This document shows positions 1 through 64,000 of a stretch of 64,000 nucleotides of DNA, piece after piece. Position 1 is the first letter of the stretch, and the number at the start of each line of letters is the position of its first letter. A program made the translations under genes and the position numbers. The notes below the pieces were generated by a model, which was not told the origin of the DNA, ran no database searches, and saw only the letters and a list, made by a program, of their open reading frames with translations. Source of the DNA: Candidatus Magasanikiibacteriota bacterium (GTDB lineage: Bacteria; Patescibacteriota; Patescibacteriia; Magasanikbacterales; UBA922); the NCBI GenBank assembly GCA_016207245.1, contig JACQQA010000012.1, forward strand, positions 5,722 to 69,721, written 5' to 3'.

Positions 1-2763
1 TGTGCCACCAGCAAATATTCTAGCAGACGGATTGCTGGAAGACAAAGCAACTTCTACCTGACCGCCGGCTGTGCCGACTGTGAGAGGATTGGCGCTCGCG
101 CCGCTGATTACTTCGGTGACCTGATTCTTGGTTGTTTGACCAGTACCAGTCACATCATTAGCAGTGTTTACGTCAATTTGGTGCGTGCCAGCTGTCGCGC
201 CGCCAGCAATGTTAGCGTGGATTTCCACGAGCAATTTTTTGCCGGCTTTGACAACAAATTGGTCATCGCCGCTCAAATTCCAAGTATAATCCTCGTCGTC
301 ACCGGCATCACTGTCAGAACCAGCGACAACTTCGCTTAAAGCGACCATAGTACCTGAACCGTTGTTGCTATCCCCATCCTTATCCACCCACAGACGAATA
401 TTCTGCAAATCAATTGATTTCGCGGTTGTCACCACGTTAGTGGCAATAAACTGAGAAATCTTGATATCTTCGGTGGAAGCGGAAGCATCCAACATCACTT
501 TGCTAAACAAGACATCAGTAGTTCCCGGAGCGTACGTTTTGGCTGCCGGAGTTGACAGAGTGGTCACTGTCAAAGAAGCGGTCTGCACTGTCTTGGTATT
601 AGCAGTTACCAAGGCATTAGGAGTAGCATAAGGAGTGCCGGTGCCTAAAGTGATATCCAATGAGCTGTTGACACCTCTCGCTATAAAGTTTGCAGTGTTA
701 CGCATATCAATAGACACCGAGATAGTATCGCCAGCCGCCGGAGTAGTATCAATCGTACCTTTCAAAGTCAAGACATTATCACCTGGCTGCAAAGTAAAGG
801 TATCGGTGGAAGTGGCATAGCCGGGAGATGCCGCGCCAACGCCGTCAACTCCACCAATCACCGCCTTACCAGCGGCATCATACAAGACCAAACTATCCAA
901 ACCGGTTGGTACGACTGTGCCGGTGGTAGCAATCCTGAAAACCAAAGTCCTTACGTCAATCGGCTCGCCAACGACGTTGAAATTCCAGGAAGCCAATTCA
1001 ACACCAGTCGCGTTCTTTGGAACATTACCGGCTGGAACATTGTTCACTTTAGTAACATTCAATTTACCTTGTGAAACTGTGATAGTGTTTGTCATCGCAG
1101 TCGCGCTATCAGTCGGAGTAATATACACTCCGTTGGTAACATCTTTGACAGCGGCATGAGTGGCATACTGCAAATCAAGATTGATCGTGCGGCCGGAACC
1201 AGCGGTTAAATCAGCATAAACGTCATATGTGCGATCATAACCCTTGTCAAGAATACAATCGTCTCCGCACGCGGAAAGGTCAAAGTTAACATATTTGCCA
1301 ACCATTGACGCGCTCGCAAGCGTGACATTGTTGTATTTCAACTTGAAACTTGCAATGTCGGCATCAGCCACAGTACCAGAATTATAAAGAGTCAATTTTT
1401 CCATCTGAATCTTCTTAGCATCCGAACCAGTGGTACCGTTGGTCAACTTAACGCTGGCTACCAAGACGTTGGTAGCGCCAACCTGCTTGGTAACTGAACC
1501 AACTGCTGAACCCTCGGCAAATGTCGCGCTAGATAAAGTTAAACTCTCATTGGTAGTCAAAGCATTACCTTCAACCGGCAAACCAGAAACTGTACCAGCG
1601 CCAACCAGAGTAACAGAAGTAAGAGACAATTTCGGAACATTACCGGCAACGAATGAAGTGCTTGAACCATCAGCGGCGTCCATGTTGCCTACCAAAGTAT
1701 AGGTCTTGCTGGTGCCGGCAGGAATAGTGATATTCTCAGTGAAAGTCACCTCATGGTCAGAGTTCAATGTTTTACCAGAATCATTTAAGAAATTACCCTC
1801 TGGTGTCAAAACATTAAGTGTTGAGAAATCACCATCGGTTGCTGGTGAATTAGTGCGTTTTACCTTGAATGAATCAATGGTAACATCCGCATCGCCTGCC
1901 TTAAATACAACTTTGGTAAACGGCACGCGTGAAGCGCCGGCCATCGCATAACCACTTGCTGGGGTATCCGCGGCCAAACTCACGGTCAAACTGCCAGCTA
2001 CGGTTGTACCGCCGCCAGTTGTTCCGGTGTCACCCGTCGTTTCGCTGGCTTCTACTTGACCAGCATCTTCAGTCACGCTCGCGGCAGTAACGGTAGTATC
2101 AGATACTTCTAAAGCGTCAACAACGCTCGCTGCCGGCATCTGGACATACTTTGCCACAAAAGCTGGCAAAGAGCCGTCAACCTCATGCAAAGCACCGCCT
2201 TCTACTTTGTAAGTAACTGTGCCTTTCTTCACCAACATGCCTTCGTGCGGTTTGGTGCCGTCAACTTCTCCGCTTACTTCATCGTAGGTATCAAAATAGA
2301 TATCCGGAAGATCACGGACCATTTTTGCCCAATTATTTCCGTATAAAGCTTTGGCCGCGGCCTCGCTGGAAATTTTCTTTACATCGCTATTCGGTAATAC
2401 GGCATAAACATTCGGGGAAATAACGGTCTTGACGAGCAATGAACCAGGCAGATAACTGACGCCGCCGCCTGATGGATAAGCCGCCACGCATGTGTTATCA
2501 ATCGTCACAACTCCTGAAAAGTCCTCATACCAAGTATGATAAACTTCGGAGTTGAAGAAATACATTCTTTCCATGTCAGCATTGACATAATAAACGGCGG
2601 AATTGTCGGGAACCTTAAACAGATCTCCGGCTTCCAATTCCGGGCAATCAGCCGCGACAGCGACGAGCGGTACCAAAGCGGACACGCCCACGCTCCACAG
2701 AATTGTCATGACAACGACGGACACGGTAAAGACTTTTTTACCTATTTTTAATAAGTCTGTCAT
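1..2763 (-). CDS. Large secreted surface/S-layer-like protein (3' end outside window, >920 aa)
   Basis: Missing from the ORF track because it runs off the edge. The minus-strand frame from ATG 2763 reads MTDLLKIGKKVFTVSVVVMTILWSVGVSALVPLVAVAADCPELEAGDLFKV...: a signal peptide, then T/V/A/G-rich beta-sandwich-like repeats. The many short + strand ORFs here are its antisense shadow. Confidence 0.8.
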   Translation of the reverse strand, partial: MTDLLKIGKKVFTVSVVVMTILWSVGVSALVPLVAVAADCPELEAGDLFKVPDNSAVYYVNADMERMYFFNSEVYHTWYEDFSGVVTIDNTCVAAYPSGGGVSYLPGSLLVKTVISPNVYAVLPNSDVKKISSEAAAKALYGNNWAKMVRDLPDIYFDTYDEVSGEVDGTKPHEGMLVKKGTVTYKVEGGALHEVDGSLPAFVAKYVQMPAASVVDALEVSDTTVTAASVTEDAGQVEASETTGDTGTTGGGTTVAGSLTVSLAADTPASGYAMAGASRVPFTKVVFKAGDADVTIDSFKVKRTNSPATDGDFSTLNVLTPEGNFLNDSGKTLNSDHEVTFTENITIPAGTSKTYTLVGNMDAADGSSTSFVAGNVPKLSLTSVTLVGAGTVSGLPVEGNALTTNESLTLSSATFAEGSAVGSVTKQVGATNVLVASVKLTNGTTGSDAKKIQMEKLTLYNSGTVADADIASFKLKYNNVTLASASMVGKYVNFDLSACGDDCILDKGYDRTYDVYADLTAGSGRTINLDLQYATHAAVKDVTNGVYITPTDSATAMTNTITVSQGKLNVTKVNNVPAGNVPKNATGVELASWNFNVVGEPIDVRTLVFRIATTGTVVPTGLDSLVLYDAAGKAVIGGVDGVGAASPGYATSTDTFTLQPGDNVLTLKGTIDTTPAAGDTISVSIDMRNTANFIARGVNSSLDITLGTGTPYATPNALVTANTKTVQTASLTVTTLSTPAAKTYAPGTTDVLFSKVMLDASASTEDIKISQFIATNVVTTAKSIDLQNIRLWVDKDGDSNNGSGTMVALSEVVAGSDSDAGDDEDYTWNLSGDDQFVVKAGKKLLVEIHANIAGGATAGTHQIDVNTANDVTGTGQTTKNQVTEVISGASANPLTVGTAGGQVEVALSSSNPSARIFAGGT

Positions 2764-3035
2764 AATGAATTTATTCACTTATTCCGTAGCGCCCCGACGT
2801 TACGTCGGGATCAACGAAATAAGCAATTTGGTTAAATGTATCTATCGACTCTCGCGAGCCTCGACCTATTTGATAGACACTGCCCTTTTCTCCGCCTTGC
2901 TTTGCCAGCCTTGGGCTGTGGGCGGAGCCAACTGTATGGCTAAATAATTTCCCCCTAGCGGGGAATCACCGGCTTTGATTTATCTAAATTTATCAGAACC
3001 GCTGATCCCCCGCCATGGCGGGACTGACCATACAA

Positions 3036-3048
3036 TTTTTAAAGAGCA
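3036..3048 (-). promoter_or_regulatory. boxA-like antitermination motif in surface-protein leader
   Basis: TGCTCTTTAAAAA matches the rRNA boxA consensus GYTCTTTAANA; it follows a 13-bp inverted repeat at 3062-3103. Confidence 0.5.
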
Positions 3049-3103
3049 TTGTTAATAATTTATCCAGCACCTTCCCGGAATACCTCGCAAGAAGGTGCTG
3101 GAT

Positions 3104-4363
3104 TTATTTAATTTCGGTTTTAATCGTTGTTGTTGTGGCAGGAATAGGAGTATTATTTAAAACCCCGCTGTTTACCGCGTCCACGGCTTTTTTAACTTCA
3201 ACCACTGTTCTCTCCGCCTGTTCCGCTGCTTGAGTGGCATCTTTCACTTTACTTATAGCCTCCAACAAATGATTGCCTTCAACCAAAACTTTTGCCTCCT
3301 CTAATGTTTTCTGGCTTTCCTGTCCTTGCGCGATTGCTTGTTTGCTTACATCGCCCAATACATCTTTAATCGTGGAAGTCGGCAAAACAATCGGAGTAGT
3401 GGAACTTACAACAACTTGAATTGAAGAAGTTGAAATCAAAATCGTTGAAGAAACACTGACCACAACATCAGAAGGCAAGTTGTTGGAAGTGACCGGGGCT
3501 GTTTCAAGCACTTTCACCGTATCCTCCGCCTTGCTTTTCATATCACCGGTGTCTTGCATGGCTACATCAATCTGCGTTTTAACAATTGTTTTAGCATCTT
3601 CATCAGAAACAACTCCGCTGTCATCTTTATTTTTTTGCACAACCGTTTGCACAATATCCAAACTGCTATCTTTGACGATTTGCTTTGTCCCGGCGACATC
3701 AACATCTTTTCCGCCCTGTTCCGCCGCCGCAGTTAATGTCTGATTGATATCTTTCGCGGTTTCTTGCATGCCTTTTACAACTTCAACAATTTTTTCCGGC
3801 TCGGTTTCCACCACTTCTTTAATTACTTCATTGGCAGTTTGAATTGACTTTTCCAATTTTACCATTGCTTCCGCCGCTCTTTGCGGAGCATCATCCTCTT
3901 TGTTTTCAACCACTTTTTTTACTTCTTTGGCTCGGCGAGTGGCAAATTCCAAATGCATCTGCGCTTGTTGGTCTTTCGCGCCGGCGACTGATGTTACCAA
4001 TTCTTGAGTTTTTTCCGCAGCCAACTTCACCCCATAACAAACCTCGCCCGGCAAACAATTTTGCGTCGCGCCCACGCTGGCAATCCAACCGCTGGTCGCT
4101 ATCGCGCCGACTAAGATAAAAATCGCCGTTGGACGCACCACGGAATAAGCTAACCGACCCGGCACAAATATATTAATCGCCTGCCAGACATAGTCAAACC
4201 TAAAACGCGGTTTGTCTTCGGAAACCGTATTATTAATTTGCGACATTAATTTCTTCCGATTTTGCGTAACCCAAGCCGAATCTGGATTTAACCGATCATT
4301 TTTTTCTTTGACTGTTTTTAATTGTGCCTTGAGAATTCGCGGCATAGCCAGTGAATTATTCAA
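3104..4363 (-). CDS. DUF5667-like membrane protein, putative anti-sigma factor
   Basis: One TM helix, then a LPGEVCYGVKLAAEK motif and a helical region; overlaps the 3' end of the ECF sigma gene. Confidence 0.6.
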   Translation of the reverse strand: MNNSLAMPRILKAQLKTVKEKNDRLNPDSAWVTQNRKKLMSQINNTVSEDKPRFRFDYVWQAINIFVPGRLAYSVVRPTAIFILVGAIATSGWIASVGATQNCLPGEVCYGVKLAAEKTQELVTSVAGAKDQQAQMHLEFATRRAKEVKKVVENKEDDAPQRAAEAMVKLEKSIQTANEVIKEVVETEPEKIVEVVKGMQETAKDINQTLTAAAEQGGKDVDVAGTKQIVKDSSLDIVQTVVQKNKDDSGVVSDEDAKTIVKTQIDVAMQDTGDMKSKAEDTVKVLETAPVTSNNLPSDVVVSVSSTILISTSSIQVVVSSTTPIVLPTSTIKDVLGDVSKQAIAQGQESQKTLEEAKVLVEGNHLLEAISKVKDATQAAEQAERTVVEVKKAVDAVNSGVLNNTPIPATTTTIKTEIK

Positions 4364-4925
4364 TTCTATTTTTTTCTAAAAGCTCCTTTAATTTTTTCAG
4401 CGCGCGGTGTAAAGTTACTCTGACATTTATTTGGCTTTTCCCCAAAATCCGCGCCACCTCCCCGGCTGATAATTCTTCTATATAATGCAATAACACCGCT
4501 TCTTGATATTCCAATTTCATTTTTTTTAAAGTCTTCATTATTTTTTCCACTTCTCCGCTAATCATCAGCCGATGTTCACCGCCGGCTTCTTCAACTGCCA
4601 AAGTTTCCACCACTGCGTCTAATGACGACTCCGGCAATCGTTTCGCCCGTTCACGATAAAAATCAACCACTAAATTTCTTGCTATCCGATAAATAAAACT
4701 CGCGAAACTTCTGATCTCTTGTTCGCTGTTTTCCACCAGATAATTCCAAGCTTTTAAAAATACTTCGCTGGTCAAATCCTCCGCTTCCTCACGACTGCTG
4801 ATTTTAAAGAAAATAAAACGATAAATCTTTTTCACGTATAAATCATAAAGTAATCCGTACGCTTCCGGATCTCTCTTAATTCTTACTTTATATAATAGCA
4901 ACTTCTCGTTTATCACGTCCTTCAT
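4356..4925 (-). CDS. ECF (sigma-70 group 4) RNA polymerase sigma factor
   Basis: Region 2 EAEDLTSEVFLKAW...YRIARNLVVDFYR; region 4 LSAGEVARILGKSQINVRVTLHRA. ATG 4925 preferred over the track start. Confidence 0.92.
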   Translation of the reverse strand: MKDVINEKLLLYKVRIKRDPEAYGLLYDLYVKKIYRFIFFKISSREEAEDLTSEVFLKAWNYLVENSEQEIRSFASFIYRIARNLVVDFYRERAKRLPESSLDAVVETLAVEEAGGEHRLMISGEVEKIMKTLKKMKLEYQEAVLLHYIEELSAGEVARILGKSQINVRVTLHRALKKLKELLEKNRIE

Positions 4926-4932
4926 AATATAA

Positions 4933-4958
4933 GACGGAGATAAGACAGAAATGTTACA
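4933..4958 (-). promoter_or_regulatory. Putative ECF autoregulatory promoter
   Basis: TGTAAC-N16-CGTC just upstream of the sigma ATG, resembling SigW/SigX-type promoters. Confidence 0.6.
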
Positions 4959-5133
4959 CCCCTTTTTCACTGCACCACCTTAATCACTACACCACCGCAC
5001 CACTGCGATGTTTGACTGATTTTCTACTTATCCACAGCTAAATATATAACAAAAACTAACCCCCGCGGGGGAGCCAGACACTGTAGTCAAAATAGTATAG
5101 CATAAGTTAGTGTAAAAGGCAAAAAAATTTTGA

Positions 5134-5258
5134 AACAGAATGCAAAACACAGATAACAGAATGCAACGAGCGGAGCGCTTGTCAGTAAAGTTAAGAAGAA
5201 AATCACAACTGTATTTTGCTATCCCTGCCTGCCGGCAGGCAGGTGTATTCTGAATTCT
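5134..5258. repeat. Inverted heptamer-array element with nested palindrome
   Basis: ACAGAAT/ACAGATA array ... CTGTATT/CTGAATT array; CCTGCCTGCCGGCAGGCAGG inserted at 5224-5243. Confidence 0.7.
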
Positions 5259-5265
5259 AAAAATT

Positions 5266-5451
5266 GTATACAACACTCTATACTTTCATAAAACAAGGCT
5301 AATTTTTAGGCTAACCTAAAACACAAAAATAGTATACAACACTCTATACTATTTTTTATAATCCTCTTTTAATCGCCTATTTTGAATATCCACACCTAAA
5401 CATTGACATTTTTCTGTAAATAATTTACAATAGTATACACTAGTCTATACT
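5266..5451. promoter_or_regulatory. Three palindromic operator-like sites plus sigma70 promoter of the HTH gene
   Basis: GTATA-N8-TATACT at 5266-5284, 5332-5350 and 5433-5451; TTGACA(5403)-N17-TACAAT(5426). Confidence 0.7.
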
Positions 5452-5454
5452 TCT

Positions 5455-5799
5455 ATGACTGAAATACGGACAAAAAACAGCCAAAAACAGATGGTTAGGG
5501 TGTCTATTTCAGAAGCCGCGAAGTTATTTGGCTTAAATCAGCAGACAATCCGCCGCGCCATTGCTAACCAAGAATTAACCTATATTGTCGTTGGCGGACG
5601 CTATAAAGTGAACTTTGAAAGTTTGGTGCGCTGGTCTCAGGCAAAAACAGCATTAAAAAATAAGCTGGACAAACAAGGTATTGGGCAGTATGTGGATAAG
5701 TGGAAAATAAAAAACACTCTTTACTCCCCTAGCCCGAAAGTTATACCAAAGATTGATGATATTGATGGCGAGGCAATACAAAATAAATCCGCTCAATAG
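5455..5799 (+). CDS. Excisionase-like (HTH_17) DNA-binding protein
   Basis: VSISEAAKLFGLNQQTIRRAI...GGRYKV winged-HTH pattern. Confidence 0.75.
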   Translation: MTEIRTKNSQKQMVRVSISEAAKLFGLNQQTIRRAIANQELTYIVVGGRYKVNFESLVRWSQAKTALKNKLDKQGIGQYVDKWKIKNTLYSPSPKVIPKIDDIDGEAIQNKSAQ

Positions 5800-5846
5800 G
5801 CGGATTTTGTATGTTTTGTCTTAACGAGATATAATACTAACTGCCT

Positions 5847-7700
5847 ATGCGTTTTGTTGAAACACACCTAACAAAAGATCGTTTATTCCACAAACCCCAC
5901 AAGTGGTTCTTGGCTTTTTTGTTATCGCCAATTCATTTTCTTGAACTGCATTATAAAAATAAATACCATCTCAATTTTCAACATGCCAAAAAACTTTTTG
6001 TATTTGACATGGGACTGCTTCTGTCAGTCGTTATGCTTTTGGCCGCCACTATTTTTTGGTTCACTTACAACCCAACTATTACAAATTTAATTTTTTTATC
6101 AATTAACACATCTTCTCCTGACACCAAAATTATCAGCGGCGACTACCTCACCTACACTATCACCTACCAAAATAAAAGCGATATTAAAATTGTTTCTCCG
6201 TCTTTGACAACTAATTTGCCGTCGGGCTTTGTTATTGAGACGACAGAACCGAAAGAATCTTTTAATCCAATGGAGCGCAAATTTACTCTTGTCGATTTAT
6301 CACCCGAACAACATGGCCAAGCGGTGATCAGCGGCTGGTTTTACGGCACGCCGGGTGTTGAAAACAAAATTACCGCGATTTTAGAATATACGCAAGAAGG
6401 TCGGACAAACAAAGAGATAAAATCAACTCCCTTGTTTCAATTCCAACGCGGATCGGTTTTAAAAACTGAAATCAACGCGCCGGAAAAACTTATCGCCACC
6501 GGATCAACTCCGATCAAAATAACTTTAACTAATAATGGCAAACGGACGTTAAATAATATTACTCTGCCGCTCGCACTCCCTGCCGGGCTATCTCTGGTTG
6601 GACTAAAAACCGACAAAGAGAAAATAGAAAACAAGCGGTGGCAGATAGACGAATTAAAACCAAACGAAATAGTTAATCTTTCGGCCGAGTTAAAAACGAA
6701 TTTGTCGGAACAAACTAAAGCCGCGGCATTAAAGCTGACACCGTCAATAGAAGTAAACGGCGCAAAAATCGCCCAAAACACTGTTGAAAAAAACTTTTTG
6801 GTTTTGCATCCGCGAATTTCCGTCCAGTCTTATTGGACAAATGAATCTGAAAAAACGCAACCCGGACAAACGGTTGAGCTCAATTTATCCCTCGCCAACA
6901 ATGGCGATATTGATTTAAATAATTTGGAAATAACCGTGCCAATCCAAAGCGAAATTATAAACACCGCTAAATTGACAAAGTTAAACACCGGTAATTATAA
7001 AGACAAAATCTTTACCATCAATTCCAGACATAACGCCGGACTATTGATGCTGGCTAAAAATCAGACAAAAGATTTAACAATAAAAATTCCAATTCTTGAA
7101 TCGCCGGCTGACGGCGCTGACTTAATTTTGAAACTCAATCCGGAATTAAAAGCCAATCTTAATGAACTAACTGGCGCTGCTTATCAAACCAAAATTTCGG
7201 CTCCGGAAATAAAAATCGGCACGCAATTGGACTTAACCGGCGAGGTGCGTTATTTCACCGCTGACGGCGACCAGCTGGGCCGCGGTCCGCTCCCGCCAGA
7301 AGCTGGCAAGGAAACCAAATATTGGGCGCTGTTAAAAATCACAAACACCACCAGCAAAGTTACTAATTTGATTCTAACTGGTAAACTTCCCGAATATGTC
7401 GCGTGGACTAACAAAAGCAGTGTGAGCCACGGCAGTAGCGTAAATTTCAATGAAAAAACTAAAATAATTTCCTGGTCGCTTAACTCGCTCGCGCCGCAAC
7501 AAACTGTTGGCATCTATTTTGAATTAGCTTTAACGCCAACCGCCGAACAGGTTGGAACCGCGCCGATTATTTTACAAAATATTAAACTGGAAGCAACCGA
7601 CGACTTTATTAAAGAGAAAACCTCGCATACTCTGCAGGATTTAGATACTTCTTTGACACATGATTTGATTGGGAGAGAGAAAGGGGTGAAAATAAAATAA
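5847..7700 (+). CDS. Membrane-anchored protein with DUF11-like Ig domains
   Basis: N-terminal TM; repeated TYTITYQN / ITLTNNG / LSLANNG strands; DQLGRGPLPP..TKYW motif. Confidence 0.6.
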   Translation: MRFVETHLTKDRLFHKPHKWFLAFLLSPIHFLELHYKNKYHLNFQHAKKLFVFDMGLLLSVVMLLAATIFWFTYNPTITNLIFLSINTSSPDTKIISGDYLTYTITYQNKSDIKIVSPSLTTNLPSGFVIETTEPKESFNPMERKFTLVDLSPEQHGQAVISGWFYGTPGVENKITAILEYTQEGRTNKEIKSTPLFQFQRGSVLKTEINAPEKLIATGSTPIKITLTNNGKRTLNNITLPLALPAGLSLVGLKTDKEKIENKRWQIDELKPNEIVNLSAELKTNLSEQTKAAALKLTPSIEVNGAKIAQNTVEKNFLVLHPRISVQSYWTNESEKTQPGQTVELNLSLANNGDIDLNNLEITVPIQSEIINTAKLTKLNTGNYKDKIFTINSRHNAGLLMLAKNQTKDLTIKIPILESPADGADLILKLNPELKANLNELTGAAYQTKISAPEIKIGTQLDLTGEVRYFTADGDQLGRGPLPPEAGKETKYWALLKITNTTSKVTNLILTGKLPEYVAWTNKSSVSHGSSVNFNEKTKIISWSLNSLAPQQTVGIYFELALTPTAEQVGTAPIILQNIKLEATDDFIKEKTSHTLQDLDTSLTHDLIGREKGVKIK

Positions 7701-7775
7701 GAGATAGTGTGAGATAATATAGAGATAAAAGAAACAGATAAGCAGTAATCTAAGCTGAAAAACAGCATTCAGCCC

Positions 7776-7869
7776 TTGACAAGAGGGCTTTTTTGTGGTA
7801 TAATTATCTGTCAATTTATGCCCAAATCGGGTATATTGGCAAGAGGAAGGACCGACGCTCTTTACAATA
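7776..7869 (+). promoter_or_regulatory. Sigma70 promoter and boxA-like motif
   Basis: TTGACA-N17-TATAAT with extended TG; GCTCTTTACAATA at 7857-7869. Confidence 0.65.
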
Positions 7870-7933
7870 GATTGGATTCGCCATGTTGGCGAGTCTTGCG
7901 ATTTTCGTAATTTCAAGAAAAGCGAGGTGCGCG

Positions 7934-10399
7934 ATGGAGACTCTGGAAAAGGTCGTGGCGGTCGCAATGCTGTTCCTGTTCGCGATTCTGTTCGTTTCTG
8001 CGGGCTGTTCTACTGGAGTCAAATGGCAGTGCAAGAAGGACTTGGACTGCGACGACGACAATCTCTGCACCAAGGATTCTTGCAGTGCTGGCATCTGCCA
8101 CTTCGCGAAAGTCAAAGGGTGCGACAACCAGCAGGTGTGCGAAGACGACACTTGCGACAAGACTAACGACGGCGAGTCCAAGGTTGACTCGTCCCCGCCT
8201 CCAGACAATCCGTACAATCCACCGCCGGACACTACCACACCTGAACCCAGTCCGGACACAACGGACACTATTGACAGTGGAACGGAGAACGAGGAAGGCG
8301 GGACGACGGAGACGACCGACACCGCCAACCACGATACGGCGGATACGGACGCGACTAATGGAGATGCGGAAGTTGAGAGTGCTGACGAAGAAGTTGCCGG
8401 ACAGGATGCGGAAACGGCGGAAGCGGAGACAACTCAACTGCCGTGTATCACTTGTGACAATGACGTTGAAGCGTCAGATGCTGGTAGTGATACTGCCGGC
8501 AATGGAGCTGAGGCGTCAATCGCTAATCCCGATTCAAGTCCGGACACTACGGACAGCGGAACGGGGAACGATGGGACGGACGGGGACGGAGATGGCGGAA
8601 AAATCGTTCTGCCACTTCAAGATACTGTCGTCGGGACTGATACTCCAACTCCAGATGTTGTGATGACTAACGACAGCAGTGTCGGTCAAAACGACGATGG
8701 CACGGCAGGACTTGTAGAAATCGGAGTTGACAGTGAATCAGAGGTTGGTCAGAACACGGAAACGACGGAAGAGATATCTCAATCGCCGTGCATCTGCGCT
8801 GACGACAACAATCCATGCACCGACGACTTCTGCAACGACGCGAACCAGTGCGTTCACGAATCAATCGTGGACTGTTGCGTCAAGAACGTTGAATGCGACG
8901 ATAGCGATGTCTGCAATGGAGTGGAAACCTGCGACGCGAACAAGTGCGTCGGTGGTGAACCTCTCGTCTGCGACGACTTCAATGTCTGCACCGACGACTA
9001 CTGCGACTCGATGGACGGCTGCGTCTACGAGCCAAACTCAAACCCCTGTGACGATGGCAATGCCTGCACGATTGGCGATGTCTGCGAACAGGGCGAGTGT
9101 GCATACACGGAAACGTGTGAGTGCATCACAAATGCCGAATGCGGAGATGGAAACAAGTGCACCACTGAATCGTGCGTTAGCAACAAATGCAAGTACGATA
9201 ACGTGGGATGCAACGATTCCGACGCTTGCACCACAGACACCTGCGCTCCGGAAATCGGCTGTGTGTTCGCACAGATCGTCGTTGACGACAACGATGCCTG
9301 CACGGACGACAGTTGTAATTCGGACACGGGCGTGGCGCACATCATCAAGGACTGCGATGACAAGAATGCTTGCACTGCGGATTCCTGCGTCGATGGCCAG
9401 TGCGTCCACACTAACACTTGCGAGTGCATCACGAACCTTCAGTGCGATGACGAAGACATTTGCAGTGGAGTGGAAACCTGTGACGACAACAAATGTGTCG
9501 CGGGACAAAAACTCATTTGCAACGACTTCAACGTCTGCACCACCGACACATGCGACCCGGACAAGGGTTGCGTGTACGAACCGGTCAGCGGCTGCTGTAA
9601 GGCAGACGTTGACTGCAACGACCTCAACGAGTGCACCGGCGACGCGTGCGTCAAGTCCAGCGGTGAGTGTGTACACTTCGGCATCATGGGCAACTGTGAT
9701 GATACCAACGAATGCACCACTAACGACGCGTGCAAGGACAGCAAGTGCGTCGGCGGGCCAGCTCCTAGCTGCAATGACAACAATGTCTGCACCGCGGACT
9801 CGTGCGATTCGGCCATCGGCTGTCAGCATTCAGCTGTCAGCGACAACACGTCGTGCGCGGACAGCACAGTCTGCAATGGCGCGGAAACGTGCCAAAGCGG
9901 ACAATGCGAATCTGGCACGCCGCTTGTCTGCGACGACGGAAATCTGTGCACCGACGACTCATGCGACATGGCAGTCGGCTGCCAGCACGCCAACAACTCC
10001 AACCCCTGCGACGATGGCAACGCCTGCACGATTGACGACAGCTGTTCGCAGGGCGCATGTGAATCCGGTGCTCTCAAAAACTGTGGCGACGGGAAGAATT
10101 GCACCCTTGACATGTGCGATGTCAAGCTGGGATGTTTCAATCCTGTCTGGGGTGTTAACCCCAATGATGACTGCGGTAAATGGGACACAGACGGCGACGG
10201 CAAACAGGACAACGGCGCTGACGTGGACTCCGATAACGACGGGGTCTGCGATCCTGGCGAGTCGCAAACCACCGGACAACCTTGCGTCGGGTCGGATAAT
10301 TGCTGGCTAAAAACAAATCCCGCCCAAACCGATACCGACAACGATGGTCTTGGCGACGCCTGCGACCCGGACAAAAATGGAGATGGCATCCCCGACTAA
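7934..10399 (+). CDS. Cys/Asp-rich repeat lipoprotein (CDDxNxCTxDxC repeats, C-terminal thrombospondin type-3-like Ca-binding repeats)
   Basis: GAGGTG RBS before ATG 7934; lipobox-like FVSAGC; many CxDxNxCT repeats; DTDNDGLGDACD; higher GC than its neighbours. Confidence 0.8.
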   Translation: METLEKVVAVAMLFLFAILFVSAGCSTGVKWQCKKDLDCDDDNLCTKDSCSAGICHFAKVKGCDNQQVCEDDTCDKTNDGESKVDSSPPPDNPYNPPPDTTTPEPSPDTTDTIDSGTENEEGGTTETTDTANHDTADTDATNGDAEVESADEEVAGQDAETAEAETTQLPCITCDNDVEASDAGSDTAGNGAEASIANPDSSPDTTDSGTGNDGTDGDGDGGKIVLPLQDTVVGTDTPTPDVVMTNDSSVGQNDDGTAGLVEIGVDSESEVGQNTETTEEISQSPCICADDNNPCTDDFCNDANQCVHESIVDCCVKNVECDDSDVCNGVETCDANKCVGGEPLVCDDFNVCTDDYCDSMDGCVYEPNSNPCDDGNACTIGDVCEQGECAYTETCECITNAECGDGNKCTTESCVSNKCKYDNVGCNDSDACTTDTCAPEIGCVFAQIVVDDNDACTDDSCNSDTGVAHIIKDCDDKNACTADSCVDGQCVHTNTCECITNLQCDDEDICSGVETCDDNKCVAGQKLICNDFNVCTTDTCDPDKGCVYEPVSGCCKADVDCNDLNECTGDACVKSSGECVHFGIMGNCDDTNECTTNDACKDSKCVGGPAPSCNDNNVCTADSCDSAIGCQHSAVSDNTSCADSTVCNGAETCQSGQCESGTPLVCDDGNLCTDDSCDMAVGCQHANNSNPCDDGNACTIDDSCSQGACESGALKNCGDGKNCTLDMCDVKLGCFNPVWGVNPNDDCGKWDTDGDGKQDNGADVDSDNDGVCDPGESQTTGQPCVGSDNCWLKTNPAQTDTDNDGLGDACDPDKNGDGIPD

Positions 10400-10484
10400 A
10401 ACCAACCAGCTCTTTCATAGCCGAAGCAATCCTTCCCGCTTCGGCTCCAATCCCTTTTGTTTATTTTAAAAGTAAACAGAAGAG

Positions 10485-10519
10485 AACCCCGCCCTGAGCT
10501 TGCCGAAGGACGGGGTTTT
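10485..10519. terminator. Terminator hairpin with a REP-like element in its loop
   Basis: AACCCCG-[CCCTGAGCTTGCCGAAGGA]-CGGGGTTTT. Confidence 0.6.
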
Positions 10520-10608
10520 ATTTATACTTGACTTATTGACCAAATTATTTTATAATTTCCGCAATAAAACAATGACACGCATTCGTCTCGCTTCGCGAGC
10601 CGAAACAA

Positions 10609-10680
10609 GCCGCCATCGTCTAGTGGTTAGGACACGAGGTTTTCAACCTTGTAACAGGGGTTCGATTCCCCTTGGCGGTA
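10609..10680 (+). tRNA. tRNA-Glu (TTC)
   Basis: Cloverleaf; anticodon arm CGAGG-TTTTCAA-CCTTG; GGTTCGATTCC; CCA not encoded. Confidence 0.95.
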
Positions 10681-10687
10681 CAACCTT

Positions 10688-11782
10688 ATGCTCATCCTCG
10701 GCATTGAATCTTCCTGCGACGACACTTCAATCGCACTGATTGACGCGTCAGCGCGCGGTTTTAAAATACTGGCGGAAAAAACCGCGAGCCAAATTGAGGT
10801 GCACAAAAAATACGGCGGGGTGGTGCCGGAAATCGCGGGGCGGTGCCATGCGGAGCAAATTTTACCCTTGATTGAGAAAGTAATGAAACCCTTCGACTCC
10901 GCTCAGGGTAAACCGGATATAATCGCTGTGACATCAGGACCTGGTTTAATCACCGGCTTAATGGTGGGAGTGGAAGCGGCGAAGACATTGTCTTATTTGT
11001 GGAATATTCCTGTTGTTGCTGTCAATCATATTGATGGCCATATTCACAGTGTGGAGATTCAAAATTCAAAGAAACAAAAAACAAACAATATCAAATATCC
11101 CTGCCTCGCCGGCAGGCAGGCAATATCAAATATCCAATATCCCGCACTTGCGTTGATTGCGAGCGGCGGGCATACGGAGTTAATTTATATAAAAAAAGAA
11201 AACCATTATAAAAAAATCGGCACGACGTTGGATGATGCGGCCGGAGAATGTTTTGACAAAGTGGCAAAGTTGTTGGGGTTTGATTATCCGGGCGGACCAA
11301 AAATTTCTAAATTTGCTGAAACCGGCAATCCGCAGGCAATTAAATTTCCGCGTCCGATGTTAGACAAAAATAATTTTGATTTCAGCTTTGCAGGATTAAA
11401 AACATCCGCGCTTTATTGGCTTAGCGACAATTCTCCTAAAACCTATCACCTAAAACCTAAAACCTTAACAGACTTCTGCGCCAGTTTTGAACAAGCAATC
11501 ATAGATGTCCTCGTAGGCAAAACTCTCAAGGCAGCGGGAAAATACCAACCAAAAACTATTATCATGGGTGGAGGAGTAGCCGCCAATAAAAAATTACGAG
11601 AAACCTTGAAAGAACAAACCAACACACTTATTCCTAATTCATTATTCCTAATTCCTCAATTCGCCTACGCCATGGACAACGCCGCCATGATCGCTGTCGC
11701 CGGATATTATCACGCTATAAAAAAAGACTTCACGCCGTGGCAAAAACTCAAAGCCGATCCGGAGTGGGAGATAACGCGATAA
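10688..11782 (+). CDS. tsaD: tRNA threonylcarbamoyltransferase TsaD (with in-frame repeat insertions)
   Basis: ILGIESSCDDT, GGVVPEIA, HIDGH, ASGGHT, DDAAGECFDKVA, DNAAMIA. Confidence 0.97.
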   Translation: MLILGIESSCDDTSIALIDASARGFKILAEKTASQIEVHKKYGGVVPEIAGRCHAEQILPLIEKVMKPFDSAQGKPDIIAVTSGPGLITGLMVGVEAAKTLSYLWNIPVVAVNHIDGHIHSVEIQNSKKQKTNNIKYPCLAGRQAISNIQYPALALIASGGHTELIYIKKENHYKKIGTTLDDAAGECFDKVAKLLGFDYPGGPKISKFAETGNPQAIKFPRPMLDKNNFDFSFAGLKTSALYWLSDNSPKTYHLKPKTLTDFCASFEQAIIDVLVGKTLKAAGKYQPKTIIMGGGVAANKKLRETLKEQTNTLIPNSLFLIPQFAYAMDNAAMIAVAGYYHAIKKDFTPWQKLKADPEWEITR

Positions 11783-11784
11783 TG

Positions 11785-14700
11785 TTACTCGTCCACTTCC
11801 ACCCTCCCCTCTCCCACCACTTTCTTCAACTCATCTTCAACATTACTATTCCAATCAATCATCGCCTGCGCGCGGATGGTGTTGTCAGCGACTTTGACGA
11901 AAACTTGATAATCTCCCGGATGTTTAAGAAAAATATTTTTTAATTCCTGCGCCTTAGTTTTCAGTTCTTCTTTGCTTAAATTTATTACCACCGCCTTATC
12001 TGCCTGATGTTGTCGGACATTGTTGCCTGAAGTCGCGCCCAGAGATAATTCACGGCATACGCGCAAAGCGTTTTCTTTGGTCAGCAACAAAACTTTTTCC
12101 ACAAATACTTTGTTATCGCCCTTTTCTTTCGGGGTTTTGCCGACCACGCAGACGATATTCCCCTCTTGCCACAAGCCTTGTGTTTGTTCATATACCTTCG
12201 GAAACACCAACAGCTCCATCAGCCCGGTAGTATCTTGAATCACGGCGAATATCATCACGCCGCCTTTTTTGGTGATTTTTTTCTTGATGGAATCAACAAT
12301 CCCGCCGATTATCACCCAGCCGTCGCGCGAAGAATCTTCAATCTGATTCAACGGCACGAGCGAGCGCGCCATTATTTTTTGAAAATGCTCAAACGGATGC
12401 GCGGAAACATACAAGCCCAGCAATTCTTTTTCCCACTTTAATTTTTCGTCCAAACTTGCCGGCGACGCTTCTTTTAGTTTAACTTTATTGTCCAACATAA
12501 TCGCTGAACCGGCGAACAAAGAATTCTGCGAAGTATTTTTGTGCTCGCGCCGTTCTCTGACAAAAGCTAAAATATTTTCCACGTTAAAAAGCAAAAGACC
12601 GCGGTCAAAACCAAAACAATCCAGCGCGCCTGACTTGGCCAAACTTTCAACGGATTTTTTATTCAAATCTTTGTCATCGACGCGCTCTAAAAAATTTTCC
12701 AACGACTGATACGGCCCGCGTTCTTTCCGTTCGCGGTAAATCACGCCGCTGATATGTTCGCCTAAATTTTTGACAGCGTTCAAACCAAAACGGATGCGGC
12801 CAGGCTCCCCTGGTTTTGATACCATGGCGAAGTTGCGGTAACTTTCATTGACATCCGGCGGTAGAACCTCAATATTCATCCGCCGACATTCCGGCACAAT
12901 TTCCGATACTTTATCAGTATCGCCGGATTCCGCCTGCAAAATCGCGGTCATATATTGCACCGGATAGTGCGCTTTCAGATAAGCGGTCTGATAGGCCACG
13001 GTGCCGTAACTTGCGGCATGGGATTTATTAAAACCGTAAGCGGCAAACGGCTCTATTGTTTCCCACAACCGATTAATTTTTTCCTCTGATAATTTACCGT
13101 TGTCGCGGCACCCTTGAAAAAATTTAATCTTTTGTTTTTCCATTTCCGCGGGAATTTTCTTGCCAATCGCTTTTCTGAATTTATCCGCTTCCGTCCAACT
13201 GTATCCGGCCAACTCAATGGCGGTTAAAATAACATCGTCCTGATAAACCAGCAGGCCGAATGAAGCGCCCAAATATTTTTCCATTCGCGGATCAAGATAA
13301 TCCACTGATTCCGGATTATGTTTGCGGCGGATATATTCTGGGATTGATTCCATGGGCCCGGGACGATACAGAGCGACCATGGCCATGATATCGTCAATCG
13401 TGGTGGGTTTAAGTTCTTTAAGCCAGCGCGTCATTCCCGAACCGCCAAGCTGAAACGTGCCCATAGTTTCTCCGCGCGCGAGCATTTCAAATGTCTCCCG
13501 GTCATCAAAAGGCAGTTTATAAATATCTATTTTTTCACCGGTAGTTTTTTCCACAAATTCAACCGCTTTCCCTAAAATTGACAGGTTGCGGATACCTAAA
13601 AAATCCATCTTCAACAAACCGGCTGATTCCACCGCGTGCATTTCATATTGAGTGATGGTCTTCTCGCCGCCGGTTTCTTTTTGTATCGGAGTAAAGTCAG
13701 TCAGCGCCGTCGGCGCGATGACCACGCCCGCGGCGTGAATGGAGGTATGACGCGCGCAGCCCTCAACTTTTCGAGCTAAATCCAGCAGACGTTTCACTTC
13801 CGGGTTGGATCCGTAAAGTTTTTTTAAATCAGGTTCTTCAGCCAAAGCGCGGTCAATCGTCATGTGAAAACCCTGCGAACCCATGGGAATCAATTTCGCG
13901 ACTTGATCACAAAAACTGTAAGAATAGCCCAACGCACGGCCAACATCCCGTACGCTCGCCCGCGCCGCCATAGTTCCGAAAGTGATAATCTGCGCCACTT
14001 TTTCTTTTCCGTATTTATTGGTAACATAATCAATCATCTCATCGCGGCGGTCATCGGCAAAATCAGTGTCAATATCCGGCGGACTGGGTCGGAATGGATT
14101 CAAAAATCGTTCAAACGGCAATTTAAATCTAATCGGATCAACGGTTGTGATACCCATCACATAAGAAACGAGGGATCCGGCCGCCGAACCTCTGGTGGTT
14201 TCAACTATTCCATGCGCTTTCGCGTAATTTACGTAATCAGCCACGCAAAGAAAATACGGCGAATATCCTTTTTCGCTGATAATTTTTAATTCGTATTCCA
14301 TCCGCGCCCTGACTTCATCAGTTATTGGCTGATAATAATCGCCGACACGCGCGCTGACGATTTTTTGCATCACTTCCGCCGCGGTTTTCCCCGCAGGCAA
14401 TTCAACCGGCGCAAAATGCCAAGCGTTTAAATCAATTTCTAAGTTTACCCGCTCCGCTATTTTAACGGTGTTTTCAATCGCCTCCGGAACATGGCGAAAA
14501 CGGGAAATAATATCTTTGGCTTTATTTAACGAGCGGTCCACTTGGCGAAAATCTTTCCGATTCATCTGGCCGACTTTCCAGCCTTCGCGAATACAGGTTA
14601 AAATATCCTGCGCTTCCGCGTCATCAGTATCCAAATAATGAACATCGCGCGTTACCACCATCGAAATTCCGGTATCTTTTGACAATTGAATAATTTTTGT

Positions 14701-15267
14701 GTTCACATCCAACTGCCCCTCAATCGCCGGATGATCTTGGAGTTCCAAATAAAAATTGTCTTGACCAAAAATCTCATTATATTCCAAAGCTATTTTTTTC
14801 GCTTTCTCATGCTCCCCTTTTTTGAGCAATGCCGGCACTTCGCCCTCAATACAACCTGTTAAAGCAATGATGCCTCTGAAATGTTTTTTTAAAACTTCTT
14901 TATCAATTCTTGATTTGCCGTTAAAAAATCCTTCCAAATGCCCGATGGACGATAAACTCATTAAATTTTTATAACCCTCGTAATTTTCCGCTAACAAAAT
15001 CAAATGATAAAGTTCTTTGTCAGTCTGCGGATCTTTATCAGTCAATTTCCGCGGCCCCAAATACGCCTCAAATCCAATAATCGGTTTAATGCCTTCCGCG
15101 CGGCAAGCCTCATAAAACTCAATCGCGCCATACAACGAACCGCTGTCAGTCAAAGCCAGCATTAAAAAACCCCGCTCTTTCGCGGCCTTAACTAACGGCT
15201 TGATTTGCGTCAAACCGTCTAAAAGAGAATAGTGGGAGTGAACATGCAAGTGAATGAATTTATCCAT
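11785..15267 (-). CDS. dnaE: DNA polymerase III alpha subunit
   Basis: FIHLHVHSHYSLLDG PHP domain, RGSAAGSLV, PPDIDTDF, YGFNKSHAASY. Confidence 0.98.
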   Translation of the reverse strand: MDKFIHLHVHSHYSLLDGLTQIKPLVKAAKERGFLMLALTDSGSLYGAIEFYEACRAEGIKPIIGFEAYLGPRKLTDKDPQTDKELYHLILLAENYEGYKNLMSLSSIGHLEGFFNGKSRIDKEVLKKHFRGIIALTGCIEGEVPALLKKGEHEKAKKIALEYNEIFGQDNFYLELQDHPAIEGQLDVNTKIIQLSKDTGISMVVTRDVHYLDTDDAEAQDILTCIREGWKVGQMNRKDFRQVDRSLNKAKDIISRFRHVPEAIENTVKIAERVNLEIDLNAWHFAPVELPAGKTAAEVMQKIVSARVGDYYQPITDEVRARMEYELKIISEKGYSPYFLCVADYVNYAKAHGIVETTRGSAAGSLVSYVMGITTVDPIRFKLPFERFLNPFRPSPPDIDTDFADDRRDEMIDYVTNKYGKEKVAQIITFGTMAARASVRDVGRALGYSYSFCDQVAKLIPMGSQGFHMTIDRALAEEPDLKKLYGSNPEVKRLLDLARKVEGCARHTSIHAAGVVIAPTALTDFTPIQKETGGEKTITQYEMHAVESAGLLKMDFLGIRNLSILGKAVEFVEKTTGEKIDIYKLPFDDRETFEMLARGETMGTFQLGGSGMTRWLKELKPTTIDDIMAMVALYRPGPMESIPEYIRRKHNPESVDYLDPRMEKYLGASFGLLVYQDDVILTAIELAGYSWTEADKFRKAIGKKIPAEMEKQKIKFFQGCRDNGKLSEEKINRLWETIEPFAAYGFNKSHAASYGTVAYQTAYLKAHYPVQYMTAILQAESGDTDKVSEIVPECRRMNIEVLPPDVNESYRNFAMVSKPGEPGRIRFGLNAVKNLGEHISGVIYRERKERGPYQSLENFLERVDDKDLNKKSVESLAKSGALDCFGFDRGLLLFNVENILAFVRERREHKNTSQNSLFAGSAIMLDNKVKLKEASPASLDEKLKWEKELLGLYVSAHPFEHFQKIMARSLVPLNQIEDSSRDGWVIIGGIVDSIKKKITKKGGVMIFAVIQDTTGLMELLVFPKVYEQTQGLWQEGNIVCVVGKTPKEKGDNKVFVEKVLLLTKENALRVCRELSLGATSGNNVRQHQADKAVVINLSKEELKTKAQELKNIFLKHPGDYQVFVKVADNTIRAQAMIDWNSNVEDELKKVVGEGRVEVDE

Positions 15268-15413
15268 AACAGTGCTATATTATAATATCCGGCCTTTTTT
15301 GACAATGCCGCTTATCATAACACAAAATACAGATAACAAAACACAAAAACAACCTGATTATTGTCAAAAACCAACTGTAATGTTAAAATCAATTTATACT
15401 TAACAAACCTGCT

Positions 15414-16163
15414 ATGCCAAAAATAGGTATTATCGGCGGATCTGGATTGGACAGCCCCGATATATTGGAAAAAAGCCAAGAAAAAAATGCGGAAAATAAA
15501 TATGGCAAACTATCTTCCTCGTTGATTGAAGGCAAAATCAACGGCGTTGACGTGATTTTGCTTGCCAGACACGGACGCGAGCACACCATACCGCCGACAC
15601 AGGTGAATTTTCGCGCTAATATCTTGGCGCTAAAAAACGAAGGATGTACCCACATTTTAGCTACCACCGCGGTTGGATCATTGCGTGAGGAAATCGGCCG
15701 CGGGCATTTGGTGATTCTAGACCAATTTATTGATTTTACCAAACATCGCTTCTCTACTTTTTACGAAGAATTCGCTCCGCACCAACCCCAACACACGCCC
15801 ATGGCAGAGCCGTTTTCCGCGGAGCTACGCCAACTGCTTATTGATGGCTGTAAAGATTTAAATTTAACTTTTCATGAGCGAGGCACCGTGGTGACGATTG
15901 AGGGGCCGCGATTTTCCACCAAAGCGGAAAGCAAAATGTTCCGCGCCTGGGGCGCGGATGTGATAAATATGAGCATCGCGCCGGAAGCGACACTGGCAAA
16001 AGAAGCCGGCATACCATACGCCGCGATTGCCATGTCAACAGATTATGACTGCTGGAAAGAAGACGAGGAGCCTGTTTCTTGGCAAGCAATTTTGGAAATC
16101 TTTAAACAGAATGCCGAAAAAGTTACTAACCTCATTTTGCGCGCTATCCCCAACATTAAATAA
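15414..16163 (+). CDS. mtnP: S-methyl-5'-thioadenosine phosphorylase
   Basis: [34 protein letters not shown]. Confidence 0.92.
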
Positions 16164-16164
16164 T

Positions 16165-16698
16165 ATGTCAAACTCATTAAAAGAAAAAATCCGCACCATT
16201 CCCAACTGGCCAAAACAGGGCATTATGTTCCGCGATATTACTACCCTGCTTCAAGACAGCGAAGGATTTAAACATTTGCTTGATCTGCTGTATGAAAGAT
16301 ACAAAAATTTTTCCATCGGCAAGGTGGCGGGAATTGAAGCGCGCGGTTTTATCATCGGCGCCGCTTTGGCTGATCGGCTCGGCGTTGGTTTTGTTCCGGT
16401 GCGCAAAAAAGGCAAACTGCCGGCGGAAACGATTCGGGAAGAATATGAAAAAGAATACGGCCCGGATATTATTGAAATCCACAAAGACGCGATTTGCTCT
16501 GGCGAAAAAATCCTGCTGATTGATGATCTGATAGCAACCGGCGGCACCGCCCTTGCCGCGTGCAAACTGATTAAAAAAACTGGAGCTAATATCATTGAGT
16601 GCGGTTTTGTGGTTGATTTACCGGAATTGGGCGGCAGCAAAAAAATTGAAGACGCGGGATTCAAAACTTTTCATCTGGTTGAGTTTGAAGGAGAATAA
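16165..16698 (+). CDS. apt: Adenine phosphoribosyltransferase
   Basis: [34 protein letters not shown]; start at ATG 16165. Confidence 0.96.
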
Positions 16699-16754
16699 AA
16701 AACAGCGGCCTTATCGCCGCTGTAATATTTTATTAATATCCTTTAATATTTTCG

Positions 16755-17081
16755 TTATATTCCCATTGTTTTATTTCTTCTTTTTTTCTCTCCCCTCTCA
16801 TCCAACTTACTCGCCAGCTTGTTGACCACAAACTTTTCCACCAAATTCGCCACCATTGTGCTCACCACACCCATGCTACTGGATAGGCCGTCAACTTTCT
16901 TGCGGATAAATTCCACCGCGTCGGTGATCAATTCTAATTTTTGCGTCAGATTTTCTATAATCCGATTGGCATTTCGCAAAACCCGCGCCGCTTGATACAG
17001 GAGCCAGCACAAAAAAACCGTGAACCACAAAATACTAAACGCGGAGACAATATATAAAAGATCCGAACTTGTTTCTAACAT
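16755..17081 (-). CDS. Small membrane protein with coiled coil
   Basis: One TM plus helical tail; GGAGG RBS. Confidence 0.7.
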   Translation of the reverse strand: MLETSSDLLYIVSAFSILWFTVFLCWLLYQAARVLRNANRIIENLTQKLELITDAVEFIRKKVDGLSSSMGVVSTMVANLVEKFVVNKLASKLDERGEKKRRNKTMGI

Positions 17082-17111
17082 ATTTTTCCTCCTTAAAAAT
17101 AAGTAAGTGTA

Positions 17112-19667
17112 TTATACCACACTTTTCACAATAGTGGTACGCGTCTCCGCCCCAAACTTCTTCTTCAACACTTCTCCAACTCTCACATGCGCCGCGTCAA
17201 CTTCCGCGGATTCGAGTGTCTTGCTGTCTGAACGATAAGTAATGTGATACGCCAGACTCTTTTTACCGGCCGGTAAATTCTTGCCCTCGTAAACGTCAAA
17301 TATTTCCACGCTAGCAATCAGCCGGTCAACTTTTTTAAGCTCAAAAATAATTCGCGCGTGTTCAACTTTTTTATCAACCACAAAAGCAATGTCGCGAATT
17401 ACTTCCGGATAAACCGGCAATGGTTGATAGCGCAAAGAATTTTTTAAAACCAACAATAATTTTTCTAAATCCACTTCCGCCACTACCACTCGCTCGTTAA
17501 TTCCCAAACGCTCGGAAAATGACGGGCTGATCTCGGTAATCGCACCCACGCCTTCGCCATTTACTAAAATTTGCGCCTGCCTGCCCCTGTGGATAACTTT
17601 TCCGAGTTCATGGATTGCCGGCTTTAAAACCACGACACAACCAAGACGATCCAACACACCTGTCAAAGCCGCGGAAAGCTCATAAAATGGCGTTAAAACG
17701 CCTTTACCGGCAAAAACCAGACCCAAATACAGCGGCTGGCCGGGCAATAATTCATCGCTGTTTCCGGAAACCCGCAAACCGGCGACCTCGGAATTAAACA
17801 CTCTGCCGATCTCAAACATTCTTACCGCGTCAAAACGATGCAAATTCACTTCCGCGTTTTCCAACAGGCCGGGCCACAAACTGCGGCGCAAAAACGGACG
17901 ATCTTTAGCCACCGGATTGTCCAACTCTATTAAATCAGCGGGGTCAATTCCCAATCTCTCCAATAATTGTGGCGATACGAAAGAATAGTTATACACTTCG
18001 CTGAAACTAAATTCCAGCGCCAAAATTTCTTTTATTCTTCTTTCTAAACTTCTCAACTCGTTTTTAGGCGGAGGAACAATTGGAAACTTTGGCAATGATG
18101 TTGGAATATTGCCATAACCGTAAATCCGCGCCACTTCTTCCACCAAATCTTCGGCAATGGAAATATCTTTTGTCGCGCGCCAGGTTGGAATTTTAACCAA
18201 CAAAACATCTTTTTTTTCTTTAACTTCAAAATCAAGATCGGATAAAATTTTAACCGCCTGTTTCTTTTCTATTTCCAAACCGATTTTTTTAGATAAAAAC
18301 TCCAGCGGCAATTCAATCGGGCCTTGCTGTAAATGAAAATCTTTCACGTCAATAATTTTACTGGCGATTTTCGCGCCCGGGCACAATTCCAATGTCAATT
18401 CCAGCGCTTTTCGCAAAGCCAGTTCGCAATTGTTCGGGTCCAAACTCTTTTCAAACCGCGCCGAGCTGTCAGTGCGCAAACCAAGTTTGACGGAAGTCCG
18501 GCGCACATTCGCGGCATTAAAATTCGCTGATTCATAAATTACAGCAGTCGTCTCATCTTCAACTCCGCTTTCCCGCCCGCCCATCACCCCGGCCAACGCT
18601 ATCGCCTTATCATTTGAACTAATCACCAAATTCTCCGGTGTCAACTCAAACTCTTTCCCGTCCAAACTAACAAACCTCTCTCCCCCTTCCGCCCTTCGTA
18701 CAACAATCGTGATTTTTGATTTTTGATTTTTGATTTTTGATTTATCAAATGCGTGCATCGGCTGTCCCAAATCCAACATTACATAATTGGTGATATCCAC
18801 AATATTATTTATCGGCCGCAGACCGACTGCCAGCAATTTTTTTTGCAGCCAATCCGGCGACGGCGCGACTTTAATCCCCTCAATCGCCACCGCCATATAG
18901 CGAGGACATAATTTTTTATCCTCAACTCGTACGGACAGGTCGCGACCTGTCCCTATCTTGCAATCTTTAATTTTATAATTCACTAATTTTTTATTAAACA
19001 ACGCTCCCACTTCTCTCGCCATTCCATAATGTCCCCACAAATCCGGCCGATTGGACAAACTTTTGTTGTCAATTTCAAAAATAATGTCATCCAATCCGAG
19101 GACTGCGGACAACGCCTGCCCGCCGATGAGGTGGGGACTACCGACGATTTTGTCATTCCCGTGTAAACGGGAATCCATCGCGTTCGATTTCTGGATCCCC
19201 GCCTCCGCGGGGACGACAAATGAGAGGTCTAGAATCTCTTTCTCGTCTTTTAAGGGAAACCTGTCTCCCAATCCAATCTCGGTTGACGCGCAAATCATGC
19301 CGAATGATTCCACGCCGCGGATTTTCGCTTTTGCCAATTCAACCAATTCGCCTTCGCCGTGCCAGCGCACTTTCGCGCCAATTCTGCCAAACGCGACTTT
19401 CATCCCCTCTTTCACATTTGAGCCGCCGCAAACCACTTGCCAATCTTGCGCGCCGTCATTAACTATACAAACTTTTAACTTATCCGCGTCAGGATGTTTA
19501 ACAACTTTTTTTACCAAACCAACAACAATGTTATCCAAATCTTTTCCTTGCTTAACAATTTTTTCCACCTCCACCGTGCTCATTGTCAATTTCAACGCCA
19601 ACTCTTCCGGAGTGAGAGAGTTTGGCAGATCAATGTATTGTTTGAGCCAGTTAAAACTTATTAACAT
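17112..19667 (-). CDS. pheT: Phenylalanine-tRNA ligase beta subunit (with in-frame REP insertions)
   Basis: HPDADKL, NRPDL, INNIVDITNYVML..GQPMHAFD, DLVEEVARIYGY, FDVYEG. Confidence 0.97.
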   Translation of the reverse strand: MLISFNWLKQYIDLPNSLTPEELALKLTMSTVEVEKIVKQGKDLDNIVVGLVKKVVKHPDADKLKVCIVNDGAQDWQVVCGGSNVKEGMKVAFGRIGAKVRWHGEGELVELAKAKIRGVESFGMICASTEIGLGDRFPLKDEKEILDLSFVVPAEAGIQKSNAMDSRLHGNDKIVGSPHLIGGQALSAVLGLDDIIFEIDNKSLSNRPDLWGHYGMAREVGALFNKKLVNYKIKDCKIGTGRDLSVRVEDKKLCPRYMAVAIEGIKVAPSPDWLQKKLLAVGLRPINNIVDITNYVMLDLGQPMHAFDKSKIKNQKSKITIVVRRAEGGERFVSLDGKEFELTPENLVISSNDKAIALAGVMGGRESGVEDETTAVIYESANFNAANVRRTSVKLGLRTDSSARFEKSLDPNNCELALRKALELTLELCPGAKIASKIIDVKDFHLQQGPIELPLEFLSKKIGLEIEKKQAVKILSDLDFEVKEKKDVLLVKIPTWRATKDISIAEDLVEEVARIYGYGNIPTSLPKFPIVPPPKNELRSLERRIKEILALEFSFSEVYNYSFVSPQLLERLGIDPADLIELDNPVAKDRPFLRRSLWPGLLENAEVNLHRFDAVRMFEIGRVFNSEVAGLRVSGNSDELLPGQPLYLGLVFAGKGVLTPFYELSAALTGVLDRLGCVVVLKPAIHELGKVIHRGRQAQILVNGEGVGAITEISPSFSERLGINERVVVAEVDLEKLLLVLKNSLRYQPLPVYPEVIRDIAFVVDKKVEHARIIFELKKVDRLIASVEIFDVYEGKNLPAGKKSLAYHITYRSDSKTLESAEVDAAHVRVGEVLKKKFGAETRTTIVKSVV
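18929..18956. repeat. GTAG-type REP palindrome inside pheT
   Basis: GTACGGACAGGTCGCGACCTGTCCCTAT, near-identical to the palindrome inside the RAYT gene. Confidence 0.85.
19150..19219. repeat. GTCATTCCC-type REP doublet inside pheT
   Basis: TTGTCATTCCCG..CGGGAATCCA-spacer-TGGATCCCCG..CGGGGACGACAA; translated as VVPAEAGIQKSNAMDSRLHGNDK. Confidence 0.9.
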
Positions 19668-19668
19668 A

Positions 19669-20700
19669 TCAGAATTGTTTTAAAAAACGCAGATCCCCGC
19701 CCTGTAAATGTCTAATATCATCAATACAATACCTTTGCATCACCAAACGAGTCATGCCTAAGCCAAAAGCGAAACCCGTCCATTCTTTCGGATCCAAACC
19801 GCCGTATGCCAAAACTTTCGGATGCACCAGACCGCACGGCATTGTCTCAATCCAGCCTGAATGTTTGCACGCCCCACAGCCAACACCGCCGCAGATCAAA
19901 CATTTTATATCCAATTCAAAACCGGGTTCAACAAATTGAAAATGCCCGGGACGCAAACGCGTCTCAACATCGCGCTTAAACACTCCTCGCAATAATTCCT
20001 TCATCACGCCGATTAGGTGAGAGACAGAAATATTTTTATCCACAACCAAACCTTCCAATTGACAAAAAGTGTGCTCATGCGCCGCGTCAGTCGCTTCGTT
20101 GCGGAAACAACGCCCAGGCACCACCATCCGAATTGGCGCGCCATACTTCTCCAAAGCGCGCACCTGCATAGACGATGTTTGGGTGCGCATTACCCAATCA
20201 GAATGGCTTTTGATATAAAAAGTGTCTTGGGTATCGCGAGCCGGATCGTCAGATGGCATATTAAGCGTGGTAAAATTATAATACTCGCTCTCCAACTCCG
20301 GCCCATCCAGCACCATAAAACCCATGGAAGTAAATAAATCTTCCAAATTATTCTGAACTAAAGTGTTGGGATGCAAATGTCCGGCCTCTTTTGCCGGTAA
20401 CTTTGGCTGAGTAACGTCAATAGTTTCTTTTTCTAAAATATCTCCCATTTCCGACATTTTAATTTCCTCTTTTTTCTTCGCGAACACTTCTTCCAGTTCA
20501 TGTTTAACTTCATTTGCTAATTTGCCAAACTCCTGCCGCGCTTCAACAGAAAGGTCTTTCAAATTTTTCATCGCCTGCGTCAGCTCGCCGGAACGGCGGG
20601 AAAAAAATCTTTGTTCCAATTCTTCCAACTGCAAGACATTCTTAATCTCCACCAAACTCTTCAAAAAATCCTTTTTAATTTTTTCTAATTGTTCCTTCAT
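19669..20700 (-). CDS. pheS: Phenylalanine-tRNA ligase alpha subunit
   Basis: ARDTQDTFY, MRTQTSSMQ, GFAFGLGMTRL, DDIR; start MKEQLEK. Confidence 0.96.
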   Translation of the reverse strand: MKEQLEKIKKDFLKSLVEIKNVLQLEELEQRFFSRRSGELTQAMKNLKDLSVEARQEFGKLANEVKHELEEVFAKKKEEIKMSEMGDILEKETIDVTQPKLPAKEAGHLHPNTLVQNNLEDLFTSMGFMVLDGPELESEYYNFTTLNMPSDDPARDTQDTFYIKSHSDWVMRTQTSSMQVRALEKYGAPIRMVVPGRCFRNEATDAAHEHTFCQLEGLVVDKNISVSHLIGVMKELLRGVFKRDVETRLRPGHFQFVEPGFELDIKCLICGGVGCGACKHSGWIETMPCGLVHPKVLAYGGLDPKEWTGFAFGLGMTRLVMQRYCIDDIRHLQGGDLRFLKQF

Positions 20701-20726
20701 AAATAAAGATACTAATGCTTTTTTAT

Positions 20727-21167
20727 TTGTCATTCCCGCGAAAGCGGGAACCCAGAAATCGCGTTGTCATTCCCGCGAAAGCGGGAACCCAGAAATCGTA
20801 AAAATCGCTCTCGTCAAATCATCTCCTCCCACAAATCATGCCAATTCAAGTTAAAATTTTCTATTAATTTTATTTTCCAAGCACGGTTCCATTTTTTTAA
20901 TTGTTTTTCTCTTTTGATCGCTTCTTTTATATCATCAAAAACTTCATAATAAACCAGATTGTGAACTTTGTATTTTTGAGTAAAACCGCGTACTATATTG
21001 TTTTTGTGTTCATACACTCTGCGTTGTAAGTCGTTGGTGACGCCGATGTATAATGTGCCGTTTCTTTGGCTGGCCATGATATATACGCAGTAATGCCGCT
21101 CCTTGAACATACGATTGTGCGATTTTTTTCGATTTTTGGATCCCCTTTTTCAAGGGGATGACAAGCC
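20727..21167. mobile_element. REP-flanked GIY-YIG nuclease cassette
   Basis: Two tandem 35-bp GTCATTCCCGCGAAAGCGGGAACCCAG units on the left and an inverted TGGATCCCC..GGGGATGACAA unit on the right, enclosing the nuclease ORF. Confidence 0.7.
20814..21110 (-). CDS. GIY-YIG family nuclease
   Basis: YCVYIMAS..GTLYIGVTNDLQRRVYEH...AIKREKQLKKW. Confidence 0.93.
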   Translation of the reverse strand: MFKERHYCVYIMASQRNGTLYIGVTNDLQRRVYEHKNNIVRGFTQKYKVHNLVYYEVFDDIKEAIKREKQLKKWNRAWKIKLIENFNLNWHDLWEEMI

Positions 21168-21192
21168 GCTTACTACAGTATATTTAGTATTA

Positions 21193-22335
21193 TTATTTTA
21201 TCAATCCCCATACATCTCTCCCCGTCACCACGACAATCAAAATCATAAGTAAGACAAAACCAATGGTGTGGGCGAGTTGTTCATATTTCATCGGCAAAGG
21301 CCGGCGGATTATTTTTTCAATTAAAATAAACAAAATGCGGCCGCCGTCCAGAGCCGGAATCGGCAGAATATTGATGGCGGCAAGAGATAGCGAAATCATC
21401 GCCGTCACATTGATTAAATAGCTAATACCCAACCGCGCGCTTTGGCCGACCATTACCGCGATTCCCACCGGACCGGAAACATCAAACATCAAACCCTGAC
21501 CCAAAATTAAATTTTTAATCAACAAATAAAAAGCGATAAAAATATTTATTAACCCGATACCCGCCGCAAAAAAACCTTTATACATGGCGATATACCATGG
21601 GTAGCGCACAATGCCAGCATCAGCGAGCATTACCCCAAAACGCGGACTGCCATCTCCGGGTTTTATCAAGCGCGGCGTCATTTTTAATTCCATCTTTTGC
21701 CCGCTTCTTTCAACCAACAACAACATTTCTTTGGCAAAATTCGCCTGCACATAACCAACCATGCTTTCCGAACTTTTAATTTCCTGCCCGTCTATTTTTA
21801 AAATCCGATCGCCGAATTTAATGCCAGCCTCTTCCGCGGGCGAGGCTTTATCCACTGCCTGCACCATTACCTGCGCCGGTTCAACTATTATCGCGTATTT
21901 CCCCGGATCAACCGACAGGTCAGTCGGCAAACCGATCATAAAACCAACAGACAAAAGCGCGCCGGCCAAAATCACATTCATGGTCACGCCGGCGGCTAAA
22001 ACCACGGCCCGTTTCCAAGCTTTTTGAAAACCAAAACTGTCAGGCTCATTCGCTTGCCCGCCGTCTTCGCCTTTGATACGAACAAACCCGCCCAGTGGCA
22101 ATAAGTTTAAAGAATATATAGTAGCCGGAATTTCTTCCTCATCTTTTTTCTTTCTAAATTTCCAAACCAACTTTTTTGTCGCTTGATCGCGATAGACACC
22201 CAACACTCGCGGCGGAAAACCAAAACCAAACTCAAAAACCCTCATTCCCGACTTGCGGGCAGTGATGAAATGGCCAAACTCATGTGCTAAAACAAGGAGG
22301 CCGAGAATTAATATGAAGATAATGATAGTTACCAT
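21193..22335 (-). CDS. rseP: RIP metalloprotease RseP
   Basis: HEFGH, PDZ domain, NILPIPALDGG. Confidence 0.95.
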   Translation of the reverse strand: MVTIIIFILILGLLVLAHEFGHFITARKSGMRVFEFGFGFPPRVLGVYRDQATKKLVWKFRKKKDEEEIPATIYSLNLLPLGGFVRIKGEDGGQANEPDSFGFQKAWKRAVVLAAGVTMNVILAGALLSVGFMIGLPTDLSVDPGKYAIIVEPAQVMVQAVDKASPAEEAGIKFGDRILKIDGQEIKSSESMVGYVQANFAKEMLLLVERSGQKMELKMTPRLIKPGDGSPRFGVMLADAGIVRYPWYIAMYKGFFAAGIGLINIFIAFYLLIKNLILGQGLMFDVSGPVGIAVMVGQSARLGISYLINVTAMISLSLAAINILPIPALDGGRILFILIEKIIRRPLPMKYEQLAHTIGFVLLMILIVVVTGRDVWGLIK

Positions 22336-22407
22336 AGTATATTGCGTCCAGATAGAATAGTTGGTATAATTATCTCACAATAACACATCTTATTCAATAG
22401 GCCAAAC

Positions 22408-22461
22408 AAAGCTCGCAAAGCCTTTTAAGCTTTTCAAGCCTTTTGAGCCTTTTAAGCCTCT
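22408..22461. repeat. Six-copy 9-bp tandem array upstream of lemA
   Basis: AAAGCTCGC AAAGCCTTT TAAGCTTTT CAAGCCTTT TGAGCCTTT TAAGCCTCT. Confidence 0.8.
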
Positions 22462-22466
22462 AAAAT

Positions 22467-23030
22467 ATGGCACTCGGATACATCATCCTCATCGTCGTAG
22501 CCGTGCTGGTGATTTGGGTAATCACCCTCTACAACGGTCTCATCCGCCTGCGCAACCGTGTCAAGGAAGCGTGGAGCGACATTGACGTGCAATTAAAACG
22601 CCGCCATGATTTAATCCCGAATTTAATCAACAGCGTCAAGGGATACATGCAACACGAACGAGGATTGCTGGAGGATATCACAAAAGCCCGTTCGCAAGCT
22701 ATGTCAGCGCAAACCGCTGGCAATACGGTCGAATTAGCCAAAGCCGAAAGCATGCTCGGCGGCATGTTGGGCAAACTGCAAATTGCGGTGGAAGCTTATC
22801 CGGATTTGAAAGCCAACCAGAATGTCGGCCAGCTGATGGACGAACTTTCCGACACGGAAAACAAAATTCAAGCCGCCCGCAGATTCTACAATGGCATGGT
22901 GCGCGACTTTAACACCAAAATTGAAGTCTTTCCAAACAGCTTCTTTGCCAATATGTTAAAATTCACCAAGTACGAATTCTTTGAGATAGAAGACGCGAAA
23001 GAGAGGGAGAATGTGGAAGTGAAGTTGTAA
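22467..23030 (+). CDS. lemA: LemA family protein
   Basis: AWSDIDVQLKRRHDLIPNL, EAYPDLKAN, ARRFYN. Confidence 0.95.
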   Translation: MALGYIILIVVAVLVIWVITLYNGLIRLRNRVKEAWSDIDVQLKRRHDLIPNLINSVKGYMQHERGLLEDITKARSQAMSAQTAGNTVELAKAESMLGGMLGKLQIAVEAYPDLKANQNVGQLMDELSDTENKIQAARRFYNGMVRDFNTKIEVFPNSFFANMLKFTKYEFFEIEDAKERENVEVKL

Positions 23031-23031
23031 T

Positions 23032-23919
23032 ATGTATAGCCAGATTGACTCTAACAAACGCAAGACTGTTTTGTTAGTCGCCATTTTTCTGGTCTTCATC
23101 ATCGCCCTTGGCTGGTTTATCGGCGTGTATTTGAATTATGGCTATGGTATTTTAGTGTTCGCGGTTGTATTTTCTGTCTTGACATCGTTGACGAGCTATT
23201 ACAAAGGCGACAGTATCGCGCTGTCTTCAACCAAAGCGCAAGCAATAAAAAAAGAAGATAATCCATATGTTTACCGGATGGTGGAAAATCTTTGTATCAC
23301 CGCCGGCGCGCCGACGCCGAAAGTATATATTATTGACTCCCCCGCTTTAAACGCCTTTGCGACAGGCCGAGACCCGCAACACGCTTCCATCGCGCTGACC
23401 ACTGGAATTATCAGCGCTTTGGAAAATGAAGAACTGGAAGGCGTTATCGCGCACGAATTATCGCATATTAAAAATTACGATATTCGTCTAATGACAATCG
23501 TCGTGGTGCTGGTCGGAATGATCGCGTTGATTTCCAATTTTTTCTTCCGCGCCAGATTGTTTGGCGGCAAACGCGATTCTGACAATCGCGGCGGAGGTGG
23601 ACAGCTGGGTGGAATAATTATGATAATCGGTTTAGTCTTATTAATCTTGTCGCCGATAATCGCCGAGTTGATAAAACTCGCCATTTCCCGCAAACGCGAA
23701 TATTTGGCCGACGCTTCTGGCGCGCTATTAACCCGTTATCCGGAAGGTCTTGCGCGCGCGCTGGAAAAAATATCGCAGTCAAAAATTCCGCTCGCGACCG
23801 CTTCCTCGGCCACCGCGCATCTTTTTATTTCCAACCCGCTTAAATCCGGAACTTTTTCTAATTTATTTTCCACCCATCCGCCGATAGAAGAGCGGGTTAA
23901 GAGGTTGAGAGAAACATAA
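23032..23919 (+). CDS. htpX: M48 zinc metalloprotease HtpX
   Basis: NAFATG, AHELSH, REYLAD, STHPP. Confidence 0.93.
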   Translation: MYSQIDSNKRKTVLLVAIFLVFIIALGWFIGVYLNYGYGILVFAVVFSVLTSLTSYYKGDSIALSSTKAQAIKKEDNPYVYRMVENLCITAGAPTPKVYIIDSPALNAFATGRDPQHASIALTTGIISALENEELEGVIAHELSHIKNYDIRLMTIVVVLVGMIALISNFFFRARLFGGKRDSDNRGGGGQLGGIIMIIGLVLLILSPIIAELIKLAISRKREYLADASGALLTRYPEGLARALEKISQSKIPLATASSATAHLFISNPLKSGTFSNLFSTHPPIEERVKRLRET

Positions 23920-23970
23920 AGATTGAATTGTTAAATTGTAAGAATCGACAGCGTTATTTATACTTCTTAA

Positions 23971-24068
23971 AGTCATTGCGAGCCTTCGCAGGCGAAGCAA
24001 TCCACACCGTTATCGCGTTCCCGTGCGATTGCTGGATTGCTTCGTCGCGCGAGCTCCTCGCAATGACT
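23971..24068. repeat. GTCATTGCGAG-type REP doublet
   Basis: AGTCATTGCGAG..GCAATCCA...TGGATTGC..CTCGCAATGACT terminal inverted repeats. Confidence 0.88.
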
Positions 24069-24158
24069 GTTTTGCCACATAAAGCTCGTAAAAGTATAAA
24101 CAACGCGACTAATTCTTACAGCTAAATTGTTAAAAAAAATCCTTCAAAAAGGATTGAT

Positions 24159-24246
24159 TTGTCCCGCCTCTTGAGAGAGGCGGGACTTTTGGTAGGACAG
24201 GGCTTGCCCGCCGCCTGCCTGCCGACGAGGCAGGATGAGGAGGGCT
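24159..24246. repeat. Cluster of nested palindromes
   Basis: GTCCCGCCTC..GAGGCGGGAC; GCCCGCCG[CCTGCCTGCCGACGAGGCAGG]ATGAGGAGGGC. Confidence 0.75.
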
Positions 24247-24955
24247 ATGCTGCCTGTTTGAGAGTGAAGTTGTTGGCTGGTTCGGTTCCGAGCAGAAAAA
24301 AACTCACCAATTCGCCCCTTGCGATTTCATCCCAGGATAATAGATAAATTTTATAACCGAACCACCGGTCATAACTGATCAACGCTCTCTTGCTGTTGGG
24401 AAAAAATTCGGTTGACACCCAGCGGTCATAAGGAAGGGCAGACCGGCCCGTGAGACGGTGGTAGCGCAGCAAAAGCAAATACAGGACCAGAACGCGTCCG
24501 CGAGACACCGAATGACTGTCCGGCAGACCCCATTCTTCTTTCAGGACAGATGGGCCACAATCAGTCCGCTCGCTGAAAATCTCCAAAGGGGACCAGAAAA
24601 CGATCGTGGGTTGACTGGGCCAGATGCCGTCGGTCTGCTGACCGAAGATCTTCCGCAGTACCATCGCGTGGCCGAATTCAGCGACGAGCTCCGCGAACGT
24701 CACATTGCCTCGAAAGTACCACGCTATCGGTCCGTGGTAGTTTTTCACCAAGGCAGCTTCACGCCTGATGGTGACGATCGGCTGGAGGTGTTCCGGCACC
24801 TGACTGTCCTCCAGCGGCGTGATGATGTCATCGCCGCCCCTCTTCGCCGGCACGCAGATCCAATCAATGATGTCAAGCGCCAGCGCCGCAATCGTTCCCA
24901 GGACGAATATAGCTAACAGCCACACAGCGCGAACCAGATCCCGCAACTTATTCAT
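24245..24955 (-). CDS. Hypothetical GC-rich protein with N-terminal TM
   Basis: AGGAGG RBS; own TTGACA-N17-TACCAT promoter (25013-25041); no recognisable motif. Confidence 0.6.
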   Translation of the reverse strand: MNKLRDLVRAVWLLAIFVLGTIAALALDIIDWICVPAKRGGDDIITPLEDSQVPEHLQPIVTIRREAALVKNYHGPIAWYFRGNVTFAELVAEFGHAMVLRKIFGQQTDGIWPSQPTIVFWSPLEIFSERTDCGPSVLKEEWGLPDSHSVSRGRVLVLYLLLLRYHRLTGRSALPYDRWVSTEFFPNSKRALISYDRWFGYKIYLLSWDEIARGELVSFFLLGTEPANNFTLKQAA

Positions 24956-25042
24956 CTCTCTCCTCCTTATTAAAAAAGAACAACCCGGCCGAACTTCGGC
25001 ACGATGATTGATATGGTATAATGAACGCTAAACGGTGTCAAT

Positions 25043-25603
25043 ATGATAATTATAAAACAAAAATTACACCACCGAAAAAATAATCGCCTGCGTGGCTACG
25101 ATTATTCATCGAACGGTTTGTATTTCATAACAATTTGCGTCAAACACCGATTAAAACACCTCGGCGGTGTTTGGAACGCAAAAATGTGCGTCAATCGATT
25201 CGGTTCAATCGTTTTGCAACAATGGAATTGGTTGGCCGAACAATATCCGTATATTATATTGCACGAATTCGTCGTCATGCCAAATCACGTACACGGTATT
25301 GTGCAAATTGATTCATCATTGTTATCGTGTAGGGACAGGTCGCGACCTGTCCCTACACCGAATGCCGACACCACAATCAACCATATAACAAATAAAAAAA
25401 CGAAAATAAAACCATTGTCCGAAATCGTCGGCGCGTTCAAAACCACATCATCAAAATCAATCCATCGGAATGGTTTCCCACAATTCCAATGGCAACGATC
25501 ATTTTACGACCATATTATCCTTGACGAAAAATCATATTTTGCCATCACCAATTATATAAAACAAAATCCCGTCATTTGGTGGCGGGATAGAAATAATTTG
25601 TGA
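25043..25603 (+). CDS. REP-associated tyrosine transposase (RAYT, Y1 HUH family)
   Basis: RLRGYDYS, YFITIC, MPNHVHGI (HUH), WQRSFYDHII, YIKQNP. Confidence 0.92.
   Translation: MIIIKQKLHHRKNNRLRGYDYSSNGLYFITICVKHRLKHLGGVWNAKMCVNRFGSIVLQQWNWLAEQYPYIILHEFVVMPNHVHGIVQIDSSLLSCRDRSRPVPTPNADTTINHITNKKTKIKPLSEIVGAFKTTSSKSIHRNGFPQFQWQRSFYDHIILDEKSYFAITNYIKQNPVIWWRDRNNL
25328..25357. repeat. Perfect 30-bp GTAG REP palindrome inside RAYT
   Basis: TGTAGGGACAGGTCGCGACCTGTCCCTACA. Confidence 0.92.
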
Positions 25604-25609
25604 TTTCAT

Positions 25610-27043
25610 TTATTCCAACGATTCCAAATTCACGCACAATTGATCTTTCCAAATCATTTCCGGATAATATTTTAACATTTTTCTAACGTACGCCTTCCTT
25701 TCATCATACGTTGTCTGATTTTTAGCTTCAAATTTTACGGTGATATACGGACCATTCTGCGAATATCGAAACACCATCATGCCATCAGCAAAATCAATCC
25801 TGGTGCCGTCATCACCGGGAATAACTGATTCATCCGTCACTTCGCCGTTAGGAAAATCTTTCCTAAACCTTATCGCCAAATCTCGAATCACGGCGACTTT
25901 TTTATCGTCAGGACAGCCGATTTTAATTTCCGGAGAAGAAATAAATTTCGGGAAGGTTTCATAAAGTTCACCCAAATTTTTACCAGTCTCAGATAAATAT
26001 TCCAAAACCCGCAGTTCGGCATAACAGCCATCGTCATGCCCGTAAGCATTGTCGGCAAAAAAGAAATGCCCGGATAATTCGCCGCCAAACGCCGCTCGCT
26101 CTTCCGCGATTTTTGCCTTGATAAATGAATGTCCGGTTTTCCAAATTACCGGCACACCGCCGTTCTGTTTAACAACCTCCCTGACTATCTGCGAACATAA
26201 AGTATTATAGATAATTTTAGATTTTGGAAAACGAGTCAAAATTTCTTTGGCAAAAATCGCAATCAAAACATCATTCCACAGGATCCTCCCCTTCTCATCC
26301 ACCGTGCCGATACGATCGCCATCGCCATCAAATGCCACACCCATGTCTGCCTGTTCCGCCAAAACCGCCCTGCTCACCCTATCCATAACTTCTTTAGCGG
26401 TCGGGTCCGGAGTGCCCATCGGAAAATGGCCGTCCACTTTCATGTTTTTTCCGATTACTTTACAACCGGCGCGAGTAAATAATTCTTCCACGTACTTGCC
26501 GGTTGTGCCGCAACCGGAATCAATCACGATCTTAAATTTTTTATTTAATTGCACTCGTTTTAAAACATCCTCAAAATAATCTTCGGTCACGTCCTTTTTG
26601 GTTACCGCGCCTTTTTCTAAAGATTTATAATAGTTTTCTTCTTCAATAATCTTTCTAATCTCTTGAACTTCGTCAGGGCCGGTAGTTTGCGAATAACCTA
26701 CCCCCAACTTAAAACCATTAAAATTCCAAGGATTATGGGAAGCTGTAATCATTACCCCGCCATTTGTCTGATAACGATACTGCGAATAATACATCATCTG
26801 TGTCATTACCATACCCAAATCAAAAATGTTAACCCCGGTTTCCGTCATGCCTTTAATCATGGCCTTTTTATAATCCTCCCCCGTTAAACGACAATCACTA
26901 CCCACGACCGCATGGCGAATCTTGCGCCGACGCAAAAACGTAGCGTAAGCCCGGCCGATTGCTTCTACTTTTTCCGGATCCAAGTCTACGTCAACTATCC
27001 CACGGATATCATAGTTTCTAAAGACGAATGGGTTGATTTTCAT
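25610..27043 (-). CDS. Phosphomannomutase/phosphoglucomutase
   Basis: FRNYDIRG, ITASHNP, FDGDGDR, GELSGH. Confidence 0.95.
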   Translation of the reverse strand: MKINPFVFRNYDIRGIVDVDLDPEKVEAIGRAYATFLRRRKIRHAVVGSDCRLTGEDYKKAMIKGMTETGVNIFDLGMVMTQMMYYSQYRYQTNGGVMITASHNPWNFNGFKLGVGYSQTTGPDEVQEIRKIIEEENYYKSLEKGAVTKKDVTEDYFEDVLKRVQLNKKFKIVIDSGCGTTGKYVEELFTRAGCKVIGKNMKVDGHFPMGTPDPTAKEVMDRVSRAVLAEQADMGVAFDGDGDRIGTVDEKGRILWNDVLIAIFAKEILTRFPKSKIIYNTLCSQIVREVVKQNGGVPVIWKTGHSFIKAKIAEERAAFGGELSGHFFFADNAYGHDDGCYAELRVLEYLSETGKNLGELYETFPKFISSPEIKIGCPDDKKVAVIRDLAIRFRKDFPNGEVTDESVIPGDDGTRIDFADGMMVFRYSQNGPYITVKFEAKNQTTYDERKAYVRKMLKYYPEMIWKDQLCVNLESLE

Positions 27044-27141
27044 ATATTGCTTGATTATGTTGCGTAAAAGATAAAAACAGTATATAATATAGACGAAAAA
27101 TACACAAACTGCAATACCGTTTGCGGTGTATGGCTATACCT

Positions 27142-29673
27142 ATGTCTACCAACCCAACCCAGCTTCTGGATCGTTTTTCCACGCATTTGCGCAATGTAAT
27201 CGCCAAAGCCATGACGCTGGCAAATTCTCTTGAACATGACGAGGTGTCGCCTCTGCATCTTTTGTTATCTTTAAGCGAGGAAAAAGGCTCGGTCGGCGCG
27301 GAAGTACTAATACGGTTTAACTTTAATCAAAAATACGCCTTAAACCTGCTTTCGGAAAAACCTCAGTTGCGCCGAAATAAGGGCGACATCGCCATCGCTA
27401 ATCTGCCGGAACTTGACGCTAAAGCCAAACAAGCGGTTGAACGCGCGATTTTAATCGCTTACGAGCGCAACCACCATCATATCGGCACTGAACATTTGCT
27501 GTTTGCTTTGGTCGTCGGACATAGCCAAGAAATTGAAACCGCGCTGAAACAAAATAAAATATCTCTTGAGGATGTTAATAATCAGCTTGATGATATTTTC
27601 CAAAGCACCAGCCGCTTTCCGGAAATTGAAGACGTGTCTAGTGTGATGGAACATTTGGAAGAAATGGTGGGAAAAGAAAATATCGGCGCGCTCCCCCGCC
27701 CGCAACCGCTTGCCGCCAACAGTAAAAATAAAAAACCGCAAATCACGGCTTTGGATATTTTTACCAATAATTTAACTGACAAAGACGCGCAAAAAAATAT
27801 TGATCCGGTCATTGGCCGGGAAAATGAAATTGAGCGGGTAATCCACATTCTCTCACGCCGAACAAAAAACAATCCGGTCTTGGTCGGCGAACCGGGCGTA
27901 GGCAAAACCGCGATTGTTGAGGGATTGGCAAAAAGAATCAGCGAGGGTAATGTGCCTGACATTTTAAAAAATAAAAAAATCTTCGCGCTTGACGTTACTC
28001 TGCTTTTGGCCGGAACGATATATCGCGGTGAATTTGAAGCGCGCCTGAAACAAATCGTGGACGAAATCGCCAAATCGCCGGATTATATTCTATTTATTGA
28101 CGAACTGCACAATATTATCGGCGCCGGCTCCAGCCAAGGCGCGATGGACGCGGCGAATATTTTGAAACCGGCCTTAGCGCGCGGCAACCTGCGCTGTATC
28201 GGCGCCACCACGATTGATGAACACAAAAAATATATCGCTTCCGACCCGGCGCTGGAACGGCGTTTTCAATCGGTCATCATTGATGAGCCGACTGAAGCCG
28301 AAGCTAAAATGATAACGCGCGGAATTAAAAAATATTACGAAGATTATCATAACGTGAAAATCAGCGATGACGCCACGGACGCGGCCGTGGAATTAAGCGT
28401 CCGCTATATCCACGATAATTTTCTGCCGGACAAAGCGATAGATCTGCTTGACGAAGCCTGCGCCGCGGCGCGAACCAAACAAAAACACACGCCGATTGAG
28501 GCGCAAAGACAAAGATTTTTGGCGTTAAAAGAGCGGTGCATAAATTTAAAAATAACCGCGATCAAAAAAGAACAACTGGACGCGGCGTTGGAATTAAAAA
28601 ACGAATTGAAAGAAATAGAAGACCAGATCAGTCTTTTAAATCAAAAAACGGCTAACGCGAAAAAAACCGTCGGCAGTAAAATCACGCGCCAAGACATCGC
28701 CCGCGTGCTGGAGCGGCGGCTGAATATTGGTCTGGAAACAATATTGGCGGATGAATGGAAAAAACTGGCAGACCTGTCAGACAGATTGGAAAAACAAATC
28801 ATTGGCCAAGATGAAGTAATAGGATCAATCATCAAACACCTGCGCCAATCTTATTTGGGTTTGCGCGATCGCAAAAAACCTTTAGCATCTTTTCTTTTTG
28901 CCGGACCGAGCGGGGTTGGCAAAACCGAATTGGCAAAATTGCTGGCGCGCGAACTTTATAATGATGAAAAATCGCTGGTCAAACTTGATATGAGCGAATT
29001 TTCCGAACCGCACAGCACCGCGAAGCTCCTCGGCTCCCCGGCCGGATACATCGGCCACAAAGACCGCAATCGATTTTTGGATGATATCAAACAAAAGCCG
29101 TATTGCGTGGTATTGTTTGATGAAATTGATAAAGCCCACCGCGACGTGGTTAAGTTGCTTTTGCAGATTCTTGACGAAGGGCAGTTGACTGACAGCAATG
29201 GCAAAAAAACCTATTTTAATCACGCGATAATTATCTTAACCACCAATCTCGGCTCGGAATTCTTCAAATCCGCCGGCATCGGCTTTGGCCGGGACGCGAA
29301 AGACACAAAAAATCGCGATCAGACTGTCATTGGCAAATTAAAAGACGAATTTTCGCCGGCGTTGATCAACCGCTTGGATTCGGTGGAAATTTTCTCGCCC
29401 CTCACCCAAGCCGCGGTCGCCAAAATCGTGGAAGCAAACTTGAAGCAGGTCAATGAACAGCTGGGTAAAAATCAACAGCTTAATATCAAGTCCGACCAAA
29501 CCGCGATCGCCTCTTTGGCTTCTGAATCTTTCAGCGAAGAATTCGGCGCGCGGCAGGTGGACAAATTCATCAGAGACGTAATGCAGGAGCTGGTGGTTAA
29601 GATTATGGAAAAAGAAAAAAAGAAAAAAAATTACACTCTCAAGAGAGAAAAGACGGGGTATAGTTTGAGATAG
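27142..29673 (+). CDS. clpC: ATP-dependent Clp protease ATP-binding subunit (ClpC-like)
   Basis: Clp N repeats; GEPGVGKT and GPSGVGKT Walker A motifs; [12 protein letters not shown]. Confidence 0.9.
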
Positions 29674-29677
29674 AGGC

Positions 29678-29747
29678 TTGTCATCCCCTTGAAAAAGGGG
29701 ATCCAAAAATCACACACGATGGATTCCCGTTTCCACGGGAATGACAA
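29678..29747. repeat. GTCAT-type REP doublet (empty element)
   Basis: 29675-29711 is the exact reverse complement of 21131-21167; the second half matches the pheT insert. Confidence 0.92.
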
Positions 29748-29768
29748 TTCATAAAGCATTAGTATTTT

Positions 29769-30110
29769 ATGCCCGATTTTGAGCAAAAATGGCAGTTGGC
29801 GATGCAGAAGGCAAGACAACAGCAGGTGAAACAAAAAACCGGCGCGCCTTTGGCAACGCAGGAGAAGCAAAATAAAGAAGAAATGGATTATTTTAAACAA
29901 AAAATTTTAAAATCATTCCAACGCGGCGATAAAGAAGAAACTAAAAAAACCGCGGCCGCTCTGATTAAATTGCGCGCAAAATCAGCGGCGATTAAAATCC
30001 AAAAAACCCGCGCCGAGTCCGGATTTTTAAGCGAAGCGACAATTAAAAAAATAGTCGCTAAATATACTCTGGATTGCTTAAGATTAGTCCAATCATTAGG
30101 TTATAAATAA
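29769..30110 (+). CDS. Hypothetical helical protein
   Basis: Tightly packed operon ORF. Confidence 0.65.
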   Translation: MPDFEQKWQLAMQKARQQQVKQKTGAPLATQEKQNKEEMDYFKQKILKSFQRGDKEETKKTAAALIKLRAKSAAIKIQKTRAESGFLSEATIKKIVAKYTLDCLRLVQSLGYK

Positions 30111-30111
30111 T

Positions 30112-31443
30112 ATGCCGGAGGAAGGAGAAAAAAACGCACCTGACGTAAAAGCACCGCCGGCATCGGAATGGATGACGCAAATTGAAAATGCTTTGGAAAA
30201 AACCTTGCCGGACTTGCCGCCTGACGCGCTTCGGCAAATTAATGATATTATAAAAAAAACTGTTCAGGGAGAATTAGAAAAATTGCGGGACAGTCTTGCG
30301 GAAAATCCGCCCGAACAAAATTTAGAAGACGCGCTTGATGAATTTGAAGAAGAGGAAGAGCCCGTTAATCAAGCCCTTGATTTTGGCGATGAACTGGAAC
30401 AAGATTACGCCGAATTAGGAATAGAAAACACAGCGGAACCGGAGAATAGTCAAAAATCGCCGCCTCAACCGACCAAAAAACACATTGGGAGGAGAACACC
30501 GGAGCAAACTCCGACTGAACCAGTCGAGTCAGCCGGACAACCGTCGTTGGCAAAAGAAGAATCTACCGAACCATCGCCTGCCTATGTTCCCTCGCCGTCA
30601 ACAGAACCGCAAGAACCGACGGAAACACCACTGCAGACTGATTCAGCCGCTCAACCGAAAGAACCAAGCGGGCCGCAAGAAAAAAAATCAGAAGAAGCGC
30701 GACCAGAAGAGCAGGAAGAAAAACCGGCCGAAAAACTAACAAAAACGCCCGCTAAACAAGAGCAGTCGCAAGAAGAGGTGGAGCCAAAAGATGGGGAGGG
30801 GAAAAAACCGCCGGAGCAATCGCCTGAACAGCCGACTGACAAACAACAAAATAAACAGCCGGACGAACAACAGCCGGAAACAACGCCGGCCGAACAGGAA
30901 ACCGCGCCTCAACAGCAAGAACAGGATCAACAACCGCCTCCGCAGCAGCAAGAGCAGATTAAAGATCTGACAGAAAAACTGCAATTGGCGCAAAAAGACA
31001 CGGGAAAAAAAGTTGATAAAGCGATTAAACCGTTTCAAAAAGAAATCGCGGTTTTAAAAAACGAAATTAAATTGCTGGAAGCGAAAAAAGCCGCCGTGTA
31101 TGTTAAAATGACAATTGCCGCCGCGCGTTATTTCGCGATGCTTGTCATTGCCGCTATCGTATTTATCATCGGGGTTATTTTGAGTCTGTTCGGCATCGGC
31201 GAAGTGCTTATGGGCTGGGCCGCCAAACAAGCAATCAGCGAATCTGCGACTTTCAGCAAAAATATGTTAGAATATAATAACGAACTGCAAAAACTAAACG
31301 CGCAGATAAGAGAAAAGACAGCGAGAATTAAAATTTTGGAAAAGCAAATGATGAACATTCAGCGCGCGGCCAATATAAAATTCGCCGCTTTGCAGGGAAA
31401 AATCGCCGCACGAATTCAACAACTCCACCAGCCTAATCAATAA
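30112..31443 (+). CDS. Hypothetical membrane protein with E/P/Q-rich disordered region and coiled coils
   Basis: Low-complexity middle; TM near the C-terminus. Confidence 0.7.
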   Translation: MPEEGEKNAPDVKAPPASEWMTQIENALEKTLPDLPPDALRQINDIIKKTVQGELEKLRDSLAENPPEQNLEDALDEFEEEEEPVNQALDFGDELEQDYAELGIENTAEPENSQKSPPQPTKKHIGRRTPEQTPTEPVESAGQPSLAKEESTEPSPAYVPSPSTEPQEPTETPLQTDSAAQPKEPSGPQEKKSEEARPEEQEEKPAEKLTKTPAKQEQSQEEVEPKDGEGKKPPEQSPEQPTDKQQNKQPDEQQPETTPAEQETAPQQQEQDQQPPPQQQEQIKDLTEKLQLAQKDTGKKVDKAIKPFQKEIAVLKNEIKLLEAKKAAVYVKMTIAAARYFAMLVIAAIVFIIGVILSLFGIGEVLMGWAAKQAISESATFSKNMLEYNNELQKLNAQIREKTARIKILEKQMMNIQRAANIKFAALQGKIAARIQQLHQPNQ

Positions 31444-31450
31444 AAATAAT

Positions 31451-32677
31451 ATGGATAAAAGAAAAATAATTTTCGCGGGCATATTTCTAGTTATCTGCGT
31501 GGCAGTCGGTTTTCTGCTTTATTGGGTATTTTTCGCTAAGAAAATACCGTCAACAACTACGGGTCAGCCGGGAACGGAAGTCCCGGTTGCCGGCCAATTC
31601 CCTACTGCCGGCGTCGGCCAGCCGACTTTGCCGACTACCAAGCCGGGCAAACTGCCGACCGCGGTAAGCAAACCGATTACGCCGAAAACCGTTACTCCAA
31701 CAGTCAAACCATCTTTCCCAATCACAAACAAAGTTGACAGCTCAATTCTTGGTAGTAGCAAAGACACGGTTGGTTCGGCAAAATTTTATAATACCACTGA
31801 CGGCAGATTTTATCGCTTAAACAAAGACGGTTCAATTGCGTCTTTAAGCGACGAAGTATTTTTTAATGTTCAAAAAGCGACCTGGTCGCCGACAAAAAAC
31901 GAATCTATTATTGAATATCCTGACGGTTCAAACATTTATTATAATTTTGACACAAAAAAACAAGTCACTTTGCCAAAACATTGGCAGGATTTTTCTTTCT
32001 CGCCTTTGGGGGATAAAATCGCCAGTAAAAGCATGGGGCTGGCAACGGAAAATCGCTGGCTCGTTACCGCTGATCCGGAAGGAAAAAGCGTTAAATTAAT
32101 CGCGCCGCTTGGGGAAAACGCTGATAAAGTAACCGTCAACTGGTCGCCGAATAAACAAATCGTAGCCACCTCCGCCACCGGAGACCCGCAGGGAGCGGAC
32201 AAACAAGAAATTTTGTTCGTCGGCTTGCAGGGAGAAAATTTCCGCTCCATTGTCGTGGAAGGCCGCGGATTTGAAAGCCAGTGGTCAACCAGCGGGAAAA
32301 AACTGCTTTACAGCGTCTATAGCGCCAGAAGCAACTTCAAACCGGAACTCTGGATCGTTAACGCCGAAGGCGACAGTATCGGCACTGGCAGAAAAATGTT
32401 AAATTTAAATACTTGGTCGGAAAAGTGCGCGTTCAGCGATGATCGCTTTATTTACTGCGCCGTACCAACGCAAATGCAAACCGGCGCCGGCTTCGCGCCC
32501 GGACTGGCAGATGCCACCAATGATAAAATTTATAAAATAGACACGGAAACCGGCATTAAAACCGAGCTGACCACTGACGGTTACCACACGGTTGACAGCA
32601 TGTTCCTCGGCGATAATAACAAAACGATTTATTTCACGGATAAAAACAGCTCCGGACTATTTAGCGTGCCAATATGA
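31451..32677 (+). CDS. Membrane-anchored TolB-like beta-propeller protein
   Basis: TM, P/T linker, repeated WSP/FSP blades. Confidence 0.7.
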   Translation: MDKRKIIFAGIFLVICVAVGFLLYWVFFAKKIPSTTTGQPGTEVPVAGQFPTAGVGQPTLPTTKPGKLPTAVSKPITPKTVTPTVKPSFPITNKVDSSILGSSKDTVGSAKFYNTTDGRFYRLNKDGSIASLSDEVFFNVQKATWSPTKNESIIEYPDGSNIYYNFDTKKQVTLPKHWQDFSFSPLGDKIASKSMGLATENRWLVTADPEGKSVKLIAPLGENADKVTVNWSPNKQIVATSATGDPQGADKQEILFVGLQGENFRSIVVEGRGFESQWSTSGKKLLYSVYSARSNFKPELWIVNAEGDSIGTGRKMLNLNTWSEKCAFSDDRFIYCAVPTQMQTGAGFAPGLADATNDKIYKIDTETGIKTELTTDGYHTVDSMFLGDNNKTIYFTDKNSSGLFSVPI

Positions 32678-33327
32678 TAAAAACCAAACTCCTCGCGGTC
32701 GTTTTTATTCCGGCAATTTTGGTTGCCGGCTTGGCGCTGTTTGTCCGCGTTATTCAATATGAACCGCTCTACCCGGAAATAGATAAAAATAAAGAGGCCG
32801 AAGTTAAAAAAGACAGTCTGATTACTATCCCCATTTATCCAACTGATCCGATTATCGGCGAGAAAAAAGCGCCGCGAACGGTCATTGCTTTTGAAGATTT
32901 CGGCTGTGAACACTGCCAAGCGCAGTTTGCGGTGATTGAAGAATTCATGGCCAAACACCCGGGCACGGTTAAAATAATTTGGAAGAGTTTGCCGGTTACT
33001 AAATTCCCCTATGCCAGCGACACGGCGAACGAATATGCTTACTGTTTGAACGAGCAAAATAAATTCATGGACTTCGCGCGGCTGGCGTTTACTAATAGCT
33101 ATCAATTAAAGCAGGATATCTTAGACGCGATTGTTAAAGAGATTAACGCCAATGAAAAAAAACTTAGCGCCTGCGTCCAATCCGGAACCGCGAAACAACA
33201 AATTGAGCGGGTTAAAGAAATCGCGCGATTGTTGAATATTCAAGCCATCCCCGCGATATTTTTAGACAACAAACAAGTCAACCCGCCGGCGACAGTGGAG
33301 GGGTGGGAGGCGATGATGAGGCTGTAA
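32674..33327 (+). CDS. DsbA-family thioredoxin-fold oxidoreductase
   Basis: FEDFGCEHC (CxxC); IQAIPAIF cis-Pro loop. Confidence 0.88.
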   Translation: MIKTKLLAVVFIPAILVAGLALFVRVIQYEPLYPEIDKNKEAEVKKDSLITIPIYPTDPIIGEKKAPRTVIAFEDFGCEHCQAQFAVIEEFMAKHPGTVKIIWKSLPVTKFPYASDTANEYAYCLNEQNKFMDFARLAFTNSYQLKQDILDAIVKEINANEKKLSACVQSGTAKQQIERVKEIARLLNIQAIPAIFLDNKQVNPPATVEGWEAMMRL

Positions 33328-33384
33328 CGCCCGTCGCCATGGTGTCATTACTTATTTTAATGCCTCTTTCGGTATGTTAGAAAG

Positions 33385-33429
33385 GGATCCCTCGGCTCTC
33401 CCGCCATGGCGGGATCGCTCGGGATGACA
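33385..33429. repeat. REP half-element with nested CCCGCCATGGCGGG
   Basis: GGATCCCTCGGCT[CTCCCGCCATGGCGGGAT]CGCTCGGGATGACA. Confidence 0.7.
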
Positions 33430-33443
33430 ATGCCAAGAATCTT

Positions 33444-34877
33444 ATGAAAAAAATCTTCCTCGGTATTTTTTTAGCAATGTTTTTCCTGCTCCCATCAAAC
33501 AGCGCTTCTGCCGGGACACTCTCCATTGGCTCTCCATGTGAAGGTAACGGCGAATGCGCGAGCAACCAATGCGAAAACAGCTCTAAAACCGATCCCGAGG
33601 ACAAAAAGCTGGCTTTTTGCGTTTGCGGAGAATTTGACACATCAATAATAAACCCTGCCGGCAGTCCGAACTGCAAAGAAGCTTACGGCGGTTCTGAAGA
33701 TGACTGGACATGCAAAGACGGCGCCAATATGACCTGGGACTTAAATTACTGTTTAAATAAAGATTACAGCAAAACCAAATTTGCCATTCCCGTGAAAGAA
33801 ACCGGCGCCAGCACTGAAACAATTGTTGACATGTTGCTTGATCCATCGGCGGTAACCGCGAATATGTTTAAGGAGATTGATAACATCGTGGCAAAACCGA
33901 CAGTAAAAATTTCCATTCCCGGCCTAAAATTTTCCGAACCAAAAACCGTTGAAGAATCTGGCGGAAAATTCTTATATATCCCCTTTCTCGGCGACTATAT
34001 ATCATCCCTTTATAAATATCTAATCATTGTCGCGAGTATTATCGCGACCGCGATGATAATAAAAGCCGGATTTGATTGGCTGATGTCCGGCGGCGAAGCG
34101 GAAAAAATCACTCATGCCAAAACCCGCATCGGCCAATCGCTCATGGGGCTTTTCATCGCCGTGTCTTCGTATTTTATTTTATACACCATCAACCCGAATC
34201 TGGTGGAATTTAAAAATCTGCGGGTGAGGTACGTAGAGACAATACCTTTAGCGGAAGATTCTATCACTACCGAAGAGGCCGCGGAACAGGCTGGTGGAAC
34301 AATTTCAACGCCTTCCGGGAACATTCCGATTCCCACTACAGTTGTTTGCGATAATCCAACTGCCGCAGGTACCGGATTAGTGCCGCTGGAGCCGTCCGTG
34401 GGACTAAAACTACCTGCTAAATCAACCGCTTTTCTTAACCCCCAAGCGGCTGAAGCGTTAAAAAAAGCAGGGGCGATCGCCGCCAATGAAGGATACCTGT
34501 TGCAAGTCACTTCCGCCTGCCGCACGACAGCCACCCAAGCTAAAAAAGCCGCGGAAAGCCCGAGTAGTGTTGCTGCAGGCACCATCGCGCATCCGGGTAA
34601 TTCTCCGCACGGGTTTGGCATTGCTGTTGATATTCAATTAAAAAAAGATGGCGTAGTATTGGTGCCATCTGGTGGTTCAGAATCCCAGTGTAAAATAAAT
34701 CCCGCGTATGTAAGAAAACTTTCAGAAATTATGTATACCGCGGGGTTTTACCGCTTGGGGATTGAAAATTGGCATTTTGAACTACCGCCGAAAAACAATT
34801 ATTGCCGCGTAAAAAATAAATACGATCCGGCCCCATGCCGCGTTGGCAACAATAAAGTGCCGTGCATTACCAAATAA
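33444..34877 (+). CDS. CPR pilin-like protein fused to M15 D,D-peptidase
   Basis: Signal peptide, Cys-rich N-terminus, TrbC/VirB2-like hairpin (AGFDWLMSGG...ILYTINP), M15 motifs SACR, SPHGFGIAVD, ENWHF. Confidence 0.8.
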   Translation: MKKIFLGIFLAMFFLLPSNSASAGTLSIGSPCEGNGECASNQCENSSKTDPEDKKLAFCVCGEFDTSIINPAGSPNCKEAYGGSEDDWTCKDGANMTWDLNYCLNKDYSKTKFAIPVKETGASTETIVDMLLDPSAVTANMFKEIDNIVAKPTVKISIPGLKFSEPKTVEESGGKFLYIPFLGDYISSLYKYLIIVASIIATAMIIKAGFDWLMSGGEAEKITHAKTRIGQSLMGLFIAVSSYFILYTINPNLVEFKNLRVRYVETIPLAEDSITTEEAAEQAGGTISTPSGNIPIPTTVVCDNPTAAGTGLVPLEPSVGLKLPAKSTAFLNPQAAEALKKAGAIAANEGYLLQVTSACRTTATQAKKAAESPSSVAAGTIAHPGNSPHGFGIAVDIQLKKDGVVLVPSGGSESQCKINPAYVRKLSEIMYTAGFYRLGIENWHFELPPKNNYCRVKNKYDPAPCRVGNNKVPCITK

Positions 34878-34882
34878 GCGAT

Positions 34883-36247
34883 ATGAAAAGCGGTAATAAT
34901 ACAATCTTCATCTGCTCCAACTGCGGCGCCCAATACCAAAAATGGACGGGTAGATGTTTAGAGTGTGGAAAATGGGGAACCGTCGTTGAACAGAATGCAG
35001 AATACAGCGAACAGAAAGCAAACGAAAAGAATTATGCACCGACTAAAACAATTAAATTATCAGAAATTAAAGGAGAAAATGTAAAAAGACAGCAGACGAA
35101 TTTGGCTGAATTTGATCGGGTGTTGGGCGGCCCTTCGACAAGCTCGGGGCAAGGCGGGATTGTGCCGGGGAGTTTAATTTTGCTGGGCGGAGAACCGGGA
35201 ATCGGCAAATCAACCTTGGCAATTCAATTGGCCGCAATAATACCAAACACGTTATATATTTCCGGCGAAGAATCCGTGGAACAAATAAAATTACGCGCTG
35301 AACGTCTACGGCTTACGGCTTCTAGCTTACGGCTGGCCAATGAAACATTGGTGGAAAAAATCTGCGCCACGATTAAAGAAACAAAATCGCCGTTGGCGAT
35401 AATTGATTCCATCCAAACAATTTATTCCGACGAAGTTCCCGGTGAACAAGGCAACATCAATCAAATTAAAGCCTGCGCGGTAAAACTTTTGGAAACCGCG
35501 AAATCAACCAACACCGCGATAGTCATTGTCGGCCACGTGACCAAAGACGGCGAGGTCGCCGGACCAAAAACCTTGGAACATTTGGTTGATGTTGTTCTTT
35601 ATCTTGAAGGCGAGCGCTATCATCAATATAGAATTTTAAGAACGGTAAAAAACCGATTTGGCCCGACTGATGAAGTGGGTATTTTTGAAATGAAAGAAAA
35701 TGGCTTGCAGGAAGTAAAGAATCCTTCCGCCAGTTTTCTTTCCGAACGCGGAGAAAATATGCCGGGAAGCGTTGTTACTTGTTTGTTGGAAGGAACGCGT
35801 CCGCTGTTGGTGGAAATTCAAGCGCTGGTAAATAAAACATCATTCGGCTATCCGGTGCGCAAAGCCAGCGGGTTTGATTTGAATCGTCTGCATGTTTTAA
35901 CCGCGGTTTTGCAAAAACGCGCCGGCTTGAATCTGGCGCAATATGATATTCATCTCAATGTTGTCGGCGGCATCACTGCCGACGAACCCGCGGCTGACTT
36001 GGCTGTTTGTCTCGCCATCGCCAGCGCTTACAAAGATAAAAAACTCGGCGCGGATTTAGCTGTCTTCGGCGAGGTCGGACTCGGCGGCGAAGTGCGCGGC
36101 GTTACGCAAATTGAAAAAAGAGTGAGAGAGTGCGAGAAGTTAGGAGTGAAGAGGGTGATTACACACCTAAATACGCAAGCACTTAAACACTTAAACATCA
36201 AAGTGACAGATGTGAAGAACATACAGGAGCTGATAAGACAGACGTAA
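34883..36247 (+). CDS. radA: DNA repair protein RadA/Sms
   Basis: C4 zinc finger, GEPGIGKST, KNRFG. Confidence 0.97.
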   Translation: MKSGNNTIFICSNCGAQYQKWTGRCLECGKWGTVVEQNAEYSEQKANEKNYAPTKTIKLSEIKGENVKRQQTNLAEFDRVLGGPSTSSGQGGIVPGSLILLGGEPGIGKSTLAIQLAAIIPNTLYISGEESVEQIKLRAERLRLTASSLRLANETLVEKICATIKETKSPLAIIDSIQTIYSDEVPGEQGNINQIKACAVKLLETAKSTNTAIVIVGHVTKDGEVAGPKTLEHLVDVVLYLEGERYHQYRILRTVKNRFGPTDEVGIFEMKENGLQEVKNPSASFLSERGENMPGSVVTCLLEGTRPLLVEIQALVNKTSFGYPVRKASGFDLNRLHVLTAVLQKRAGLNLAQYDIHLNVVGGITADEPAADLAVCLAIASAYKDKKLGADLAVFGEVGLGGEVRGVTQIEKRVRECEKLGVKRVITHLNTQALKHLNIKVTDVKNIQELIRQT

Positions 36248-36377
36248 AAGTGAAGAGTTGTTAAATTGTTGAACCCCCAAAGAATTAAACCCGCAATCAT
36301 CTCAAAAAAAATTTAAGATAATTGTGGGTGGCAACGCAGTATTTTTTCCTCCTTTCTTCACCACCCACCACTTCACC

Positions 36378-36536
36378 CTACGAGGGCCACACCGGCGACA
36401 ATCCAACGGCCCCCCAGAACCAATTGCCTTCAGTTGGTGTTTGATGACCGGACTTGCCCTCCTGCTGGAAAAGATCCTCCCGGGCCGGCTCCTGCGAACC
36501 GTCCCCGCTCTGACGAACCTGTTCTTCCTGCGTCAT
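36378..36536 (-). CDS. Possible small hypothetical protein
   Basis: GGAGGGA RBS before MTQEEQV. Confidence 0.35.
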   Translation of the reverse strand: MTQEEQVRQSGDGSQEPAREDLFQQEGKSGHQTPTEGNWFWGAVGLSPVWPS

Positions 36537-36577
36537 TTCACTTCCCTCCTTTTTCATCTCTCTCTGCCAGATGACCA

Positions 36578-36781
36578 TCATCTGACCTGCTGCATCGACT
36601 TTCCGAGCGTCAGTCTCTCCACCTTCTGTCCGAACCCGTTCAGTCCCGCGAGAATTTTTTTCTGCGCTTCCGGCACGTATTCCGTGCCTTTGCCATCCAA
36701 ATGGCCTTCCTCGCAGAACCGACCGTTTGGCTGCACAGCAGCCCCGCACTTAGCGCATCTCCTCGGCCTCTTCTTTCCCAT
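36578..36781 (-). CDS. Small putative zinc-ribbon protein
   Basis: GGAGG RBS; CAKC...CEEGH. Confidence 0.5.
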   Translation of the reverse strand: MGKKRPRRCAKCGAAVQPNGRFCEEGHLDGKGTEYVPEAQKKILAGLNGFGQKVERLTLGKSMQQVR

Positions 36782-36879
36782 TACCCCTCCTTTTTTGTAA
36801 TTAACATATACTGCGTTGCCTCGCCACGCCGTAGTCCCGCCATGGCGGGACAAAAGCGGGCATTGTAAAGAACGAACGA

Positions 36880-36926
36880 CTGGATTGCTTAGTCAACGCC
36901 TCATCGGCGACTCCTCGCAATGACAG
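36880..36926. repeat. CTCGCAATGAC-type REP half with nested CGCCTCATCGGCG
   Basis: Matches the right half of 23971-24068. Confidence 0.75.
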
Positions 36927-36930
36927 AATT

Positions 36931-36955
36931 AAAAACCCCGCTTTTTCAGCGGGGT
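36931..36955 (-). terminator. Intrinsic terminator
   Basis: ACCCCGCTGAAAAAGCGGGGTTTTT. Confidence 0.75.
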
Positions 36956-37145
36956 ATTATTCTTGGTATTATTCGCGCTTACGCACGGATATTCCTTGAA
37001 CAATTCGCCCCGCCGGATACAACGTAAAACAAACGAATCCAGTCAATACGCTTTACGGTTGTCGGACAAATTGTTCTTTGTAAGTTTTTCATACTATTTT
37101 TAGTATATCAAAAACTAGTTTTTACGCAAATCCACTTATCCACAC

Positions 37146-37754
37146 CTACTCAAGTATCCCATCCAAATTCACATCATACAAAATCTCCTCTTGCACCAAA
37201 CGATAGCTAATCAACTCTTCCGGCGCGAACCAGTGTTTGATTTCCATTTCCGCTTCAGGAACCGAACCGGAGGCGTGAATCAAATTGCGAATGGCGCGGT
37301 CGTCTACATCGCTCATTTCGTAAGAATCCAAAACATAATCGCCGCGAATTGACCCGACGTCAGACGTCAGCGGTTCTGTCCCGCCGACCAGTTTGCGGAT
37401 AATTTTCACCGCGTGCGCGCCCTCCCAAACCATCGCCACGACCGGTCCGCAAGAAAGATATTTTTTTAAATTAATTAAAAGTTTATCGGTAATTTCAAAC
37501 GGATTTTCGGTCGGCGGAGTTAAGCCTTTATCTTTGTAGCCCTTGATCGTCTTCTCACCCGTCACTTTGCGCCAATTCGAATCTAAAGTATAATGCTGTT
37601 CCACCTGCTCCGGCGTCGGCACTATCATCTTTAACGCGATCAGTTTCAAGCCGATTGATTCAAAACGTTTAATCACCTCGCCGATAAGCGAACGTTGGAT
37701 TCCGTCCGGTTTGATTATCACCAAACTTTTTTCTTTTTTGCCTGTGTAGGACAT
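37146..37754 (-). CDS. ndk: Nucleoside diphosphate kinase
   Basis: IIKPDG, GSIRGDY, NLIHASGS. Confidence 0.95.
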   Translation of the reverse strand: MSYTGKKEKSLVIIKPDGIQRSLIGEVIKRFESIGLKLIALKMIVPTPEQVEQHYTLDSNWRKVTGEKTIKGYKDKGLTPPTENPFEITDKLLINLKKYLSCGPVVAMVWEGAHAVKIIRKLVGGTEPLTSDVGSIRGDYVLDSYEMSDVDDRAIRNLIHASGSVPEAEMEIKHWFAPEELISYRLVQEEILYDVNLDGILE

Positions 37755-37854
37755 ATTCTTAGATTAAATTTAGTTGATGAAATTATAACAAATTGACCTG
37801 AAAAGTCAAGCTGATCGCTTGCCAAACAGCTGAAATAATGTAAAATATGATTAT

Positions 37855-39360
37855 ATGCTGGAGCAAGAGGAAATCATCGGTAAAAACCCCACCATTGGGT
37901 CTTTGCTGAAAAAAGTTAAAACATACGATGCCAAAGCTGATACTGATCTTATTCGGCTTGCTTATGATTTCGCGGAAAAAGCGCATAGCGGCCAAACCAG
38001 AAAATCAGGCGAACCATACATTATTCATCCTTTGGCAACCGCTCACATTTTGGCCAACATGAGAATAGACCCGGTGATTGTTATCGCGGCGCTCCTGCAC
38101 GATGTGCCCGAAGACACCAAAGTAACCTTGGAAGAACTGGAAAAAAATTTCGGCAGCGAAGTCGCTTCAATGGTCAGAGGCATTACGAAATTGGGAAAAT
38201 TAAAATACCGCGGCGTTGAACGATATATTGAAAACCTGCGCAAAATGTTTATTTCCATGGCTGAAGACGTGCGCGTGATGATTATCAAATTCGCGGACAG
38301 AATCCACAATCTCACCACGCTTGACGCCCTTCCAGCGCCGAAACAATATCGCATCGCTTTGGAAAGTTTGGAAATCTACGCGCCGATCGCCGGACGGCTG
38401 GGTATGGATGAAATCAAAGGCTGGCTGGAAGATTTGTCTTTTAAATATGTTTATCCGAAAGAATACGCGCACATCAAACAAATCCGCGATGAACGGATGC
38501 GCGGAAAAGAAAAATTTTTGCAAGACGCGCAGGACCGCGCCTGGGATGAATTAAAAACCGCCGGCATCAAAACCATAGACCTCTACGGACGTAACAAACG
38601 GCTCTATAGTTTATACCAAAAACTACAGCGTAAAGGCAATGAAATCGCCAAAGTCCATGACATCGTCGCTCTGCGCATTATTGTCCCGACTTTAGCGGAT
38701 TGTTACGCGGCTTTGGGGATTTTGCATAAAATCTGGCGGCCAATGCCTGGCCGAATTAAAGATTATATCGCTCAGCCAAAACCAAACGGCTACCAATCTC
38801 TCCATACCACTGTATTTACGGAAACGGGGGAAATGGTTGAGTTTCAAATTAGAACTCTGGAAATGCACGAGGAGGCGGAGTTCGGCGTCGCGGCGCATTG
38901 GCATTATGATGAACGCGGGCACAAACGGCCGGCGAAAGAAATCAGCTGGGTGAAAGAACTGGCGGAAATACAAAAAGACGTATTGAGCCGACTTTCTGAT
39001 TTAGATGAAATAAAGGTTGATTTTTTGAAATCTCGCATCTTCGTTTTCACTCCTAAAGGCGACGTGATTGATCTGCCGGAAGGCGCCACACCGATTGATT
39101 TCGCCTATCACATCCACACCGCGATCGGCAACAAGTGCAACGGCTCTATAGTTAACGAACAAATGACAAGTTTGGATACCGCTTTAAAAAATGGCGATGT
39201 GGTGGAAATTATTACTGACAAAAATCGCAAAGGTCCGAACCGCGATTGGTTAAAATTCACCAAAACCCATACCGCCAGAATGAATATAAAAAATGCCCTT
39301 CGCTTGCAGGAAAAGAGCTTTATCACCGGATGGATCAAGCAGGTGGTAGGGAAGAAATAG
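37855..39360 (+). CDS. RelA/SpoT family (p)ppGpp synthetase/hydrolase (HD+SYNTH+TGS, no ACT)
   Basis: LLHDVPED, PKPNGYQSLHT, EFQIRT, DFAYHIHT. Confidence 0.93.
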   Translation: MLEQEEIIGKNPTIGSLLKKVKTYDAKADTDLIRLAYDFAEKAHSGQTRKSGEPYIIHPLATAHILANMRIDPVIVIAALLHDVPEDTKVTLEELEKNFGSEVASMVRGITKLGKLKYRGVERYIENLRKMFISMAEDVRVMIIKFADRIHNLTTLDALPAPKQYRIALESLEIYAPIAGRLGMDEIKGWLEDLSFKYVYPKEYAHIKQIRDERMRGKEKFLQDAQDRAWDELKTAGIKTIDLYGRNKRLYSLYQKLQRKGNEIAKVHDIVALRIIVPTLADCYAALGILHKIWRPMPGRIKDYIAQPKPNGYQSLHTTVFTETGEMVEFQIRTLEMHEEAEFGVAAHWHYDERGHKRPAKEISWVKELAEIQKDVLSRLSDLDEIKVDFLKSRIFVFTPKGDVIDLPEGATPIDFAYHIHTAIGNKCNGSIVNEQMTSLDTALKNGDVVEIITDKNRKGPNRDWLKFTKTHTARMNIKNALRLQEKSFITGWIKQVVGKK

Positions 39361-39361
39361 T

Positions 39362-39482
39362 CCACTAATACGACGACCACCAATTACACTAATAAATAAA
39401 GATGGTAAACAGAAATTACCATCTTTTGTTTTCCTAATTGGCTTTATTGTATTAATGTCGATTAGTGGTCGCGTATTAGTGG
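39362..39482. repeat. Inverted CACTAAT-array element enclosing a hairpin
   Basis: CCACTAATACG..GACCAC / GTGGTCGCGTATTAGTGG ends; internal AAAGATGGTAA..TTACCATCTTT. Confidence 0.7.
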
Positions 39483-39485
39483 GCT

Positions 39486-40340
39486 CTACGCCAACTCCTC
39501 TAAAATCCTCTTCAAATCACTGGACGAATAATAATCAATAATAATCCTCCCTCTCTCCCCAACTTTTGTAATCTGGACTTTGGTTCCCAATCTTTCTTCC
39601 AACATTTTTTCCTGCGCCAAGACATTCGGATCGCGGCGGACAGAACCTTTGCGGGATTTTTGCCCGTAATCCGCGACAGTACGCTCAACTTCGCGCACGG
39701 TAATATTCTGCCCGATCATGCTGTGGAATAACTTCATCATTTCTTTTTCATCTTTCAAACTCAACAGCGCACGCGCTTTCCCCGTGCTGATCCGGCCGTC
39801 AATCAGCGCTTTCTGCGCCTCTTCCGGCAAATTAAGCAAACGTAGCATGTTGCTCACGGTCGGACGCTCTTTGCCGACCTGTTCCGCGACCTCCTGGTGC
39901 GACAGGCCAAACTCCTCAATCAGACGTTTGTAAGCAAACGCTTCTTCAATCGGATTCAAATCCTGGCGCTGGATATTCTCTATCAAGGCCAATTCAAGTT
40001 TTTCCTGCTGGGTCGCGGAACGGACAATCGCCGGAATCGTAACCAGGCCGGCGATCTGCGACGCGCGCAATCTCCTTTCGCCGCTTATCAATTCATAACC
40101 GCCGTCAGCTTTTTCCGTTGCGGTAATCGGCTGTAAAATGCCGTGCTTTTTAATTGAAGCGACCAAATCTTCCAAATCCTGATGAGAAAAATTGCGCCGC
40201 GGCTGTTCCGGATTCGGCGCGATTTCCGATAGCGGAATATTCCAAACCCGCGCCCCGTCGCCTTGGCCGTTTTCCTTGTGGATAACTTTCCGCGGCTTAA
40301 TCTGCGGAATCAGCGAACTAAGTCCCTTCCCTAATGGCAT
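39486..40340 (-). CDS. parB: Chromosome partitioning protein ParB
   Basis: LGKGLSSLI, GERRLRA, ENIQRQDLNPIEEA. Confidence 0.96.
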   Translation of the reverse strand: MPLGKGLSSLIPQIKPRKVIHKENGQGDGARVWNIPLSEIAPNPEQPRRNFSHQDLEDLVASIKKHGILQPITATEKADGGYELISGERRLRASQIAGLVTIPAIVRSATQQEKLELALIENIQRQDLNPIEEAFAYKRLIEEFGLSHQEVAEQVGKERPTVSNMLRLLNLPEEAQKALIDGRISTGKARALLSLKDEKEMMKLFHSMIGQNITVREVERTVADYGQKSRKGSVRRDPNVLAQEKMLEERLGTKVQITKVGERGRIIIDYYSSSDLKRILEELA

Positions 40341-40393
40341 AGTAATCAATTTTAATTTCCAATTTAACAATTTTATAATTTAACCATAACTCA

Positions 40394-41167
40394 TCAATCC
40401 ACTCGCTGATGTTTTTCCAAAACTTCTTTCGCCAGTCGCTCGTACGCTCGTCCGCCCTTGCCATACGGGTCATAGTGCAAAATTGACTTTCCAAAACTCG
40501 GCGCTTCCGCCAAACGCACAGTGCGCGGAATAACCGTGCGGAAAATCGCGTCAGGAAAATATTTATATAATTCATTCATCACATCTTCCGATAATCTGGT
40601 GCGCTGGTCAAACATAGTTAACACCGCGCCCAAAACTTTCAACTCCGGCTTGATATGCGTTTGCACTAAATTGATTGTTTCCAAAAGCTGGCCCAATCCC
40701 TCAAGCGCGTAATATTCCGCTTGCACGGGAATTAATAATTCATCCGCCGCCACCAAACTATTAACTGTCAAAAGCCCTAACGATGGCGGACAATCAACGA
40801 TAATATAATCATAAGCGTGATTCGCTTCTGCCAATAAATCCGCCAGTTGATGCTCTCGACGCTCAACATCAATCAATTCGATATTCGCGCCAGCTAGATT
40901 CGGCGTGCTGGGAGCCAGCCGCAGTCCTTCGTGAGCGGTATTCCTCACAATATCATGCAAGCGTCTTTGCTTTGCCAGCGCTTCGTAAATTCCCTGCTCA
41001 ACTTTATCTTTACCAAAACCCAAACCACTGGAAGCGTTGCCTTGCGGGTCCATATCAACTAACAATACAAAACGACCCAGCTCTGACAAATAAGCCGCCA
41101 AATTCATCGCTGTCGTGGTCTTTCCCACCCCGCCCTTTTGATTGACAATGGAAATTATTTTCGCCAT
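40394..41167 (-). CDS. parA: Chromosome partitioning ATPase ParA/Soj
   Basis: NQKGGVGKTT, DPQGNA, DCPPSLG. Confidence 0.96.
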   Translation of the reverse strand: MAKIISIVNQKGGVGKTTTAMNLAAYLSELGRFVLLVDMDPQGNASSGLGFGKDKVEQGIYEALAKQRRLHDIVRNTAHEGLRLAPSTPNLAGANIELIDVERREHQLADLLAEANHAYDYIIVDCPPSLGLLTVNSLVAADELLIPVQAEYYALEGLGQLLETINLVQTHIKPELKVLGAVLTMFDQRTRLSEDVMNELYKYFPDAIFRTVIPRTVRLAEAPSFGKSILHYDPYGKGGRAYERLAKEVLEKHQRVD

Positions 41168-41230
41168 GCTCACATTATACACCAAATTGACAAAAAAAAG
41201 AATATCCTATATGATATTATCAGCAAAAAT

Positions 41231-41314
41231 GCCCGAGTGGCGGAATTGGTAGACGCGCACGACTCAAAATCGTGTGGCCGTAAGGTCATGAGAGTTCGAT
41301 TCTCTCCCCGGGCA
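41231..41314 (+). tRNA. tRNA-Leu (CAA)
   Basis: Cloverleaf with long variable arm; CACGA-CTCAAAA-TCGTG. Confidence 0.95.
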
Positions 41315-41333
41315 CTTTAACACTTACTAACAT

Positions 41334-42371
41334 TTACTCTAGCCATTTATAATTATTGAACGCCCATTCGGAGATTTTTTTTGCTTCATTAAATCTGGCC
41401 TCGTGGCTCTCCGCGCCTAAAATAACAACATCAACCACATGTCCGACACCGTCGCCAACCCGCATGGTGAAATTATAACCGGAAGCGGCAATATAACCGG
41501 TTTTTCCGCCATAAAATTCCTTAAATTGATGCGGAATCCAGCCTAAAAGCAGCCAGTCCGTATTCCACATGTGATGATTTTTTTCTCTCTCTTTTGAATA
41601 TAAATTATATTCGGTTGTCAACAGCGCCTTAGTAATTTTTTCTTTTTTCATTACTTCATTCAACAAAATCGCCGTGTCTGACGCGCTTGCCATATCTCCG
41701 GCATCCAATCCGGTGGGATCAACAAACACTGAATCAGCCATACCTAATTCGCGCGCTTTCTGATTCATGCGCTCTACAAACGCGGTTTCTGTCCAACCCA
41801 AAGCGCTCACTAATGATATGATGGCTTTGTTTGAAGAACCAATTAGACCCGCCTGCCACAATTCATCAAGCGTATACACATCACCGGCATACATATGCGC
41901 GTCTAAAGCGTCCTCTCCTATCACAATAGTTGAGGTAGCCCAGTCAGGATTATTTTCTAAAATAACCAGCGCGCTCATCAGTTTGGTGATACTGGCCAAC
42001 GGCCACTTGTCATATTCATTTTTGCGATACAACAATGCGCCAGTCTCGCGATCTTTTACCATTACGCTGTGCGCGGTAAAACTCTCCGGCGGCAAAATTT
42101 CTCCAATCAATTCCGGCAGTTGGGGTTTAACAATCGGCGGCGGAACTTCAATATCTCCGCCGATTTTAAATTTTTGCATTACTTTATTCGGTGTCAATGA
42201 TTCAATTTTTTCTAAAACCATTTGATTACCAACACCTAACTGCCTCAACAGTCCTCCGGCGCCAACCAAAACCAAAACTAATACGGCCACGACAGCGCGC
42301 CAGCGCTCGCCCTGAGCGAACGAAGTGAGTCGAAAGGGATTATTATTGTTTTCCAAAAAATTTAATGCCAT
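41334..42371 (-). CDS. D-alanyl-D-alanine carboxypeptidase (S11)
   Basis: SITK, SSN and KTG motifs. Confidence 0.9.
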   Translation of the reverse strand: MALNFLENNNNPFRLTSFAQGERWRAVVAVLVLVLVGAGGLLRQLGVGNQMVLEKIESLTPNKVMQKFKIGGDIEVPPPIVKPQLPELIGEILPPESFTAHSVMVKDRETGALLYRKNEYDKWPLASITKLMSALVILENNPDWATSTIVIGEDALDAHMYAGDVYTLDELWQAGLIGSSNKAIISLVSALGWTETAFVERMNQKARELGMADSVFVDPTGLDAGDMASASDTAILLNEVMKKEKITKALLTTEYNLYSKEREKNHHMWNTDWLLLGWIPHQFKEFYGGKTGYIAASGYNFTMRVGDGVGHVVDVVILGAESHEARFNEAKKISEWAFNNYKWLE

Positions 42372-42374
42372 AAG

Positions 42375-42923
42375 TCAACTCTGCTGTTCAGTGATATTAA
42401 GCGTGTTTTCCAAATGTTCGTGTTTATGCAGAGTTGAGTAATCTGGCAACTCTGACGCTGAACTGACGCCCAGATGCCGCAATGCTTCCATCGATAAACT
42501 ATAAACCGGCAGGGGTTTCTCTTGATCCTCATTCTCATCAATCAAACCACGCATTAATAAATTGCGCAAAATAATCGCGCAATTAACACCGCGGATCTGC
42601 TCCAATTCCGGCCGGGTAATCGGCCCGCGGTAAGCGATAACGGTTAGAGTTTCCAATTGCGGTTTGGTCAACTCCCCGGCCGCTTCATCTTTGATAAATA
42701 AATCGACTGCCGCGCTGTTGTCCGGATCAGTAGCCATTTGATAATTTTCGCCTTCATGCAAAATACGCAAACCGGATGCCGTTTGATTGTATCTTGCTTT
42801 CAAATCCTCCAGCGCCGATTCCACATCAACAGTTTTTTGCCCCAAGGCCTTGGCAATCTGCCGAGCGGACAGCGGCTTGGAAGCGACAAAGAGGATCGAT
42901 TCAATTTGAGAGGTCAGTGACAT
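42375..42923 (-). CDS. scpB: SMC-Scp subunit ScpB
   Basis: IESILF, LETLTVIAY.GPITRPELEQIRGVN. Confidence 0.95.
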   Translation of the reverse strand: MSLTSQIESILFVASKPLSARQIAKALGQKTVDVESALEDLKARYNQTASGLRILHEGENYQMATDPDNSAAVDLFIKDEAAGELTKPQLETLTVIAYRGPITRPELEQIRGVNCAIILRNLLMRGLIDENEDQEKPLPVYSLSMEALRHLGVSSASELPDYSTLHKHEHLENTLNITEQQS

Positions 42924-42935
42924 AAAAATAAAATG

Positions 42936-43631
42936 CTAACATGCTTTCACCCTTTCCATCATAATATCTTCAAAATTCCCCCCCTGTTTCAAAAAAATCC
43001 CTTCCTGTTTAACCAATTCCAGCAAAGCCAAAAAACTCACAATCAGTTCCGTCCGGCTTCTGCTACCCTTGAGAATGCCGAACAAACTTGCCTGCTTCGC
43101 CCTTGCCAATATTTTTTTAATCTCTTCAATTTTTTCTTTCACGGAAACAGTTTTATCAATCTGCGTCTGCGGCAATGGCGGCAGTGGCTTCAACTTCCTA
43201 ATTAGTTTCTCCAAACTTGACCGCAGATTTTCAGCGGAAAAATTTTTCGGCGGGATAAATTCAGCTGGACGGCGGGGCGGTTCCACCCTAAATACCGAAC
43301 GCCGCGGCTCGTTCCAGCGCCGATTAAACTTCTTGCTTGCTGAAATAAACGCCTGATAAAGCCGTAGTTGATCTGCCAAAGATGGTCCGTCTTCCTCATC
43401 CTTGCCCAATTGCGGCAATAATTCTCTGGATTTAATAAACAACAACCGAGTGGCCACCACTAAAAAATCGGCCAAGTCTTCCGGCCGCTTATCCTCTATT
43501 TTGGAAAGATGATCCAAAAACTGTTCCGTAACTTCCGACAGCGCCAGTTCGCTCACGCTCATTTGCTTTTCTTCTATCAAGTTAAGCAGAACATCCAATG
43601 GACCGGAAAACTTGTCTAGTTTGAAATGCAT
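42936..43631 (-). CDS. scpA: SMC-Scp subunit ScpA
   Basis: FSGPLDVLL, FLALLELVK; start MHFKLD. Confidence 0.93.
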   Translation of the reverse strand: MHFKLDKFSGPLDVLLNLIEEKQMSVSELALSEVTEQFLDHLSKIEDKRPEDLADFLVVATRLLFIKSRELLPQLGKDEEDGPSLADQLRLYQAFISASKKFNRRWNEPRRSVFRVEPPRRPAEFIPPKNFSAENLRSSLEKLIRKLKPLPPLPQTQIDKTVSVKEKIEEIKKILARAKQASLFGILKGSRSRTELIVSFLALLELVKQEGIFLKQGGNFEDIMMERVKAC

Positions 43632-43639
43632 AACGACAA

Positions 43640-43733
43640 AAAACAGAATACCGATAGCAGAATGCCACGAGTTGGCGATAGCAGTTAAAAATTCTTCGCA
43701 AATGTATTCTGTTATCTGATTTCTGTATTCTGA
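43640..43733. repeat. Inverted heptamer-array element (same family as 5134-5258)
   Basis: ACAGAAT ACCGATA GCAGAAT ... TATTCTG TTATCTG ATTTCTG TATTCTG. Confidence 0.75.
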
Positions 43734-43743
43734 AAACCAATTT

Positions 43744-45108
43744 TCAATCCTTTTTTTGTTTATATTCCGGCGGAGAAATCTGCAAATCAATCCGGTTTAA
43801 GTCGCGCGGGAACAGCGTGGCGTATTTGATATTATCAATATCCAGCAGTTTGGCGGTCATGCGCTCCAAACCGATTGCCAGCCCGCCTTCCGGAGGCATG
43901 CCATATTTAAACGCCTCCAAATAAAACTCAAATTTTTCCGGCTTTAAGCCCCACTTTTTAATATTGGCAACCAACTGATCATAATCATTAATACGCTGAC
44001 CGCCGGTGGTCACCTCTACCCCGCGGAAAAGCAGATCAAAACTCTTGGTAAATTCCGGATCGGTTTCATCAGGATAAGTATACATTGGACGTTTGACGGT
44101 TGGATAATGCGTTACAAAAACAAAATCCGACTGAAATTTTTTCTTTGCATACTCACAGATCCATTTTTCTTCATTCGGTTCTAAATCAGGCTCTTTGGTG
44201 TGGTCAATTTTTGTTTCTTGTTTAATTATTTCCTGCGCCTCGCGTAATTTGAAAACCGGTATTTTTTCCGGCAATTCCGGACGAATATAATTTAATAATT
44301 TTAATTCCCGCGCGACTGTTTTATCCAGATGATCCAACAAAAAGCGCAAAAATTTTGTTTCCAATTCCATGACATCGGTATGGTCTTTTATCATGCCAAA
44401 TTCCAAATCCAAACTGGTATATTCATTTATATGACGCGTAGTGGCATGCTCCTCGGCGCGGTAAACATTGCCGACCGTGAACACGCGCTCAAACGCGCCA
44501 ACCATTATTTGCTTATAAAACTGCGGACTTTGCGCCAAATATGCTTTGGTATCAAAATATTTAATTTCAAAAACATTGGAGCCACCCTCGGTGGAATCAC
44601 CAACGATTTTTGGACACTGAAATTCAGTAAAACTTTCACCGCGCAAAAATGCCCGAAACGCTTCCACGATTTCGCTCTGCACCTTAAACACTGCACGCCA
44701 CTTTTCAGAGCGCAATGTGAGCGGTAAATTATCCAAATGCACGTCTAAACCGATTTTCTCGTCCTCTAAATCCAACGGCAGTGGCTCGGCTTTTGCCAAC
44801 ACTTTAAATCCTTTTGCCAACACCTCAATTTCGCCGGTGGCCAAATTCGGATTAATATTTTTTACCCCGCGTTTATTTACCAGACCCTTGATTTCAACTA
44901 CATACTCGCTATGAACGTCTTTAAGTAAATCATAATCCACGCCCAAATCATTTGGCACGCAAACTACCTGGACTAAACCGGCGCGGTCGCGCACATCCAA
45001 AAACACAATTTTGCCCAAATTGCGTCTAGTCTGCACCCAGCCGGCGATAGTTACTTCTTGGCCGACATGATTGACATTAAGTTCTCCGCAAGTGTTTGTA
45101 CGATTCAT
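43744..45108 (-). CDS. aspS: Aspartate-tRNA ligase, short archaeal-type (probably non-discriminating)
   Basis: OB fold, LAQSPQFYKQ, YRAE, GLAIGLER; no GAD domain. Confidence 0.9.
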   Translation of the reverse strand: MNRTNTCGELNVNHVGQEVTIAGWVQTRRNLGKIVFLDVRDRAGLVQVVCVPNDLGVDYDLLKDVHSEYVVEIKGLVNKRGVKNINPNLATGEIEVLAKGFKVLAKAEPLPLDLEDEKIGLDVHLDNLPLTLRSEKWRAVFKVQSEIVEAFRAFLRGESFTEFQCPKIVGDSTEGGSNVFEIKYFDTKAYLAQSPQFYKQIMVGAFERVFTVGNVYRAEEHATTRHINEYTSLDLEFGMIKDHTDVMELETKFLRFLLDHLDKTVARELKLLNYIRPELPEKIPVFKLREAQEIIKQETKIDHTKEPDLEPNEEKWICEYAKKKFQSDFVFVTHYPTVKRPMYTYPDETDPEFTKSFDLLFRGVEVTTGGQRINDYDQLVANIKKWGLKPEKFEFYLEAFKYGMPPEGGLAIGLERMTAKLLDIDNIKYATLFPRDLNRIDLQISPPEYKQKKD

Positions 45109-45343
45109 AACATCGATTAAAATAAACTAAAAAACAGATTCAGACAGACAACATTCAGTTTTAATCATCATCTTTATCAGTCTAAATCAATGCTTATATT
45201 CTACCAATTCTTGGCTTTTTTGGCAAGACTAAAACAAAAACCCCCCGACGTAAAGTCAGGGGTCGCTCTTAATATTCATCAAAAAAATAAATATTCAGAG
45301 GGATTTTGCGCGCTGGGTGTCACAGCGCGCGAGGTGGGGTAGA

Positions 45344-46399
45344 TTAATCATCGTACCAGCACAACGAATAGACATTATCGTCACTATCGTAGACTTTTTG
45401 ACAGGAGGTGTGCGGGAAGATGTTAGTTGGGCAGTCGGCGTCCGACTCGCAGTTGCAGAATGATGGATCGCCGTCATCACACCCCAGCGGGCAGATAGTT
45501 TGCGCCTTAAAGGGGTAAGTGCAGATGCTGTCCACGCACTTGCGATCTTTCATACCCGTGACGTACCAAACACCATCTTTGCATGAAGGAAGGTACGCGA
45601 CGTTCAAGTCACAGTCCTCATCGGACTCACACGGGCCCCATCCCGATGCGCAACCTCCAGTTTGGTAGTCGCACACATCGATGGTATCAGGGTCTCCATC
45701 GTTGCAGTCCGGCACATGCTCACACTGTTGGGAGACAGTACTGAAAAAGTCTACTGTGCAAGCGATGCTGTCATCGCAGTTTCCGTAGGGGTATTTCTGG
45801 CATTTAGCCGGAAAGAAGCTATCATCGTAACAATACCCATCCGGACCCAAAGCATCCTTACAGTCTTCGTACTCCACTAAATGTTCGCATTTGCCGTACA
45901 CGCATATGAACGTGTCCGACGATTCGTATGCCAGGTTGTCGCCCTGGCACCATGTAAGGTTGTTCCAGAATATATCTAACGTTCCGTTCGAATACGCAAG
46001 TTGGCAGTCGAACCCATCTTTGCACAACGTGCAGTAGGGTTCCTTGATTTTCGCGCACCCGCCCCCCTCCCATGTAGAGTGTACGCAGGCGTTGTCTTTG
46101 TACTCCTCCCCTTCTTCGCACGACCCAATGCAGTGTGGAATGGTAGCATGAGCGCAGTGTCTGTCTTGCGGATAGTATTTTTCCACAGTGCACGGATCAC
46201 CATCGTCGTCGCAGTCTTCATCAATTGTGCGTAGCCCGACATTGCTGTCAGCGTCGATGGAGGACGTCGTGTCCACATCACCGCTGTCCTCCGACGTGGA
46301 CTGGTAGGCGGTATCAACCGAGAGACTGGAACCGGAATCGGGACAGGCGGTCAGAAACAAAAACGAGAACAGGAACATGGTCGTCACGAAACGGTACAT
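45344..46399 (-). CDS. Cys/Asp-rich lipoprotein
   Basis: Lipobox FLTAC; CDDDGDPCT / CDDSIACT / CNDGDPDT repeats; GC-rich. Confidence 0.75.
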   Translation of the reverse strand: MYRFVTTMFLFSFLFLTACPDSGSSLSVDTAYQSTSEDSGDVDTTSSIDADSNVGLRTIDEDCDDDGDPCTVEKYYPQDRHCAHATIPHCIGSCEEGEEYKDNACVHSTWEGGGCAKIKEPYCTLCKDGFDCQLAYSNGTLDIFWNNLTWCQGDNLAYESSDTFICVYGKCEHLVEYEDCKDALGPDGYCYDDSFFPAKCQKYPYGNCDDSIACTVDFFSTVSQQCEHVPDCNDGDPDTIDVCDYQTGGCASGWGPCESDEDCDLNVAYLPSCKDGVWYVTGMKDRKCVDSICTYPFKAQTICPLGCDDGDPSFCNCESDADCPTNIFPHTSCQKVYDSDDNVYSLCWYDD

Positions 46400-46427
46400 G
46401 GTAATCTCCCTTGCGCGATTGCGCAAT

Positions 46428-46599
46428 TATTGTAAAGTATGCCCGGGACACCATTGTCCCAAACACTCCATCCAACAGATCACCATATATTTACTTGATC
46501 TTCTAGATGGAATGTTTAGGAATTCCGGACTATTGTAAAAGAGCTGTTTCACTGTAAAAGTGAATAAATTATCTTAACAAAAAAATTAACTCTTGTCAA
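46428..46599 (-). promoter_or_regulatory. Promoter, boxA-like motif and structured leader
   Basis: TTGACA-N17-TAAGAT; GCTCTTTTACAATA at 46531-46544; long hairpin at 46458-46520. Confidence 0.6.
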
Positions 46600-46625
46600 T
46601 CTTGAATTGTGGATAAACGTTCCGC

Positions 46626-47705
46626 CTAATTTTGTGCGGATTTCCTCAACTTACACACAAAAAACCCCTCAATCTCCTTTGTCGGCATTATCCGCAGGGC
46701 TTTTTTGACAACATCTGGATTTACCACCTTATTTTTCCACAACTTCACACACGACAATCGCCGAATATCTAATACTCCAATATCCAATATCTCGCCATCG
46801 CCATTCCGTTCCAAAAATTTCGTCATCTGCAATTCGTTCTCCTCCGGCGCGAAGGTGCAAGTGGAATAAACTAAAATCCCGCCGGGTTTTAGCGCGCTCC
46901 AGGCGGCGAGCAAAAGCCCCCATTGCTTATACGTCATTTCTTTTATTTTTTGCTCTTTCCAATAACCGTGGGTTTTCGGCTCGCCGGCGATAAACCGCGC
47001 TTCGGCGCTGCAGGGGGCGTCAAGCAATATCTTGTCAAAATATTCCGGATACTCGCGGCACAGAGCGCCGCCGTGCTCCATCCTCAACGAAAACCGCCAA
47101 CTGTCATTGCGAGCGACCGAAGGGAGCGCGGCAATCCAGTATCCGTCCTGGATTGCTTCGTCCCCCGCCATGGCGGGGTCCTCGCAATGACAGACGATAC
47201 CGAGCGCCTCCATATTATGCTTTAACTTAAAAAATCTAATTTTGTTATTATCATTCGCCACTAATTCACCTCTTAGCCCTCCGCCCAAGGCGGATCCGTC
47301 TGGGTCGGACATCAACGCCGCGATCTGCGAAGTTTTGCTTCCGGGCGCGGCGGTCAAATCCAAAACTTTTTCTCCGGGTTGGGGATCCAAAACCAACGGC
47401 GGAATCATACTCGCCAAACTTTGGATATAAATTTTTCCCTCATTATAAATATCCAAATCCGTTAATTCTCTTTTGCTTTTGTTTAACAAAATAAACGCGT
47501 CTTTATACCACGAAACTTGTCTGATCTTAAATCCTCGCTCAACGAGTGATGTAGTGATGATGTGATGCGGTGATTTAAGTGTATTAACGCGAAAAGTAGT
47601 AGAACGTTCAACAAAAGTTTTCTCAATCTCGCGAAACAAAGAAACGCCAAACATCTCTGTCAGGCGCTCTAAAAATTTTTCCGGCAGACTACGATCATGG
47701 AACAT
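46626..47705 (-). CDS. RsmB/RsmF (NOL1/NOP2) RNA m5C methyltransferase
   Basis: AAPGSKT, ILLDAPCS, YSTCT..PEENE. Confidence 0.92.
   Translation of the reverse strand: MFHDRSLPEKFLERLTEMFGVSLFREIEKTFVERSTTFRVNTLKSPHHIITTSLVERGFKIRQVSWYKDAFILLNKSKRELTDLDIYNEGKIYIQSLASMIPPLVLDPQPGEKVLDLTAAPGSKTSQIAALMSDPDGSALGGGLRGELVANDNNKIRFFKLKHNMEALGIVCHCEDPAMAGDEAIQDGYWIAALPSVARNDSWRFSLRMEHGGALCREYPEYFDKILLDAPCSAEARFIAGEPKTHGYWKEQKIKEMTYKQWGLLLAAWSALKPGGILVYSTCTFAPEENELQMTKFLERNGDGEILDIGVLDIRRLSCVKLWKNKVVNPDVVKKALRIMPTKEIEGFFVCKLRKSAQN
47101..47193. repeat. 93-bp REP doublet in-frame in the methyltransferase
   Basis: CTGTCATTGCGAG...CTCGCAATGACAG; encodes CHCEDPAMAGDEAIQDGYWIAALPSVARND. Confidence 0.92.
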
Positions 47706-48130
47706 AGAACATGGAACAACTACCGCCCGAGCTTCCTTCTAATACCTTCATTGGTACTATAAAGCATAGCGCTGATTTCGTTTTCTAAAGTTTTTGCCTT
47801 TTTGTATTCTTCTTCAGTGATATGTCCTAAATTCTTTGCTAAAAATTTAACATAAATTGACTCTTTCAAAGAGCCAAAAGATGTTTCGTAAAAATTCAAT
47901 TTTACCGCGTCCCGCATTCTTGCATAACCTTCCAAATAATTCAACATCACCGAGACTGACGCTCGCCGATCTTGCGAAATCAAACCGAACCGTTCATCAG
48001 GTGGATACTTCGCGCTTAATCTATAACTTAACAAAACATATTCATGAATCAAAACTTTCAATCTATCATGAAAATAATGCTCCTCCATAAATTTGTTAAA
48101 TGCTCAATGTTCCATTCTCCATGTTCCATC
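47694..48130. mobile_element. Four-helix-bundle gene cassette bounded by inverted heptamer arrays
   Basis: AACATGG-type array at 47694-47719 and GTTCCAT-type array at 48095-48130. Confidence 0.6.
47720..48088 (-). CDS. Four helix bundle protein (23S rRNA IVP-like family)
   Basis: PPDERFGLISQDRRASVSVMLNYLEG...FYETSFGSLKE. Confidence 0.9.
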   Translation of the reverse strand: MEEHYFHDRLKVLIHEYVLLSYRLSAKYPPDERFGLISQDRRASVSVMLNYLEGYARMRDAVKLNFYETSFGSLKESIYVKFLAKNLGHITEEEYKKAKTLENEISAMLYSTNEGIRRKLGR

Positions 48131-48132
48131 CG

Positions 48133-49452
48133 TCATGGTCTCAAACGATTAATCGTCCGCGGAAAGGGAACACACTCTCTGATGTGCTCGGCGCCGGAAA
48201 TCCAACGCACGACGCGCTCCACGCCAATACCAAAGCCGGAATGCGGCACCGAACCATATTTGCGCAAGTCTAAGTACCATTCATAATCTTTCTCGCTCAA
48301 ACCTTCGTGACCGATTCTCTCTATCAACAAATCATAATCATCCTCGCGCTGGGACCCGCCGATTAGCTCACCCGCGCCCTCAATCCCGATTAAATCATCA
48401 TTCAAAACCAAATCTGAATTTCCCGGATCTATTTTCATATAAAACGGCTTAATATTTTTAGGCCATTTTTCTATAAACACCGGCACGTCAGAATCTTTTG
48501 TTAAAAGCCCCTCGTCATCATTACCCAAATCCTCGCCATGTTTTATATCACTGCCTAATTTATTTAACTTTTTAATCGCCTCATCATAAGTATAACGAAC
48601 AAAAGGTTTATCAACCATCACCCTCAAAGCAGTCACATCGCGTTCCAAAATTTTAAATTCTTGTTGGCAATCTTCCAAACATTTTTTTACTATCGCCTTA
48701 ACTAAATTTTCTTGAATTTTCAAGTTTTCGTCATGTTCCACAAACGCGGCTTCAGCATCCATCATCCAAAACTCGGTCAAATGGCGTTTAGTCGCTGATT
48801 TTTCCGCGCGAAAAACCGGGCCAAAATCATAACACCGCCCGACTGACGCGATCGCGGCTTCAATATATAACTGGCCGGATTGAGATAAATAAGCTGTGCC
48901 TAAATCAAAATATGGCACGGGGAAAAGCGTGGTCGTGCCTTCGCAGGCATTTGGAGTAAAAATCGGCGAGTCAGTACGGATAAAATTCTCGCTGTGCAGA
49001 TATTTGTTAATCGCGGTCTCCACCGTGTCTCTAATCCGCAAAATCGCCCATTGTTTTTTTGACCGCAACCACAAATGCCGATTATCCATCAAAAATTCCG
49101 GCCCATGGTCTTTTTTGCTTATTGGGTATTCTTGCGCGAGTTGTATAATCTTGAAACTTGCTTGCCCTGAGCTTGCCGAAGGGATAATTTGCAACTCATA
49201 CACCCCTTCCTGCTTCGGATGCTTTGTGACTTTCCCCGTCACTTCAACCGATGACTCCTGCGTCGTCTTATCAATCGCTTCCCAAACTTCCGCCGGTAAA
49301 CCTTCTTTCACTGCCACGGCCTGCGCAAAACCAGAACCATCGCGGATTTCCAAAAACGCAATCTTGCCGGACGAACGTTTGTTGTTCAGCCAGCCTTTAA
49401 TTGTTACCTCCTCACCGACTTCGGTTGATAAATCTTTGATAAATGTTTGCAT
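48133..49452 (-). CDS. asnS: Asparagine-tRNA ligase
   Basis: YLSQSGQLY, FRAEKS..RHLTEFWM, ELIGGSQRE, PHSGFGIG. Confidence 0.96.
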   Translation of the reverse strand: MQTFIKDLSTEVGEEVTIKGWLNNKRSSGKIAFLEIRDGSGFAQAVAVKEGLPAEVWEAIDKTTQESSVEVTGKVTKHPKQEGVYELQIIPSASSGQASFKIIQLAQEYPISKKDHGPEFLMDNRHLWLRSKKQWAILRIRDTVETAINKYLHSENFIRTDSPIFTPNACEGTTTLFPVPYFDLGTAYLSQSGQLYIEAAIASVGRCYDFGPVFRAEKSATKRHLTEFWMMDAEAAFVEHDENLKIQENLVKAIVKKCLEDCQQEFKILERDVTALRVMVDKPFVRYTYDEAIKKLNKLGSDIKHGEDLGNDDEGLLTKDSDVPVFIEKWPKNIKPFYMKIDPGNSDLVLNDDLIGIEGAGELIGGSQREDDYDLLIERIGHEGLSEKDYEWYLDLRKYGSVPHSGFGIGVERVVRWISGAEHIRECVPFPRTINRLRP

Positions 49453-49459
49453 ATTTTCC

Positions 49460-49538
49460 AGACTTAAGACATAAGGCGTATGACGTAAGACGATAGATAA
49501 GAAAATCGTCCTAAACCCTATGCCCTACACCCTACGTC
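49460..49538. repeat. Inverted heptamer-array element upstream of asnS
   Basis: TTAAGAC ATAAGGC GTATGAC GTAAGAC ... GTCCTAA ACCCTAT GCCCTAC ACCCTAC. Confidence 0.7.
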
Positions 49539-49690
49539 AGATTTTACCATTTTCCGCTTAAATAAGCAAGATTAAAAATGATGAAGCCCGATCGGATGAC
49601 CGGGCGAAGGTGGGTATCCGCCCAAGGCGGACAAGTTCGCGCGAGGCGAATAAGAAAAAAGAGCAACGGAGGAAGTGGCTGGCGTCGTTT

Positions 49691-50170
49691 TTATTGATCC
49701 TTCAAGACCAGAAATGCCGGATAAGAGTATCGCCATTGAATGTTGCGCCGTTCGACAAAGAGATCCCGGGTGTGGGGGCTGAACACCAACACATTCGCCC
49801 CATCGTCTTGGCCCAATGCGATTATATTGGCACTGCGCGCCATGAAATCCGTATCGCGCGGAAGGTGCGGATTAAGCGCATATCGCAACATGGCGAATGT
49901 CCCTCCCGGCGTCTGATGCCGTTTGCGCATTTCCGCCAACACTTGCATTCTCGTGACCGGCGGCTCAAAGAACACGGCGACGACATCGTCGGCAGACAGA
50001 TCGGCCTGCAGTGCCGGCAAGCGGCGCAGTAACGCTATCACCTTCTCGTCTATTGAAGGAAGATGGAGCGTCTTGAGCAGAGCGTCTAGTAGCGAATCCC
50101 ACTGCACAGCGACCACGCTGGCAGGTTCAGCGGAACTTTTCCGCTTTGTTCTGGGTACCATGACCACCAT
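49691..50170 (-). CDS. Hypothetical GC-rich protein
   Basis: AAGGA RBS; no recognisable motif. Confidence 0.5.
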   Translation of the reverse strand: MVVMVPRTKRKSSAEPASVVAVQWDSLLDALLKTLHLPSIDEKVIALLRRLPALQADLSADDVVAVFFEPPVTRMQVLAEMRKRHQTPGGTFAMLRYALNPHLPRDTDFMARSANIIALGQDDGANVLVFSPHTRDLFVERRNIQWRYSYPAFLVLKDQ

Positions 50171-50221
50171 CCTTTCTATTTGTTTGTGTGGTTATATTAA
50201 AATACTAACACTAAATGTTTT

Positions 50222-50683
50222 TTATTTCAAGATAATCCCCTTTCGCAATTCTCTCCGAGATTCCCGACATTTCGGCACGGCCACCGCCAACAAATTCCAA
50301 AAATCGCGCGAGTGGTTGAATTCCCGCAAATGGCACAATTCATGCGCGATAATATACTCGGCTAATCTTTCCGGTAAAAAAATAATTTTATAATTAAAAT
50401 TCAGATTCCCCTTTTTGGAACAACTGCCCCAACGGGTCTTTTGATTCCTGATTGATATTTTTTTAAAAGAAAAATTATAAATTTTATTCATATTTTCTAC
50501 TTTCTTAAGAACAAACTCGCGCGCTTGCTCGCGGCGTTTTTTATACTCACGCTTGCCGCCGCCAATCCGCACGATTTTACCCATCACCCGCGCGTCGCAA
50601 TGCACCGCCACCCGCAACCGCTGAGCGCGGAGGCTTTTTTTAATTTGATACTCAATTTCGCGATTGTTTAGAAGCGTTTTCAT
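50222..50683 (-). CDS. YgjP/DUF45-like zinc metallopeptidase-family protein (short)
   Basis: KTRWGSCS, HELCH..NHS. Confidence 0.85.
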   Translation of the reverse strand: MKTLLNNREIEYQIKKSLRAQRLRVAVHCDARVMGKIVRIGGGKREYKKRREQAREFVLKKVENMNKIYNFSFKKISIRNQKTRWGSCSKKGNLNFNYKIIFLPERLAEYIIAHELCHLREFNHSRDFWNLLAVAVPKCRESRRELRKGIILK

Positions 50684-50705
50684 TTGATAATTATAACATA
50701 CAATT

Positions 50706-50780
50706 TGGCTCCCGGGGCTGGATTCGGACCAGCGATATCCACGTTAACAGCGTGGCGTTGTACCACTCAACTACCCGGGA
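50706..50780 (-). tRNA. tRNA-Asn (GTT)
   Basis: CCACG-CTGTTAA-CGTGG; CCA encoded; T-loop reads TCCGAAT. Confidence 0.9.
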
Positions 50781-50787
50781 TTAATTT

Positions 50788-50812
50788 AAACACCCACCTA
50801 TTCGGCGGGTGT
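50788..50812 (-). terminator. Attenuator terminator hairpin (3:4)
   Basis: ACACCCGCC-GAATA-GGTGGGTGT-TT; short U-tract. Confidence 0.6.
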
Positions 50813-50835
50813 AATCGGTTTTTCAATATGGAAAG

Positions 50836-50892
50836 CTACACTCCGCCGGCGGGTGAATTATTGTTATTATTATTTAATCGCGTAGTTTTCAT
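50836..50892 (-). CDS. Putative Asn-sensing leader peptide MKTTRLNNNNNNSPAGGV
   Basis: ATG AAA ACT ACG CGA TTA AAT AAT AAT AAC AAT AAT TCA CCC GCC GGC GGA GTG TAG, just downstream of a consensus promoter. Confidence 0.75.
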   Translation of the reverse strand: MKTTRLNNNNNNSPAGGV

Positions 50893-50900
50893 ATGGACAT

Positions 50901-50929
50901 AGTATAGCACAGAAAGAGAGCTTTGTCAA
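50901..50929 (-). promoter_or_regulatory. Sigma70 promoter for leader and tRNA-Asn
   Basis: TTGACA-N17-TATACT with extended TG. Confidence 0.8.
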
Positions 50930-50993
50930 ACTTTACCTTGACACCCGCCTCCCAAACCCATATAATTCTAATGTTAATTCTTAACCAACTTCT

Positions 50994-52406
50994 ATGTCAT
51001 TAATCAAAGACTCGGCGCGTAACTCGGTAATTTTACGGTTAATTTTAATTGGTGTGCTGTCGCTTTTACTCCTAATTCCTACCGGCATGATCAGCTCTAT
51101 AGTTTATGAGCGGGAATCTCGAAGCCAGGAAGCGATTAATGAGGTGAGTTCAAAATGGAGCAACGAACAAACTGTCGCCGGCCCGATTTTAACTATTCCC
51201 TACAAAAAGTATCTTAAAGACAAAGATAACCCAACCAAAGTAATTGAAACTGTTTCTTACGCGCATTTTTTGCCGGAACGTTTGGACATCAGCGGAAACA
51301 TAGAACCGAAAATGCTCAATCGCGGAATGTATGATGTCGTGGTATATAATTCCAAACTTGATTTAAGCGGCGGATTCAAAGCGCCGGATTGGGACAAATT
51401 GAATATCAACCCGACTGACACGTTTTTGGATCAAGCCACCGTATCTGTTAATATTCCGGACATGCGCGGAATAAAAGAAAAAATCGCCTTTGCCTGGAAT
51501 GGCGTGGCGATTAATTTAGAACCGGGAGTTCAGGGAGATATCGCCAAGTATTTAGATTTGACCGTGCCGATTCAATATAACGACACCGAACGATTCGACG
51601 AAGCGATGCCGACAAAAATAATGCCGCCGGACGCTGTTTCCAGGGGCGGATCCGGAGTCAGCGCCAAAGTTCCGGTTGGCAGTGATGGCGCGTATAATTT
51701 CAAATTAGTATTGGATCTAAACGGCAGCCAAAGATTAAATTTCCTGCCATTAGGCAGTGAGACTAATGTGGAAGTAAAATCAAGCTGGAATAATCCGAGT
51801 TTTGATGGAACATTTTTACCGGATGAACGTAATGTTACTAGCTCCGGCTTTACCGCGAAATGGAAAGTCCTGCAATTCAACCGAAATTATCCGCAAAGTT
51901 TCTCGGAATTATCCAACTCCAATTTAATTGGCTCGGCATTTGGCGTAAAACTGATGGTGCCGGTGGATCAATATCAAAAAACCTCCCGCGCGGTAAAATA
52001 CGCTATTTTGACCATCGCGCTGACTTTCCTGATATTTTTCTTTGTGGAAATATTCAACCGCACCCGCATTCATCCTTTCCAATATATTTTGGTTGGTCTG
52101 GCGCTGGTGCTGTTTTTCACTCTCCTGCTTTCCATTTCCGAACATTTGGGATTCAACTACGCTTATCTGACTTCCGCCGCGTCAATTTTGCTGATGACAT
52201 CTCTCTATACAAAAACCGTATTCAAAAACACCCGCGCGACAGTAATTTTATCTCTAATTCTTGTCGCTATTTACACCTTTATCTACACCATTCTGCAACT
52301 GCAAGATTACGCGCTCTTAATCGGCAGTATCGGCCTATTCTTCATCTTGGCCGCGGTGATGTTCATCTCGCGGAAGATTAATTGGTACGAAGTGGCAAAT
52401 CAGTAG
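50994..52406 (+). CDS. creD: Inner membrane protein CreD
   Basis: PSFDGTFLP, YQKTSRAVKY, IHPFQYILVG, LLLSISEH. Confidence 0.93.
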   Translation: MSLIKDSARNSVILRLILIGVLSLLLLIPTGMISSIVYERESRSQEAINEVSSKWSNEQTVAGPILTIPYKKYLKDKDNPTKVIETVSYAHFLPERLDISGNIEPKMLNRGMYDVVVYNSKLDLSGGFKAPDWDKLNINPTDTFLDQATVSVNIPDMRGIKEKIAFAWNGVAINLEPGVQGDIAKYLDLTVPIQYNDTERFDEAMPTKIMPPDAVSRGGSGVSAKVPVGSDGAYNFKLVLDLNGSQRLNFLPLGSETNVEVKSSWNNPSFDGTFLPDERNVTSSGFTAKWKVLQFNRNYPQSFSELSNSNLIGSAFGVKLMVPVDQYQKTSRAVKYAILTIALTFLIFFFVEIFNRTRIHPFQYILVGLALVLFFTLLLSISEHLGFNYAYLTSAASILLMTSLYTKTVFKNTRATVILSLILVAIYTFIYTILQLQDYALLIGSIGLFFILAAVMFISRKINWYEVANQ

Positions 52407-53023
52407 ATTGCCTCCACACCCCAATCAACCACTTTCCTTTCCAACCTCTCAACTAAAAAATTATAAATAAAATTATGTAATTCTCTGTGTTCTGTTAACT
52501 GTGTTATGTGTTTTGAAATAACCGGCCAATCTTGATTCTTCATAATTTCCAAATCACGCAAAAAGCGGAACTCAACGCCAGACGCAGTTATATCATACCC
52601 TAAACAATTTAACAATTTGACAATGAAACCATCTAATAACTTAAGATTTAAGATTGAAGATTTAAGATTGACGAACTCTAACCACGATTTTAATAAATCA
52701 AAAATTCTCTCATCCTTCTCACCAACATGCAGAATTTTATCTAAAAGCGAAACCACATAACCGGCGGCTAAACTTTTTTGCAAATCTTGTCTGATATTAA
52801 CAAAGTAATTTATCGGCTGGACTTTGGTGAGGTGGTCAATCCCCTTTCCGGGCGCGATTTCAATATCAACCAAAGAAAACGGCTCCAAATGAGCCGAGTT
52901 TTTAGAAATAATTTTTTTAACCCCGCGAGCCATCAGCTCTACTTTGCCTCTTTCTTTGGTGTAGCAACTTATGATCTGGTCGGATTCGCGGAAGTCTCGC
53001 CTAGTCAAGACAATAGCTTGCAT
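52400..53023 (-). CDS. recO: DNA repair protein RecO
   Basis: AIVLTRRDFRESDQI...GKVELMARGVKK..SKNSAHLEPF. Confidence 0.9.
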   Translation of the reverse strand: MQAIVLTRRDFRESDQIISCYTKERGKVELMARGVKKIISKNSAHLEPFSLVDIEIAPGKGIDHLTKVQPINYFVNIRQDLQKSLAAGYVVSLLDKILHVGEKDERIFDLLKSWLEFVNLKSSILNLKLLDGFIVKLLNCLGYDITASGVEFRFLRDLEIMKNQDWPVISKHITQLTEHRELHNFIYNFLVERLERKVVDWGVEAIY

Positions 53024-53025
53024 AA

Positions 53026-54273
53026 CTAAAATTTATAGAAGAATGAAGAAACCACCAACACCGCTGTCGCCGCAATTATCCCAACAACCGTCAGCCACGC
53101 GATAACATTCCCGATAGGTTTATTAACATGCTCACCCATGATATTTTTATTATTTATAATCTTCAAAACAAAAATTAAAATAATCGGCAGTAAAATTCCG
53201 TTGACGTCTTGCGACAACAACATTACCCTGACTAATGGCAAGCCGGGAATGAGAACCAGCAGAGCCGGCAAGGCGATTGACAACAAAATTATGCCGTAAA
53301 AAATCCGCGCTTCCCGCCATTTGCGGTCAAAACCATATTCCCAGCCGAACGCCTCGCAAATGGCATAGCCGGTGGCGACCGGCAGAATAAACGCGCCGAG
53401 CATTGACGCCACGAATAATCCGAAGCCGAATAAAAATTTAGCAAACTGGCCGGCGATTGGCGCCAAGGCCATGGCCGCGTCTTTCGCGTCAGTGATTCTA
53501 ATGCCGGCTTTATATAATGTGTAAGCAGTGCTGATAATGATAAAAAAACTGACAATATCAGTGATAAAAGCGCCAATAAATACCTCTGCCTTTTCAATTT
53601 TATAATGCCTAAGATTAAGACCCTTGTCAACCACGTATGATTGAATAAAAAACTGGCCCCAAGGTGTGATCGTGGTGCCGATTAAAGCGATCATGGTGAG
53701 CAAAAACGGAGCGCTGAATTCCAAAGTCGGCTTGATTAAAGCCAGCGCGGCCTCGCTAAAGTCCGGCTTGATGATAAAGCCGTTGATAATATACACGAGA
53801 TAAAACGCGGAAAAAACCAAAAATATTTTTTGCGTGGTTTTAAACGAACCCTTGTACAGAATAAACCACACCGCGATCGCCGACATCGGCACCGCTATAT
53901 ATTTGCTGACGCTGAAAATTGAAAAAGCCGAACCAATGCCGGCAAATTCCGCGGTCATAGTGCCGAGATTGGCGATTAGCATCACCAGCATGGCAAAAGT
54001 AGTCCAACGTACGCCAAAATTTTCGCGAATCACTCCACCCAGCCCCTGACGAGTAACCAAGCCGATGCGCACGCCCATTTCCTGCGTTACCGCCAGAGCG
54101 AAAGTAATCAAAAACAGCACCCACAGCATTTTAACGCCAAAATGCGCGCCCACGACAGAATAAGTGCTGATCCCGCCGGCGTCATTGTCCGCGTTCGCGG
54201 CAATAATGCCCGGTCCGATAACCGAGAAAAAAAACAACAACTTTAACCAAAAATGTTGTAATCTTTTCCCCAT
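53026..54273 (-). CDS. Nramp-family divalent metal transporter
   Basis: GPGIIAANADNDAGG, IGTTITPW; multi-TM. Confidence 0.9.
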   Translation of the reverse strand: MGKRLQHFWLKLLFFFSVIGPGIIAANADNDAGGISTYSVVGAHFGVKMLWVLFLITFALAVTQEMGVRIGLVTRQGLGGVIRENFGVRWTTFAMLVMLIANLGTMTAEFAGIGSAFSIFSVSKYIAVPMSAIAVWFILYKGSFKTTQKIFLVFSAFYLVYIINGFIIKPDFSEAALALIKPTLEFSAPFLLTMIALIGTTITPWGQFFIQSYVVDKGLNLRHYKIEKAEVFIGAFITDIVSFFIIISTAYTLYKAGIRITDAKDAAMALAPIAGQFAKFLFGFGLFVASMLGAFILPVATGYAICEAFGWEYGFDRKWREARIFYGIILLSIALPALLVLIPGLPLVRVMLLSQDVNGILLPIILIFVLKIINNKNIMGEHVNKPIGNVIAWLTVVGIIAATAVLVVSSFFYKF

Positions 54274-54279
54274 AATAAA

Positions 54280-55494
54280 TTACGCGTTTGGCACCAAGTG
54301 CCTCATAATATCATCAACCGTAACCACGCCCAGCAATTTTTGCTTATTGTCAACCACCGCGACTGACAGCAAATTATATTTTGTCATAATCGCCGCGACT
54401 TCCGTCACTTTTTGCGTCACATTCACAACCGGCGTGCGCCGCGAACGTTTCATAATCGATTTGATGGTCTGCGCGGGTTCGGCGATTATCAAACGCCGCA
54501 AAGACGCTACGCCTAAATAATGTTTTTTATCATCCACCACATAGACAAAGTGTATCGCCCGGTGTTGATGTGAATCCCGCTTTATTTTCTCCGCCACCTC
54601 TGACACCGTGGTGTGTGGCTGGGCGGCGATAAATTCCGTGGTCATCAAACCGCCGGCCTCGTCTTCATCATAAGACAGAATTTTTTTTACCTTGCCGATG
54701 TCTTTTTGCGGCGGCAGTTTTTCTATAATCTCCTGCGATTCGCGTGAGGGCAAGAGCTGAATCAAATCCACCAGTTCATCCATTGACATTTTTTCCAAAA
54801 TCACGGCCGCTCGTTCCGAACCCAAATGCTCAATCAGCATTTTTTGAATCCGCGGGCTGACTTCTTCCATAACTTTCGCGGCAGTTGATTTATCCAATGA
54901 ACGCAACAGCGAACTTCCTTGTTTAATGTTCAGCTTTTCCACGATGTTGGCGATATCAGCCGGATGCAGGCGGACCAGATCTTCCCGGCCGGTGCTTAAC
55001 TGCAATCTATCACCGATTAAATGCGCCTGATTCCACTCCAAGAGATGGGGCTTAAGCCAACCATCCGCCGGCGTCCGCAAACCAACGCGACGCAAAAGCC
55101 CGCTGGTGCTGACATCAATCGCCAAAAGGCAAAGATGATTTTGCACCGGTCCGAATTGCAGATCATTCACGCGCACCACTCTGATTCCGGCCAAGTCAAC
55201 AATTTGCCGGTCAACGATGTTTTTCCGCAAAAACAAAATACCCTCATTCGGCTGAACGCTTTCCGCTTCCGCGACCGAGGTGTTTAACACCAAACCATCA
55301 TGGCTCCAGGCCGCGACTTTATCAGCGCTGATATAGATATCTTGTTTTTTCTTGCGATTGCGCACCATAAGACCGACTACGGAAGGAAATTTTTTTCCTT
55401 TAGCCAGTTCAATCGCCACATCTTTCAATTTTCCGACTGGCTCGTCATTCTTGTCCTGCACCGGCGCGTTGATTATAGTGCTAAGAAAAAACAT
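54280..55494 (-). CDS. PRC-barrel / MgtE-N / CBS domain protein
   Basis: IVDRQIVD, LHPADIA, AGGLMTTEF, GVVTVDD. Confidence 0.88.
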   Translation of the reverse strand: MFFLSTIINAPVQDKNDEPVGKLKDVAIELAKGKKFPSVVGLMVRNRKKKQDIYISADKVAAWSHDGLVLNTSVAEAESVQPNEGILFLRKNIVDRQIVDLAGIRVVRVNDLQFGPVQNHLCLLAIDVSTSGLLRRVGLRTPADGWLKPHLLEWNQAHLIGDRLQLSTGREDLVRLHPADIANIVEKLNIKQGSSLLRSLDKSTAAKVMEEVSPRIQKMLIEHLGSERAAVILEKMSMDELVDLIQLLPSRESQEIIEKLPPQKDIGKVKKILSYDEDEAGGLMTTEFIAAQPHTTVSEVAEKIKRDSHQHRAIHFVYVVDDKKHYLGVASLRRLIIAEPAQTIKSIMKRSRRTPVVNVTQKVTEVAAIMTKYNLLSVAVVDNKQKLLGVVTVDDIMRHLVPNA

Positions 55495-55503
55495 ACTCAA
55501 TTA

Positions 55504-55574
55504 AAAGTGTGCAAGTTAATAGGTGTATAAGTTTATAAGTTACAAAACTTACCCACTTATACACTCATATACCT
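55504..55574. repeat. Inverted 8-mer array element
   Basis: AAGTGTGC AAGTTAAT AGGTGTAT AAGTTTAT ... ACCCACTT ATACACTC ATATACCT. Confidence 0.6.
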
Positions 55575-55575
55575 A

Positions 55576-55968
55576 CTAACTTGACTTTGCCAAATAAGCT
55601 TCTAATATAATCATAGCAGACTTTTCATCTCTACTTGCCCCCACTACTCCACTATCCGTCCTATCCGCTTGCACGGAAGTGAAACGCTCGTCAACAAAAT
55701 CTACGGAAATTTTTATTTCTTTTTTCAATTCATCAGCAAATTTTCTAACCCGCCTGGTATTATCATTCTCTTTTCCATCCAACCCCAGCGGCAATCCCAC
55801 CACCAGTTTATCAATTTTTTCTTTTTTTATCAATTCCGCAACTTGGTCTTTTAATCTTCCGTTCCTTTGATCTCCAACCACTCCAAACGGCAAAACAACC
55901 TTAAGCGCTGTGTCCACCCACGCTAAGCCAATTTTCTTTGATCCATAATCCACTCCTAGTATGTTCAT
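55576..55968 (-). CDS. ruvX: RuvX/YqgF nuclease
   Basis: ILGVDYGSKKIGLA, VVGLP, DERFTS. Confidence 0.92.
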   Translation of the reverse strand: MNILGVDYGSKKIGLAWVDTALKVVLPFGVVGDQRNGRLKDQVAELIKKEKIDKLVVGLPLGLDGKENDNTRRVRKFADELKKEIKISVDFVDERFTSVQADRTDSGVVGASRDEKSAMIILEAYLAKSS

Positions 55969-56795
55969 AATTTTTCTGATGGCCGGCGAGTTACAACTAT
56001 CGGTTCTTTTTCTGTAATCACGATGGTATGTTCCTGGTGTGCGCACAAGCTGTTGTCCGCGGTTTTGACACTCCAGCCGTCATCGGCAGTAACAATATGC
56101 CAATCTCCCATTGTTATCATCGGCTCAATCGCGATAACTACACCGGGCTGTAAGACCCATTTCTCACCCTCTTTATCATAGTAATTCGGCACCCGCGGTT
56201 CTTCATGCACCGCGTGGCCAACGCCATGGCCGACTAAATCTCGCACAATGCCGTAACCCTGCGGCTCAACATATTTCTGAATCGTCCGACCTATGTCCGC
56301 CACGGTATTTCCAACTACACATTGTTTAATTCCGATTTCCAGCGCTTTTCTCGTCACATTCAACAACTGCTTCGTCCTATCCGGAATCTTCCCCACCGCC
56401 AATGTAATCGCCGTATCAGTAAAATATCCTCGCTCAGATTTGATATTGGATATTGGATATTTGATATTCTTTGTGGGATATTCCATTCCAATATCAATAC
56501 TAAAAATATCACCGTCTTTCAAAACTTTATTTTTGCTGGCAATACCATGCACCAGCTCATCATTCACGCACGCACAAATTGTGGTTGGAAACGGCGGGTC
56601 ATTTTTTTTGCCCTTATAACCCTTAAAAGCCGGTTTTCCACCAGCTTCGCGAATCAAACGCTCGGCTTCTTGATCGATTTCCAAAGCGCAAACACCAGGC
56701 TTAACCATTTTGCTTAATTTTTCTAAAATCTCACCCAAAATCAACCCGCCCTCTTGGATGAATTTGATTTCGTCGGTGGTTTTAGTGTAGGACAT
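55965..56795 (-). CDS. map: Methionine aminopeptidase type I
   Basis: NDELVHG, DIG, GHGVG..HEEP, IEPM, EHT. Confidence 0.96.
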   Translation of the reverse strand: MSYTKTTDEIKFIQEGGLILGEILEKLSKMVKPGVCALEIDQEAERLIREAGGKPAFKGYKGKKNDPPFPTTICACVNDELVHGIASKNKVLKDGDIFSIDIGMEYPTKNIKYPISNIKSERGYFTDTAITLAVGKIPDRTKQLLNVTRKALEIGIKQCVVGNTVADIGRTIQKYVEPQGYGIVRDLVGHGVGHAVHEEPRVPNYYDKEGEKWVLQPGVVIAIEPMITMGDWHIVTADDGWSVKTADNSLCAHQEHTIVITEKEPIVVTRRPSEKL

Positions 56796-56830
56796 AAAAA
56801 GTTTAAAAGTGATCAGTCGGTCAGCGTTTA

Positions 56831-58042
56831 TTAGATTGAGTGGGACAAAAAATCTCTGATATTTTCTTGACGAACACCTTTATACCCGCCCTTAACCAAC
56901 AACTCGTCCATAGAAACTACTATTTTAGGATAATTATCGCGAATCGCCAGTAAATTGCCAAACTCTCTTTCTTTATTTTCTTCAGTAATCAAATAAGCCA
57001 CTTGGACATATAATCTTTGTCCGGCTTTTTCACAAACAAAGTCAACCTCCCGCCCGCCTTCCTGCTGTCCAACGGTTACTGTGTATCCGGCTACCAAAAG
57101 ATGCAAAAAAACTAAATTTTCCAGCACCTTATTAATATCCGGCTGATGGTAGCTAACTATCGCGTGGCGCAAGCCTAAATCGCCAAAATAATATTTCTCG
57201 TTGATTTCAAAAACCTTTTTTCCCTGAATATCCGAACGCCGCACTTGAAAGATAAAAAATGCTTGAGCCAGAAAAGAAAGATAATCTAAAACCACACCTG
57301 GAGAAATTTTAATTTTTTGAGATTTCAAAAAATCGCTGATTTTCTTGGCCGACACCAAACTACCCAGATTGTCAGCAAGATATTCCACTAGCCGCCCTAA
57401 AAACGCCAAATTGCGAATTTTGTGCACTGACACGACATCTTTAAACAAAATGGTGTTGTAAATATTACGCAGATAATCATAAACCACAGCGTCTTCTTTG
57501 GCCAGATGCATCAAATAAGGCAAACCGCCATATTTAATATATTGAATAAAAGCGTCATGGCTTTCTTTTAACTTATGGAATTCTAAAAATTCGGCGTAAG
57601 ATAAGCCAAACACCGGAATTTCCACTGCCCGACCGCTTAGATGGGTGGCTAATTCGCTGGAGAGAAAATAAGCGTTGCTACCTGTGCAATACAAATCATA
57701 ACCACCTTTGGCTTGCAAACCGCGCAAGGCCTTTTCAAATTTTTCTATTTCTTGTATCTCATCAATAAAAACATAATGTTTGCCGCTTTGACTGCGGGTT
57801 TTCTGCTTGATGTAAGCGAGCAAATCCCGATAATTTTTTATTCCATCAAATTCGTTTAATTCTTTATTGATGTAAATGAGATTGGGATTTTTATGGAGTC
57901 CCTTGATAATATCCATGATCTGAAACAGCAGATAGCTTTTGCCCACTCGTCTCTGACCAATAATAACCTTAATAACCTCTTTATCAATAAAGGGCGTGAT
58001 CCGTTCCAGATAGATTTTGCGTGGAATGTAGGTTTTAATCAT
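56831..58042 (-). CDS. AAA+ ATPase (AAA_14 / DUF4143)
   Basis: GQRRVGKS, IDEIQ, TGSN, YGGLP, EVDFV. Confidence 0.9.
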   Translation of the reverse strand: MIKTYIPRKIYLERITPFIDKEVIKVIIGQRRVGKSYLLFQIMDIIKGLHKNPNLIYINKELNEFDGIKNYRDLLAYIKQKTRSQSGKHYVFIDEIQEIEKFEKALRGLQAKGGYDLYCTGSNAYFLSSELATHLSGRAVEIPVFGLSYAEFLEFHKLKESHDAFIQYIKYGGLPYLMHLAKEDAVVYDYLRNIYNTILFKDVVSVHKIRNLAFLGRLVEYLADNLGSLVSAKKISDFLKSQKIKISPGVVLDYLSFLAQAFFIFQVRRSDIQGKKVFEINEKYYFGDLGLRHAIVSYHQPDINKVLENLVFLHLLVAGYTVTVGQQEGGREVDFVCEKAGQRLYVQVAYLITEENKEREFGNLLAIRDNYPKIVVSMDELLVKGGYKGVRQENIRDFLSHSI

Positions 58043-58105
58043 ACTTAAAACTTTTTAGAAATTTGTTAATGTTTTAAGTATACTGAAATGATTAATTACT
58101 GTCAA
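58041..58105 (-). promoter_or_regulatory. Promoter with overlapping inverted-repeat operator
   Basis: TTGACA-N17-TATACT; ATACTTAAAAC...GTTTTAAGTAT. Confidence 0.65.
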
Positions 58106-58169
58106 GCGCCGGCTGTTTTCCTTACCCAGGCAATGTGGGGGCGGCGGTTTCAGTTAGAAATTTTAAAAA

Positions 58170-58258
58170 ATAAAAACTGCGGTCGCCTCTGGTAAACCAG
58201 AGAGGACCGCAGTGGGGTTAACTGTCTTAAGTATAACAAGCCCGCAGATGCTTGTCAA
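58170..58258 (-). other. Promoter followed immediately by hairpin/terminator (possible ~55-nt sRNA)
   Basis: TTGACA(58258)-N17-TATACT(58230); ACTGCGGTC..GACCGCAGTTTTT. Confidence 0.45.
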
Positions 58259-58295
58259 GTGCGTCAAATGCCTTGCGTGGATAAGCAAAATTTTT

Positions 58296-58333
58296 ATGAG
58301 TTTGATTTCGTCGGTGGTTTTGATATAAGCCAT
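58296..58333 (-). pseudogene. Duplicated 5' fragment of map
   Basis: MAYIKTTDEIKLI vs MSYTKTTDEIKFI; 21-bp identity between 58301-58321 and 56763-56783. Confidence 0.75.
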
Positions 58334-58387
58334 ATGCGGCTATTTTACCAAAACTAACCGATAAGTTCAAATTTGCTGGATAAAAAT

Positions 58388-59398
58388 TTAATTGTCTTTG
58401 CCCTTACATTCACACCTCAGTCCTTCAAATTCTTTTAAATCTTGAGTGCCATTATACCTTATAATCGCCTCAGCCACCTTTTTATCACATTTTCCGCAAT
58501 TATGAGTAAACCTATCACTCGATAAATTTTCATCATACATTCCCACCCAAATTGAATTTGGCTGGTATTCTTTCAATTTCGTTATCTTCTTAACAATCTC
58601 TATAACATTCCACAAAGTAGGAAGCTGATATTTTCCTTCTTCAAATTGTTTCTCAATCCCTGTGCCTTTGGGTATAAACATCGGTTTTATAGCAAGAAAG
58701 GCTTCTATGCCTCTGGCATTCGCGACTTCATAAGCATATCTTGCAGTTTCCACTGTATCTTCAATCACTTCCGATTCCGTCAAAGTGGGAGAACCAATCA
58801 AAATGTAAGATCTCATCCTTGAACCTGTTTCCTGGCAAATATCAGCGAAGTGTTCGTATCCAGTCTTAGTAAGGCCTTTATGCAAAACGATGTTTCTAAC
58901 TTTATCATTCGCGCTTTCCAAACCTATTGCTAATTCAAGTTTCTGATCACTTCTCAACAATTTTTGTGAATCTATTACTTTTTCTAAAGTCAAATAATCT
59001 ACTCTTGTTTCAACCATCACGTGTTTAACTTCCGGAAGTTTAGCCGCCTCCTTAAACAAGTACGCTCTTGATTTTGATGACATTTCGTTATCATTATAAA
59101 ATGATCCGGCGGTGGGAAAATCCAATTTTTTTACCCCTTTCAAATCAACGGTTTTTATACCATCCTGATATTGTTTTACAATATTTTCGTGTATGACACT
59201 ACAGCTGGCATTATTATCAAATCCGCACATGGTGCATTTATTATAAGCGCAGGGAGGTGTCCTAAATATGAACGTTAGCATCTTTGTTTCTTCGCCATAA
59301 ATATTAGCCGGCCCGCGCGCGATAAATGCCGGCTTGTTGTCCAAGCTTGTTTCTTTGGTTAACTCTGGAGCGCCACCCTTTTTGTTTTCAGTTTTCAT
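58388..59398 (-). CDS. Radical SAM protein, TIGR01210/RaSEA-like
   Basis: FRTPPCAYNKCTMCG, TAGSFY, VETRVDY, IGLES, PTLW, HNCGKCD. Confidence 0.8.
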   Translation of the reverse strand: MKTENKKGGAPELTKETSLDNKPAFIARGPANIYGEETKMLTFIFRTPPCAYNKCTMCGFDNNASCSVIHENIVKQYQDGIKTVDLKGVKKLDFPTAGSFYNDNEMSSKSRAYLFKEAAKLPEVKHVMVETRVDYLTLEKVIDSQKLLRSDQKLELAIGLESANDKVRNIVLHKGLTKTGYEHFADICQETGSRMRSYILIGSPTLTESEVIEDTVETARYAYEVANARGIEAFLAIKPMFIPKGTGIEKQFEEGKYQLPTLWNVIEIVKKITKLKEYQPNSIWVGMYDENLSSDRFTHNCGKCDKKVAEAIIRYNGTQDLKEFEGLRCECKGKDN

Positions 59399-59592
59399 AG
59401 ATTTGTTCTTATTGAACCACCAAAAATCGTTTTATTTATATCTCCTATAACAATGCATTATACTTGATTTTGATAAATAAATCAATGGTTTTATAATATA
59501 AACACATATAAATTAAGCTAAAATTAACCTATTTTATATACTGCTGTCAAAAAACTTGACAAATGGTGGTTTTTGTGGTATAATGGTATTAT

Positions 59593-60396
59593 ATGTTTTT
59601 AGAAGAGCACCTCAAAAAATTAGGCCTAACAGAAAAAGAGGCTAAAATATATTTAGCCGCTTTGGAGTTGGGCGCGGATACGATTCAAAATATCGCTAAA
59701 AAGGCCGAACTGAAAAGACCGACTGTGTATGTGTTAGTAGATGAATTAATCCGAAAGGGCCTCCTTTCACGCAAGCCGATGCCGAGAGGCGATATTTTTA
59801 TTCCGGAGAATCCGGAAAATCTAAAAAATATTTTAAAAGAAAAGGAGCTGGCTTTAAGCGACGCTCTCCCCTTTTTGCGGGCTATTTATAATGTGGAAAA
59901 AGGCAAACCGCAAGTGCAAGTTTATGAGGGCATAGATAATATGCGCCGCATTTATTTAGATATGATTTGGAAAAGTAAAACCGAGATTTTATTTTTCTCG
60001 TCAATCAAAAAAATCTACGAAGCGATACCGGATCTGCTGGAATCTTGGCTGGCAAATTTCAACGCGCGAAAAGACAAGCCGCTAACCGCCCGAGAATTCA
60101 TCAACCCTGATCCGACTGATATTGAGTACGGTTTGAAAGTCATTAAAACCGGATTCGCGCAAGTGCGAGTAATTCCAAAGGAATTTAAACACTTTTTTGT
60201 GGGAACAGATAATGCTATTTTTGAAGATAAACTGATAGTAGTCTCTTTTGAACAAAAATTATTCACCACTATCATCCAAAGCCGAGCCATTGCCGACACG
60301 ATGCGAGCGTTATATGAACTAGCGTGGGAAAAAGGAACACCGGTTGAAGAATTTGTTAAACAACATCCGAAAATAAAACCGAAAAACTCCCGGTAG
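59593..60396 (+). CDS. TrmB-family transcriptional regulator
   Basis: LGLTEKEAKIYLAALELG...RPTVY; VYEG; consensus promoter upstream. Confidence 0.88.
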   Translation: MFLEEHLKKLGLTEKEAKIYLAALELGADTIQNIAKKAELKRPTVYVLVDELIRKGLLSRKPMPRGDIFIPENPENLKNILKEKELALSDALPFLRAIYNVEKGKPQVQVYEGIDNMRRIYLDMIWKSKTEILFFSSIKKIYEAIPDLLESWLANFNARKDKPLTAREFINPDPTDIEYGLKVIKTGFAQVRVIPKEFKHFFVGTDNAIFEDKLIVVSFEQKLFTTIIQSRAIADTMRALYELAWEKGTPVEEFVKQHPKIKPKNSR

Positions 60397-60447
60397 GGGA
60401 ATTTTACAATAGAACAATTTAACAACCTGTCTGCCGGCGAGGCAGAT

Positions 60448-61110
60448 TCAACAATTCAACACTTTCTCTATCTCTCTCTCAACATCCCCGATCTCCGGTT
60501 CGCCATCAACTCTTTTCAAAACACCCAAATTATTATAATAATCCAAAATCGGTTTAATCGCCTGATTGCCCTGCTCCACAATCCGTTTTTTGATTGTTTC
60601 CGGATTATCATCGGCGCGGACGACTAATTTACCGTTACACTCTGGACAATCCATTTTTAATTCGTTTTCCGGCGAATAAGGCAGGATGAAACCACAAATC
60701 GGACACACCTTGCGTTTGGTCAAACGGTTATAACTTGATTCATCAGATAACACGACTTCAATTACCAATACTTCATTTTCTAATTTCTTGCCAACAAAAT
60801 ATTCCTGATATTTTTTTGCTTGTTCAACATTTCTAATCGCGCCGTCCAAAACAACGCCTTTATCAGTATCAAAATATCTGTCCATTTCCGCGAAAGCAAG
60901 TTTATAAATCAATTCATCAGCGACTAATCTGCCCGCTTTCATTTCCGCCAGCTTTTTTTTATCTTCCGGATCAGCGTTCCGGTCATTATCCAGCGCGCGC
61001 AACAAATCGCCGGTGGAAATATGGCCGTAATTGTATTTTTTAGCGATTTTTTTGGCTTGCGTGCCCTTGCCGCTGCCGGGAACGCCCATCAGGATGATGA
61101 TTTTTTTCAT
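60448..61110 (-). CDS. adk: Adenylate kinase
   Basis: GVPGSGKGTQA, HISTGDLLR, zinc lid CPIC..CPEC, RADD. Confidence 0.93.
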   Translation of the reverse strand: MKKIIILMGVPGSGKGTQAKKIAKKYNYGHISTGDLLRALDNDRNADPEDKKKLAEMKAGRLVADELIYKLAFAEMDRYFDTDKGVVLDGAIRNVEQAKKYQEYFVGKKLENEVLVIEVVLSDESSYNRLTKRKVCPICGFILPYSPENELKMDCPECNGKLVVRADDNPETIKKRIVEQGNQAIKPILDYYNNLGVLKRVDGEPEIGDVEREIEKVLNC

Positions 61111-61111
61111 A

Positions 61112-62383
61112 TCACATCCGATCATACTCATACACTTCCAACTGCGCGTCAATTTGTTTGGCGGTTTCAATCGCGACCGAGACGACGATTAAGAGCGAGG
61201 TGCCGCCGATGGCGAGCGATTGGGTGCCGGTGAATGCCCGAAGTAATAAAGGCAGAATGGCAATAAGAGCGAGAAATAACGCGCCGACAAATATCAATCT
61301 GCTCATGGTGTGCGCTAAATATTTTTCGGTTTCTTTGCCCGGACGAATGCCCGGGATAAAACCGCCTTGGCGCTGTAAATTCTCGGCGATTTTTTGCGGA
61401 TGGAAAATTACCGCGGTGTAAAAATATGTGAAACCGAATACCAAGACAAAATACATGCCCGCGTAAACCGCTTGATTATTGAAAAATCCCACCACTTGGC
61501 GCGCGATTGACGCTGACAAGCCGGTGCCATTGACAAAAAACTGCGCGATCATTGACGGGAACAAAATGATTGAAATCGCGAAAATGATTGGAATCACGCC
61601 GGCCATATTCACGCGCAATGGCAAATGGGTGTTGGCCCCGCCATACACGCGATTGCCGCGAATTTGCTTAGCGTAACTCACCGGCACATTTCTCTGTCCT
61701 TCGCTGATCACCACCACGCCGACAACTGTCGCCACCGCGATTGCCGCGAATAAAACATAAGTATAAAGATCAGCCGGTGTGTAGTTTACCGCCGCTTTCT
61801 GCACCGCTTGCGGCAAGCCCGCCATAATGCCGGCAAAAATCAATAATGAAACGCCGTTGCCGATCTTGCGTTCGGTAATCAGTTCGCCAATCCACATTAA
61901 AAAAACCGTGCCCGCGGTAATCGTTAGCATCATTGCCAATAAATGATACATGTTCAAATCCGGCAAGATCCGATACTGCGACCGGTTTAATAATTGAATC
62001 ATGCCGTAGGCCTGCAATAATGCCAATGGTATCGTCGCCCAACGAGTATACATGTTAATCTTTTGCTGGCCCGCCTCGCCTTCTTTTGATAATTCTTCCA
62101 AACTCGGAACCACCATTGCCAAAAGCTGAAAGATAATGGAAGCGGTGATATACGGCGCCACGCCCAACATGATTACGGAAAAATTTTCCATGGTGCCGCC
62201 GGAAAACACATTCAATAATCCCAAAATCTGATTGCCGGCTAAAAACTTACGCAAATTTTCCGCGTCAATACCCGGCACTGGAATATGAGCCGCCAGCCGG
62301 ACAATAACCAGCATCGCCAAAACAAAAAGAACGCTGTTGCGCAGACTTTTTATTTTCCAAATTTGTCTGAATTTATCCCACAT
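61112..62383 (-). CDS. secY: Preprotein translocase SecY
   Basis: HIPVPG, GVAPYITASII, GNGVSLLIF, IPGIRPG, GGTSLLIVV. Confidence 0.98.
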   Translation of the reverse strand: MWDKFRQIWKIKSLRNSVLFVLAMLVIVRLAAHIPVPGIDAENLRKFLAGNQILGLLNVFSGGTMENFSVIMLGVAPYITASIIFQLLAMVVPSLEELSKEGEAGQQKINMYTRWATIPLALLQAYGMIQLLNRSQYRILPDLNMYHLLAMMLTITAGTVFLMWIGELITERKIGNGVSLLIFAGIMAGLPQAVQKAAVNYTPADLYTYVLFAAIAVATVVGVVVISEGQRNVPVSYAKQIRGNRVYGGANTHLPLRVNMAGVIPIIFAISIILFPSMIAQFFVNGTGLSASIARQVVGFFNNQAVYAGMYFVLVFGFTYFYTAVIFHPQKIAENLQRQGGFIPGIRPGKETEKYLAHTMSRLIFVGALFLALIAILPLLLRAFTGTQSLAIGGTSLLIVVSVAIETAKQIDAQLEVYEYDRM

Positions 62384-62395
62384 AACAATTCACGG

Positions 62396-62500
62396 TGCAA
62401 GACACAAGTAACAAGATACAAACAAATTACAAATTTTAATTTCCAAAATACAAATTTGTAAATTTTGATTTGATTATTATTTGTTTCTTGTTTCTTGATT
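62396..62500. repeat. Inverted heptamer-array element overlapping the rplO 3' end
   Basis: GACACAA GTAACAA GATACAA ... TTGTTTC TTGTTTC TTGATTA. Confidence 0.7.
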
Positions 62501-62944
62501 ATTATCAATCACTTTTCCCCCCGCTTTCTCTATCAATTCTACCGCCTTTTTGCTGGCAAGACAATCTTGCAAAGTAATTGGTTTTTTAATTTCACCGGTG
62601 GCGACAACTTTAACGCCAAATTTGACATTGCCAATCAAACCGCGTGTTTTCAAAAATTTCGGCGTTATAATTTGGTTCTTTTCCGCAATCCGTTCAATGT
62701 CGCTTAAAGTGACGGTGGCTTTTTTTATTTGCAAACTTTTAAATCCGCGCAATTTTGGCACTCTAAGCAAAGCCGCTTTGAAAGCGCGAATACGGCGCCG
62801 GCTCTTGCCGCCGGAACGAGCGGTTTGGCCTTTACCGCCGCGGCCTGAATAAGTTCCCCGGCCGGAGGCATTGCCGCGTCCAACACGTTTGGTATAGCGA
62901 TGTGAACTACGGGCTGGTTTAATTGTTGCGGGTGTTAGCGTCAT
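62477..62944 (-). CDS. rplO: 50S ribosomal protein L15
   Basis: RVGRG..SGRG..GRGGKGQ.AR, PKLRGF, IEKAGG. Confidence 0.96.
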   Translation of the reverse strand: MTLTPATIKPARSSHRYTKRVGRGNASGRGTYSGRGGKGQTARSGGKSRRRIRAFKAALLRVPKLRGFKSLQIKKATVTLSDIERIAEKNQIITPKFLKTRGLIGNVKFGVKVVATGEIKKPITLQDCLASKKAVELIEKAGGKVIDNNQETRNK

Positions 62945-63480
62945 ACAATTGCAGGTTCTTTTTTCTCTACCGGCTTTTCCGCCGGTTTAAACACTTTGGC
63001 CTTCACCTTAAAACAATGCAGGGCGTCAAAAGTTGCTTTTATATTATTCATTTTGTTTCCGGTGCGGCCCAATATTTTTGCTGACGCGTTTGGCACGCCG
63101 GCGATTTCCAACACCACGCGAACTGCGCCGCCAGCGATAATGCCGGAACCGCGCGGAGCGGGTTGGATGAGCACTTTGGCCGCTCCATATTTCGCCATTA
63201 CCGCGTGAGGAACAGTGTCACGGATGATGGGCACGGTAAACAAGGTTTTGTGCGCTTGATTAACCGCCTTATTAACCGCCATTTGCACGTCTTTGCCTTT
63301 ATCAACGCCAAAACCAACGCGTCCGCGATGATCGCCAATCAGGACTGTGGCGCGGAAACTCATTTGCTTGCCGCCTTTCGTAACGCGAGTAACCCGCGCT
63401 AAATCCAAAATTTGCTGATCAAATTCCGGCTTTTCCGCTTTTGGCTTGTTAGATCGATTTTTATCTTTACCTTTTGCCAT
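62941..63480 (-). CDS. rpsE: 30S ribosomal protein S5
   Basis: RVTRVTKGG, PAPRGSGIIAGG. Confidence 0.97.
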   Translation of the reverse strand: MAKGKDKNRSNKPKAEKPEFDQQILDLARVTRVTKGGKQMSFRATVLIGDHRGRVGFGVDKGKDVQMAVNKAVNQAHKTLFTVPIIRDTVPHAVMAKYGAAKVLIQPAPRGSGIIAGGAVRVVLEIAGVPNASAKILGRTGNKMNNIKATFDALHCFKVKAKVFKPAEKPVEKKEPAIV

Positions 63481-63494
63481 AGATTTAATAATTA

Positions 63495-63866
63495 TTAAAA
63501 TTCCAACCCGCCATCGCGCACACCGTCAGCCACTGCCGCCACTCGTCCGTGATATTTATAACCGCCGCGATCAAAAACCGCTTTGCTGACACCTGATTTC
63601 TTTGCCTTTTCCGCGATCATTTTACCGGCTAAAAAAGCTAGTGCGACTTTGCCTTTTCTATCTTTGATATCCGACTTTTTAATATCGATCTCTTTGCCAT
63701 GAACAGAAACCAGAGTCTTGCCGGCTGAATCGTCAATCAGCTGGACATATAAGCCGCGTAAACTGCGAAACACGTTCAGCCTCGGCTTTTCCGCGGTGCC
63801 AAAAACTTTCGCGCGCACGCGTTTTTGCCTTTTTGCTCTATTTTTATTTCTGATAGAATTTTTCAT
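63495..63866 (-). CDS. rplR: 50S ribosomal protein L18
   Basis: PRLNVFRS, VFDRGGYKYHGRV. Confidence 0.97.
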   Translation of the reverse strand: MKNSIRNKNRAKRQKRVRAKVFGTAEKPRLNVFRSLRGLYVQLIDDSAGKTLVSVHGKEIDIKKSDIKDRKGKVALAFLAGKMIAEKAKKSGVSKAVFDRGGYKYHGRVAAVADGVRDGGLEF

Positions 63867-63888
63867 AAAACTTTTCTCAACTTTCTAC

Positions 63889-64000
63889 TTACGCCGCGGC
63901 TTTAGCCGCGGCTTTGCCGGCTTTATGGCGGACAACCTCGCCGACATATCTTATTCCCTTGCCTTTATACGGCTCCGGACATTTGGTATCGCGAATTTCC
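63889..64000 (-). CDS. rplF: 50S ribosomal protein L6 (C-terminal part)
   Basis: [11 protein letters not shown]. Confidence 0.95.

Follow-up and report, generated by a model that had tools for sequence, protein, structure and literature searches.

In the attenuators of E. coli, a leader ORF precedes two mutually exclusive hairpins, 2:3 and 3:4, the stop codon of the ORF overlaps or adjoins segment 2, and the terminator lies before the regulated gene. The pheM-pheST system of the same organism extends leader-peptide control to a synthetase, which is regulated by the charged level of its own tRNA. T-boxes have been mentioned before tRNA genes in some Firmicutes, and the Asn T-box of Clostridium acetobutylicum reportedly controls tRNA-dependent amidation. 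Promoter strength, growth rate and the stringent response are the factors usually named as determining the expression of bacterial tRNA genes. According to the available portion of an attenuator survey, histidine leaders are found before hisS paralogs in bacilli, and tRNA is mentioned there five times, in no case as the regulated target (PMC2965389).

Here we describe a locus in a 64,000-nt stretch of DNA (referred to as the window) from Candidatus Magasanikiibacteriota (GCA_016207245.1, contig JACQQA010000012.1; a 687-kb assembly that is 84%-complete), for which a first-pass annotation had proposed the layout of the trp and his attenuators in front of a tRNA-Asn gene. That layout is supported by a conserved run of Asn codons, a leaderless start in frame with it, exclusive pairings and a switch geometry that works in the right direction. 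Taking together the anatomy of the locus, its conservation, the reading frame, the exclusive pairings found in silico and the link to one form of the tRNA, we conclude that the element is very probably a ribosome-mediated transcription attenuator on a leaderless transcript, with tRNA-Asn as the regulated product.

Organization of the tRNA-Asn leader

The promoter, the Asn-rich ORF, the hairpin and tRNA-Asn(GTT) follow one another on the minus strand as first annotated, with every part found at its expected place (Table 1). The pairing between the end of the leader ORF (50848-50836) and the 5´ arm of the terminator (50814-50803) extends over 12 bp around one bulged A. The earlier claim that this pairing and the terminator exclude each other was confirmed by folding: the whole antiterminator hairpin has a predicted energy of -18.4 kcal/mol (z about -4.3, with 0/200 shuffles as good) vs -16.9 kcal/mol for the terminator, and the two structures have one arm in common. 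The annotation had also cautioned that the U-tract is weak, and rightly so, as the hairpin is absent from the list given by our terminator scan; the terminators of the two same-genus relatives have longer U runs.

Table 1. Features of the tRNA-Asn locus and of downstream genes in the window
Feature	Position	Strand	Remarks
Sigma-70-type promoter, TTGACA-17-TATACT with TG extension	50901..50929	-	11/12 consensus matches
Promoter boxes	TTGACA 50929-50924; TATACT 50906-50901	-	17 nt spacer
Leaderless leader ORF, MKTTRLNNNNNNSPAGGV	50836..50892	-	18 codons; ATG 8 nt past -10 box
Sensor, six consecutive Asn codons	50857..50874	-	5 AAT, 1 AAC
Segment 1, near-copy of terminator 5´ arm	50848..50856	-	pairs with terminator 3´ arm in the ribosome-free full-length fold; putative role
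Segment 2, antiterminator 5´ strand	50836..50848	-	leader stop codon at its end
Segment 3, antiterminator 3´ strand and terminator 5´ arm	50803..50814	-	common to both structures
Predicted intrinsic terminator (3:4)	50783..50812	-	stem 50812-50790, 9 bp including one G-U; 5-nt loop; weak tail TTTAAATT
tRNA-Asn(GTT), U11-A24 form	50706..50780	-	U1-A72, G26, A44-U45
Putative extended -10 (TG-n-TATAAT)	50690..50698	-	just past tRNA, 6 nt before ATG of next ORF
Next ORF after tRNA-Asn	50683-50222	-	
asnS, asparagine-tRNA ligase	48133..49452	-	1.25 kb downstream; over cut-off for TIGR00457 and PRK03932
Short AspRS	43744..45108	-	over cut-off for PRK05159 and TIGR00458; only AspRS found in genome

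Runs of five or more AAY codons occur only twice in the whole 687-kb genome, both strands counted, and the leader is the sole case with more than four identical residues within seven codons among the short promoter-proximal ORFs listed. The rarity of such runs and the uniqueness of this residue cluster argue that the window element did not arise by chance. No other cognate leader was found among the short promoter-proximal ORFs of the window genome, and none was evident before the other tRNAs among those listed. When 50400-51200 was searched against Rfam, the tRNA alone reached its gathering score and no cis-regulatory family did; the T-box model, with its stem I specifier loop and antiterminator bulge, stayed under threshold here. 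No tRNA-Asn other than that of the window was found in this 84%-complete genome. On the other strand, back to back with the leader promoter and with 8 nt between the two -35 boxes, lies a perfect TTGACA-17-TATAAT promoter (50938-50966, plus strand) driving creD (50994-52406).

The Asn codons lie in frame with a leaderless start

The leader was characterized across 90 non-redundant elements (of 114), defined by an identity under 75% over the stretch from the Asn run to the terminator. In these elements the leader ORF is 10-29 codons long. A promoter-like site lies 3-12 nt before the start codon in 82/90, the ATG is found 6-9 nt past the -10 box in 68 of these 82, and an SD-like word precedes the ORF in 5/90. 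Judged from sequence, this leaderless geometry would supply the translation start that an attenuator needs, and the ORF is presumably translated. The ATG chosen on the basis of the promoter alone was in frame with the AAY run in 83/83 cases, as was the nearest ATG in 92/94. Inside the runs we counted 434 AAT and 147 AAC codons together with one AAG and no AAA, a mixture that points to selection on the amino acid rather than for an AT repeat. The share of Asn among leader residues is 42% in the relatives vs 4.4% in the long ORFs of the window genome.

The longest leaders (L119 and L308) contain 18 consecutive Asn codons. Leaderless starts also look common elsewhere in the window genome: 80 long ORFs have a promoter-like site 4-12 nt upstream, and in 45 of these the start lies 7-9 nt past the -10 box. 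ARAGORN found no tmRNA in the window assembly.

Folding predicts a switch between antiterminator and terminator

To represent the ribosome, 12 nt past the start of the A-site were masked, and sequestration of the terminator 5´ arm was scored at the point where the 3´ arm has yet to be transcribed. The arm was sequestered in 87/90 elements when the ribosome occupied the middle Asn codon, compared with 3/90 when it was placed at the stop codon; for the window itself the values were 1.0 and 0.08, respectively. The corresponding counts were 86 vs 10 with a 9-nt cover and 86 vs 3 with a 15-nt cover. As controls, shuffled upstream parts still sequestered the arm in 41% and partner-swapped parts in 81%, the high rate of the latter being due to a CCCGC/GCGGG core common to many loci.

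Segment 2:3 duplexes averaged -12.7 kcal/mol when formed with the locus's own partner vs -8.3 kcal/mol with partners from other loci. The own pairing was better than the swapped mean in 77/90 and beat shuffles at p<=0.05 in 64/90, while the own partner ranked first in 17/90 and in the top 5% in 39/90. Given these few top ranks and the shared core, locus-specific covariation is real but modest. The annotation had suggested looking for covarying 2:3 and 3:4 stems, and the alternative pairing is retained with varying sequence: in 89/90 elements, at least four of the last seven arm bases pair with segment 2 as well as with segment 4. The arms comprise 63 different sequences, and G-C-G, C-G-C, A-U-A and U-A-U triples are all used.

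The same folds give some indication of how the switch might behave at other ribosome positions. With the ribosome on the last Asn codon, the terminator is often no longer prevented at equilibrium (57/90; window 1.0). The 1:2 protector or pause hairpin is weak, with a median of -4.4 kcal/mol and values of -5 or lower in 39/90. In ribosome-free RNA, sequestration of the 5´ arm precedes synthesis of the 3´ arm in 72/90, which suggests that the default without a ribosome may be read-through (on); at equilibrium the terminator is formed in 51/90. In favor of the attenuator reading, NusG is present, and no second promoter-like site was found within 75 nt of the tRNA in 50/51 leader loci.

The element is concentrated in the order and class of the window

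Sixty relatives were first searched at the DNA level with a sequence that contained the leader, and this gave 30 loci (L001-L030), 28 of which have a tRNA-Asn. A promoter, an Asn-rich micro-ORF and a GC hairpin with a U tail were found in 25 of the 28; in the other three the promoter lies directly before the tRNA-Asn. A pattern scan of the species collection yielded at least 119 stretches, and 89 of those listed have both leader and terminator, although the genomes are related and such counts overstate independence. The 30 listed stretches that we rejected comprise 19 without tRNA-Asn, eight without a leader, two with an Asn ORF lacking promoter or terminator, and one that was masked. Record titles of the positives include Magasanikbacteria, Komeilibacteria, Kuenenbacteria, Uhrbacteria, Kerfeldbacteria, Parcubacteria, Saccharibacteria and Dojkabacteria. 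Many are titled 'uncultured Gammaproteobacteria' and one 'Candidatus Udaeobacter', but these are record titles only and are not counted as spread beyond Patescibacteria. Negatives among the matches listed include records titled Gilliamella, Edaphocola, Proteus, Clostridium, Pontibacillus and Bacilli.

Outside the class of the window, an even sample of 370 genomes of the phylum gave five pattern matches, of which one was real (L243), a lower bound since the pattern missed two known positives (G145 and G156). With 1/370 outside the class, the element appears concentrated in the order and class of the window. A strict pattern run on viral contigs returned 33 stretches, three with tRNA-Asn and none with a leader.

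Leaders accompany the U11-A24 form of tRNA-Asn

A pattern search of 150 class genomes distinguished two forms of tRNA-Asn(GTT), the U11-A24 form seen in the window and a canonical C11-G24 form. We compiled 152 copies from the order and the class (L001-030, L150-199 and L258-337) and looked upstream for at least three AAY codons in a row. The run was present at 94/108 U11 copies, in agreement with the cognate-codon leader that had been anticipated for relatives, vs 1/44 C11 copies; 14/108 U11 copies have no run, and the sole C11 exception (L025) otherwise resembles the U11 form. While L001-030 came from the query containing the leader, the remaining copies were picked by tRNA sequence alone, and among these the leader accompanies 19/20 (class) and 51/59 (order) U11 copies vs 0/23 and 0/21 C11 copies.

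For the order, we searched 150 genomes plus that of the window. A tRNA-Asn match was obtained in 124, which we tallied by eye as 87 with U11 only, 21 with both forms and 16 with C11 only. In the 21 genomes with both, the leader is found on 20 U11 copies and on no C11 copy. Many C11 copies have a promoter of their own about 40-60 nt upstream. Both forms are present in one genome of the same genus as the window (G002), and the window's 84%-complete genome may therefore miss the canonical copy only through assembly; a single-contig genome (G454) has the leader-controlled copy alone. In the collection scan, a C11 tRNA follows the element in four records titled Saccharibacteria or Dojkabacteria, so that the link between leader and U11 is not absolute outside the class of the window. 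The proposal that a tRNA is controlled through its own decoding is supported as far as the attenuator layout is concerned, with Asn-tRNA as the presumed signal, but the leader is tied to the U11-A24 form, often beside a canonical copy with its own promoter, and would not act only as a simple self-homeostat.

Several further features of these tRNA loci were noted. One locus (L157, in G079:C2) combines a U11 tRNA-Asn with a promoter, a leaderless ORF of 16 codons, an antiterminator and a terminator, yet the ORF contains a single Asn codon; its leader may represent a sensor that has decayed or been re-targeted. A U11 tRNA-Asn gene often follows an incomplete copy of its own 5´ half (L151, L155, L156, L164, L167 and others, namely L016, L021, L029, L287, L289, L327, L328 and L332), and in several of these loci the intact tRNA lies within an older copy that is split, and has short inverted repeats on both sides. 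In the window's genome, outside the window (G000:C9:37866-38081, plus strand), a promoter is followed by a leader of about 90 nt, a hairpin with a T run, a second promoter-like site and an atypical tRNA-Ile(GAT). The 5´ part of this leader (37901-37913) is exactly complementary to 13 nt of the D-arm and anticodon stem of the tRNA, a helix of about 19 bp is predicted when the two are folded jointly, and this is a possible antisense or anti-folding leader for a tRNA.

Charging route of the U11 form

What the regulated tRNA serves is a separate matter. One idea, which we put forward tentatively and consider rather less likely than its alternatives combined, is that the U11 tRNA is made upon Asn shortage as a scaffold for AspRS and GatCAB, by which Asp-tRNA-Asn is turned into Asn-tRNA-Asn, so that the tRNA would itself be the 'biosynthetic gene' of the attenuator. 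In line with this, gatB was over its cut-off in 149/151 class genomes. asnS accompanies U11 copies in 24/26 genomes vs 56/124 for the rest (relatives that are not independent), and since the U11 form thus occurs mostly where asnS is present, a back-up to the direct route would make sense there; overall, asnS was over cut-off in 81/151 class genomes and 142/151 order genomes. An AsnB-type synthetase was not found in four of five genomes tested, that of the window among them.

The window genome itself has asnS, gatB and a single short AspRS, for which the matching models give the label Asp-tRNA(Asn) ligase. This is the aspS that was first annotated as ND-type. It does pass the NCBIfam cut-offs, but 'non-discriminating' is the label of the model, and we take its anticodon domain to look more discriminating than that label says. 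Overall the protein scores as a member of the archaeal-type non-discriminating family, but the bacterial-type model can be aligned with its N-terminal 274 residues as well; in the close family members G454 and G014, a full bacterial-type AspRS takes its place. An AspRS-like match on contig C8 is, by its motif, presumably EpmA and not an Asn synthetase.

Features of the tRNA can also be read in favor of the indirect route. The window tRNA keeps U1-A72, given as the GatCAB determinant in the available portion of one source (PMC1635274). Pair 11-24 is an Asp-family position that is often U11-A24, according to the portion available of another (PMC9976931), and the tRNA-Asp of the window genome has U11. 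Against this, E. coli asnT has the same U11-A24, G26, A44-U45 pattern, yet E. coli is not among the gatB-positive controls (a BLAST search of the window tRNA against E. coli genomes returned no tRNA-Asn match). In addition, genomes that lack asnS must use canonical C11 copies for the indirect route, linkage of the tRNA is with asnS and not with aspS or the gat genes, and the U11 copy cannot be a pure back-up in the 87/124 order genomes where it alone was found. Plain dosage control or a module matched to AsnRS fit equally with the back-up route. Should the latter be true, there would be two functionally different forms of tRNA-Asn, and a host-dependent cell would change its charging route via the tRNA, not via enzymes.

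Alternatives to termination before the tRNA gene

The first-pass annotation had drawn attention to asnS and aspS downstream on the same strand. Their location is correct (Table 1), but neither holds as a general target. It is unlikely, in our view, that the element attenuates asnS in the manner of pheM-pheST, with the tRNA as a passenger in the leader of a tRNA-asnS operon. The start of asnS does lie within about 250 nt of the tRNA in eight loci, some titled Saccharibacteria and Dojkabacteria, and a tRNA-asnS operon may be the ancestral arrangement. Among the order genomes with a U11 copy, however, asnS is within about 300 nt in only 6/108, with seven more (window included) within 7 kb on the same strand as judged by eye, and in most it is on another contig or far off. 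An Asn leader was absent from all 40 asnS genes taken from class genomes with no U11 match (40/56 such genomes); the three loose Asn matches before asnS lacked promoter and terminator. Moreover, a terminator-like hairpin follows within 60 nt of the tRNA in 35/129 leader loci, and in the window the next ORF appears to have its own promoter. The usual distance of asnS and its lack of a leader of its own, the hairpins after the tRNA and the promoter of the next gene together indicate that the tRNA is the common target.

Less probable still is an action of the hairpin on processing or stability of the tRNA precursor (through access of RNase P or RNase E/III) instead of on termination, with the ORF still translated and sensed. 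The hairpin ends less than 20 nt from the 5´ end of the tRNA in 79/90 elements and the tail in the window is weak, but at least five of eight tail nucleotides are U in 83/90 relatives, and the spacing between terminator and tRNA reaches at least 100 nt in some loci with the element retained. Finally, the chance that an AT-rich microsatellite merely happens to lie beside one of the GC palindromes common in this genome is negligible: such palindromes are frequent around tRNAs here and 30 of the at least 119 pattern-scan stretches listed were negative, but the frame test already contradicts this reading, as do the synonymous use of AAT and AAC, the near absence of the run at canonical copies and a geometry maintained over the 90 non-redundant elements.

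Discussion

Control of tRNA-Asn by attenuation would proceed as follows. RNA polymerase starts a leaderless transcript, on which a ribosome would initiate at the 5´ AUG and follow the polymerase. With ample Asn-tRNA-Asn, the ribosome would reach the stop codon and cover segment 2, allowing the 3:4 hairpin to form, and transcription would end about 8 nt before the tRNA. If the Asn codons are read slowly, the ribosome would stay on the run, segment 2 would capture the 5´ arm of the terminator ahead of synthesis of the 3´ arm, and transcription would proceed into the tRNA-Asn gene. Where a canonical C11-G24 copy without a leader is also present, adjustment of the supply would fall to the U11 copy; in genomes with no tRNA-Asn found other than the U11 copy, the loop would set the whole level of tRNA-Asn.

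In all likelihood, then, a cassette of 150 nt lets the speed of Asn-codon decoding gate the transcription of tRNA-Asn. This would be a compact and testable answer to the problem of matching one tRNA with the demand for its own codons. As far as can be read from genomes, the element further suggests that transcription-translation coupling and leaderless initiation both operate in Patescibacteria. The existence of a second tRNA-Asn form under separate control in reduced genomes makes its charging route a concrete biochemical question.

The annotation had named no such case for a tRNA gene, and our search of the literature likewise turned up no leader-peptide attenuator before a tRNA gene, though one could be listed in a supplement or an older review; the available portions of PMC1635274, PMC9976931, PMC4695836, PMC2965389 and PMC4206432 contain none. 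The locus has the one-amino-acid codon cluster, the start signal, the terminator before the gene, the exclusive antiterminator and, in silico, the stall and stop geometry of an attenuator, but where the regulated gene of an attenuator is an enzyme, synthetase or transporter, the first and usually only downstream unit here is tRNA-Asn.

The closest parallels are trpL, hisL, pheL, thrL and leuL of E. coli, which also combine a short ORF rich in codons for one amino acid, a stop codon at segment 2, exclusive 2:3 and 3:4 pairings and a terminator with a U tail. Unlike the amino-acid operon attenuators, the leader described here is on a leaderless transcript, Asn is the amino acid sensed and the regulated gene encodes a tRNA instead of an enzyme or transporter; and unlike trp-type leaders, a strong 1:2 protector is not evident, so that the ribosome-free default may be on and not off. 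As in pheM-pheST, a leader peptide would control a component of the translation apparatus through the charged level of its own tRNA, but in that case the component is the synthetase, whereas here a minority of loci have asnS after the tRNA, and in no case does asnS alone have the leader (0/40). The Asn T-box of C. acetobutylicum resembles the element in tying attenuation to the status of tRNA-Asn, in an organism with both routes to Asn-tRNA; in contrast to it, T-box RNA binds the uncharged tRNA and targets protein genes, and no T-box model scored above threshold at this locus. The element is real and conserved, and what appears new in it is the pairing of a known attenuator mechanism with a tRNA gene as its probable target, confined mainly to one form of tRNA-Asn.
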